From Phaeosaccion multiseriatum (lineage: Eukaryota; Protista; Ochrophyta, other classes), in assembly GCA_965112735.1 (NCBI GenBank), contig OZ218955.1, positions 3,286,001 through 3,350,000 on the forward strand: 64,000 nt of DNA, in the 5' to 3' direction. Position 1 is the stretch's first letter, and every line of letters starts with the position of its first letter. Under the pieces are notes generated by a model. The model did not search any database and was not told the DNA's origin. It was given only the letters and a program-made list of their open reading frames with translations. Shown in pieces: positions 1-64,000 of the stretch. The position numbers were made by a program, and so were the translations under genes.

Positions 1-191
1 GGCGTTTCGCGGTAGGCGTGCCTCATTGGCCCTGCACCAGCTTCTGCTGCTCCTGCGTATCACCAACTGCTGCTGCTGTTGCTGCTCATGCTGCTGCTTG
101 CCGCTGGTGACGTGTCTCTCTCTTCTTCCTCCCCCCCGCTCTCTCTCTCTCGCCTGTTTATACATCTCTCTCTCTCTCTCCTCTCTCTCTC

Positions 192-6239
<6,048 letters not shown>

Positions 6240-6559
6240 CTCTTCTCAAGGCTGTACTAACTAAGGAGGAGGAGAGAAGAGGGGGATTGAAGCGTGATAC
6301 GACTCTATTGGCTCTCCTACTTCCTTTTGTCCAGCTCCCGTGGCTGAGACAGCTATACCTATTCCTTCTGCTCCGTCTTCTCACTCCTATGAACTCTTTC
6401 AATTCTCGTTCTCTTTCCTTCTGATTACTTCTTTCGAATTCTCTCCCAGCGGCCTAGTACAGGAGGGATCGAACAATCTAAAACTCAAAATTCTTCCTCT
6501 CCACCTCAACATCCAGCAGCCCAAGCTCCAACCCCACTCCCAAGGAAGTCACAAATGGC

Positions 6560-8225
6560 TCATAAGTAGCCCACGATGTTCCTGTAGAAGGACTGCCTGA
6601 AGCTGTTCTCCTCCGTCACGGAGAAGAGCAATAGCCTCGCGAACAGGTTGATGGTGGCTCTCTCCTCTTCGCTCTCCCCCCCCCCCTCTCCCTCTCCCTG
6701 CTGCCCTTGGCCCAGGTCCATCGCCTCCCCCATCTTGCTCTCTTCCACTCCTTCGTCCTCATCGCCTGTATCACCAACTGCTGCTGCTGCTGCTGCTGCT
6801 GCTGGCTGGCCATTCATGTCGCGCCTCTCCCTCAGCCAGGCCTCCACCTCCTCCACAGTGGTCATGGGGTCATTCACTGCTGCTCCTCGACCTCCCCTCT
6901 CCCCTTCCCCATCCTCTCCTCCCCGACCCGCCGCTTCTCCTGCTACTGCCGCCGCCGCCGCCGCCGCCGCCGCTGCTGTTCCTTCCGATGACAGGCTCGC
7001 AATGTGACGCCTCAGCCGATGCGCCAGCGTGACCAACGTACTCCTGTCCCTCCATGGAATGTAGGAGTCCTTCTCCCACGACACCCGTCCATTACCCCCT
7101 CCTTCCCACCTCGTGGCTGCCACTTGGGCGGACGGCATGTCTTCAAGAGGCACAAACGTCACGTAGGCAGGGTGTGTTGTATCGTAGAGCAGCGTGAGCA
7201 GCTCGGCCTCGTTCTCAGCCGCTGGTGGGGGGGGGGGGGAGGGACAGCAGCAGTGGTTGAGGGAAGAAGAGTAGGGGGAAAGGAGAGCGGGCGGAAGGCG
7301 GACGGCTGGTCCTGAGATTCAGATTCAGCTTCAACTTGAAGTTCAATTGAGCAGCCCTATCATTAGAAAGAGATGTGTAAGTGCAGAGTGAGATAAATAT
7401 ACACACATGCTTATATACATATATATACATACATAAATAAAAATAAAAAACATCATTTGTGCCGGCCTTATCTTTATGGCCGCCCTTTAGGGTTACTCTT
7501 TACATACTCATTCAAGCCCTTCTCTCTTTACAGATTCCTTCCCTCGGCCCCTCCCTCTTGCTAACCTGTGTTGTAGGTCCGATGGAGGGTGAATTCCTCT
7601 CTGGTTTCGATTTCGGGGTATTTGCCAATGATCTGACAAACAGGCTCCGTGTCCATCACCTCTCCGCTCACTGAGAGAGAAAAAGACACACAGAGAGAGA
7701 GGGAGAGTCGTGAGGTGAGAGAAGGGATAGAGGGAGAAAGAGAGAGAGGGCGGGGGGAGAGAGAGGGAGAGAAAGAGACTGGCCGAGATAGGGTAGAGAA
7801 GAGGAGAGAGAGAGAGGGAGAGAGAGAAAGAGAGAGGGGGGTAGGGAAGAGGAGAGAGAAAGAGAGAGGGGTAGAGAAGAGGAGAGAGAAAGAGAGAGAG
7901 AGAGAGAGGGATAGAGAAGATAGAGAGAGGATTACAAGATACACGACTTGGTCGGGCAGACCTCAGCAGAGCTTTCCAAAAACAAAGGAGGGCTGCCAAC
8001 CCTTGCCGCCCCTTGCCATCCCCTGTTTTTGCCTGACATGCAGTACGCTCCCTCCTCCTCCTTCCTCCCCCTCCTCCTCCTCCTCCTCCCCGTTGTCCTC
8101 ATTCCGTATGAACTCACCTGTTCCCCCTGGTGAGGGCCCACCAGACTATCCAGGTCTTCTTCTTCTTGATCCGTGTCCATCACCCCGACACCAAGTACGG
8201 CTGCCTCCAACCCTGCCTGCCCCTC

Positions 8226-8262
<37 letters not shown>

Positions 8263-8535
8263 GCCCCCTCAGCAGCAGCCTCTTGGGCCATAGCAACCAC
8301 TGCTGCTCCTCCTGCGCCGCCTCCTCCTCCTCCTCCTGCTGCTGCTGCTGCTGCTTCTGCTACTCCTGGAGGTGGTGGTGGAGGATAGCCCGCGTCGGCC
8401 TCGTCCTCATCCGACGATGCTGGAAGTGGAATTCCATGATTGGTGTGGCCATACAAATTGAACAGAAGCTCCATTCTCTCCCAGAAGGGCACGGGCTTGC
8501 TGTTGATGTTGAGAAGGCGTAACCTGTTGTTGTTG

Positions 8536-8598
<63 letters not shown>

Positions 8599-10950
8599 GT
8601 TTCGTTGACAAAGTAGGATGGCAGAAAGGAACAAGTTATGGGTACAGGGACAACATATGTCACTCACTCACTCACTCTCTCACCACCCACCCACTCAGTC
8701 ATCCTTCCACTCACCCACACACTCATTTACTCACTCACTCACACAACCAATCATTCTCACCCTCCCCTCCCCTCTCCTCCCCTCACTTCCTTCCTCCTTC
8801 CCTTTCCTCTCTCACTTTCTGAGGCCTGTCGCCCTCCACAGCTCTTCCGTAAAGGCCGTGCTGCTAGGGGGCCTGGGAAGAGGGAAGGGTTTGAAGTACT
8901 GCTTCTCCCATCCCGGGGACGAGCACTCGGAAACCCCTGTCACCATACTTGGCGAGACGCTGCGCGTACCTCTTGCCCCTGTGATGGGAAGCGAAGCGGA
9001 ACCATTCATGCAATGAATGAACGATGGGAATGAATGGACTGACGGAATGAATGTGTGCAATGAACGACGGAAGAAGTAAGTGGGCTGGATGCGATGAATG
9101 AATGCAGCGTTCAAATCAAATGAGTCATTGGGTCCCATGCACGGATGGACGCAATACACACTCAAACTCACCTTCGGGCGAGGTCGACGGTGTTCACCTT
9201 GGTGGCGAGAGCGTTGGCTGCCCGCGGAGTGGCGTAGACCTTGGTCCCGTCAAAGCACACTCCACAGCAGTCCACATCGAAACCATCGAGCCGCTCGAAC
9301 GGGTCCTTCGCTACCTGCAGGATGATCTGGGGTCATAGGGGCGGGGAGGTGGGTGGGAAAGATGAAAGTTTGAACTTCCAGTTTGCGGTCCAAGCTAGGT
9401 TTTACTCACACAAGAGTTGCCGCTGTAGTACCAACCTGCAGATGGCGCCACCCTGCGCGCACGAAGGTGATTGTCTGAGGGGTTCGAACTGCGTAGTTGA
9501 TGGGGGTGTAACGTCCGTCTACCGCCATAATAAAAGCCTCCGGAGTGCCGGGCTCCGGCTCCGGCTCGGGGGGGTATGACTGAAGGAGAAGGGGGGGGGG
9601 AGGGGCACAAACGGTTACGAGGGGCAACCCGTGAGTGGTGGAAGGGCGTGGGAGGGAGGGAGGGAGGGAGGGGGGAAAGAGGTAGAGAAGGAGGGAGGGA
9701 GAGAGGGAGAGAGAGAGAGAGAGGGAGGAAGAGAGGGAGGGGGGGAGGGAGGGAGAGGGCGGGGAGGGAGGGAAGAGGAAGAGAAGGAGGGAGGAGGAGG
9801 GGAGATTCTGACTGACCTTGACGAATGCTCTGTAAACCTCAAGGATTTTCTGTCTGGCCTCGTCCTCCGTAAGGTCATGCAGGAACAGATCAATGTCACT
9901 CTGGTTTGTGTCGCAGAGGTAGCAGCCGCAGCAGCAGCAGCAAGCAAGCAAGCAAGCAACATGCGACAGGACATGGGATTGAGGGGCAAGGCGGTATGCC
10001 GTGACGATGGGCTTTGCCCTCGGAGAGCGTTGGGTGTGTGACGAGAAGAAAAGATTAGAGCATTGGATGTACGGCAGAGTCACAAAAGCCGAACGGTTAG
10101 CACCGGTAGTGAGAGTTGCAGTACCTGTGCCCAGGGGCCCGGTGGATCGTTACCCCGCTCGGACGTGGGCTTTGCGTACAGAGCTTCGACCTGGATTGAG
10201 GTGTATAGGGGGAATAGAGAGAGAGAGAGGGGCAAGAGAGGGACAGGATGGGTACATAGAGAGAGAAGAGGAATAGAGGTCTCTGAGAAAACGAAGTGAA
10301 GTACTGCACTCACTCAGAAATAAAGGAGAGTAACAGCAGAGGGCGAAGAGGTTCGATGAGACAGAGTCTGGCGTACTGGAAGGGAGTAGACGAAGGCACA
10401 TTCCCCCGTCACAATAGGAACTCACCACGCTGCCACCCGCAACAACCATGCCCTTCCACAGGTCGGGGGTGAAGTACTTCGCATCCAAGATGGAGGGAAG
10501 GGCATCCAGAAACTTACTGTACGACCGAGGCTCCTTGCGTGAGGAAGCAAGGGACAGAGGGAGGGATGGAGGGAGAGGGGAGTCGACGCGCGTCAGGCAT
10601 GCGTGAGAGAGGAAGGGAGGCAGGAGAGACGGAGAGACGCACCACCAACTGCCAAACCGAGCACATACGCAGCGCCACTGTGGAACTCCCCAATTTTTTT
10701 TACGACCCCCTCCTTCCCTCATTCTCTCCATCCCTTCCTTCCTTCCTTCCGCCGCGCAACAAGCCCAACCCTACCATACCTCGCGGAGCTGCACCCCAAA
10801 AAGGGACTTGAAGGAAAACTTGGGCCCACTCGGTGGAGGCCTGGGCGCGAGAGGGCCCTTCTTGTCGTACTTCCCACGCTTCGGGTCGCCAGGGTGAACG
10901 TCCACCATCTTCTGCGTCCATGCTTCGGGAACGTACGGCGGCGTTGCCAT
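6560..10950 (-). CDS. Uncharacterised Pol-beta-superfamily nucleotidyltransferase-like protein, multi-exon; apparent +1 frameshift near 8912
   Basis: The spliced reading is MVVAGGSVVEALY...WAQ|SDIDLFLHDLTEDEARQKI...RTPQTITF..RHLQ|IILQ...GFDVDCCGVCFDG.KVYATPR...NTVDLARR..YAQRLAKYGDRGFRVLVPG..GLRKL. It carries the GS + DxD NTase signature. The last exon is ORF 6560-7162 (ends ...NIVGYL). Confidence 0.75.
8523..8597. repeat. (TTG)n / (CAA)n microsatellite directly before an acceptor of the NTase-like gene
   Basis: Directly visible. Confidence 0.9.
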
Positions 10951-11091
10951 GTTTTTCTGATGAGTTTTTTTTTTCTTTTTCCGAAGGAAGGGATCCGCCA
11001 TCGGCTGCCATCGAACATAGTCCATCAAATGCCATCTCCTTCTCCCCCTGTTGTGTTTTTGTTTTGTTTTTTCTTCATGATTTCGATTTCG

Positions 11092-12158
11092 ATGAGGCTC
11101 TCCCCTCTTCTTGTGGCTACGCTCTTGCAGCTTTTGGCGCCTGGTGGTGTCCTGTCTTTTCTGTCTGTGGCACCGCAGAGGCGCCTTATCTCGTCCTCGT
11201 GTAGCAGCGCACGCTTGTATCATGCAAGGCGTAGTGCCAGGTTCACCATGACAAGCAGCAGCAGTACCAGCACCATCAGCAGTAGCAGCAGTAGCGAAGC
11301 AAGTCCCACTGATGGAGACGAGGACGATGAAGCGGCTGCTCCTCCTCCAGTCATGGGGCAGGGAGCCAAGGAAACGCAGCTCTTTGAATGGCTCTGCGAG
11401 AATTTTGGCGTCTTCAAGAGCGTGACCCTTGGTGAAGGAGCAGCGAGGGGACTTGTGGCCACCCAGGCGCACGAAGAGGGGGACGTGAGTAGAAGAGGTC
11501 TTGTCGCAGAATGCCGCAATTTATCTGGACGGAATCCTAACGTGACTTTCTCCTCTTGCTGCCTCCCTCTACTGCCTTCCCTTGAAAGGTTCTCCTGCAG
11601 GTCCCTGGGGGAGTCTGCATATGGACGAGGTGAGTCAATGATCACGCAGTCACGTCCGTGGCGTGTAACGAACAAGCAAGCACGTCTACTTTGCATAGGC
11701 GTACTCCCCTCCCCTCCCCTCCATCCCCCCCATCACAACTCTTACGCCGCAACCCTCCCCATACCCCCTCACCCCCCTCTTCTTCGCCCCCCCCTCCTCC
11801 TGGACTCTCCTCTTCGACCGACCGTATCCCATCGCTCGGTCCATCAGGCGAGACGGCGTAGTGGGCGGGCTGGCGGGACAGACAGATTTGTGCTGGGAGG
11901 CGGCCGGAGACCTTCGGAAACCCGTGACGGACGACCAGTTCGTGAAAGGTATGAGCACAGACAGCACCATAGGCACCACTCACTGTGCTTTGCCTTTGCG
12001 CCTAAGCTCCACTTCCGGTAGTACCAACATATGTTTTTGATGAAACCTGATGAAATCTCGTCACACATTACGCCCGCCAGTTACCCACGTGGTCTGTCCC
12101 TTGACCCTGACCCACCTTCCTGATTTGATGTTAGACAGTGGATACCTGCTGCCGCCGC

Positions 12159-12200
<42 letters not shown>

Positions 12201-14890
12201 AATGTATAGTCAACTGCTGCTGAGTAATTGCATCACCAATACCAACTGTGCTGTGCTGCTACTCTATCACCAACTTGTGACGTATCAATCAAGGTGTGAC
12301 CTGGGACGTGCGCCTCGCTCTGGCGCTCCTTGAGGCAACCTCGGACGTGCAGGTCGGAGGCCGCCTTTGGGATATGTACGGTCGCCTGCTGCCTCGGCCG
12401 CACCAAGTCACGCTGCCTCTGTGCCTGTCCGACAGCCTCTTGGAGGAGCTTCAGGACGACCTCATGGCGGTGCGTATATACGTGCGTGGGTGTGAAGGGA
12501 GAGAGAGAGATTAGGAGAGAGGAGAGAGAGACAGAGCGAGAGAAACGACGGATAGCTACAGCATGGACGGAGAGCACACAGAGACAGAATAGAGAAGGCT
12601 TCCCTCCCCGCCCTCCTACCCTTCGACTTCTTCTCACACGATGGATGGTGCCCACCGCGCTGCTGACCCCCTCCTCATGACTCTGCTCTCTGCTCGTCCT
12701 TTTTACGTGATGATGTATTGTGATGTGATGCTTCCCTCCCTTCGCCGCTCAGGTGCGGGCGATGAAGCAGAAGGCACGCTTGCGCTCGCTCTTTCCTCTC
12801 CTCATGCAGTCCCACAGATCACACCCCACCACGACGCACTACGCCAATCTCGATGATCAGGCACGTGAGTACCGCGCCCAAGCTCTGGCGGAAGTAGAGG
12901 AAGCAGCAGCAGCAGCAGCAGCAGCTGGGGAAGGAGGAGGAGAAGCAGGAGAAGCAGGAGGAGGATCAGCAGCAGCAGTGGCGGCTGCCAGTAGCAGCCC
13001 CCCCCCGCTTTCCGAGACGGTGCCCATGGCGCTGCAGTGGGCCTTTGCGATGGTGCGCAGTCGCTGCTTCACGGCCTCCGACGACGACTTCGCCATGGTG
13101 CCTTTCATGGACATGGCCAACCACCACCCAACGCAGGTTAGCACCAACCCTCGCACCGCGAGCAGGACAGTGGACCAGTAACTACCCTTTCCACTGTCCC
13201 GAGAAGGTGCCTTGTGAAGACCCGCTCTGTCTCTCTCTCTCTCTCTCTCTCTGTGGCCAACCACCACCCCTCCCACTATCCCGAGAAGGTGCCGCTGTGA
13301 AGACGCACTCGAGCTGTCCTCTCTCTCATCTCCTGGTCACATCAGTCAGTCAGTCAGTCTGTCAGTCGGTTTGCCATGCTGCTGAAGCTCTGTCTGTCTG
13401 CCCTCTCGTCTGTCGATCTCCCGACTGCGCTTCCGTCCTCTTGTCTTCTTCCTCCCTTCCTTCCTTCATCCCCCCCTAACTGACGCTGTCCTGTGCTTTG
13501 TCCCTTCCCCCCTTGTCTCTCGGACTCTCTCTGACCCGCTGATGGCCCGGGCCACCGCTGGGTGTCGATTGTCTCGGCTGTCTCTCTCTCTCTTCGGGGC
13601 GGGCACTCACAGCCCAATGCAAACTTCACTTACGATGCCCAAAGCGACTCCTTCTTGCTGTACGCCCTCTCGCCAGTGAAGGAGGGCGATGAGGTGAGTG
13701 AAAGGGTTGCGGTGGAGGAGGGGGGAGGGTTGAGAGAGATGAGAGAAGCAGGTCCGGCATGGACTCTCATCCTCCTCCACCGCTCCTCTATCACTCTGTG
13801 TGTCTTCTTGCTGCTCCCCCCCCCCCCCCTTCAACTCGTCGGCCTTCCGCTGAGCCCCCCAAGTGCTTTTGTTCATTCCCGCTTGCGTCTATGCTCTTAT
13901 CGCCTCCCTCACCCTCCCTCCCTCCTCCCTCCTTCCCTCCCTCCCTCCCTCCCTCCCTCCCTCCCTCCCTCCCTCCCTCCCTCCCTCCCTCCGTCCGTCT
14001 CCTCCCTCCCCCCCTTCCTCCGTCCTCCCCTCCCTCCCTCCCTCCCTCCCTCCCTCCCTCCCTCCCTCCCTCCCTCCCTCCCTCCCTCCCTCCCTTTTCT
14101 CCTCCCTCTGTTCCTCCATCCCTCCCTCGCTCCCCCTCTCCCTCCATCCCTCCCTCCCTCCCTCCCTCCCTCCCTCCGTCTCCTCCCTCCCCCCCTTCCT
14201 CCCTCCTCCCCTCCCTCCCTCCCTCCCTCCCTCCCTCCCTCGCTCCCCCTCTCCCTCCATCCCTCCCTCCCTCCCTCCCCGCCCCTCTCTCTCCCTCTGT
14301 GGCTGCAGGTGACAATATCATACGGCGTCAAATACACCAACCAACAGCTCATGACCCAGTACGGCTTCTCCATCCCCACCAACCCCCACTTCCTCCTCCA
14401 ACTCGAACAACAACACCAACAGAAAGAAGCTTCTTTCTCTCCCAGCCCGGAGTTTCGTCGCGGGCTGATGGACATTCTCTTTATGAGGGCACAAGACCAC
14501 CTCCGGGAGGCCTCCGAGCTTTCAGAGGCCTCCATCCGCCGAGCCATGCCCATGATCCCCGTGTTAGCAGACGCGGTCCTGGCCCGTAGCGAGCAGGGTG
14601 ACGCCACCGTGGGCGCGACGAAGCTCCTCCAAGGCCTAAGGTCGTACTCGGCGGCCCAGTTCGAGGAAGGAGGGGAAGGAGAAGGCGGAGGAGAGTCTTC
14701 TTCTACCGCTCTGGAGGCCGATCGCGAGCTGCTTCGGGCCTACGAGGAGGGCAGAGAGGAGGCGGCGGGCCAGGATGTGCGCTTTTGGGCGTGTTTGAAG
14801 TATCGCGTGGAGCGGAGGATGGATGCCGCTCTCGCCATTGGAGCTCTGGTGCAGTACCTCAAACAGCAGCCCGATTTAGAGGAGGGCTGA
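11092..14890 (+). CDS. SET-domain lysine methyltransferase (Rubisco LSMT/SETD3-like), predicted plastid-targeted
   Basis: Motifs LFEWL, RGLVATQ, WDVRLALALL, WDMYGRLLP, LQWAFAMVRSRCF, MVPFMDMANHHP, PNANF, PVKEGDE|VTISYG..TNQQLMTQYGF, and C-terminal LEADRELL..LKYRVERR. The N-terminus is a hydrophobic signal followed by VLS-F and a Ser/Arg-rich transit-like region. Confidence 0.9.
13910..14300. repeat. (CCCT)n tract with higher-order duplicated units in a SET-gene intron
   Basis: About 390 bp of polypyrimidine. The unit CTCGCTCCCCCTCTCCCTCCATCCC occurs twice. Confidence 0.9.
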
Positions 14891-15603
14891 AGGAGGCAGC
14901 AGCTGGTGATACGGCGACAGGCAGTGAAGTGAGTGAGTGGAAGGATGGATACCCAACCGAACCGAGCCGAGCTCAACAGCAGCAGCAGCAGTTGGTGATG
15001 CAGCAGCACGGGCGCCAAGAGCGCAGGCAGCGCCTCGGCCTTTTTTCCGACTAACGGCTGACAAAGAGGGAGCGCGCAAGCTGCTGAAACACCAAAGCAA
15101 AGCGGCTCACCCCCCGGGAGAAGATGCATGGAAGCCCTGCGTGCAGACCACCCCTACTGTGGCGAGGTGTGTGCGCGCTGCTACCGAAAGTGAAGGGCTC
15201 GCGCCTGTTGAGGTCGACTCAAGAGAGGGGCTGGTCAAGCCCCATCCACCCAGGAGTAAGCCATGCGCCTGTAAGTCTTATGCTGGATGTTCCGTAGCGG
15301 ATGTTAGAGGGAAGACCTGCTACGGAAGGAAACGCATTCACTCCTGCTGCTGCTGCTGCCCTGGCTGTTGACTTCGGATTTGCCAGAGAAACATGGGTTA
15401 TTAAAAGGCTGGAGTTAGACTGGCGTTAGACTGGCGTTAGGGGGTCAGAGGGCTTTTGCAGCATTGCACACCCTCTCCTTTGATGACCCGTGCCATTTCC
15501 GTGCGATTTGACGATTTGGAGACTCGATACACGTTACACAAACTCCCCTCCTTCCCTCTTTCCTTTTTACTGGCTGGGCAAGGCGGTGGAGCATACCCCC
15601 TTT

Positions 15604-15818
15604 GACCCCTGATGCGCTATTGAGCTATAGCTATTGGCGGCGTTAGCCGGCACGCTATCAGCTATTCGCCGCCGCAGCGGCGCCCGGCGCGCTACCAGCT
15701 ATTGCCGACGCCAGCCGGCACGCTATCAGCTCAGGCTATCAGCTCAGGCTATCAGCTCAGGCTATTGCGTGCCAACGGGCCAATATCGAAGTTATCATAA
15801 ATATTGACATCAGGGGTC
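15604..15818. mobile_element. Possible MITE-like element / IR-bounded repeat cassette
   Basis: 11-bp perfect inverted repeat GACCCCTGATG (15604-15614) / CATCAGGGGTC (15808-15818). It encloses 3x GCTATCAGCTCAG (15722-15760) and 2x AGCCGGCACGCTATCAGCT. No clear target-site duplication. Confidence 0.35.
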
Positions 15819-16288
15819 GACTGTCAGAGAGCCCCACAAGCGCTGCGGCCTGTTTTCCTGTTTCTGGCCGTACAGTTGTAGAGGGCTCCTTCTGTGTGTG
15901 CGTGCGTGAATAGTTTGAGTACCAACTTGCTCAATTATTTTGTAACGTCTCCTCCCGTCTGTTGTTGCTCGGATCACTCATTTTGAAAGATTTGGATACC
16001 GGTTCGGGGGTATTGTCGAATGCGTGCAAAGGCAAATTCAACCAACCGGTTGGAGAGATCGATCACGTTCACCCTCATCACCTTAGTAGCCGTCGGGTGG
16101 AAGGGCTGTCACTGTCACTGAGAGTAGATCGATCACTGCTTCCAAGCACTTGCTTTCGAGAGAGTCACTTTCCATCTTGCTTCGATATCTTGCTTCCCCA
16201 CCAAGCCTCGTTGTTTGAACGAAGGGAACAACGCAGTCCAGAACAATTCTACAAGCTCCGTTCAACAAGCACCGGTTGTGCAGTGGCC

Positions 16289-19200
16289 ATGTCATATGAG
16301 CATAGACTTGGGGCAAAGCCCTCCTTGAGGAGTCCCGTGCCAAGGCAAGACAATGCTCCTCGGAGGCGGCCGTCTACCATGGACCTGCATCCGGGCAAGA
16401 AGCTGCAGGAGGTTACCCCCCCCACGGGTGGCATGATCAAGAACTACCGCATGTCCTACTGGGTGCTCATGAACCTCGCCTTCTTCGTGTCGTGTGTCAT
16501 CGCCGTCTCGGATCGCTTCACAGCGAACTCTATCTCAGGGGTGAGAAGGCAACGAGGCAGGAACGGGAAAGGCAGAACCGCAGAGAACGGATGGCCCACG
16601 GTTTTCCCTCTTCCCAACGTCCCAATCTCTCTCTCTCTCTCTCCCTCTCTCTGTCTGTTTGTCTGTCTCGTGTGGGCGTGGTGGGCGCCCAGCCACGGAG
16701 GGTGGTGGCTCTCTCCCTTGTTAGTTTACTGATTGTTCCCCGCTCCGCTCCGCATCACTCATTCTCTCTCTCGATCCTCTCTCTCTCTCCCTCCCTCTCT
16801 CTCGTAATCACATGCATGCGCCCCGCCGTGCAGGGTCTGCTGGGCCAGGAGGCGTTTAATGCGCGGAGGGACAACTGCATTGCCGAGAACGGAGGAGAGG
16901 ACTCTGTGGAATGCCAGCCCTACGTGCTGTACTTCCAGATCATCATCAAGACCACGGCGCGCATCCTCGTGGTCTCCTTCTGCTTCTTCTTCTTCACCAT
17001 GTGCAGGTGTGTGCCTCGGACGTGGGTCCCCAAGTATCTTTGACACGCACCCCTCCGCTCCGCCATCCCTCACTTCATTGGGGGGGGATATTTACCTCTA
17101 CCTTCAGCCTCGGACCCCTTTCACACCCGTCCCACCCCCCCCCCCCCCCGCAAATCTCCCCCCCACTAATGGTAACACACGCGACAGAGCCACCAACAAC
17201 TGGCTGCTGGAGATGGTGGACCGCAGCCCCTTCCTGTCCCGCTTCTTTGACCTCAGTGACGCGGCCAGCGCCATCTACATTGGCCACAAGTACCTCGGCT
17301 TCATCTTTATGGGCGTGCTCATTGTGCACTTGTCCAGCGTGTTTGTGCCCCTCGCGGAGCTCGACTTTAACCTCGACAACGCTGATGTAAGAAGAAGGGA
17401 AGATGATGCAGCAGCACGGCAAGAAGGGCAGGAAGAAGAGGAGGAGGAGAGGGCAAGGGGAGGAGGAGACAAGATGCTTTTACGATACGAAACGGTCAAG
17501 CAAGATTAGGCGCACCCCCCCCCCCCTCCCACCCGCCTTGCCGTGCGCCATGGCACTGCTGCTCCCCACCCCCCCCTCCTTCCCACCCAACACACGCACA
17601 CCACTATTGACTTACTGTGCTGACACTGACACTGCTCTCGATGTTGCCTCGCTGCACGTGCCCCAACCACCCACAGCCTGTTTGGTTCATTCTGTCTCCC
17701 ATCGAGCGCCACATCCCCTTCACTGGTATTGAAGGTAAGACGAAACCGTCACCCCCCCCCCACACACATTCGCTCTCTCTCTCTCTCTCTCCGCGTGCGT
17801 GTGTATACATGCGGGAGACTTGGGCGTTGGTGCCTCTGCGCGCAGGCGCCATGTTGTAACGGGAAAAAAAAATGTCCCTGACGTGCCCCTCCCTGCCTTC
17901 CTTCCCTCCTCCCCCACCCCAGGCAAATGGACCATCCGCACCGACGACTTCATCCAACTTGCCTTCGGCACTCTCATCGTTCTCTTCGTGCAGCCCCTCA
18001 CCATCGTGTGGCGCAAGTACCGCAAGCGCTACTTCAACTTCACACAGGTAATGAGACACGCACGCGCACGCACACACACAAACACACTCGCTTGCACACG
18101 CGCCCACACTCACGCGCACACCCACCCGCAACATGTACATTCGCCCGCCCTCCCCGTACACACACAAGCACCAAATAACACCTCTTTCTCACCTTCATTC
18201 CACTGTGCCCCGCCCGCCTCCGTCGCCCCCCCCCCCAACCATTCCCCCTTCTCTTGTAAGGGCCTGCACATCGGAGGAGCTGTGGGAGTGATCTGGCTCT
18301 TCTACCGCGTGCCCGAGCATCTGCGCGTGTTCGCCATCAACACACCCTTCCTCGTGCTGTACGCCTTCGACCGCATCATCCACACCTGGTACTACCGCGG
18401 AAAGGTGAGGGAGGGGAAGGAGGGGGGGGGGGAGGAGACAAGGGGAGGAGAGGGAAGAGGAAACTGGTTGTTGAAGGACCGACGCTGGTTCGCTGTCGCC
18501 TCCACGATGGAGGGGAGGGGAGGAGAGGAGAGGCTGGGTGTTAACTGACCGACGCTGGTTTGGTTTGTTGTTGCCCCCAGCAGGCTGAGGTGCATGCGTG
18601 CCTAGGCTGATTGATAATGACGCTCCTCCCTCCCCTCCCTCCGTCCCTTGCTCGCTCTGCTGTGCTCTGCTGATGCTCTTAAGATCTTCGATCGCGAGAG
18701 CGAGTACTACACGCTGCACCTTGACGAGGACTACGTGGTCAACTTCTTCCCCTTGCTAAGAAAGTCGGAGTCGCACTTCGTCCCCTCCAATGTATGTTCT
18801 GTCAGCAGTCCAAGTCACTCGCCTCAATTTGCCCGAAGCAAGTCAGCGCCAGCTTCTCTTTCATCTTACACCATCCCCCCTCCCCTCTGCGTCCTTCTCC
18901 CCCCCCCCGCCCTTCTGTTGCTAATCGCACTCACTCACTCACTCACTCACTCACTCACTCACTCACTCAATGGACAGATCGGAGACGTGTACTACCTCTC
19001 TCACAGCGACATGAAGAGGGAACCATTCAAGCACCCGTTCACCCACTTCCGCTACCGCCCCACCAAGGGAGAAGACATTAACCGTTTCAGCACAGTCAAC
19101 ATCACTCCCGTCGTCGAAGAGGTACGTACGCGTGCGCTGCGCTACTAAACACGGCTGGTGGAAGTCTCCCTCTCTCTTTTCACTCCTACCTTATCCCCCT

Positions 19201-22200
19201 CCCTCTCCCTCTCTTCGCCTTCTTCGCTCTTTCTCTCTCACTCCTCTCTCTCTCTCTCTCTCGATGATGATGACGATGATGATACCCTGCCGCTGGCTGA
19301 CCTACCTGCCCCTACTCTCCTACTTGCCCACATGCCTGCGTCACGAACCCACCCACTTGCCTGCCCCACTCAGGACTACGACGGTCTCGATGACGATGAC
19401 CAAGAGCACGCTGTGGGCATCACGGAGGGCAGGCGAGGGGGAGAAAAAGGCACAGTGGAGCTCAGAGGGCTTGAAAAGGTCAGTGTGGGTTTTGTTCCTT
19501 GCTTCAGCGCGAGATTTTCTTTCCTCGCTCTGGTCTTTCTTTCTCCTCTCGACTCTATAGCCTCCGTGGGGTGCTCCGCCCCACTGAACCAACAACTCCG
19601 CTTTGCTCTCTTCACTCACGTCTCCGCACTTCTCCCTCCGTCCGGCCTCCCTCTCCCCAATACGTGGTCACCCGCACCCCTCCCTGTCTCTTGCCCCTCT
19701 CCACTGGATCGTCACATTTGCCCCTCAATCGCTCTTGCCTATCTCCACTCCTTCAGATCAAGAAGATCAAGTCTTGGACCCAGGGGCACAAAGACAAGAA
19801 AAGGGAGATGCTCGGGACAGTGGCACAGGTGTGTGTGTGTGCGCGTGTGTGTGCGTGTGCTGCTCTGTGCCTCTCCTCCTCCCCCCCACCCCGCCTCCTG
19901 TTCCTCCCCCATCTCCCCCCCCTTATGCCGCTGGACTTACTCGGCCCACTCACTCACCCACCCACCCACTCACTCACTCAATTCATCACTCACTTATCCA
20001 CCTACTCACTCACTCAATCCATCACTCACTTACCCACCCACTCACTCGCCCACTCGACCCACGCGACCACAGATCCACAGGGAGGGAAAGGACAAGCACA
20101 TGGGCTGCTGGGGGGCAAAGAGGTCCTTCACAGAGACCTTGAGAGACGACAACACGCCAGGTGGGTCGGTCAGAGAGGTTTAAGCGGCTCCTGAGCTCGC
20201 GCTCTCACCCTGCCTACTACGTACGGATAGCGAGCGGCGTTGGCCTTCCCTGTAAGGCCACCCATCCCTTGATCTTGTTCGTCTCTCACCCTGCTTTCGT
20301 CTACCTACTACCTACTACCTACCCTCTGTATCACCAACTGCTGCAGGCTGGGTGAGCGTGCTGGGCCCCTACCGCCGCGTGTACCGTCGCCTCATGCGTC
20401 CCAATCAGCCGTGCCCCTACATTGTCATCGGCTCGGGCTCGGGCTGCTCCCTTCTGTTGGACTTTGTCTACTGGGTAAGAGAGCTGCCTAACAGACCACC
20501 TCTTTCACCCTTCTCCTCCCTTCCCCTCCATCTCTCTCTCTCTCACTCCCTCTCCCTCTTCTGGCTCTCTCACACACACTCCCACCTTCCACTCCTCTCA
20601 TCACTTTAAACCCCTTTCCCTGACCGTGTGTGTGCGTGTGTGTGTGCGTGCGTGCGTGCGTGCGTGTGATGAACCAAACAAACAGGTGCGCGAGAAGCAC
20701 GAGAGCACCGACGAGAACGACCGCCTCCGCTACCCCGTGCACATTGTGTTCACCACTTCAAGCAGAGCCCTGCTCCTCTTCGTGAGTGACGTTCTGTTCA
20801 AGGTGGCGAGTCAGGTGCCGCTTCTCACCTGCGCACTTCACCTCACATCCAAGGACTTCGAGAACACCGGTGAGTGAGTTGGTGATACAGAGGGAGAAAG
20901 AGACGAAAGGGAGGGGCGCGCTGTGCATCGCTGGAAGAGTGGGGCAAGTGACGGCAAGGCCTCATTCTTCTCTCTCTCTCCCCCGCCCCTCTCCCTCTGC
21001 CTCTCTCTCTCGCACACACATACACCGTACCCCCCCCCCCCCCTGTAACAACACACAATAGGCACGGCCGTCCTCGAAACCGACAAGGCGCTGGGCACCT
21101 CCATCGACCCCAACCGCGTCCTGTACGGCTCCAAGGGAAACGTCATGGGGTACATGGTGTCAAACAGGCACCTCAACCCCGCTGCCGTGGAGGAGGAGAA
21201 AAGGGTGAGTGAGAGAGTGAGAGGGTATGTGTGAGGGAGGGAGGGAGAGTAAGCGGGTGTGTGGGTGGGTGGGTGAGGTAGGTACGCGTGCACTTGCTTC
21301 CTTCCCTCCCCCCTTCCCTTCACATCCGCCCTCGACCTTTGGCTTCTCTCTCCTCCACTCCTACTTAACCTTCCTACCCTCTCCCTCCCTCCCCTCCCCT
21401 CCCCTCCCCCCAGGACGTCGAAGCGGCTGACGAAGACTTCGAAGACGATTCTTCGAAGGACTTGCCTGCCAAGGGCCTTCGCTGGGCCGGCATTACCCGC
21501 GCGAGATCGAAGCATGGGCTGGGCGCAAGCGCCAGTCAGGTGTTCATTTACGCTCCAGAGAAGCTCGACATCCCTGCCCAGGCGGGGCTGACCACCATCA
21601 ACACATCCAACGCTCAGGTCAGTGGGCGTCGCGTAGAACGTGGTGTACTGCTGTATCACCAACTTGCTTGCTTGCGTGCTGCTTGATGACTCGCCTGGCC
21701 TTTTTCTCCTTCCAGCCACCACGCGCCTTGTATCCACTACCTCTCTCTCTCTCCACCCCACTCTCCCCCTCTCTCTCTGTCCGGCTGTCTGTCTGGCTGG
21801 CTCTGTATATGCATATATCTTCATCTGTCTTCTCACGAGTCAATTCTTCGCCACTATGCTCACGCACGCACATACACACACACGCACACACACACAGGAG
21901 ACGGCCGCCTACCAGAGCACTCTGGAGGTGGGCAGGTTCGAGCTCAACGACGTGCTCATGGAAAGCGATCCCTCCACGGAGATCTGTAAGTCATCCATGC
22001 GAAGTAGCTACCACAGATACCCACACACGTACACACGCATGCACCCACGCACGCGTACGAGAGGGCCCGTTCTGTCGCTCTGGAGCATCCCCACTGGTTC
22101 GGAGATTACGTTATGTGGAGGGGGTTCGGTACGACATGAAGGCTCAAATAGACTCTCTCCCTCCTTCCCCTTTTTTCTCGCTCACGTCCCTGACTCCCTC

Positions 22201-22407
22201 TCCTTCCCTCCTCCCCTCCCTCCCTCCCTCCCTCGCTCCTCCCCTCCCGCCCGCCGCTCCTCCCCCTATGCTTGCCTCTCCGTCTGCCCTGCCGTGCGCA
22301 CCCCTCCCTCGACAGACTTCTGCGGCAGCATCGCTCTGTACGGAATCTTCAAGAACAAGTGCAACAAGGCCAACCGCGCCTTCTACAGCGACACCCCGTA
22401 CCTATGA
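16289..22407 (+). CDS. Ferric reductase / NADPH-oxidase (FRE/NOX) family flavocytochrome, divergent, many exons
   Basis: TM helices with the His pair HKYLGFIFMGVLIVH and YFNFTQ|GLH, then LYAFDRII, FAD motif KHPFT, VSVLGPY, NAD(P) motif IVIGSGSGCS, and C-terminal GRFELNDVL..FCGS. Stop at 22407. Confidence 0.8.
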
Positions 22408-22812
22408 CCAGCCACAGTACCACCACCACCACCACCACCACCACCTCATAAACATCATCATCATCGTCATCATCATCACTACCATCATCATCATCATCAT
22501 CATCATCATCATGGTATCGTCACAAGGCCGGGCTAGAGGCCCAGCCATACAGCCGCAACTTCCAATGTGGCTCGAAAACGCCCTCCTTGCTCAACGCCCT
22601 ACAATGGTATACCTTCGCCTTCATCGGCGCGTCCAGGGAGGTACTTGTAGATATTGTTGGCGGGATGGGGACTAGAGAAGAGGGAGGGAGGGTGGGTAGG
22701 GGACGTATCTGTTCAAAGTGCATTGTGGGGGGGGGGGATCTCTTCGTTTCTTGACTTTGGCCTTCACGGCCGAGGGGTGGGGAGGGAGAGGTATATATAT
22801 AAAGAAAGAGAT

Positions 22813-22894
22813 GGAAAGAGCCTGGTGATTGATTGATTCATCGGCCGGGATGACGGAAAGAGCCTGGTGATTGATTGATTCATCGGCCGGGATG
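22813..22894. repeat. 42-bp tandem duplication (2 copies)
   Basis: GGAAAGAGCCTGGTGATTGATTGATTCATCGGCCGGGATG starts at 22813 and 22855. Confidence 0.9.
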
Positions 22895-24385
22895 GAATAG
22901 AAGGCGTGTGGGTTGAAGGTTGACTTCAGCAGCACTGTGTCAGGCCCCTTGTCGGGCCATTCTATGTGTTCGGGCAGTTAAGTGTTTGGAGGAGTGTAGT
23001 TTGTAGTTTCGGAGTACCGCAAGAGTAGGAAACGGGGGGGAGGGCGGAAGGTGAAAAAAAGTACACCTTATTTCAATGTAACACCTCCCTTCTCTTCGCG
23101 CGGTACTGTACTGGTCGCTCTTGTCGTTCTTGTCCTCTGCGCGGACTCATCCCCGGATCAGTTACCCTCATTTGCTCCTTTCATGCTGCGAAAAAATCCA
23201 TCGGCTGTGTACGAAGACCTCCGTGGGGAGGGGAGGCAGGCAAAGAAGGGCGACGAGCTTCAGCTAGCGTTGGTTGAGCTGCAACCTGTAGGCGAAGCAC
23301 CAGGCTGAACTTAACTGCCCCACACGGCTCCCATTCTTGTTGGGCTTCCACCGAGAGAAGCCCCTCAGCCCTTCATTGTCGCGCGAGTCTCACGTTGCTC
23401 GGTCCCGTCAAACTCGCTCAAGTAACTCTTGTTGCTTAGTACCTCCTCGAACTCCTCGAGGTGCCCCTGACAGCTCTCCCTCTCCTCACAAGGACGCGCT
23501 TGCTGCAACGGGGTTCGGCAGTGCTGCGTGCCTCGATCAGCTCAGCTCTGGACCCGCCCGAAGCGCTCACTTCTCCTCCATCTTGCTCAGCGTCGCTCGT
23601 TCCCCACCCGTGCAGGAGGAGGGACGGAGGATAGGGGGATTAGCCATTCTTTTTGAGGGGGGCTGAGCCTGGCGCGGGAAGCAAGAGGCAGCCGAGAGAC
23701 AACGACATACATCAACATTTTCGTTACTTCACGTTGATAACTGCTCCACGGGAGTGCACTGCGGGCACTGCAGTAGTCTTCGCTCGAGTGAAGCTTCTTC
23801 TCACGCCCCCCCCGAGCTGCTTGACAGCAGGCCGTAGGGTGCCATCCTCTCTCCCTCGCCCCTACCCGCGTCGAGCGCGTGACCCTCCGCCTCCTCCGCT
23901 CAGTCTGCCTCATGGCCAGTGACGGACAGCGACGAACACCGTCAGGGGACGTGTGAGAAGAAAGGGGCTTGGTACACACTCCTCCATTAGGGCGAGGGAG
24001 TGGTGCTCTGACAGACTTGTCGCGTGCAACATGTGAAGAGAGAGAGAAAGTTTCGGCCACACCATAACCTCAATGTTGAAGGCTTGTTGTTGGTGGGCTA
24101 CATTAACACCAAACCTGACCCTTCGATTGCCCTTCTGCCTCTCTCTCATTCTCTTTTTCGCTCTGCACGTGGGTGCGTGTGGGGCAGGGGGAGCGTAAAT
24201 GCAAATTTCCCCGAGGGGGGTTCAGACGCTCTTCCACCCCTTAGCGCCGCCTTTCCCTTCCCTCCCTCCCAGCGAGCGCCCTCTCTCACGACCGGCTTGC
24301 TGACCTCATATCGCTCGAGCCTATCACGCCTCGCCCCCGCCCTCTTCTTCCTCTGCTATACCTCCTCAGAGAGTGGGTCATTCCA

Positions 24386-26329
24386 ATGATGAAGAAAAGC
24401 AGCCATGTCGGCACGCCCTCAGGCAAATGGCAGCGCCAGTGCCAGCGACTGCGCAAGCGGGCGGAAGACAAGAGCAGGCACAATCAGGACGCCGCAGCGG
24501 GGCCTCGGGAGCCCGTTCACAATACCCGCGCCCAGACTCGGAGGCAGACCCAGGAAGCGGCGGCGCTGTTCACCAACCTTCCCCGCGGTCTCATGGCTCA
24601 CGCATCCTCCTTCCTCCCCGCGGATGGGGTGCTGGCTCTGTCTGCCTCCTGCTGGGAGTCCCGCGAAGTGGTGGACTCGGTGGTGGAGTGCTGGACGACG
24701 GCCATGGCGGACCTCGACCCCTTCGCCACGCTCGGACCGGCAAAGGTCAGTCGTCTACTCCCGCCTTTGTACTGCATCATCGATGAATGAACTCTCTGCG
24801 GGTCGTTCCATTCACAATCCGTCCCCTACGCGCCTCTCCCCCTTTCCTAGGTGCTCGAGGCGATGGACAGCTCTCGCTGGGGAGGCTTCCTGGCCCTAGC
24901 TGCGGCTCTGGGTGACTCATCCTGCAGCGCTTCGGTGGGAGGCAAACGAGCAAGGCGCTGCCAGAAGAAGGCAGTGTACTTCAGCACCAGTCATTGCGAC
25001 AGAAGGATTTGCCACACGCATTACAGAGAGCTACCCCAAGCCTGTCTCGATGCGCGTGGGAGGTCTGATGGCGAGGAGACCAGAGAAGCGGGGGAAAGAC
25101 AGGAGCACACCACCAGGCGGGAAGCACCGAGGCGGCCACGGCCAACGGGAAACCACCCACTGCTGCCCAACCTCAGCAGGAAGGCAAGGGTGGTATGGGC
25201 GAGACAGTTGAGGAGGAGGAAGAGTTCGCCGTCTTGATGAACGCGTTCATGTACGACAAGGAGCCGACAGTGGAGGTCTCCACGGAGAAGGAGCTCCGGC
25301 GCTTCGCATCTGAGCACCTCTTCCGCGAGCAGCAAGGCGTCTGCATGAAGCTCACGGCGTACATCGAGCTGACCGGTGACGAGCCTCTGATGCTTGGCGG
25401 TGGTGTCCGCGTGAGAGGACCGAGTCTCGCCGAGAGGGAAGAGGAGGAACGACGAACTGGCAGTGGCAATGGGCCCAGCAGCAGCAGCAGCGGCCGCGGC
25501 GTCTTCGGGCCACGCGCAATGCTTCGGTGCCCTCGTGTCGGCATTTTTAGTCCCTCGAGCCCCGTCTTCGCAACGGGGTGCTTCCTTGAGGACATCAGAG
25601 TCGTCACAGGCACGAGCCCGTACGGAGGATGCGAGTGCGAGTGTTGCGCGGAGGAGGAAAGTGAACCCACTTTTTTCCCTGCCGTTGAGACCTCTGGACT
25701 GGGCTGTATACTGCGCGGTTGCGATGTGGAGGCGAGGCAGGCAAGTTTTCCCCAAAGTCAACCACTTGCCCCCAGCCACTGCCCCCCCCCTTCTCTCTCT
25801 ACATGCTGACTGCCGTTAGCACACGGCAGCGCCGCCGCTGCAAGAAGAATCGCAAGCTCTCTTCAGCTCGCTCTACGGCCCTTCTTGCCTTCTCCTCTAT
25901 TCGCAGCTGCCTCTCACCTCCTCCTCATTCGTCACCCCCATACCCCAACACTCACAGGGCACGGCCATCATGGTAAATGAAGCCGATATCGCCGTAGAGC
26001 AGTGCTCCATTTCCTCCGAGCTGCTGGGGATGGTCCTGAAGAACGAGTCGAAGGAGGTACACCCCTCAGCGAGCTACAAAGCCACTCTGCGAGGCTGTAC
26101 CATCACGGACACCATGTGGGGAGCCTTTCTGGGCGAAGACATTAGCGACGAGAGCAAGAGGGCTGTGTTGGCTGCCAATACATTTGTCGGCAACTCTATG
26201 CACGAGACAGATATCACGACCATGTATGAGTACAAAGGCTTCAGGGCGAATCCGTGGAGGAGGGGATGGACATACAAGGTGGACCCCTCCTCCCCAGCCT
26301 CGGGCGAGAAGCAGGGGGGAGCGCCTTAG
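24386..26329 (+). pseudogene. F-box-like / right-handed beta-helix protein, copy A; 5-bp insertion frameshift in exon 2
   Basis: Exons 24386-24744, 24851-25740 and 25958-26329. Copy A reads AGGAGCACACCACCAGGCGG at ~25101 where copy B reads AGGAGCACCAGGCGG. This splits exon 2 into ORFs 24851-25237 and 25195-25809. Confidence 0.65.
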
Positions 26330-27658
26330 GGGGCTTATCTGCGGCTTGTGTGTCACACAGCGCTCGACAGAGTGACCCTCCGTAGCTTGTTGGGATCAGA
26401 GCGAGAGCAAGGGGGAGGTTTGAGGAACTGTCCAATAAGCCCAGAGGCAGCCGAGCGCGGATGAGTCCGAGCTGAGTCCCGGTCAGAGCTCTTGGGGAGG
26501 AAGAGCAGAGGCGATGGAGCTGCTTCGTACTACAGTAGGAGCTCGAGATAGGGGGGGGGGGGGGCTTGGTGATTGTCGCGTCCAAAGCTGTGCCCCTCTC
26601 CGCACTGTAAGAGTAAGTACACGTGAATCCCACCATGACTGCTGATGGGGTGAGAGCCGTCAGGGCCAGATCGAGGAGGAGGAGGAGGAAGCGAAAGGCT
26701 CCCTTGGAGTCCCTTGGATAGGCTCAGTGCCCAGTGGGTTCGCTGCTCTCCTTTCCCCTCATTGAAGCCGACTTGAGAATGGCTGCATTGAATCATAGTA
26801 GGGGAAGCTAATTAAAGAAAAGAGGGCAATGCACACCGAGCTAGGATGGACCCTCGAGGCGGTGGTGAGCTCGCTAGAGTGCCCAGCAGTTGAGGAGTTG
26901 TGATTCGCTGAGATGGCCACTCTTCATCCACCATCAGCGAGCGGCACGCAGACGGCGGAGATGATAGAAGCATCCCTCCACTCCCCTGCTCTGCTGTCGA
27001 GTGCAGCCTCCCCTGCCGTATCGTCCCTTCGCCCTCGACCCCGTGCCGCGTGAGCGCCCCACTGTCACGGAGCTGCTGGTCGCTTCACAGCTGCCTGGCC
27101 TCCCCTCCCCACTTGCTCTCGTACACTACCTAACCCGCCCACTACTCCACCTACCCACCTCCTACCAACCTACCTACCCATCTGCCGACCTTCCTACCTA
27201 ACCACCCACCCACCCACCCACCCACCCACTAACCAACCAACCAATCTACTACCACCTCATCTAAGACATTCACGACGTCCGAGGAGTCCCCTACATCTGT
27301 CTTGACACCCGGCCGTGGGTCTTCATCGTCGTCCGCTTCGACCCCTCGTCGGCAGTTGGCGTCCTCTGCCAGAGGTTGCCTCCCCACCCGCAGCTTCTGC
27401 TTCTCTGCAGCTGCCACCGCAGCAAGACGCGAAAGGCACAGAGGAGCCCTTCCCCTCGTCAAATGCCTCGCCCTTGCCCTTCTATGTCAATCGCCGGTTG
27501 CGCTGTGCCCTCCTCCCACAAAGGAACGAAGCTACTAAGGCGTCGGTCTCGCTCTCCAGTGGTGCAGAGAGTGCACCCTTGCCGGTGGGCGACAGCCTGC
27601 CTCTGCCTCCCATGGCGCCCCCTCTGAGCTTCCTCGGGCTGATCGCTGCTTTGTCCAA

Positions 27659-29632
27659 CTACGAGAAGGAGGAGGTTCCCTCGCTCGAAGGACAGGAAGA
27701 AAGAACTGTCCATCCCCTCCTCCATGGATTCACGCTGAAGCCTTTGTCCTCATACATTGTCGAGATATCTGTCTCGTGCGTAGAGTTGCCGACAAAGGTA
27801 TTGGCAGCCAACACAGCCCTCTTGCTCTCGTCGCTAATGTCTTTACCCAGAAAGGCTCCCCACATGGTGTCCGTGATGGTACAGCCTCGCAGAGTGGCTT
27901 TGTAGCTCGCTGAGGGGTGTACCTCCTTCGACTCATTCTTCAGGACCATCCCCAGCAGCTCGGAGGAAATGGAGCACTGCTCTATGGCGATATCGGCTTC
28001 ATCCACCAAGATGGCCGTGCCCTTTGAGTGTTCAATGACAAAATTTTGCCGGGATGGTGGGGGTTGGGGGGTGGGGGTGGCGAACGAGGAGGAGGTGAAA
28101 GGCAGCGACGAACAGTGGAGAACGCAAGAAGAGAGAGAGAGAGAGAGTTGAAGAGAGCTTGCGATTCTTCTTGCAGCGGCGGCGCTGCCGTGTGCTAACG
28201 GCAGTCAGCATGTAGAGAGAGAGAGGGGGGGGGTAGTGGCTGGGGGTAAGCGGTTGACTTGGGGGAAACTTGCCTGCCTCGCCTCCACATCGCAACCACG
28301 CAGTATGCAGCCCAGTCCAGAGGTCTCAACGGCAGGGAAAAAAGTGGGTTCGCTGTCCTCATGCCACCCCTCCTCGCAACACTCGCACTCCCATCCTCCG
28401 TACGGGCTCGTGCCTGTGACGACTCTGATGTCCTCAAGGAAGCACCCCGTTGCGAAGACGGAGCTCGAGGGACTAAAAATGCCGACACGAGGGCACCGAA
28501 GCATTGCACGTGACCCGAAGACGCCGCCGCCGCTGCTGCTGCTGCTGGGCCCATTACCACTGCCAGTTCGTCGTTCCTCCTCTTCCCTCTCGGCGAGACT
28601 CGGTCCTCTCACGCGGACACCACCGCCAAGCATCAGAGGCTCGTCACCGGTCAGCTCGATGTACGCCGTGAGCTTCATGCAGACGCCTTGCTGCTCGCGG
28701 AAGAGGTGCTCAGATGCGAAGCGCCGGAGCTCCTTCTCCGTGGAGACCTCCACTGTCGGCTCCTTGTCGTACATGAACGCGTTCATCAAGACGGCGAACT
28801 CTTCCTCCTCCTCAACTGTCTCGCCCATGCCACCCTTGCCTTTCTGCTGAGGTTGGGCAGCAGTGGGTGGTTTCCTGTTGGCCGTGGACGCCTCGGTGCT
28901 TCCCGCCTGGTGCTCCTGTCTTTCCTCCGCTTCTGTGGTCTCCTCGCCATCAGACCTCCCACGCGCTTCGAGACAGACTTGGGGTAGCTCTCTGTAATGC
29001 GTGTGGCAAATCCTTCTGTCGCAATGACTGGTGCTGAAGTACACTGCCTTCTCCTGGCAGCGCCTTGCTCGTTTGCCTCCCACCGAAGCGCTGCAGGATG
29101 AGTCACCCAGAGCCGCAGCTAGGACCAGGAAGCCTCCCCAGCTAGGGCTATCCATCGCCTCGAGCACCTAGGCAAAGGGGCGAGGCGCGTAGCGGACGGA
29201 TTGTGAATAGAACGACCCGCAGAGAGTTCATTCAACAATGATGCAGTACAAAGGCGGGAGTAGACGACTGACCTTTGCCGGTCCGAGCGTGGCGAAGGGG
29301 TCGAGGTCCGCCATGGCCGTCGTCCAGCACTCCACCACCGAGTCCACCACTTCGCGGGACTCCCAGCAGGAGGCAGACAGAGCCAGCACCCCATCCGCGG
29401 GGAGGAAGGAGGATGCGTGAGCCATGAGACCGCGGGGAAGGTTGGTGAACAGCGCCGCCGCTTCCTGGGTCTGCCTCCGACTCTGGGCGCGGGTCTTGTG
29501 AACGGGCTCCCGAGGCCCCGCTGCGGCGTCCTGATTGTGCCTGCTCTTGTCTTCCCCCCGCTTGCGCAGTCGCTGGCGCTGGCGCTGCCGTTTGCCTGAG
29601 GGCGTGCCGACATGGCTGCTTTTCTTCATCAT
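27659..29632 (-). CDS. F-box-like N-terminus + right-handed beta-helix (pectin-lyase-like/NosD-type) C-terminus, copy B (intact)
   Basis: F-box-like LFTNLPRGLMAHASSFLPADGVLALSASCWESREVV. Beta-helix-like repeats GCFLEDIRV, CILRGCDV, IAIEQCSI, TLRGCTITDTMWGAFL and ANTFVGN. Three exons; exon 2 is a continuous ORF (28274-29167). Confidence 0.65.
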
Positions 29633-30485
29633 TGGAATGGCCAACTCTCTGAGGAGGTATAGCAGAGGAACAAGAGGGCGGGGGCGAGGCGTGATAGGCT
29701 CGAGCGATATGAGGTCAGCAAGCCGGTCGTGAGAGAGGGCGCTCGCTGGGAGGGAGGGAAGGGAAAGGCGGCGCTAAGGGGTGGAAGAGCGTCTGAACCC
29801 CCCTCGGGGAAATTTGCATTTACGCTCCCCCTGCCCCACACGCACCCACGTGCAGAGCGAAAAAGAGAATGAGAGAGAGGCAGAAGGGCAATCGAAGGGT
29901 CAGGTTTGGTGTTAATGTAGCCCACCAACAACAAGCCTTCAACATTGAGGTTATGGTGTGGCCGAAACTTTCTCTCTCTCTTCACATGTTGCACGTGACA
30001 AGTCTGTCAGAGCACCACTCCCTCGCCCTAATGGAGGAGTGTGTACCAAGCCCCTTTCTTCTCACACGTCCCCTGACGGTGTTCGTCGCTGTCCGTCACT
30101 GGCCATGAGGCAGACTGAGCGGAGGAGGCGGAGGGTCACGCGCTCAACGCGGGTAGGGGCGAGGAAGAGAGGATGGCACCCTACAGCCTGCTGTCAAGCA
30201 GCTCGGGGGGGGGGCGCGAGAAGAAGCTTCACTCGAGCGAAGACTACTGCAGTGCCAAAAGTACACATGAGGTGATGACACTGTTTGTAGGTCTATTTTG
30301 GGGAGTTGAGACATCGATATTGCCTGCGGAGGGGACTACACTTGACAGCATTGTTGGAAGCCCCCCCCCTTACGTAAAATCGATTACCCACTCTCGAAAA
30401 CAGACCTCCTCTTCGACCTGTCGAACACCTAAATACTAAGCCCTCCCAGAGGGAGACAGAGTGTATCACCCTTTGCTGCACCACG

Positions 30486-30589
30486 CTACACCTTGCTCTC
30501 CCGGATGAGGCCCGCCAGGGCACCGGAGAACTTGTGCATAGGGAAGCCCATGACGTTGAAGTAGCACCTGTTGACGGACCCGTGACGGA

Positions 30590-30636
<47 letters not shown>

Positions 30637-32604
30637 GAAGAGTGCAAGTGAGTAGTACAGCACCACGGAGCGGCAGGGCACAGGTGGCGGGCAGTGTAGG
30701 AGGCGAGGGCTAGGGAGAGTGAGGTAGAGATATACCAAGAGGGAGAGAGGGAGAGAGAAAAGAAAGAGAGAGGGAGGGGGGTGGAGAGGCAACGAGAGAG
30801 ACAGAGCTGGTACACGAGAGGCCCACATGCACATCGACGCGAACGAAGGAAGGAATGGGGAGACCGCAGCGCACTACACGGTTAAAGCCGCGATTCGCCC
30901 ACCCCCCACAACAAAAGGCCCATTCAAACACACAAGTCATGGGTACTGGATGTGGGACCCAAGCGGGAGGTTCAGCCCGTCGCGGTGGCGCCCCCTCTTC
31001 CTCTTGTCCCACTGAAGCCTTGCTTGAAGCTTACCCATCTATCTTCTGCACAAATTGCCCGCCCCAGCCCTGTATGCCATACGCTCCAGACTTGTCAAAG
31101 GGTTCTCGGGTGGCAATGTAGGCTCGAATTTCTGTCTCCGAAAGCGGGGCAAAGAGCACCGAGGTGGTTTCGTAAAATCTTAGAGCCGGCTCGGTGCAGC
31201 CCCCCTGGGAAGTGAAAATGGCTACCCCGCTGTGGACGAGGTGCTGTCTGCCGCTCAGTGATGACAGCATACGGAAGGCCTCCTCGTCGTCCTGGGGCTG
31301 AAGTGAAGGGGGATATGGAGACGAGGGCGTGTGTGTATATATGAGAGGGAGAGAGAGTGCGTGTGCTATACAATACCATGGATGGAGAGAGAGTAAGCTG
31401 TGTCTGGTCCATCGGAGATGCATTTGCGATGGCTCCCCCCACCCCTCATGACAGACCGACGGTAGGCTGGCTTACACTATTACTACTGCTACAAGAACTA
31501 CTACTACTGCTACGACAACAACTACTACTACCACCACTACCACCACCATTACTACTACAACTACCACCACCACCACCACCACCAGCAGCACCACCACCAC
31601 CACCACCACTACTACTACTACCACCATCACAACCACCACCACCATGTACCTTTTCTAGGATCTTCCCATCGAGATCCACGATAGTGTCTGAGCCTACCAC
31701 GACTGTGGGGCTGCTGTAGCCCCCCGCCAGGAGCAGCTTCTCCGCCACTTCCCGGGCCTTGTATTCAGCGTTGGTGGCGGCGTAGTCCCCCGGGTGGGCG
31801 AAGGAGGACTTATCGAGATCCTCCTCAAAACCCGACACCTCGACCTGTTTAATGTGGAGGGGCAGTGTAGTATTTGCTGAGGGGCAGCGAAGTATTTGCT
31901 GCTGATTTACTTGGGGCTGTACTCAACAAGGTACTGGCAGGCCGCGAGCGCAATCCCTCCCCCCCCCCCTCCCCCTCCTTCCCTCACATCCCCTTCCACT
32001 ACTTGCAAAGGCCAACCCCACCCCCTAACGCAAAGGCCGGACACGACTCACGATCGGACTGAGCCCCATGAGGTCGAAGATTTCTTTCCGCCTCGGGCTC
32101 TGACTTGCGAGCACGACCTTGTAAGGAGTAGGAGTAGGAGTAGGAGTCGGAGTCGGAGTCGGAGTAGGAGGAGGAGGAGGAGGAGTAGGAGTAGGAGTAG
32201 GAGGAGGAGGAGGAGGAGGAGAGGAGAGGGGGGTCACATCACTATGGTTTAGATATGTTATTTGGAATATTCCTTATGCTCACCTTGCAAGACGCCATGA
32301 AGTCGGTGTGGTGGAGTAAGGTGCTGCCTTCTGTCCCTATCGTACTCAATCCTCCAGCCCCACCGGCGGCGGCTGAAGACGACGCCGACATTGCCACTTC
32401 ACCCGCCCCGCACCCTCTCCTCCTCCTATCCCAGCCTTCGCCGCCCCTCTTCTTTCCTGAAGTGCCCCAGGGAGCACGAGTTGCACTTTGGTGGTGAATG
32501 AAAGCGCTGCACGGGCGGAACAGCGACGGCCCACCACACGAGCAGCACGCAGCAGCAGCAGCAGCAGCAGCGATGAGTGTCACAGACCGGGAGCTACGTT
32601 TCAT
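30486..32604 (-). CDS. maf: Maf family nucleoside-triphosphate pyrophosphatase (YhdE/ASMTL-Maf type), predicted plastid-targeted
   Basis: Motifs VVLASQSPRRKE, SGFEEDLDK, KAREVA, VVGSDTIVDLDGKILEK|P, MLSSLSGRQHLVHSGV, EPFDKSGAYGIQG and CYFNVMGFP. Leader ...RPCSA-FIHH. Confidence 0.95.
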
Positions 32605-32970
32605 AGCGCTGCCTGCCCAAGTAAAAAAGGATCAAAAAAGCAAGGAAGGAAGAGAGTAAGTCAATGAACAACATATGTCACGAGCTGTTACGGGTGCGCC
32701 AAAAAAAAAGAGCATTGCACCCCACATCACAATAAACCACTCAGAAGGGGCGCCAGAAAGTGGGGGAGCGATCAAGGCACAGGGTACAGCGCTGCGGATC
32801 GGAAGGAGGGGCCAGAAGTGAGGATTTGGGACTGAGGATGCCGGCTGCTGCTGCTGTCCTCCCCCCACCAGTAGCAAGGAGGAGCACACGCGCAAGTGCT
32901 TGAAAGAAGCCATCCTGCACTTGGAGCTACCAACAGCACTACTACGGGCGATCTCACTACTTCGAGAAGG

Positions 32971-35766
32971 ATGGACAAGACTGCAGGCCCTCGGCGGTCT
33001 TCAGGGCCGGGGGGGGGTGGAGGGACCATTCGCTTCAAGACGACATTCAATAACACCATTGTCGACGCAATGAGGGCACGAGGGTGGAAGGAGAGCTGTG
33101 GGGCTGATGATTGGAACTTCTGCTGGGTGGAGCGAGACGTGGCGTACGACACATTCGACAGCACCCATTTGCTGGCCTGGCAGCGAGTCAATCACTTCCG
33201 CAACGACAAGGAGCTGTGCAGGAAGGACCTCCTAGTGAAGAACCTCAAGAAGAGGAAGCGCGCCCTGCAGAAGGAGGGCCACCTTGACGAGGCAAGCAAG
33301 TACTCGTTCTGGCCAGTGACTTATGTGTTGCCCGGCGAGTACGCCCTCTTTGCCGAGGAGTTCAAGAGGAGATCTTCTTCATCCCTCTCGGGGAAAGGGG
33401 CAGCAGCAGCCGCCGCCGCAGCAGCCGCCCCGTCAGGAGCTGACGCAGGAGGTACCAATCGGCTGAGTGGTAGTGGGTCGGGCAGCGGCAAGTCACAAGG
33501 CAGAGGAGGAAACAATACCACTTGGATCATGAAACCCGTGGGCCGCTCGCAGGGGCAGGGCATTTTCATCTTCACCAAGCTTAGTCAGGTCAACAAGTGG
33601 AAGAAGAGCCACACGGGGCTACGGCAGCAGTGGGGGGAGCAGCGCAGCAGCCGAGAGGAGAGCAACGTGGAGGTGTACGTTGTTCAGGAGTATGTGACTT
33701 CGCCCTACCTCATCGCGGGGCGGAAGTTCGACATGCGGCTCTACGTCCTCGTCACTTCCTTCATGCCCATGACGGTGTGGCAGTATAGGGCGGGCTTCTG
33801 CCGCTTCTCGCATGCGCGGTACTCGAATGACAGTGGGGATTTGGTGGATAAAGACAAGCATCTAACTAATGTGGCCGTCCAGAAGCGATCTGTAAGTGGG
33901 TGGGTGGGTTGGTGGGTGGATGATGGGAGGGAGAACGAGTTGGGGTGGGTGAGTGGGTGAATGAGTGGGTGAACGAGTGGGTGTGGGTGGGTGGGGGAGG
34001 AGGCACGCACGTGTGTACATGGGGGGTGAAAGGCAAAGGGAGGGAAAGTTCTTCCTATCGTTCCATCGAGGAGCACTCAAACAACCCTCCACCACACTAC
34101 AACCAGTTCCAGTGTCTTAATCATCTCGTCTCTTTCGCACGTACTCCCCTCCTCACTCGGGTCGGATCAATCTTCGCTCGGCACCCACAGGACGGTTACG
34201 ACAAGGCCTTCGGCGGCAAGTGGGACCTCCGCCAGCTGAAACTGCACATGATGAGTCGACACGGAGTGGCGAAGGTGGACCAGGCCTTCTCGGAGATCAC
34301 TGACTTAGTGCTACGCAGCCTGGAGAGCGTGAGGGGAGTCATGATCAGCGACAAGCACTGCTTTGAGCTCTACGGTTACGACGTGCTCTTCGATGACAAA
34401 GTGAGTGAAGGAGTGAGGCAGCAGGACCACCCAGAGCCAGTTCAGTAGACTCTCCAGAACCTTCCAGAACCATCCACTACCCTCCAGTATCAGACAAAAA
34501 GACATGTACGAGACCCGCCGCCATTGCAGAAGGAGCGAAACCATGCGTGTCAAAGGCAGGGAGAGGAGACACATGTCCTTCGACAGAGAAGTGGAGTTGC
34601 CGTTCGACTCCTCCACAAGCGCGTCCTTATCGCTGTCATCCTCCCTCCCTCCCTCCCTCCCTCCCTCCCTCCCTCCCTCCCTCTCCCTCCCTCTCCCTCC
34701 CTCCACTCCACTCCTCCCTCCCTCTCCCTCACTCCCTCACTCCCTCACTCCCTCTCTCCCTTCCTCCCTCCCTCCCTCCCTCCCTCCCTTCCTCCCTCCC
34801 TGCCTGCCTCCCATCCCTCAGCTCAAGCCGTGGCTCCTCGAGGTCAACGCCTCCCCTTCCCTGAGCGCCACCAACCCCGAGGACCGCAAGCTGAAAATGG
34901 GTCTCCTGACGCACCTTCTCGACGTTGTAGACATGGAGGGAGAGCGCACGGGAGATGAGACCACCGTGGGTGGGTTCGACCTCGTGTACGCCAACCATGA
35001 GAGAGTGCGACCGACCTTCCAATGCGGGGGAGGCGTTAATGCCAATGCTAATGGGACTAGTACCACCACCACCACCAGTAGTAGTGGCGGTGGTAGCAGC
35101 GGCGGCAGTGGCAGAAGTAGTAGTAGTAACAGCAGCAGCAGTAGAGGTAGTTGTGGTAGCAGCGATTCGCTGTACACGTCCACACTGGGCATGGACATTC
35201 CCCCTCTCGCTCAGCAGTCATCGGCCTCCTCGTCTCACACTTCGATAGCAAAGGCTGGGGGTGGTGGTGGAGGAGGAGGAGGAGGCAAGGGAGGAGGAGG
35301 AAGCGGTAGCAGCAGCAGTAGCAGGGGGAACAGCAACAGGGCGGGGAGCAGCGGCAGCAGCAGTGGTGGTGGTGGTGGTGGAGGAGGAGGAGGAGGAGGA
35401 GGAGGAGGAGGAGGTGGAGGAGGAGGAGGAGGAGGAGGAGGAGGAGGGGCAGGAGCAGGAGGAGGAGGAGGAGGAGGAGCAGCAGCAGCAGGAGGAGGAG
35501 GAGGAGCAGGAGGAGGAGAAGGAGGAGGAGCAGGAGCAGGAGGAGGAGGAGGAGGAGCAGGAGGAGGAGGAGGAGGAGGAGGAGGAGGAGGAGGAGGAGG
35601 AGGAGGAGGAGGAGGAGGAGGAGTAGGAGGAGTAGGAGGAGCGGGAGGAGGAGCAGGAGGAGGAGTAGGAGGGGCAGGGCCGTACTCCCCCCTGCCTCAC
35701 TCCTCATCCTCTGTGAGTCTGGACCGGGAGAAGCGGGGCGTGGTACTGCCTGCGGCAGTCAAATGA
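32971..35766 (+). CDS. TTLL9: Tubulin polyglutamylase TTLL9, with Gly/Ser-rich tail
   Basis: Motifs [102 protein letters not shown] and VGGFDL. Exons 32971-33891, 34191-34400 and 34822-35766. Confidence 0.93.
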
Positions 35767-36067
35767 GCTTGTTGCTGACTTGACTTTGGGGGAAGCGGGC
35801 AGAGGGGTGGGTGGATGGCAGTGGTTGGTCCTTGCTTGGAGTAAGAGTAGACCGCCTATGCACGGTGGTGCTGCCGGCGCATCTCATCTTTGGACGGCGT
35901 GGGGGCGTGCGTGGCTGCGGCGGTGTGTGACGCGCGCGAGAGCTCCTCCCCTCGCTGGCTTTACACGCGCACGGCCATGTTCCCGCTCGGCTGGGAAAAA
36001 GAGGCTTGTCCATTCTTGTTAGCGACGGAGCTGTTAGGCCGGAGGAGATGTTAGCTTTTAGAAGGCG

Positions 36068-36657
36068 GGAGGAGGAGGAGGAGGAGGAGGGGGAGGAGGA
36101 GGAGGAGGAGGAGGAGGAGGAGGAGGAGGAGGAGGAGGAGGAGGAGGAGGAGGAGGAGGAGGAGGAGGAGGAGGAGGAGGAGGAGGAGGAGGAGGAGGAG
36201 GAGGAGGAGGAGGAGGAGGAGGAGGAGGAGGAGGAGGAGGAGGAGGAGGAGGAGGAGGAGGAGGAGGAGGAGGAGGAGGAGGAGGAGGAGGAGGAGGAGG
36301 AGGAGGAGGAGGAGGAGGAGGAGGAGGAGGAGGAGGAGGAGGAGGAGGAGGAGGAGGAGGAGGAGGAGGAGGAGGAGGAGGAGGAGGAGGAGGAGGAGGA
36401 GGAGGAGGAGGAGGAGGAGGAGGAGGAGGAGGAGGAGGAGGAGGAGGAGGAGGAGGAGGAGGAGGAGGAGGAGGAGGAGGAGGAGGAGGAGGAGGAGGAG
36501 GAGGAGGAGGAGGAGGAGGAGGAGGAGGAGGAGGAGGAGGAGGAGGAGGAGGAGGAGGAGGAGGAGGAGGAGGAGGAGGAGGAGGAGGAGGAGGAGGAGG
36601 AGGAGGAGGAGGAGGAGGAGGAGGAGGAGGAGGAGGAGGAGGAGGAGGAGGAGGAGG
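36068..36657. repeat. (GGA/GAG)n microsatellite, ~590 bp, almost uninterrupted
   Basis: Directly visible, with one interruption near 36091. Confidence 0.97.
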
Positions 36658-37614
36658 GGGTTGGACCACCTCTGCCTCTCTCTATCTCCTTACCACTGCT
36701 TCTTGCCGTGGAATGGAGGCGCACATGTCCATCATCGTTGAGCACGGCAATCCCCACAGAGGGAGAGGCATCGCCACAGGGAGAGTGGCGAGGTGGTGAT
36801 GAAAAGTGGCCGACATGGGGTGTGAGCCAATCAGTTTCGGTTTCAGTTTCAGTGTTCCCTTTCCCTGGTGACCCCCTCTTGCACGTGTTCGGCCTGATCT
36901 TGAGACTCAGGTGATAGACGTATCGCAAGGGTGGGAAGGGGATTCATTGACTTAATAGGAATCACCGAAGAAATTGAAAGTGGATGTGTGCGTGTGTGTG
37001 TGCGTGGGGGAAGGGAAGTTCAACTTTCAGTGTCAGCACCCAGCTGTGATTTTACTGTGTGGATACACAACCCGCGTTATACGTTGTCATCGCGGTCCGT
37101 ACAACAGTGTAATATAGAATATAGAAAAAAAGCTTGGCTGAGAGACTTTGTCTTTTACGTCAAGCAGCAGGAGGACGTCAACGAGGAGGAAGTCCCGCGG
37201 AGGAGCGAGGGGCCGCCGCAGTGGAGGCCGCAGCAGCAGTAGGAGCAGCAGCAGCTGAGGGAGCAGCAGAAGCACCACACAATCGCTTAAGGACCTGAGG
37301 AGATCGTCGCGTCCGTACAACAGCTGCCACTTGGCGAACGGCAGCTCTCATAGTCCTACTCCATCTTTGTGGCCACTAAGCTTTTTTGGTAGGTAGGAGG
37401 CAGCTGCTAGGGGAAGAGCTTGCGACAACACTTTCGGTCTGAGCGGGCGAGGGTGAGGCTAGTCTCCGCCGCTCTTCTTATCCGCAGTACATCATCTTCT
37501 TGTGGTATCGGGCAAGAGTATTCTAGGGTGTTTCCTCCTTCTGAAACTCTCCCGATGCGGTGAGAGTCCCTGCCTACGCTACTATATACTGCTGGGCCTT
37601 TCTGCCTCCACCAC

Positions 37615-38051
37615 ATGGCGAATGGGGAAAAGGAGCCACTTGTGGTAAACGCGGAGACCACTAAGCAGCCGCCGTCTCTGGTGGTGAATGGGGGCGGTGC
37701 TCACGGTGCAAGTGAGAGGGTGCAGCCCCATGACAACTTAGTGGTGGAGGACAGCCCCATCGAAGAGGAGGAGCAGCGAGCTGGTGCCGATGAAACGCAT
37801 GGGAGGGGTCCGATGAAACTCGGAGCAGGGCTAGGGGGTGCCTTCGTTATTCTGCTGTATGGGGCAATCAATTCGGTCATCGTGCTGCCCGTGCTCTATG
37901 GCTTTGCAGGTACACATCGTACTAGGGGGTTGGGGATGAGGACATTCGTAACTCCATATACAGCCCTGTCCCTCCTTCTTCTTCCTCTCTCCTCCCGCCG
38001 CTGCTGCTGCCAGTACTTACCCTGCCTGTGCTCGTGTTGCTCTCTTTGCTA

Positions 38052-38099
<48 letters not shown>

Positions 38100-39974
38100 T
38101 CCCTCCACCTCTTTGCCTCTCTCTATGTTCCCGCTGCAGCAATCATCTTCGCCGCCCCCGCGTACCACACCGCCATGCCTGCTCTAGCCAAGCTCATCGT
38201 CTTCTCCTCGGCGGTGCACCAGCTCAGCTTCACATGCATCTCGACCCTCCCCTTCTCCATCGGGCAGGTGCAGGACGCAGGTAGGTGTACTTGGAGGTTT
38301 CGCCTGCGTGATAACACGCAGCCTGGCAGCATCCTCTCCCCGCTTTCTCCTCCCACCTCGCACGTTCCCTGTTGACCTTACCGCTCTCTCCCTCTTCTCT
38401 GGCCGCCTTGTACAGGCCTTATTTTCCTGGGCAGGATTACCACTCGAATTGCCGAGCGCTTGGAAGGATCCGACGATGCTGTGGTGGTCTCGACGGCCCT
38501 CGTCACCACCTCCATGTTCACTGCCATACTCGGCTTACTACTCGTTGGGGTGGGCAAGGCAAACATGACTCGCATCGTCAGCTACCTACCCATGCCCATC
38601 ATAGGAGGGTATCTGGCGTACATTGGTGAGGAGACGAGAGCTTCTGCTTGCTCCTTCCTCCTTCCTTCTGGTTGGACTGTCCTCTTGGACTGAGTTTGTT
38701 GCTGCCCCTCGCCGCCTGCCCGTCTTGTACTCTCTTCCGCCTGCTCTGTAGGGTACATCCATACCCCGCTCTCTCCCCCATCTTTTGTCTCACTCATTCT
38801 CTCTCTCTCTGTGCATGTGTATGGACCAAACCTCCCTTTCAACGCATCTCATCTCAGGCTTCTTTTGCCTTGAGGCCGGCATCTCTCTACAGACAGGACA
38901 GGTGGTCAACGGGCCCTCCACCTGGCCCGCCCTGCTCAACACCAAGGACATTCTCTTGTGCTTTCCCGGACTGGTGACAGGGGCGGTCTTGACCTTTATT
39001 GCGCGCTCGGGGCTTCCCTTCGCGGTCTTGCCCACGGCCATCGCACTTCTTCCCGTTGTGTTCTTTGCCATCCTTGGCATGTCGGGTAAGAGCCTTCAGG
39101 ACGCCCGAGACGTAGGCCTGGTGGGGGCCGCGAGAGACCCGGCAAAGTTCACGGAAGTGTTCGACCACTACCAGTTCGACCTGGTGGAGTGGTGGGTCAT
39201 TCCGGAGCAGATACCCACCTTCTTTGCTATGGTGTTGGTGGTTGCCTTCTCTTCGACTTTAGACGTTACGGCGATCGAAATGGACATGCGGAGACCCGTG
39301 AACATTAACAAGGAGCTCATGACCGTCGGGTTCAGCAACTTCTTCTCGGGCCTGTTTGGAGGGTTTCCGGGCAGCTATATTTTCAGCCAGACCATCTTCA
39401 CGTACCGCACGCACTGCCACAGCCGCTGGGTGGGTCTGACCGTTCTCGGATTGGAGCTTATTGTCTTCTTTGTCAGCGTGGACCCCATGATGTATGTGCC
39501 GCTCTTCTTCTTCGCGGGGACGCTCATCTTCATCGCGTTTGCCCTCATGACGGAGTGGCTCTACGACGTGCGCTTCAAGCTTCCCACGGAAGAGTACCTC
39601 ATTCTACTGAGCACCTTTGTGGCCATTCAGATCTTCCAACTCAATAAGGGCTTGGCAGTTGGTCTGGGGCTGGCCCTGCTGAATTTCTTGATTCGGTACG
39701 TGCGAGATCGGGAGGGACGGACGTACATTCTGCGAGGAATGAGGGGCCACACACACCTACCTCCCTCCCAGCGCCGTTTGTTGCGAACCTACGAGCACAA
39801 GATTCTTGCGCTGGAGCTGGTGGGAGACCTCAACTTCCTCAGTGCCACCACCATCCTCGACTACGTATCGGAGTTGACGACATCCTCCGATGCCTATCTT
39901 GAAGGGAGAGCACCAAGCTTCTCGCCTGCGGCTGTGGCCGCTGCTGCTACCGGGCGTCGTCGAAATGGTGGTGG

Positions 39975-40010
<36 letters not shown>

Positions 40011-41370
40011 GGGGGGAGGAGGAGAGGATGAGGGCCAGGCTTTCACGTGGAGTCCACTGATGGGCCGCAGGGATTCCTCCCAAAGGGAGGAGGGTCGGTG
40101 GTCAGGAGGAGCAGGAGGAATGGATCATGGGAAGAGCTTACCCAAACAGTACGGGGCAAGCAGTTCAGCAGGAGGGAGTAGCGGCAGCAGCATACTGCTT
40201 GACGTAGAAGAATATCGGCAGGTTCGAGCTTCGAGCATGAGCCCGAGTCGAGAAGGATACGACAGCAGCAATAGGGCCAAGACCAAGGCCAGCGCCAAGA
40301 GCGAGACGAACAGGAGGAACGGTGGGGCGATGGAGAAGGTTGCCGCAGAGGAGCTAGCGGAGGGACAGGCAGAGAGCGTGCTGGAGCTTGATGAATGCCC
40401 GGAGAACATCAAAGACAGCCATGCGCCCTCCTTTATTGTGTTCGACTGCAGAAGGTTGGGCAAGATCGACGCCTCTGCGGCGCGGAGCTGCTTCCTCCCC
40501 CTCAAGACCATGTGCGACTTGCGCTCCATCGCCGTGGCCTACGCAGGGCTGACGGAAGAGGCAAAGAAATTGCTTCGAGCCTACGACTCGTTGGATGGGG
40601 AGCGCATCCGCCTCTTTGATAGCACGCACGAGGCAATGGCCTGGTGTGAGAAGAGCCTGCTCTTGGCACTCATGCAGTCTCCTCGCCGTGACGAGGAAGG
40701 CTTTTGGCTCGTGTCACACTTTGGTCGAGAACCTTCGGAACAAGAGGCCCCCATTACCAAGGAGCAGCTGCTTATGGAAATGCTCGGGGTGGAGGAGTAC
40801 GGAGCCGGTGGGATGGGCCCGGGAAAGGACGGGGGGGTGGACGAGGAGAGCCTTGTGAGGCTGGGCGGTTACGTGGAGGAGGTGTTCTATCAGGAGGGGG
40901 AGGTGATCGTCGAGCACGGGGAGGAGGACTCAGACGCATTCTATGCTGTCTTGGACGGGAGTGTGGATCTGTTTAGGCTGCCTCCTGAGGGTGGGGACTC
41001 ACCCCCGAGGAGCCTGGACTCCGCGGCAAAGAGGATCAGCAGCAGTGAACGCAGCGGCAGCAAGACCCGCCAGGGAGGAGGAGGAGGAGGAGGAGGAGGG
41101 GGGGGGGGCAGTGGTGGTGGGAGTGTGAGTGTGAGTAAGAAGTCCAGCAAGGAGAAAGTTGGGCCCAAGAGCGTGTTTGGTTACGCGGATTTCGTGCTGC
41201 ACCAAAGCCGCCACTTGACAGCGGTGGCCGCGTCGTCTCCCGTACGGCTATGCTGCTTCCGTCGAGACGAGTTGGCGACGATGCTGAAGGAGGAGCCCAG
41301 GCTGCTGGCCCTACTGCAGACGAATGTCCTGAAGCATGCCAGCTTTGAGCTACATGCGGCCTCTGTATAG
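37615..41370 (+). CDS. SulP/SLC26 anion transporter with STAS and cyclic-nucleotide-binding domains, copy A
   Basis: Motifs FSIGQVQDAG, IVSYLPMPIIGGYLAYIG, AFSSTLDVTAIE, INKELMTVGFSNFFSG..GSYIFSQT, LELVGDLNF, STAS-like FIVFDCRRLGKIDASA, and cNMP-like YQEGEVIVEHGEE..FYAVLDGSV..FGYADF. Four exons. Confidence 0.93.
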
Positions 41371-42112
41371 GCGACTTGTCGCAAGCACACGCATGCACGC
41401 ACGCACGCACGCACGCACGCACGGCCTTTGCATGGATGGACCTTGCCCGTCCCCGAAGGAGAATACGCCGAACACCCACACGTGTTTGTTTGTACATAAA
41501 TGAAGGATCAAGGTGATAAGAATAGACGACATAGATTCACACACATTTCTGGGGAGGCACGCAAAAGCAGCAAGCGCGTGCCTGTGTTCCATCCTGTGAT
41601 CCTGCTGGATCCGGCTGCCTGAGGCGTAAGCGGGAATGCGGCAACTCGACTTGTCTCCGTAAGTCCCTCCTCCCTCCGCAGCGTGAGAAACACAGTGCCG
41701 CTACTGCTGTCTCTCCCTTCCTCTCTGGACCTAAAAAATTGAAGCTGACACCATCTCTCTCTCATATTAGGACGGTCATCTTTTCATTTCTCTCGTATAG
41801 CCGAATAATAGTCGTACATTTCTTCCCCAGTGGCACCTGTTCTGACAGTTCTCTGCCGATGCCACTACTCTCCTCCCCCTTCCTTCCCTTCTGCCTCGAT
41901 GAGGCCGAGCCAAACTCAGCCGGTCTGCACGCTTTCGGTTGTGTCTGTTGCCATCCTGACCCTACTCTGCTCCCTCCTCACCCCCCCTCACGACTATCAG
42001 TACTCCTGGCCCTACCCAAAAAGGGTGAGTATGAGTGTGTGCGTGTGTGTGTGAGTGCGTGAGTGAGTGCATGCATACCCGTATACGCGCAATAACCACG
42101 CTCAACGCGGCC

Positions 42113-44706
42113 CTACACAGAACCTGCGTGCAGCTCCCAGCTGGCATGCTTAAGGACGCTCGTCTGGAGCAGGGCCAGCAGCCTGGGCTCCTCCTCCAGC
42201 ATCGTCGCCAACGCGTCTCGGTGGAAGCAACACAGTCGCACGGGAGAGGAGGCGGACACTGCAGTCTGGTGGCGGCTTTGATGCAGCACAAAATCTGCGT
42301 AGCCGAAGATGGTCTTGGCTCCTACCTTCTCTTTGCTAGTCTTTGCTCCGTGTTGGCTTCCCACCTGAATCGGACCACTGCCACCCCCACTACCGCTAAT
42401 ACTACCGCTGCTGCCGTTACCTGCTCCGCTGCTGCTCAAGCTGCCGCCGCTGCTGCTGCTCCTATTAGCTGCGGAGCCCCGGCTCCTCGGGGGCGACTCC
42501 CTGCCTTGAATAGGCAGTCCAAACAGATGCACGCTGCCTTCCAAAATTGCGTAGAACGTATCCGAGTCCTCCTCCCCGTGCTCAAAGATAACCTCCCCCT
42601 CCTGATAGAACCTCTCCTCCACGTAGTCGTCAAGCCTCACCAGGCTCTCCTCGTCCACTCCCATGTTACCCGATGCCCCTCCGTCCTCCTCCATCTCCAG
42701 CATCTCCATGAGGAGGTGGGCAATGCTAATGGGGGCCTTGAAGGAAGGCATGCGTCCAAAGTGTGACACGAGCCAAAAGCCGTCCTGATTGGCCCGTCCA
42801 GGAGACTTCATCAGGGCTCGGATGAGACTCGTCTCGCACCAGGCCATTGCCTCGTGCGTGCTATCAAAGAGGCGGATGCGCTCCCCATCCAACGAGTCGT
42901 AGGCTCGAAGCAACTTCTTTGCCTCCTCCGTCAGCCCTGCGTAGGCCACGGCGATGGAGCGCAAGTCGCACATGGTCTTGAGGGGGAGGAAGCAGCTCCG
43001 CGCCGCAGAGGCGTCGATCTTGCCCAACCTTCTGCAGTCGAACACAATAAAGGAGGGCGCATGGCTGTCTTCAATACTCTCAGGGTACTCATTCGGATCG
43101 AGCACCCTCGCCTGTGTTCCCTCTCCCTCTGCAAGCTGTGCAGCCGCCAACTCGGCTGCATTGTTTTGGGTACTATTTCTGCGCAGCTTGGTCCTATTGC
43201 TGTCGTCTCCTCCCCTGGACACGGTTAGGGTCAGGCTGGACGATCGGCTCGTCCTGTGTCCCGGGTCAGGTGAAAGAGGTGGAGCACCACCACCAGCACT
43301 GCCTTCGCCCCCTGCCGCCGCCGCAGCAGTAGCGCCGTACTGCTTTGGTGGCCCCTTGCCAAAATCTCCTCCGCTCGCCGATCGACGCCTCGTCACCCGC
43401 TTCGGCTCTCTCTGGGGCGCTGCTGGGCTCCACGCGGAAGGGTCCTCACCCTCTCCTCCCCCCTCACCACCAGCATCAGCACCACCACCACCAAGACCAC
43501 CAATCATACCACTACCACCACGACGACGCCCGGCAGCAGCAGCCGCAACAGATGCGGGTGAGAAGCTTGGTGCCCCCCCTTCACTATTGGAGGATGTCGT
43601 CAACTCCGATACGTAGTCGAGGATGGTGGTGGCACTGAGGAAGTTGAGGTCTCCCACCAGCTCCAGCGCAAGAATCTTGTGCTGGTATGCTTGCAGCAAA
43701 CGGCGCTGAGACGGAGGAAGATTCATGTGGCTCCTCATCCCTCGCAGAATATTCGTCCGCCCCTCCCGGTCTCGCACGTACCGAATCAAAAAATTGAGGA
43801 GGGCAAGGCACAAACCAACTGCCAAGCCCTGATTGAGTTGGAAGATCTGAATGGCCACAAAGGTGCTCAGCAGAATGAGGTACTCTATCGGGGGAAGCTT
43901 GCACCGCACATCCACAAGCCACTCCGTCATGAGATCAAACGCGATGAAGATCAGAGTCGCCGCGAAGAAGAAGAGCGGCACATACATCATGGGGTCCACG
44001 CTGACAAAGAAGACAATAAGCTCCAATAAGAGAACGATCATACCCACCCCGCGGCTGTGGCAGTGCGTGCGGTACGTGAAGATGGTCTGGCTGAAAATGT
44101 AGCTGCCTGGAAACCCTCCAAACAGACCCGCGAAGAAGTTGCTGAACCCCACGGTCATGAGCTCCTTGTTAATGTTCACGGGTCTCCGCATGTCCATTTC
44201 GATGGCCGCGACATCCAAAGTCGAAGAAAAGGCCACCACCACAACCATAGCAATGAAGGTGGGTATCTGCTCCGGAATGACCCACCACTCCACCAGGTCG
44301 AACTGGTAGTGGTCGAACACTTCCGTGAACTTTGCCGGGTCTCTCGCGGCTCCCACCAACCCAATGTCTCGTGCATCTTGGAGGTTTTTACCCGACAAGC
44401 CGAGAAGGGCAAAGAAGACAAAAGGCAGCGCTGCTATGGTCAAGGGCAGCACCGAGAAGTGAAGATTCGAGCAGCGCGAGATGAAGGTGAGGAGCCCCCC
44501 TGTCACCACACCGGGGATACACAAGAGAATGTCCTTGGTGTTGAGCAGGGCAGGCCAGGTGGAGGGCCCGTTGACTATTTTGCCTGTCTGCAGTGCGAGG
44601 CCGGCCTCAAGGCAGAAGAAGCCTGCGAGGAGATGCGTTGAATGGGAGGTTTGTTCCACACACACATAGAGAGAGAGAGGGAGGGGTATTACACACACAC
44701 AGAGAG

Positions 44707-44751
<45 letters not shown>

Positions 44752-45886
44752 TAGAATGAGTGGGCGACACACCACAGATTAAGCGTGGCAAGTACAGAGA
44801 GAGAGAGGGAGAGAGAGAGCAGAGGCAGGGCAGTGGGCAAGATGCAGCAACACACTCTCTGCCCCAACGAGGAGGAAGGAGGAAGGTGTTCGGCGCCTCA
44901 CCTATGAATGCGAGGTACCCTCCGATGATGGGCATGGGTAGGTAGCTGACGATGCGGCACATTCTCGCCTTGCCCACCCCAACGAGAAGCAAACCGAGTA
45001 TGGCAGTGAAGATGGCGGTGGTGACGAGGGCCGTGGACACCACCACGGCCTCCTCAGCGCCATCCAAGCGCTCGGCAATCTGAGTGGTAATCCGGCCCAG
45101 GAAAATGAGGCCTGCAAGGGGACAGAAGGACGAAGGATGGCAGGGGGGAGAGAGGGGTAGACTCAACAGGGTACGTGGCAGGAGCTTCCTCTAACATCCT
45201 GTAAAATTGTATGTCATGCTACGTCACGAGAAGGGACGCTGCCAAGTACACCTACCTGCGTCCTGCACCTGCCCGATAGAGAAGGGGAGGGTGGAGATTA
45301 ACGTGAAGGAGAGCTGGTGCACCGCCGAGGAGAAGACGACGAGCTTGGCTAGAGCAGGCATGGCTGCCTGGTACACGGGGGCGGCGAAGATGATGGCTGT
45401 GCAACCCATCCAGTGGAAATACACACAGAGAGCGAGAGAGGAGAGGTTAAAGCGAAGGCAAAGAGCGCAACGTTAGCAGAGGCAGAGTCAGCAGGGTCAG
45501 CAACAGCAACAGCGGGAGAGAAGGGGGGACAGGGTCTTAGAGGAGATTGTTTGCGCAAGGTATCTAGATGCTCAACCCCCTCCCACTTCCTGCTCCCGTT
45601 TCGTACCTGCGTAGCCGTAGAGCACAGGGCAGGCGATGACCGCGTTGATAACTCCATATAGCACCACCACTAAGGCACCACTTATGCCTGTGCCGGGTTT
45701 AGTGGGTCCCTCTTTAGGCTTCTCGACGACCACATCGACACTCTTCCCCTCCTCCTCCACAGCCTCCTCCTCCCAATGCTGCTTAAGATGCCCCCTCTCA
45801 CTTGCGTCGTGAGCTCCGTCCCCGTGCGCCAGCTGCTCCTCCTTCTCATTGATCCCCAACAGCGGTGTGCTCTCTCCATGCACCAT
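42113..45886 (-). CDS. SulP/SLC26-STAS-cNMP transporter, copy B (inverted paralogue of copy A)
   Basis: Same motifs and intron positions as copy A. Starts MVHGESTPLL (45886). ORF 42113-45166 contains the last two exons. Confidence 0.93.
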
Positions 45887-46466
45887 GCTGGGAAGATGTG
45901 ATACACAGCAGCAACACGTACGTCGCCTCGCTCGCTCGCAGCCGAGAATCAAGATGAGGACGACATTTGGAGTCCTTCTTCCACGTGGAAGGGGCGATGA
46001 GAGACGCTTCTTCCTTACACGCTGCAGATGCAGCCAGCCTTCGTTGTAGGGGATGCAAAAGGGTAAAACTCCAGAGGATCTTGGCGGGGCTGCCAGAGCC
46101 GCAGGGCTGACCCCACAGTTTCAGCTTTTGGCTACTGCAAATTGAAGCCAAAGAGTCGATATCAAGAGTCAGAAGGGAGAAGATTTCACAGCAGAGGCGA
46201 GAAACCGCCTCTTCTCCTCTTCTCTTGTGTAATCCCTCGTACTTCCGGACATTCATTATAGGCTAATAAGAGGGGCGAAAATGAATGGTGAGCCGAGAAT
46301 CCAGTGCCAAGTGTTGGATGGGAGAGACAAGAGTCGACCCACGGTTCCTTCCCTCAAAACAGAAAGAGCACTACAGACCTAACGGTACGGCACAAACAAC
46401 GTAAACCCCAGCCCAGCACTCATACCCCAACTAAAAACGAACTACAAATACACTGAAGGAAAGCAG

Positions 46467-47938
46467 CTAAATGACGTACGGCCTGGCGAATGAGCCCGAG
46501 TTCTTGGCCATCCTATGAAGCCTCCACAGCCGCTTCCTGACCTTAAGCCATGCTCGAAAGTCGTCGTCCAGACGCGCCCCCCTCCGAGCTTGCCTCTCCA
46601 GGTGCAAGGCCTGCGGACCGTCAGAGCGATGGACCATACATGCATTCATCGCATGCGGAAGAGGGGAGAACGGGAGTGGGTAGGGGTGGTGGAAATGAAT
46701 CAGTCAGTCAGTCAGTCAGTCAGTCAGTCAGTCAGTCAGTCAGACCGCTGGGCAGTGAGAAAGATGGCACGGTGGGGGACATACTCCTCCCCGTGCCTCG
46801 CCTTTGCAAAGCAAAGCAACGTGGACGTAAATCGGGTGGGTGGTCTCACCTTCCACTCCGTCTTCCTCTCTCGCAACCACCTCGGAAAGTTCTCCTCCGG
46901 AGTGGAACGATCCATATCCTTCTTCTGCCGCCGGAGAAGGTGCCACTGCTCCTTGCGACAGGACAGCCAGGTGCCGAAATTTGCCTCCAAGGCAGGCACC
47001 TGTGGCAGCAGACGGGAGGGGAGGGGAGGGGAGGGGAGAGCGGAGCAGAGAGCGCCAGCGCCAGAGAAAGAAGCAACAATAGTCAGTCCCCTTGCCGCCG
47101 CTTCTTTAAACCCTCTCACATGTCAATCCAAACATTACAGGAGGGATGGACGGGGAATGGTCAGTGCTTGTTTAGTCTCCTCCTGTAACCACCCACCCAC
47201 CCATCCATCCACCCTATCCTCTACCCGCCCGCCTACCTACACACCCACCCACCCACCTGCCGCCCAATGTAGGGCAGATAATGATGTGAATTGTGCAGAT
47301 ACGCGCTCCTCATGACGGCGTAGAGCTCAGAGCCATCCTTGCTCGCCTTCGCCCTGCTGCCCGTCGCCGACCCAGCCGCCGTCGGGCAGGGTGGAGGTGG
47401 GTAGGTGACGCGTGGCGGGTTCGCTGGCGCTACTCCCACAGCGGCACAAGTATCGAAAGCCTCCACCGCCTGGAGGGGTGGGACGGGGGGGGAGGCAGCA
47501 GCAGCAGCAGGAGGAGGAGGAGGAGGAGGAGGAGAAGGAAGGAGGCAGTATATGACAAGCTGCACTTTGTTTTCCATCAACAGTCCGGAGCTTCCTCCCG
47601 TCGGGTGCTATCCCCCGCCCTCGCCCTATCCACTCCTCGGGGCGCGGCCCGTCTTACGTCTCTCCTCCTTCCCGCCCCCCCTCCCCTCCCTTCTCACCTC
47701 CTCTACGATGGCGAGGGCCGTCTCCAGCCCCCACATGCCCTTCGCGACGTCCTCCCCGACCCCAAGCGACCCCATGTACAGCAGCAGTGACTCCTTGCCA
47801 GGCGGTACGTCAGGGCCGCACGCGCTTATGCCAATCCTTCCGGGGCGAGACTTCTTTGCCACTCTCCCTTCAGCACTTTTCGGAGGGGGCTTCCGTTGCT
47901 GCGTGGTGTCCTGAGGTGGCGGCATCCCCGCATGATAC

Positions 47939-47970
<32 letters not shown>

Positions 47971-48387
47971 CTGGTGGTGGTGGAGGTGCTGCTGTTCCAG
48001 CTGCTGCTGCTGCTGCTGGTACTGCTGCTCCTGCTGATACTGCTGCGCGTATTCTTCATCTTGGAGGCCGTGTCCCTGATACTGTTGGTGTTGATCCTGT
48101 TGGTTGTAATGATCGCCGTGCTCAGAACCGTAGCTACCGTCAGGATAGGTATACCGCTGCTCCTGCTGTTCCTGCTGCTGTTCCTGCTGCTCCTGCTGCT
48201 GCTGCTCCTGGTGCTGCTGCCCGCAGTCGTCTTGCTCTTGGAACCGAGAAGGGTCCTCTTGGTATGGAAAGGCCTGCTGCTGGTGCTGCTGCTGATGCTC
48301 TGTTACTGATTGCTGATGCTCGTAGTAATTGGAATACTGCTGCTGATCCTCAGGCTGCTGCTGCTGCTGCTGCTGGGGAGGCTCCAT
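46467..48387 (-). CDS. Hypothetical protein: Q-rich N-terminus, three C-terminal F-x2-W-L-x2-R-K-x2-W repeats
   Basis: ORFs 47626-48390, 47233-47580, 46736-47119 and 46467-46649 can be joined at GT-AG sites. The start may lie further upstream (acceptor-like CTCAG just before it). Confidence 0.6.
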
Positions 48388-48808
48388 CACCGGCGCCTGA
48401 GGAAGAGGAAAGTGGTTCCCCCCCTCGAATCACTTTCTTAAACTGTGCCCCGCCCAGGCTTGCCCTCTGCACCCCCTTTCCCCTTTGGTTCGCCGCTGCT
48501 GGATGCAGCTGTCGCTAACTACCGAGAAGTCTCTCACTCAAGTCTCAATTTGCAAACCCCTCCTTCCCACCCCCGCCCCATCAAGCCCGCATCCTCCTTT
48601 ATTCCCTCTCCTCCTCCCTCTTCTGACATCCTCCCAGCCAGCGCTCAGCGCCCTGTCTGCCCCCTTTAACAATCCAGATTTGCACACCAACAATGTAAAT
48701 CAAAGCAAAGGGAAAAGAGAGATAATATCACAGAGGAGAGAGCTAGAGATAGATACAGAGAAAGAAAGAGAGAGAGAAGAAGAGAAAGTGAGGCAGAGAG
48801 AGAAACTC

Positions 48809-48813
<5 letters not shown>

Positions 48814-48900
<87 letters not shown>
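48814..48900. repeat. (GA)n microsatellite between divergent genes
   Basis: Directly visible. Confidence 0.95.
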
Positions 48901-48904
<4 letters not shown>

Positions 48905-49014
48905 AGGAAAAAGACGGAGATCCAGCCTTACCCGAGCTCGACGAGCAGACTTGAGTGAGAGGGCGAGAGGGATAAAAAGACAGCCCCTCGCCTGAGCTCG
49001 GGACCAGCAGACGT

Positions 49015-49324
49015 ATGTACCAGGTTGTGTCCAAGCTGCCGAAGCCCGCAAGGTGAGGCAATCGGAAGTACCTTTGTCAACATGAGCAGCCCCGCACACG
49101 CAGTTCCAGAAGAGCAAAGATAGAGGAGAGAGAGGTACACCCCCCTCTGCTTACCCCATCTCCCTCTCCTTCTATGCAGATTCGGGCTATCGGGAACCAT
49201 AGGGACAGCGTTGTTTTGGGGGATTGATCAGGTCATCAACAAGACAAATCCCATCGACTGGCAACGGGCTTCAGGTACTGTGGCCATGGCGCGATGAGGC
49301 AAGGAGGGGGCAAGAGAGAGGACA

Positions 49325-49364
<40 letters not shown>

Positions 49365-50078
49365 CTACCAACTCCCCATCCCCTTCCTAGTCAGTGGGAT
49401 TTCACCACGCTCCACGGGCACACGCTCATAGCCCCCATCCCCAAGTCAATAAATCCCCTCCTCCCCCTCACTCCCCGTCTCCCTGCTTTCCCTCTCCTCT
49501 CTGTGCCTCTTGTGTGCCGTGAAAGTGTCCTTCGCTTTGGCGTACTTCGTTTCCATCTGGCTGCAGCACGCACTACACTGCCTACTGGTAAGTATCGTAG
49601 GAGACGACCGTGTCCCATCTCTCTGACCCCCGTCTCTCTATCCATGAGTCTCTCTCCCTCTGTCCCATGCCCCCATCTCCATCTCTCTCTTTTAGCCATC
49701 TGTGTACCCCATCTATCGACCCCCCAAGTTTCTATCCCCCCCCCTCCCCTGCCCTCCATCGCTGCACCCCACCACTACTCACTTTCTCACTCACTCCGCC
49801 CTGTGTTGATGCTCTCCTTGCTGGGACAGGTCTTCGGTCCGCCTCCAAAGGGAAAATACTGGGGGAGTTTGCTGGTCACGTACTCCTCTTACGCTGTGAG
49901 CCTTGTCGCGTCGCCATTTGTCAACGCCGGTCTACTAACCTACGTACCGGCATGTACCCATTTCATGGCCTGGGTAGGGACCATTGTGGTGACCGGTGTG
50001 GTCAATTACTTTACGGTTTCGGCAGCGATGGGGGCCGGCACGAGCAAGGTAGTCGATGCGGATCCGAAAGTGGCATAG
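49015..50078 (+). CDS. GtrA-like small multi-pass membrane protein, 4 exons
   Basis: The spliced product is MYQVVSKLPKPAR|FGLSGTIGTALFWGIDQVI...RAS|VSFALAYFVSIWLQHALHCLL|VFG...YSSYAVSLV...AWVGTIVVTGVVNYF. The RF..G..T, H/N..VF and NY pattern resembles GtrA family proteins. Confidence 0.7.
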
Positions 50079-50712
50079 GTTTCGTAGATAGAGGGTTGGG
50101 AAGTAGGAGGGCCGTAGGACACTCAGTCGCTCGATTAGAGGCTGTGACAGCGCTGGAAGGAATGACGGGGGGGAAGGGGCAGCGGTAGGATGGTAGGGGG
50201 GAGGCAGGGATGGATGATACTCTTATCTAGCCAACTTGGACTCACATGTATGAGGCGAAGAGTGTAGGGTGAGGACCGACAGATGATCTACACTACTACG
50301 CTAGAGGCCACTCATTATTATAACATGAATCAATGTGGCTCACTACGTACTGTTATGTAGGCAGTTAACATAAGGGTAGGCCGCGGGGACTAAAGGAAGC
50401 TCCCACTTGATCTTAACGGGCTCAGGAGTGAGGGAGGCCCGAGCCAGCCTCCTCCCCAAAATCCAGCTCCTATACCCTTATGTTAAATGCCTACATAACA
50501 TTCTCGCCACTCTCTCCTTTTGGTACGGGAGCGTAGCGCTCAGCCTGGGGGTACCTTCCTACTCTCTAGGGAGAGGGAGGTAGCGGCCCCACAGCAATGT
50601 CCATATAGTCCTGAGCACCGGAAGCCTCGCCCCCAGCCCTGCCGTCCAGAGGAAGCAGAGTTTACTTCCTTGTGCGTGGCAGGTCGGAGGGAGAGAGTAG
50701 ACAGCAGACAGA

Positions 50713-50749
<37 letters not shown>

Positions 50750-51908
50750 GAAAGCAAACAACGGCGGGAAACCACAGGCATATGGTTGGAATGAATGAAT
50801 GAATGTATTAGGGCGTGGTGGTCCAGCTGTTGCTGCTGTATCACCAACTGCTGCTGCTTGCTCCGCTTCTCTCGATCGGGACCCACGTGCACTCTCTTAC
50901 GAGCCTTTGGGTGCAAACCCCCTCCCCCGCCCCGCTCCACTGCCACTCCCCCCCCCCTTGTCCCTCCTACCGACCCCTCCTTTCGATGAGGATGATGATG
51001 ATGATGATGATGAGGAGGAGGAGGAGGAGGAGCCCTCCACGCACCCACGCACCCACCCCCAGTCTCCATCTGTATGCCTCCATCGCATCACTGTCACCTC
51101 AGGGCCCCTCTTCGGTCCTTCCGCCCGTGCCCGTGGGCCGGTGCCCTTTCGGTCGGAGTCAGTCGGTTTCCTTTCCCCACACTTCACTTTATGCCCCGTC
51201 TACACTAGTCTCTTGTCTCCACTCCCACACATGCCTTTACTTCCACACACACATACTATTTTAAGTGACACGACGTGCCTCTCCTCTGCCCTCCCTCTAT
51301 CTCACACGCTTCCTTTTTCCTTTTCTTTTATCCATTTGTTTTTTCTTTTCTATACCAAAGAGTTACGTACGACGACAAAAGTCTTTACGATACGAAAAAA
51401 AGGTTCAGACTGCCCCCTGCTGACCTCCTGCTCGCGCTTATCCCCCCCCGAGCGGCCCACTCAGAGGACGCACGCTCAAGGAAAGCACCACACACCTCGG
51501 CCATCAGCTGCCATCCCCGTATATCCCACCCCCACTCTTTCCTCTTCACACATATGACATACGACAAACGATGTTACCCTTCCTCTTCCCCCCTCCCGTG
51601 TTACATTTGAGACGAGAGCGTTCGTTGCCTCCCACAGCTTGTCTGCTCCGTCCTTCCTCCCCTTCGGTTCCCTTCCCTTCTTTTCCCTCCCCTTCCCTCC
51701 CATTCCCGTCCCTTCCCTTTGCCCTCCGCCCCCCTGCTCCTCGCCTTCTCCTCGCAACCCTCCTCGCAACACACCCCCAGCTTCCCTCCCAGCGGCATCT
51801 GTCTGTCTGTCTTTCTGTCTCTCTGTCTGTCTGTCTTTCTGTCTCTCTGTCTGTCTGTCTTTCTGTCTGTCTGTCTGTCTGTCCACTTCTCAGCCTTCCT
51901 CCATCACC

Positions 51909-52459
51909 TCATCTCTTCGACGAGGTGCTGGATCGACGAGGTGCAGGGATGACTCCGATCTCAATCTTGCGAATCCTGTTGCGCTCGATCATCGCAGCGA
52001 GAGCGGCCCTGACTACGGGGTTCTTACACCCCACAAGCTTTTTCCTCTTCTTCTTCACCTTCTTCACCCCTCCTGACCCTGGCCCTGACGACGGCGGCGA
52101 AGTCGACGAAGTACCAACATCACCACCGCCACCGCCGCCTTCTGTGACGCTGCGGGTGTCAGGACTGGTGCCGCTGCGGATGCTGCTGCCGTCAGTGGTG
52201 GCCTTCGCTGCTGAAGATAGTGGGGCCAAGCTACTGCTGCTGATGCTGCCGATGCTGCTGCTGGTGCTGCTGCTAGTGGTGTTGACCTTTGCCGAAGGTG
52301 GTAGGGGGGTCGATGTGCTGGTGGTGTGTGGTACGGTCAGCGGTGTGCCTCCCTCTGCTCCGGATGGCGCCGATCGCTTTGCAGGGGGGGGAAGGGGTGT
52401 GGTCAGTGTGGGCCTCTCATCATCCGTCCTGCTTCTCTTCCTCTTCTGCTCAGCCACAG

Positions 52460-52491
<32 letters not shown>

Positions 52492-54614
52492 ACTCCGCCT
52501 CCGTCATCCTTTCCTTCCCCAACGCCTCCTCCAGCCTCACCCACACCACCACCACATGTTTCCGAGAGAGCACTCGTCCTCACCAGCGACGCTGCGTTCT
52601 TCTCAGCACACGGCCTCTCTTCGCCTCCTCCTGCTGCTGTATCACCAACTGCTGCTGCCGCTCCTCCTTCTGCTCCGCCTTCATCCGCTAGCACTCGTAC
52701 TCCTCTTCCCGGTGCCTCTGTTGCTGTTGCTGCTGCAGCCAACTTCAGAGTAAGCACAGCTGCGTCCAGGTTCAGACCCTTTCCTCCTCCTCCTCCTCCT
52801 CCTCCTCCGTTGCTGCCTGCCCCTACCCCTACCCCTACCCCTCTATCAACGACCTTCTCATCTCCTCCTTCTTCCTCACTTGCGTAGGGAGAGACAGTCG
52901 CCGCCTCCTCTCCCTCCACCACATCCGTTTCCACGAGCGTGGAGGAGGAGGAAGAAGAGGAGGAGGTTTCACCTTTCGGTGCCGGCTGTTGCTCATCCTC
53001 CTCCTTCCCCTCCTCCTCCTCCTCCTGCTGCCGCTGCTGCTGCCCACTGCTGCTGTTGCTGTCCTCGCTGCTCATGCTGCCGCTTCTTCCTACGCCGTCT
53101 GCGTCGCTCGTCGCGCTGCTGCTGCTGCTGGAGGATGAGCAGGATGCCGAGTCGCTGATTGGGGCGGGCATGGCCAGTGACCCCGCTCCATCCACAGCCA
53201 TCTCTGCTCCTGCCCCATCCACTGCCACTTCCCCCGCCGCTCCTGTCTGTGCCCCTGTCGCCGCCGCCTTTGTGGGCGCTGGGGGCGTGGAGGTCAATGC
53301 CTTGTCTACAGTGCACGTATCCGTCGCTCCGACAGACGAAGTAGGAGAGGCCGAGGAGGAGGTCGGCCCCCCAGCCACTTTAGCAGCAGATATTGGGAAT
53401 ACAGCAGCAGCGGCAGCAGCAGCAGCAGTGGCACTTGCACTTGCACTCAGCGCTGTATCACCAACTGCTGTACTGAGCGCTGCTGCAGCAGCTGGAGCGG
53501 CCTCCGACCCAGACTCAGACGATGCAGCGGTGACAGTAGACGACACCGCCACCACGGCCCCGGCCGCTACCGTATGCGAGTCATGGACATCACCCAAGGG
53601 CGGTGAAGGTGCGAGGAGGGTGGTGGGGGCCTGCGACATCAACTCTGGTGTCTGCAACGCTGCTGCTGCTGCTGCTGCTCCTGCTGCTCCTGCTGTTACT
53701 GCTCCTCCTCCTCCTGCTGCTGCTGCTGCTGCTCCTGTTGCTGCTACTCCTCCTGTTGCGGCTGTGGCTGCCCCTGTCATTGGAGTCCAATAGTCAGGGA
53801 GGTCGGAGGGCCAAAAACCGGTAGTCACCTGCGAATGGCTGCCCAAGACCATTGGATCTTCCTGCGGCTGCTCCAGCAAGAAGGCGTCCTCTTCACTCCA
53901 GTCTTCCTCCTTCTTCTCCGTCGCCGCCCGCACTGCCGCTCGGTTCCTGCTGCTGGTGGTGCTGCCGCTGCTGCCGCCTCGTCGATGGCTGCTGCTGCCA
54001 CTCGTAGTGGCAGAAGTGGTGGTGATGGCCCGTGCCTTATGGATCGGCGCTGAAGACGAGACAGCCCCGTCAACCATTAACAACACAACGCCGTTGGCAG
54101 CCTGCTGAGTCGCCTGCCTCTCTTGCTCCTGGTGCTGCTGCTGGGAGTGGTGGTACTGGTTCTGTAACGCCACAGTAGGGTATGTGTGTTGGGCCGAGTC
54201 CCCTGAGCTCAACACACTTCCCGTCCCCCCGGCCCCACTGGTGGTTGGAGTGGTCGGCGTGCTGGTGGTGGAAGCGCCCCCCTTCTTGCTCGGCCGGCCC
54301 CGCTTCTTGCCGGAGGGGGTCTTCTGCTGTTGATGATACAGCTCCAGCTCAGCAGCCTTGGCTTTGGCGGTCTTCTTCGGGATTCTCCTCGTTCGACCTG
54401 TCGGCCCTGCTGCTGTATTCCCAACTGCCGCTGTATTGCCAACTGCTGTTGCAGTACCAACTGCTGCGGGTGCCGCTGCTGCTCTATCACCAAGTGCTAC
54501 CGCTGCACCGTTCTCCCTTCCTCCTGCACCCCCTTCTGCTGCTGCTGTTACCGCCGCTGCTTCTACGGGCGGCGCTGCTGCTAATGCCATCGCTGCTTCT
54601 ACGGGCGGGGCTAC

Positions 54615-54650
<36 letters not shown>

Positions 54651-57590
54651 TTCCCCTCCGCCTGCGACTCTCACTGCTCCTGCTCTTGCCGTCGCTGTTA
54701 CTGCCCGCGCTGCCCCCCCAGCCACCACGGAACATCCTCCCACATCCACACTTGCCGGATCCTCCGCCACCTCCTCCTCCTGCTCCTCCTCCTGCTTCTC
54801 CACTTCCTTCGCCTCGGCGTCGAGATCAGACGGTGGTAGTCCCACAGCAAGGGAAAAGCCGGGGAGGCTGACGCTGATGGCGGTCCGGGGCGGGCCTCGC
54901 GTGGGTGTTGCGGGCGTTGCGGGCGACAAAGGATCGAAAGCCACCTTCGGTGATGCTGAGAGTGAGGAGCTCGATGAGACAGTGGCGCTGAGAGGGGTGC
55001 GTGGGGCTGCTGTAGGAGCGGGTGGTGGTGGTGCTGCTGCTGCTGTTTCTTCGCCTCCTTCTGCTGCTGTTGCATCACCAACTGGTGCTGCTGCTGCTGC
55101 TGCCACCGATGATGATGCGGACCACGGTGGGAGAGGAGCGAAAGGCGGCGATGCTGCAACATGCGCAGATGGCGATGATGTCACAGCCTCGTCGGCCACA
55201 GCCGCATCTCCTGGCGGTGCTGCTGTATCACCAACTGATGATGCTGCTGCTGCTGCTGCTGCTGGTGCTGCTGTCGCTGTACCACCAACTGCTGCTGCTG
55301 TTGCTGGACGTGCCTGGCCATCCAACCCTCTTCTTGACTTCTTGGGAATGGTGTAGGCCCGGACGGCCTTCGCGGCTTCGCTCTGAGCCGCTGGTGTTGA
55401 AGCACCAACTCCCTCCTTCGACGCCCTCATCTCCTCTCTTTCCTTCCTCCTCGCCTTCTTCTCCGCTGCCGCCTCCAAAGCTGCCGCCTTCTCTCTCGCC
55501 TCCTTCTCCCTCTCCTCGAGCCAGACTTTCTTTCGAATCGCCTTTACTCTCTTCCTCTCCGCCTTCTCCTCTTTCTTCCGCCTCGCTGCTTCCACCTCGT
55601 CCGTATGGCCCAGCATAATCTCCATCTTCCGTCCACCTGTTCCCCTCCCTCCCTTCATAGCCCCTCCTCCTCCTCCTCCTCCTCCTCCTCCTCCTCCTGC
55701 TGCTGCTGCTGCTGCTGTACTGCGAACTGCTGCTGCTGCCCCCCCGCCGTCAACACTACCAGCGCTCCTACGCCTCTTCTTCCTCGAAGTGGGAGGAGTG
55801 GAAGTGGCGGCTACAGAGGAGGTTGTGGGAGGAGTGGTGGAAGGGGCAGTTACAGAGGAGGAGGCAGTTGCAGACAGAGCCCTTGCCCTCGCCTTCTGCT
55901 GCTCGGGAGTGAGTCTCTTTTTCTTCCCTCCTTGCCCCTCCCTTCTTCCTTTCTCTGCCACGCGCATTTGCTCCTCCTCCGCCTCCTCTTCTTTCTCCTC
56001 TTTCTCCTCCTCCTCCTCCTCCTCCTCTGCCTCCGCCGCCTCCTCTTCCTCCTCCTGCCTGCTCTCATCCTGCTGCTGTACGGGAGAGAGAGACAGTGAC
56101 GAAGAAGGGAAGGCTGCGGTTGCGCCTGCCGTCGGATCAAGGCCCCACTCCTCCCTCTCTCTCCGCAAGCCCCAGCGCCGGTAGAGCCTGCGTTTGACCC
56201 ACGTCTCTCCATCCAAGGTCACCTCCACCGCTCCAAACTTGCGATGTCCGGGACTGAAGCGCCCGCGTGTCACTCTGCCCCGCCTCCTCCGCAGCTTCTC
56301 GCTCCAGTCACTCGGGTTACCCATCTTCTTGACTGCACCCCCTCCATCCTCACCCTCACCCTCCCCACCCCCCTTGCTGTTCAAAGGTTCTAGATAGCAA
56401 GCCGCCAACGGATTCATCAACACGACACGGTCGTCCTCTGCCAGCCAGTCGCCATTCGTGTACTTTCCCTTCCGCCTGCGCTCTTCCCTGCTGTGTGCCG
56501 CCTGCGCCTCCCGCAGTTTATCCTCGTCGACCTCCTCCTCTTCCTCCTCCTCGTTCTCCTCCTCCTCCTCCTCCTCCTCCTCCTCCTCCGTTGCCGTCCC
56601 CCCTCTCCCCATGAACTCCTCATCGTCGTCGTACTCTCCCTCTCCCCCTCCCCATCCGCTGCTCAGGTCATCGGACTCAACATCCTCATAATCTTCATCC
56701 TCCTCCTCCTCCTCCTCCTTGCCGTCGTGCAAGGAGGGAGGCAGCAGCATGTCCGCCGAAGACGGCAATTCACTCGCCTCCATCGCTTCACACTCCTCCT
56801 CCTCCTCAAGGTTGAGGAACTGTTGAGTCCTCCTCATCGAGGCTACCTCCTGGGCCGCTCGGCTCGGGCCGGAGCGGGAAGCCGAGCTAATGAAGAATCC
56901 CCCCAAGCCGCCCAAGCCCCCCAGCTCAACGACCTCCACACCGCCAATGCCACCACCGCCAGTACCTTCTTCCCCTCCTCCTCCTGCTCCTGCTCCTCCT
57001 CCTCCTCCTCCTCCTCCTCCTCCTCCTCCTGCTCCTGCTCCTCCTCCTCCTCCTCCTCCTCCTGCCTTTGTGTGCCGACCCTGCCCCGACGCCAACTTCC
57101 CCGACCTCTTTTTGCCCTCCACTCTTTTCGTTTTCGGCCGGGGTTCTCCTGCCGTCCACTCTGCGTCGTCACCACCACCACCATCATGATCATCATCATC
57201 ATGGTCAGCATTCTCCTCCTCGTCACGCCTAACCTTAGGTCTGCCCACGCGACCCCGCTTCTTTCCCTTTGAAGCTCGTCCTCCGACTGATGCTGCTGCT
57301 GATACTTCTGCTGGTGCTGCTGCTGCTGCTGTGGGTGGTTGCACCGGCGACGCCGACGAGTCTTGTGTGGTGGTCCCTGCTGCTACTGTTGCTGCTGTTG
57401 CGGCCGCTACCTCCGCGTCGCCCCCTCCCTCTTGCAGAGTCTGCTCCGTCTTCTTCCCCCTGCGGAACACGCTTTTCTTCTTTCTCTTCTTCTTGCCCTG
57501 CTTCTCCTCGCCGGCGGCCGCGAGGGGAGCAGTAGCAGCATCCCGCGAAGCACGCGAAGCTGAAAAGTCAGGCAGCGTCCCTCTCGCAGG

Positions 57591-57628
<38 letters not shown>

Positions 57629-58106
57629 GTGCAGTACTGTCGGGCGGCTCTTGCACCTCGCCACCTAGGCCCTCCGTCAGACTCACTGGGCTCGCTGACT
57701 GCTTGCCTTTCTCGGGCTGCTGCTGTTCCTCCCGGTCTGCGTCGAGATCGAGATGGTTGAGGGACTTCGCCGCGGGTCGAGACTCTCCCTGCTGCTGCTC
57801 TTCCTCCACTTGCTCCTGAGGCGGCCGGTAGTCCTCAGGAAATATGGGTGGGAATGCCGCCTCGGTCTCCCCGTAGCGTGGACGATGATCAATGCAAAGC
57901 CCCGCGTATTGGCCCTTCTTCTGCGTAATCTTGGAGCAGCCCACGGAGATGCATTGCTGTCCCAGCGGCCGAGCGGCGCTGCCCTGGCCCTTGCTAGCAC
58001 TCGGCAACCCCTTCCGGCTCTTCTTCATTCTGGACCGGCTCGGGGTCACGGTGCCGCCTTCCGCAGCAGCAGGAGCAGGAGAAGCGAGCAGCGGGGAGGG
58101 GTTCAT
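51909..58106 (-). CDS. ~2065-aa low-complexity, probably nuclear protein
   Basis: 6.2-kb stop-free ORF. It has a C-x4-C..C-x2-H motif (CISVGCSKITQKKGQYAGLCIDH), an AT-hook-like KKRGRPSKK, several basic NLS-like runs, a coiled-coil, and a globular-looking island (GDWLAEDDRVVL...VEVTLDGE). First ATG at 58106. Confidence 0.7.
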
Positions 58107-58676
58107 CGGTCGGATGCCCACCTACCCCTCTACCGTTCTTGTCGCTATACTCGTGTATTAGCGGTGGTGGTGACGGCAGCTGCTACCGCTGCGCAGCTGC
58201 AGCGGATGAGCGCATGACACACCAGGACGATCCCACTATAGCCACTCCCTTCGCCCTCTGTGCTGTTTGTTGGCCGTCGTGCTTGGCCCACCGGAAACAA
58301 GCCCCTCAACCCTCTGGCAATGAGGGGCTGGTAACGAGGGTTTCGAGTACACGCCTTAAATTTGCCACGACGCGTTGGCCTTCCTTCCTTCTTCTCACAG
58401 CCTCAACCCTGCTTACGTTGCGCGGCGGCTGGTGGTATTGTGTATCTCTCTTTTTTGGTGGCGATGGCAATGTTTGGGGGAAATAATGTGTGTTTCCACT
58501 CCGGGGTGTTGATGAGAGAGGGGATTTGCCAAATTTCGATTTCCGATTTCCCCCCCACCCCCCCTTCCCCCTCCCCCTGCCTCCATGCATCAGAGCTGTA
58601 CGCTGCAAGACATATGCTATGGGGGGCTACTGGTAAGGCTGGAGACCGACTACCGAGCTGTAATTCGTCACGACCC

Positions 58677-59459
58677 ATGAGTTCCCTCCAAGGAGCCAGA
58701 AGGGGCTTGCTGCTGATGCTGGCACTGCAGCTTTCCCCTGCCGTCCCTTTCGGCCTTGCCACGTCCATCCGCTCAGTAGACATCCATGTCAGGCGGAACG
58801 CTCCAGCAGCTTCTTGGACGAAGTGCGGAGGAGGGGCGTGGCAGCCCTCGCCAAGCCGAAGGACACAAACAGCCGGGAGAGTGGGTTTGCATCTTGAAGC
58901 TCTGCCAACACCGCAGTCAAGAGGAAGAGGATACACAACAAATAGAGGAGCAAGAAGGAGAAGAGTAGGGGGAGAAGCAAGAAGAGCAGCAGCAGGAGGA
59001 GGAGGAGGACGAGGAGGACGAGGAGGAGGAGTGGCGACAGGGCGATCGACCACGCGGAGGCCCCTCCCTCCTCCTCGTCTGCCCCCTTCCTTACTAATCG
59101 ACGTCGGGACTAGTGTGACTCTGATCGACAGTGGGAAACGAGGGGTGGTTGTAGACAAGAGACAAGGCGGCTGGTGGCGCGTGGAGCTTGCAGAAGAGGG
59201 TGAGGTTAGCTCTGCGACGACACGTGAGGAGGGCACGACCCTTCGTAGTGTAATCTCCACTCGGAGGGCCAATCTCGCCGCCTTGGGTGACGCTCCTGAA
59301 GCTCCGCAATCATCGGTAGTGCCCTCATCGCCGTTGTCGGCACCCTTGTCACCCCCCTCTCCGCCATCTGCATCATCGTTTCTTACACCGCCGTCGTTGG
59401 TGGAAGACGCCCTCAAGGGTGGGTACTCCATTCTCTCTCCACCTGCCGTGAGGACTCCC

Positions 59460-59517
<58 letters not shown>

Positions 59518-59611
59518 CGGGGGCGTGGGGAGGAGCTAGTGGGAGTACAGCAACAGCAGCGGCAGCAGCAGCAGCAGCAGCAGGAGGAGGAGGAGGAGGA
59601 CGAGAAGGAGA

Positions 59612-59646
<35 letters not shown>

Positions 59647-60323
59647 GAGGAGGGAGACGAGGACGAGGACGAAAACCGGTAGGAGTCGAGAGTGTCTCTA
59701 GGTCTACGCCAGTAGTGGCGGAAACCATGGGTTCCATCGAGAGCTCCCCTCAAGGCCGAGGGGGGGGGCTAGAGGCTGGGGGCTCAAAGCAGCAGCAGCA
59801 GCAGCAGGAGGAGGAAGAGGAGGATGAGGAGGAGGAGGAGGGGGGGGAGGGGGGGAGGGAGTCCATCCCGACCATCGCTCGCCTCACAGATCCCTCCCTG
59901 CCACACCACTCGTGCTCGGAGTGGGTGGTCTTCTCGGACCTTCACGTGGGCATAAAGACCATAGATGTGTGCCTCCAGGTACGGCTCTCTTTCTCTCTCT
60001 CTTGATCGATCGATCGATCAATCGATCGATCTATCCCTCTCAAACTCCCTCTCTCTCTCTCTCTCATGCGAGTACCAAACCTGATTCAATATATTATTTC
60101 CCCTTTTAGGTTCTCGCTGCCGTGCACGCCGCTGCCGCCGCCCGCCCCTCCTGTGGAGTGCTCTTCTTGGGGGATTGGTGGCACATCAGAGGCGCGCTCA
60201 GAGTGGACCTACTCAACGCCGTGCTAGAAACCCTGCATACCTGGAAATGCCCTTTTGTGGCGATACCAGGCAATCACGATCAGGTTGGTCACCCTCGGAC
60301 CTGCTCACTGCTCTCTCCCACTC

Positions 60324-60408
<85 letters not shown>

Positions 60409-61371
60409 GTCTGTCTGCCTGCCTCTCTGTCTGTCTGTCTGTCTGTCTGTCCTTGCCCTGACACCCTGTCCTGACGTCCTCCATCTGTCCTGACACACCC
60501 TCTCTCTGGTCATCGCATATCAGGTCACTCTCGGGGGCAGCATTCATTCCCTCACACCTTTGCAGTTCGCATTTCGAGATGCCAAGCAAGGTAGGTAGGG
60601 TAGGTAGGTATGTGGGTAGGGTGGGTAGGTGTGTAGGTTGTGCGTGTGTGGGTGTGGGTGTGGGTGTGGGTGTGGGTGTGGGTGTGCCTGTCTGGCGTTT
60701 GTGTGTGTGCGTGTGCGTAAGGGGGAGGAGGCAAGAAGCCGTGGCCAGCCCAACCCTAACTCAGAGTGTATATATGTCCTGGTTTGCTTTCCTTCCCGTC
60801 CGCCTCCCCCCTGTTCTATATCCTCCCTCCTTTCTCCTTTCCTATGTACTCCTACTACTCCTCCCTTCGTTTCGGACCGGCCTCTGTGACCAACCTTCGT
60901 GCCCCACCCCCCAATACACACATAAACACACACACGCTAACACTCACACACTCACACACCTACACCCACACACCCCACGCTCCTCCCCACCCACGCGCAC
61001 GTACGCACAACCCCCTACACACACACCAACACACGCACGCCCACCCACACACACACCCACCCACACACATGCAGCCGTGGTGCTTGCCGAGCCAACTCTC
61101 TTCCTTGACGCGCTCTTCATCCCCCACCAGCGCAACTCGTCCCACCTCGAGCTGTTGTTGCGCTCCCCAGAGGCCCGAGCGTCGCAGGCTGTCTTCTGCC
61201 ACGCTGACGTCAGAGGTATATGGGTAGGGATAGGGGTAGAACATAGGCAGGCATATAGGCAGGGGTGTGGGCACGCTTATGGGCAGCCAAGGGCAGGCCT
61301 ATTGACAATGCGGGGGTGACTTGCTTTTTATTTATACGACTCTTCCCTTCTCTTCTCCCCACTCCCACGCA

Positions 61372-61425
<54 letters not shown>

Positions 61426-63617
61426 ATTCCTTCAAACATATCTCGCACTCTCTCTCTCTCCCTCTTTTTCTATCTCCCTCCTCCCCCCCCCCCCCCCCCC
61501 CGCCCTCTCCTCTTCCTCCCTCCCCTCTGCCAGGAGCGGCCATGAACGACGGGGTGTGTAGCAGCGCAGACATATCTGCCTCGGCCTTCCCCCCCTCCAT
61601 CCCCGTCTACAGCGGGCATTTCCACAGGCCACACCGGGTCGTGCATAGACCGCGCGGAGCAAGGAAAGGGACCAAACTCAAACTCGAAACGGCAGTAGCA
61701 GCAGCAGCAGCAGCAGCAGTTGGTGATACAGCAGCAGTTGGTGATATAGCAGGGGCCAGCGAGGGCGAGCGGAGCGTGCGATACGTGGGCTCTCCGTACC
61801 AATGCTCCGTTAACGAACACGGCCAAGAGAAGGCGCTGCTCGTGCTGCGGAGACAGGCCGCTGATGATACAGCTGTTGGTGGTGCAGCAGTTGGTGATAC
61901 GGCAGCAGCAGGGCGGGGACCGTGGACGGAGGTGGAGACGCTGCCCCTTTTTCTGTGAGTGGTGTGTGTTTATGTGTGTGTGAGAAGAGAGAGCGTGTAC
62001 CCGCGCGTGTGTGTGACCGCGTTTCTCTCTCTCCCTATAAGTTTGAGCGTGCGTGAGAGTCGATGAGTCCTCCACTCATTCCGATACTTACTACACTTAC
62101 GTAGTTTTTCGCGTGATGGCACGGGGGCCTCACACCTCTGTTGCAGCTACGCCCTGGGGCCTGTGGCTGCTTGCTCATGGGGGCGGCTGTGTTAACGCTC
62201 GTGTTAACGCTCGTACAAATGCCTTCCTCTTGCCCTTGCCCTCCCCCTCTTCCTTCGATGTTCTTTCCCCTCTCCCTCCTTTTCAGGGGACGAAAGTTCC
62301 ATAAACTATCCCACCTAACGAACAATGGACAAGGAAGAGGAGGAGATGGAGAATGGGGACCCTCAGACGCCTCCCTCAAGCAGCAGCAGCAGCAGCAGCA
62401 GGCATATGGGCCAGAAGGAGGAGGAGGAGCAGGCATATGGGGAAACGTGTCGCACGTATCTCCCGGAGACCGAGTGGTGTGGACCGTTCCCGACCCCGCC
62501 TCACCGCCCCCTGGCGTGCGAGAGAGCGTGTCGCGCATGCGAGCGGGCGGGGTGGAGGTGGAGTTGAGACAGCAGTCGTCGCCAGCTGGGAAGGGGGGGC
62601 TCCTCCCTCCCCCCGTGGAGCGCTACACTAGCCCATCGTCTCTGTCTTCTGCTGCTCTCTTTGAGGAGTTCCTTCGGTCCGAGCAACTGCAGCAGCAGCA
62701 GCAGCAGCAGGCTCAAGACTCACAAGACGACGATGTTGAGCGTAGCACCAACGGCAGCACCAACTCCTCCTCATCATCCGACATGTCGTCGGCATCTGCT
62801 GATGCCCTCCACCTCGGCTTGAGCCTCATTGAACAGGCGGCGGAGGCACTCACAAATGGCTCAGCGCTCTCCTCCACCCTCGGAAAGGGCGCTCTGTCTC
62901 AATCGAGCGGTGGAGGAGCGGGGGGGGGTACCACTAGTCAGACCTCTTTGGTGCTGGAGTCTGTGACCTTGAGTCGCTTCGGACCCTTCCGGAGGCCTGT
63001 GAAGTATCCGCTGGACGGGAGAGGCGTGGTGCTGTTGAGAGGGGCGAACTTGGACGGGGGCGGCGCTGATAGGTAGGTATGAGTATTTGGCATATGGCAA
63101 CGTGAGATGCCAACTGTGATGTGATTGCAATGCTCTCTGTCTCTCCCTCCCTCTCTTCTCCCTCTATGATGTTTAAACTCAGTTTTATTTGTGCGTAGTG
63201 AAACTCACTTCAGAGGCTTCTACTCCCCCTTTTTTCCACCGCTCCAGTAACGGCGCTGGAAAGACGTCCCTGGCTGTGGCTGCCCTGTGGGCTCTAACAG
63301 GGTCCGTCGACATGAGGCCTGCCACAGGTCAGTACAGTCAGTGAGTCAGTGAGTGAGTGAGTGGGGGAGTCAATGAGGTGGTGAGACCATCAGGCAGTCA
63401 GCGAGACAAATGAGTCAATGAGGTTGATGAAGGTTTGAGTCCGTGAGTCTCGGCAGCCTGGATAGGAGCGGCATACCTCACAGAACGACGCACTCAACTC
63501 ACGCCCTCCACTTCGTGCCCATCAATGCCTGACTGCCGTCCCCTGCCTTCGCTTGCGAATCTATCCACGCATTCAAAGATGGCCGAGTGACAGACGTCGT
63601 GTTCCACAGGGGCAAAC

Positions 63618-63661
<44 letters not shown>

Positions 63662-64000
63662 GGCAAAGGAGGTAAAGGCAAAAGAGGTGTGAACAGCGTA
63701 GCGAGCGGTGTCGCAGAGGTGACCGTCCAAGGTGTTCTGAATGGCAAGGCGCTTGAGGTGACGCGCCGCAAGGGGTCAAGGGTGAATAGCCTCTCGGTGC
63801 TGTACGGGGGTGTGGACATGACTCGCCAGACGCCGTCGGACACACAGACGCAGGTAAGTACGATACGTAAGAGTAGATAAGAAATTATTATTTTTGGTAC
63901 GCTGAAAGTGCACAACCTTTGAATGTTGATATTGAGTGTTGAATGTTGAATGAAAAGTGAAGGTTGATTCATGAGTATCGTACGTACAGGACAGAAGCAT
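58677..64000 (+). CDS. SbcD (Mre11-like phosphoesterase) - SbcC (Rad50-like ABC ATPase) fusion, predicted plastid-targeted; truncated by window end
   Basis: Phosphoesterase motifs VFSDLH, FLGDWWH, IPGNHDQ, FCHADV, YSGHFHRPH and YVGSPYQ. These are followed in the same spliced frame by LESVTLSRFGPF..VVLLRG.N..D|SNGAGKTS (Walker A)..ALWALTG and AEVTVQG..LEVTRR. Leader LLLMLALQLSPAVP-F. Confidence 0.88.

Follow-up and report, generated by a model that had tools for sequence, protein, structure and literature searches.

Gene structure and the nuclease–ATPase chain

The window analysed here, a stretch of 64,000 nucleotides from Phaeosaccion multiseriatum (contig OZ218955.1), ends within a gene on the forward strand. 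Exon assignment by hand and by script yielded eight GT-AG exons, which form one open frame from 58677 to 63853, and the start of a ninth exon at 63990 (Table 1). The eight exons sum to 3246 nt, phases agree at each junction, and the presence of spliceosomal introns, seven in number, agrees with the initial annotation. An in-frame ATG at 58614, 63 nt upstream of 58677, is a possible alternative start. Read from its amino terminus, the encoded chain starts with a hydrophobic segment and then turns basic; an SH3/KOW-like barrel, a nuclease, a linker and a Rad50/SbcC head with Walker A motif follow. Four public runs containing the stretch retain its introns and do not contain the splice joints; these runs are therefore DNA.

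Table 1. Features of the gene at the end of the window. Residue numbers refer to the Ectocarpus orthologue.
Feature	Position	Strand	Ectocarpus residues	Identity	Content
Signal-peptide-like segment (predicted)	58677..58748	+			24 residues, core GLLLMLALQL; Phe next (58749-58751)
Transit-peptide-like basic region	58749..59084	+			Arg/Ser/Gly/Ala/Pro-rich, including an RGG-rich stretch
SH3/KOW/Tudor-like five-stranded beta-barrel (predicted)	59085..59291	+			From alignment, AF2 model and fold searches
Exon 1	58677..59978	+	to 400		434 codons; phosphoesterase motif I at its end (D-L-H, 59937-59945)
Exon 2	60110..60283	+	to 458	59-74% (relatives)	Motifs II (GD..H) and III (GNHD)
Exon 3	60524..60590	+	457-479	74%	GGSIHSL; His invariant across the family (column H465)
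Exon 4	61075..61215	+	480-527	60%	CHADV, motif IV His
Exon 5	61534..61954	+	525-592		Motif V (GHFHRPH); SbcD-type YVGSPYQ..E..GQ.K block
Exon 6	62287..63072	+	624-802		Nuclease C-terminal part (VSPGDRVVWTV...VEVELR), low-complexity linker, first ATPase-head strands
Exon 7	63248..63327	+	803-829	70%	Walker A/P-loop (S-NGAGKTS)
Exon 8	63579..63853	+	830-913	48%	ATPase head lobe I
Next exon (start)	63990..64000	+			AG acceptor 63988-63989; gene continues past the window end

The Mre11/SbcD phosphoesterase domain is complete: exon 1 encodes FSDLH, exon 2 LGDWWH and PGNHDQ, exon 4 CHADV and exon 5 GHFHRPH. These motifs follow the metal-binding order DxH, GD, GNH[DE], H, GHxH and fall at columns that are invariant in an alignment of 24 relatives, as do GGSIHSL (exon 3) and YVGSPYQ (exon 5). 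The orthologues reach the Pfam Metallophos threshold, while the match of exon 2 of the window gene alone is weak (Metallophos/PdeM/SbcD at E about 1e-3); exon 5 matches the NCBIfam SbcD model PRK10966 with E 3e-4 (profile positions 225-268). An SbcD-type capping/C-terminal domain is also present: the family profile aligns with residues 203-381 of E. coli SbcD, and the conserved GDRVV...VEVE block of the C-terminal part corresponds to exon 6. In a language-model comparison the nuclease domain has viral metallophosphatases as its neighbours, which we regard as no more than a lead.

The Walker A motif SNGAGKTS straddles the exon 6/7 junction, its residues N804, G805, G807 and K808 being invariant in the family, and exon 7 matches AAA_23 with E 5e-3. 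All phosphoesterase motifs and Walker A thus lie in one spliced frame, as had been annotated initially from the sequence; the motif columns and the phase-consistent GT-AG exons confirm this. The annotated SbcC ATPase is present with its Walker A motif, but only the first ~190 residues of this domain are encoded inside the window, and the C-terminal two-fifths of the protein lie beyond position 64000. By homology, ~700-800 further residues with coiled coil, CxxC zinc hook, signature motif and Walker B would follow. In the orthologues, whose lengths are 1300-1720 aa, the corresponding invariant columns are C1249 and C1252, LSGG (LSGGQ) and D1559-E1560, and SbcC_Walker_B was found in them.

Low-complexity inserts occur in exons 1, 5, 6 and 8, and some consist of a dispersed repeat; one of these, which is Ala/Gly-rich, interrupts the motif V/YVGSPYQ part of exon 5. 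Such long inserts might indicate an inactive or decaying copy, either a pseudogene or a catalytically dead scaffold. We consider this very improbable, as the 3246 nt contain no frame break, each family-invariant catalytic residue within the window is retained, and the inserts are in frame and confined to poorly conserved loops.

A search with exon 5 alone identified 143 relatives, many of them 1100-1720 aa long and matched near residues 270-430. When the 143 relatives were compared with the window by tblastn, HSP ends coincided with exon ends and protein coordinates were continuous across the junctions. In the relatives tested, Metallophos, AAA_23/SMC_N and SbcC_Walker_B are all found on one chain, and the family profile matches PDB structures of Rad50 (E 1e-17) as well as of SbcD/Mre11 (E 3e-8 to 1e-5). 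Orthologues occur in Ectocarpus, Scytosiphon, Laminaria, Tribonema, Nannochloropsis, Seminavis (labelled ‘expressed’ by its source), Cyclotella, Nitzschia, Ostreococcus and Closterium. Those from Ectocarpus, Tribonema, Nannochloropsis, the diatoms, Ostreococcus and Closterium are single chains and collinear with the window gene over every exon.

The closest full-length relatives are the Ectocarpus siliculosus ‘DNA double-strand break repair rad50 ATPase’ (P0153, 1640 aa) and Tribonema minus KAG5184331.1 (P0080, 1723 aa). Both are collinear with the window gene over its eight exons, show 48-74% identity in the conserved exons and share the order leader, barrel, nuclease, linker, ATPase. They differ from it in their low-complexity inserts, and the window gene ends after the ATPase N-lobe.

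Could the splice model have falsely joined two adjacent genes, one SbcD-like and one SbcC-like? The exon 6 linker is of low complexity, the nearest non-eukaryotic relative is unfused (see below), and the public runs of the stretch are DNA, not RNA. Nevertheless, false joining is scarcely credible. Exon 6, initially annotated as bridging both halves without a stop, is indeed one open frame, which carries the nuclease C-terminal block together with the first ATPase strands and aligns with Ectocarpus in a single HSP. Moreover, there are dozens of single-chain relatives, and in one of these the fused protein is encoded by an uninterrupted 3975-nt ORF. The annotated single chain is thereby corroborated.

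Amino-terminal leader and barrel module

The hydrophobic core of the predicted leader follows a short basic start and has a Kyte-Doolittle mean of 2.26 over 10 residues (2.13 in Ectocarpus). The transit-like region behind it comprises ~118 residues with a net charge of about +18; across all 38 full-length relatives scored, this part of the chain likewise carries a net positive charge. In complex-plastid algae, the plastid route is marked by a segment resembling a signal peptide, with Phe and a basic region behind it (ASAFAP-type signals). A hydrophobic N-terminal stretch is present in 26 of the 38 full-length relatives, and in 12 of these a small residue and then Phe follow soon after. The plastid-type leader proposed in the initial annotation is consistent with these counts, but the residues preceding Phe in the window gene are A-V-P, and Pro at position -1 is atypical for a signal-peptidase site. 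P0139 likewise has Pro there (T-P before Phe); Ectocarpus has L-S, and several diatom-like members have Gly, Ser or Ala. Many ochrophyte-type members combine a hydrophobic segment, frequently with small residue/Phe behind it, and a basic stretch, a combination that points to plastid import. All named holders of the fused gene, both the relatives named here and those in PMC3175470, are photosynthetic. No report of a chloroplast address for the fused Mre11–Rad50 family was found in the literature searched.

The presequences also bear on whether the fused enzyme acts in mitochondria, or in mitochondria and plastids, instead of specifically in plastids. Several relatives lack the hydrophobic core, their presequences being mitochondrial-looking or their models truncated; Arg/Ser-rich examples are P0114, P0043, P0161, P0062 and P0030, among others. 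In the green lineage the presequences are of a simple organelle type and fit either organelle. Still, a mitochondrial site, sole or shared, seems unlikely to us: the plastid-route layout with a signal-peptide-like segment is seen in the window gene, Ectocarpus, Scytosiphon and several diatom-like members. Moreover, for at least one member, P0125, the lack of a hydrophobic start reflects truncation of the model, as shown by P0152 from the same 90% cluster.

The segment following the basic region had been annotated as beta-rich and as an extra SH3/KOW-like module. It is real and conserved: in an alignment of 20 members G29, W30 and R60 are invariant. An AF2 model of the barrel (mean pLDDT 80.2) has strands at 10-13, 19-25, 30-35, 56-60 and 64-66. 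It superimposes on NusG KOW with Z 8.0 and an rmsd of 2.1 Å over 52 residues, and further fold matches are Spt5 KOW, Tudor, NdhS and MutS2 KOW (Z 8.0-6.2; Foldseek TM 0.6). Z values of 7-8 are the usual top score for small common folds. The Foldseek E-values were 0.012 at best, and no Pfam family reached its cut-off, the best being CRR42-like with 16.4 bits against 25. With these scores the barrel can be assigned to a fold class, not to a family. As modelled, its strongly bent antiparallel architecture of five strands and ~50-60 residues places it in the SH3-like, KOW/Tudor class, in support of the initial annotation. A specific assignment to CRR42-like/SipA (PF11347, NF045913) was rejected (16.4 against 25 and 14.6 against 100 bits, respectively; two of the 20 members match).

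A search with the module profile detected the ~55-residue barrel in 56 relatives, invariably N-terminal to the nuclease; in green-lineage and viral relatives it was missing. Judged by this distribution, the barrel characterizes a whole clade and is not special to the window gene. The literature searched yielded no report of a small extra barrel domain in the fused family.

Relation to known Mre11/Rad50 systems

A fused Mre11/Rad50 was described by Yoshida, Claverie and Ogata (2011; Virol J 8:427; PMC3175470) for a ‘moss-diatom-prasinophyte group’, with a viral gene pool proposed as its source. That group shares with the family described here the order of nuclease and ATPase on one chain, hosts among diatoms, prasinophytes and streptophytes, and a placement in none of the canonical clades, whether bacterial, archaeal or eukaryotic. 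As judged by taxa and architecture, the algal family is very probably the same group (accessions B7FXD6 etc.), so that the fusion has been known since 2011. Fused versions had been called sporadic in the initial annotation; their existence is indeed known, but they constitute a published and widespread algal family (PMC3175470), of which the window gene, by its sequence, is one more orthologue. Organelle targeting, an N-terminal barrel and an unfused phage-cassette relative are not mentioned in the 2011 paper (PMC3175470). The putative plastid-type leader, the predicted KOW/Tudor-like barrel and the unfused phage-cassette pair as nearest non-eukaryotic relative go beyond that description.

SbcCD and gp46/47 are two-part end-processing nuclease/ATPases, and gp46/47 readies DNA ends for recombination in phage T4. 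With E. coli SbcD/SbcC and T4 gp47/gp46 the window gene has in common the Mn-phosphoesterase (DxH/GD/GNHD/H/GHxH), the ABC-type ATPase, by homology also its coiled coil and zinc hook, and the likely job of opening hairpins or blocked ends for recombination. Both of these systems, however, consist of two polypeptides, whereas the window gene encodes one chain. Similarity is also low: the window exons score 10-20 bits with the canonical NCBIfam SbcCD models (TIGR00619, PRK10966, TIGR00618) and miss their cut-offs, and full-length orthologues reach 19-30 bits against cut-offs of 77-478 (for PRK10966, ~28 against 450). The algal nuclease profile gives E. coli SbcD 33.6 bits, and identity to phage records is ~26%. 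As had been predicted, canonical eukaryotic or bacterial Mre11/Rad50 is ruled out by the curated cut-offs, which are missed by far, and by the very long branch of E. coli SbcD.

Outside the eukaryotes, the closest relative is encoded on the viral contig IMGVR_UViG_2716884848_000001 (L003) by two overlapping, unfused ORFs (342 and 693 aa), which are located in a phage-like cassette SSB–UvsX–SbcD–SbcC–RuvC (UvsX-, SbcD-, SbcC- and RuvC-like). Its nuclease is 43% identical to that of Ectocarpus over 260 residues (E 3e-60), and the algal profile matches it with 292 bits. The pair differs from the window gene by its two separate ORFs and by lacking both leader and barrel. In the tree, the window protein is represented by its best exon-level matches, Ectocarpus and Tribonema, which group with diatoms, Ostreococcus and Closterium in a clade of 97/94 support that lies far from E. 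coli SbcD. L003 joins these algae, likewise at 97/94. Fused viral genes form another clade close by. The virus-type kinship proposed initially is supported by both the cassette and this viral clade.

With viral contigs as the closest non-algal relatives, the viral metallophosphatases among the language-model neighbours as a lead, and a viral source already proposed (Yoshida et al., 2011; PMC3175470), one might suspect a virus-derived gene, such as an endogenous viral element or an anti-viral or selfish module, acting outside organelles, e.g. in the nucleus or the secretory pathway. This is quite improbable. The window gene has seven spliceosomal introns and a host-like composition, and its orthologues form a well-supported clade across ochrophyte classes, which argues for long vertical residence, not recent insertion. 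Furthermore, a DNA-end nuclease makes little sense in the secretory lumen.

Proposed role in plastids

Taken together, the locus is best explained, and in our view probably so, as a nuclear gene with introns that encodes a Mre11/SbcD–Rad50/SbcC protein in one chain, orthologous to those of the ochrophyte/prasinophyte/streptophyte family and with a presumed role at plastid DNA ends. The frame, its motifs, the collinearity and the membership of the family are demonstrated; plastid localization and nuclease activity are deduced from sequence; the literature searched contained no biochemical or localization data for any family member. The fused protein would enter the ER via its N-terminal hydrophobic segment and then the plastid stroma via the basic transit-like region. 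It may dimerize through nuclease domain and zinc hook, two chains giving an assembly of two nucleases and two ATPases. ATP-driven closure of the heads would lead to clipping of hairpin-capped, protein-blocked or broken plastid DNA ends, and the clipped ends could start RecA-type recombination and recombination-dependent replication, comparable to the action of gp46/47 in T4. The KOW/Tudor-like barrel would be a clade-specific adaptor, probably docking the enzyme to a nucleoid partner or to nucleic acid.

According to a widespread view, plastids depend on recombination to replicate their DNA. No report of an enzyme for broken ends or hairpins of plastid DNA in algae with red-derived plastids was found in the literature searched, and a conserved, apparently plastid-addressed, phage-like Mre11–Rad50 chain is a concrete candidate for this end-processing step. 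The clade-specific barrel offers a handle on the enzyme's partners.

More tentatively, and with considerable doubt, a phage-type recombination nuclease, with its nearest kin unfused in the SSB–UvsX–SbcD–SbcC–RuvC cassette, may have been fused and recruited to the plastids of green and red-derived algal lineages, where it would play the role of T4 gp46/47 and, in the ochrophyte-type clade, be tied by a newly gained barrel to a plastid nucleoid, polymerase or ribosome partner. If this holds, that role would consist in priming recombination-dependent replication and keeping inverted repeats stable in plastids, and the missing end-processing step would join the phage-derived enzymes of organelle DNA.

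A single chain spanning nuclease and ATPase

The window gene was resolved into eight exons and the start of a ninth (see table); as the window ends at 64000, inside the ninth exon, the gene is truncated. A script check confirmed that all introns are GT-AG and that phase is preserved at each junction. Together, the eight exons comprise 3246 nt in frame. The region is GC-rich (52–64%), its coding blocks being separated by microsatellite-filled gaps; nearly every intron holds a different microsatellite.

Features of the window gene, of its surroundings and of the viral locus L003 (positions in the window, except for L003)
Feature	Position	Strand	Remark
Exon 1	58677-59978	+	read by hand, script check
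RGG-like stretch	58950-59060		exon 1 residues about 92-128
Barrel	59085-59291		exon 1 residues 137-205
Exon 2	60110-60283	+	read by hand, script check
CTGT repeats	about 60326-60452		intron microsatellite
Exon 3	60524-60590	+	read by hand, script check
GTGGGT repeats	about 60640-60690		intron microsatellite
Exon 4	61075-61215	+	read by hand, script check
TG repeats	about 61374-61423		intron microsatellite
C run	about 61484-61502		intron microsatellite
Exon 5	61534-61954	+	read by hand, script check
Exon 6 (bridging exon)	62287-63072	+	read by hand, script check
Exon 7	63248-63327	+	read by hand, script check
Exon 8	63579-63853	+	read by hand, script check
Exon 9, start only	from 63990	+	window end at 64000
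Upstream ORF, 2070 aa	51909-58121	-	extremely low complexity
GCAGTTGGTGATAC	61716-61729, 61734-61747, 61887-61900	+	14-nt motif
GCAGTTGGTGATAC, about 20 other sites	e.g. 52639, 53455, 50838, 20328, 6768, 57	-	
L003 cassette	1-9068		SSB, UvsX-like recombinase, SbcD-like (342 aa), SbcC-like (693 aa), RuvC-like resolvase

Family searches were run per single exon, exons never being joined. Pfam and NCBIfam scans gave weak matches, all below cut-offs: Metallophos, PdeM and SbcD for exon 2 (E about 1e-3), SbcD PRK10966 for exon 5 (E 3e-4) and AAA_23 for exon 7 (E 5e-3). Single-exon phmmer searches of PDB returned noise only. Exon 5, used alone as query in an exhaustive HMMER search, identified 143 proteins, many of them 1100–1720 residues long with the match at about residue 270–430. 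In the long relatives tested, Metallophos, AAA_23/SMC_N and SbcC_Walker_B occur together in one chain. Invariant columns in an alignment of 24 full-length relatives include several in the nuclease (DLH, GD..H.R, PGNHDQ, a His after GG, H.D, GH.H.P, Y.GS) and in the ATPase (NG.GK, hook C..C, LSGG..RR, DE). All of those falling within the window are present in the window gene, the check covering this part only, as the window stops before the hook, the signature motif and Walker B. The phosphoesterase motifs and Walker A read by the initial annotation are real: the encoded sequence shows the entire active site of the nuclease, together with a P-loop and membership in the family.

Whether two separate genes had been mis-joined was addressed from the transcript side and by comparison. 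The four public runs holding the stretch come from one sample and are DNA, as they contain the introns; no RNA run holding it was found among the public runs searched, so the single-gene test had to rest on relatives. Joints in the DNA runs (61751-61886 and others) were rejected as splicing events, because they have non-splice ends and lie between copies of a short, dispersed AVGDTA repeat, and are repeat artefacts. When the 143 relatives were compared with the window by tblastn, HSP ends coincided with exon ends and protein coordinates were contiguous from exon to exon. In Ectocarpus siliculosus (P0153), successive exons correspond to residues to 400, to 458, 457–479, 480–527, 525–592, 624–802, 803–829 and 830–913. 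Exon 6, the bridging exon that had been proposed, aligns in a single HSP that runs from the nuclease's conserved C-terminal block into the first ATPase-head strands. One relative, P0043, is an uninterrupted ORF of 3975 nt on its own contig, and the Seminavis robusta orthologue carries the source label ‘expressed’. In-frame exons, collinear relatives and the P0043 ORF bear out one spliced frame encoding SbcD and SbcC in a single chain; a mis-joining of two genes is very improbable. In S. robusta the fused gene is present twice, as near-identical copies (P0060 and P0194) on different scaffolds, both labelled ‘expressed’ by the source.

Leader and barrel ahead of the nuclease

Exon 1 opens with a brief basic segment, after which come a hydrophobic core of ten residues (KD 2.26), S-P-A-V-P, Phe and about 118 residues of net charge +18 up to the barrel, in agreement with the hydrophobic signal, AVP-F and Arg/Ser-rich region noted initially. 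In complex red-derived plastids such a layout is the established rule for plastid import. The survey took in 38 relatives, each with an initial Met and no fewer than 40 residues ahead of the barrel, and used a crude hydropathy and motif count rather than a trained predictor. A comparable hydrophobic N-terminal stretch is found in 26, and in 12 of these 26 a small residue and Phe follow soon after (for example L-S|F in Ectocarpus, S-G|F in P0012, M-S|F in P0017, T-S|F in P0091 and R-A|F in P0038). Scytosiphon also has L-A|F, further along the N-terminus. All 38 have the net-positive stretch. Of the members lacking the hydrophobic start, at least P0125 is a truncated model as judged by P0152 from the same 90% cluster. 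Pro at −1 of the Phe is atypical, though found in P0139 as well, and an in-frame ATG at 58614 would lengthen the protein by 21 residues. Some relatives look mitochondrial; from its leader layout, the product of the window gene is probably plastid-targeted.

The presumed transit region contains an Arg/Gly-rich (RGG-like) stretch just before the barrel, which could bind nucleic acid if kept in the mature protein. In Tribonema minus P0080, residues 1–40 contain T-R-R-A-L-L and then a hydrophobic stretch ending A-L-A; by sequence this looks more like a twin-arginine signal than a plain signal peptide, and is perhaps a gene-model artefact.

The barrel segment aligns with 19 relatives in the pattern G-D-x-V ... 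G-x-V ... G-G-W-[WY]-x-V-x-L ... V-K-x-R-x-x-Q-L. AlphaFold2 predicts from this alignment a five-stranded barrel (mean pLDDT 80.2), consistent with the SH3/KOW-like, beta-rich segment initially described. Foldseek matched KOW domains of Spt5, ribosomal protein eS4 and MutS2, as well as CAP-Gly and NdhS (TM about 0.6, E 0.012 or weaker). An independent fold search placed NusG KOW on top (Z 8.0, rmsd 2.1 Å over 52 residues), with Spt5 KOW, Tudor, PWWP and NdhS ranked behind it at Z 6–7.6. Such Z values are typical of small common folds, and we therefore assign the predicted barrel to the KOW/Tudor-type fold class only, not to a family. No Pfam family reached its cut-off. Homology to SipA/CRR42 (DUF3148), an idea from early weak single-exon matches, was rejected: 2 of 20 members match, below cut-off, and other SH3/OB families are equally frequent.

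A barrel profile detected the module in 56 relatives, always before the nuclease, and in none of the green-lineage members, the viral loci or L003; an N-terminal barrel in Ostreococcus P0168 was ruled out by the same search. The extra module thus characterizes the ochrophyte-type clade and is not peculiar to the window gene. No description of it was found.

Relatives and origin of the fused gene

Named relatives come from brown algae (Ectocarpus spp., Scytosiphon, Laminaria, Discosporangium), from Tribonema minus, from Nannochloropsis/Microchloropsis, from an ochromonad, from diatoms (Nitzschia, Seminavis, Cyclotella), and from Ostreococcus and Closterium. Algal orthologues score 19–30 bits against NCBIfam cut-offs of 77–478 for canonical SbcCD, and by this measure the fused family is not canonical SbcCD. 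The family profile matches Rad50 structures in PDB at E 1e-17 and SbcD/Mre11 structures at E 3e-8 to 1e-5.

The fusion itself is already known: such Mre11/Rad50 fusions have been described for Phaeodactylum, Micromonas and Physcomitrella, organisms that have ordinary, unfused Mre11 and Rad50 as well (Yoshida, Claverie and Ogata, 2011; PMC3175470). The window gene very probably belongs to this group, a placement based on taxa and architecture. A literature search for plastid SbcCD and these accessions gave nothing further. The initial observation is confirmed and its first reading supported, with a single-chain core published in 2011 and annotated in many algal genomes; what is new, and in silico only, is the predicted address to the plastid, the barrel specific to one clade and the relative in a phage cassette.

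A cyanobacterial origin or endosymbiotic transfer was rejected, as no cyanobacterium appeared in a scan of 185,579 prokaryotic genomes, which covers just two family-invariant peptide patterns. The sole match was a distant unfused Clostridiaceae locus (23% identity). An IMG/VR search yielded 71 viral loci, the best being L003 (IMGVR_UViG_2716884848_000001), where two overlapping ORFs of 342 and 693 aa lie in a phage-like recombination cassette on a 42.7-kb contig. Its nuclease is 43% identical to that of Ectocarpus over 260 residues (E 3e-60), and the algal nuclease profile gives it 292 bits, as against 151 for the next viral locus and 34 for E. coli SbcD. By these scores it is the nearest non-eukaryotic relative of the algal family.

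A nuclease-domain tree built by maximum likelihood (73 rows, 298 columns, LG+C20 PMSF) unites the 24 algal rows with L003 (support 97/94, which covers the group and not the exact place of the long-branched L003 within it). Clades are recovered for the ochrophyte-type members (95/87) and, apart from these, for eight fused viral genes (100/99); the branch leading to E. coli SbcD is very long. The window protein was left out, because its inclusion needed joined exons, and was placed by the best matches of its single exons, which point to Ectocarpus and Tribonema. The virus-type derivation initially proposed is retained as a fit: while the tree fixes neither root nor direction of transfer, the sequences fit a source in the phage or viral gene pool and an algal fusion independent of the viral ones, as suggested before (PMC3175470). 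The IMG/VR loci L004 and L006–L011 form a separate, well-supported clade of fused SbcD-SbcC proteins of about 1000–1400 aa without barrel, which may correspond to Yoshida et al.'s environmental R555-like genes.

Proposed action and neighbouring sequence

By analogy with SbcCD, Mre11-Rad50 and T4 gp46/47, two chains would dimerize into the usual two-plus-two assembly, whose heads would close on DNA upon ATP binding. The nuclease would then clip hairpins and protein-blocked or broken ends, and RecA-type strand invasion could follow. In the plastid, such an enzyme would serve double-strand-break repair, inverted-repeat stability and recombination-dependent replication. That the barrel acts as an adaptor is a guess.

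Head-to-head with the gene, across a gap of about 550 bp, lies the 2070-aa ORF, with Ala/Gly/Ser/Glu runs and many AVGDTA copies. A search for Pfam domains found none in it, and it was rejected as part of the SbcDC gene. A dispersed 14-nt motif, GCAGTTGGTGATAC, occurs at 24 sites (up to 2 mismatches; 0.26 expected), often within coding sequence, where it translates as A-V-G-D-T. Over 61858-62038, contig depth exceeds that of the adjoining bins about 100-fold, indicating that the motif is highly repeated genome-wide.
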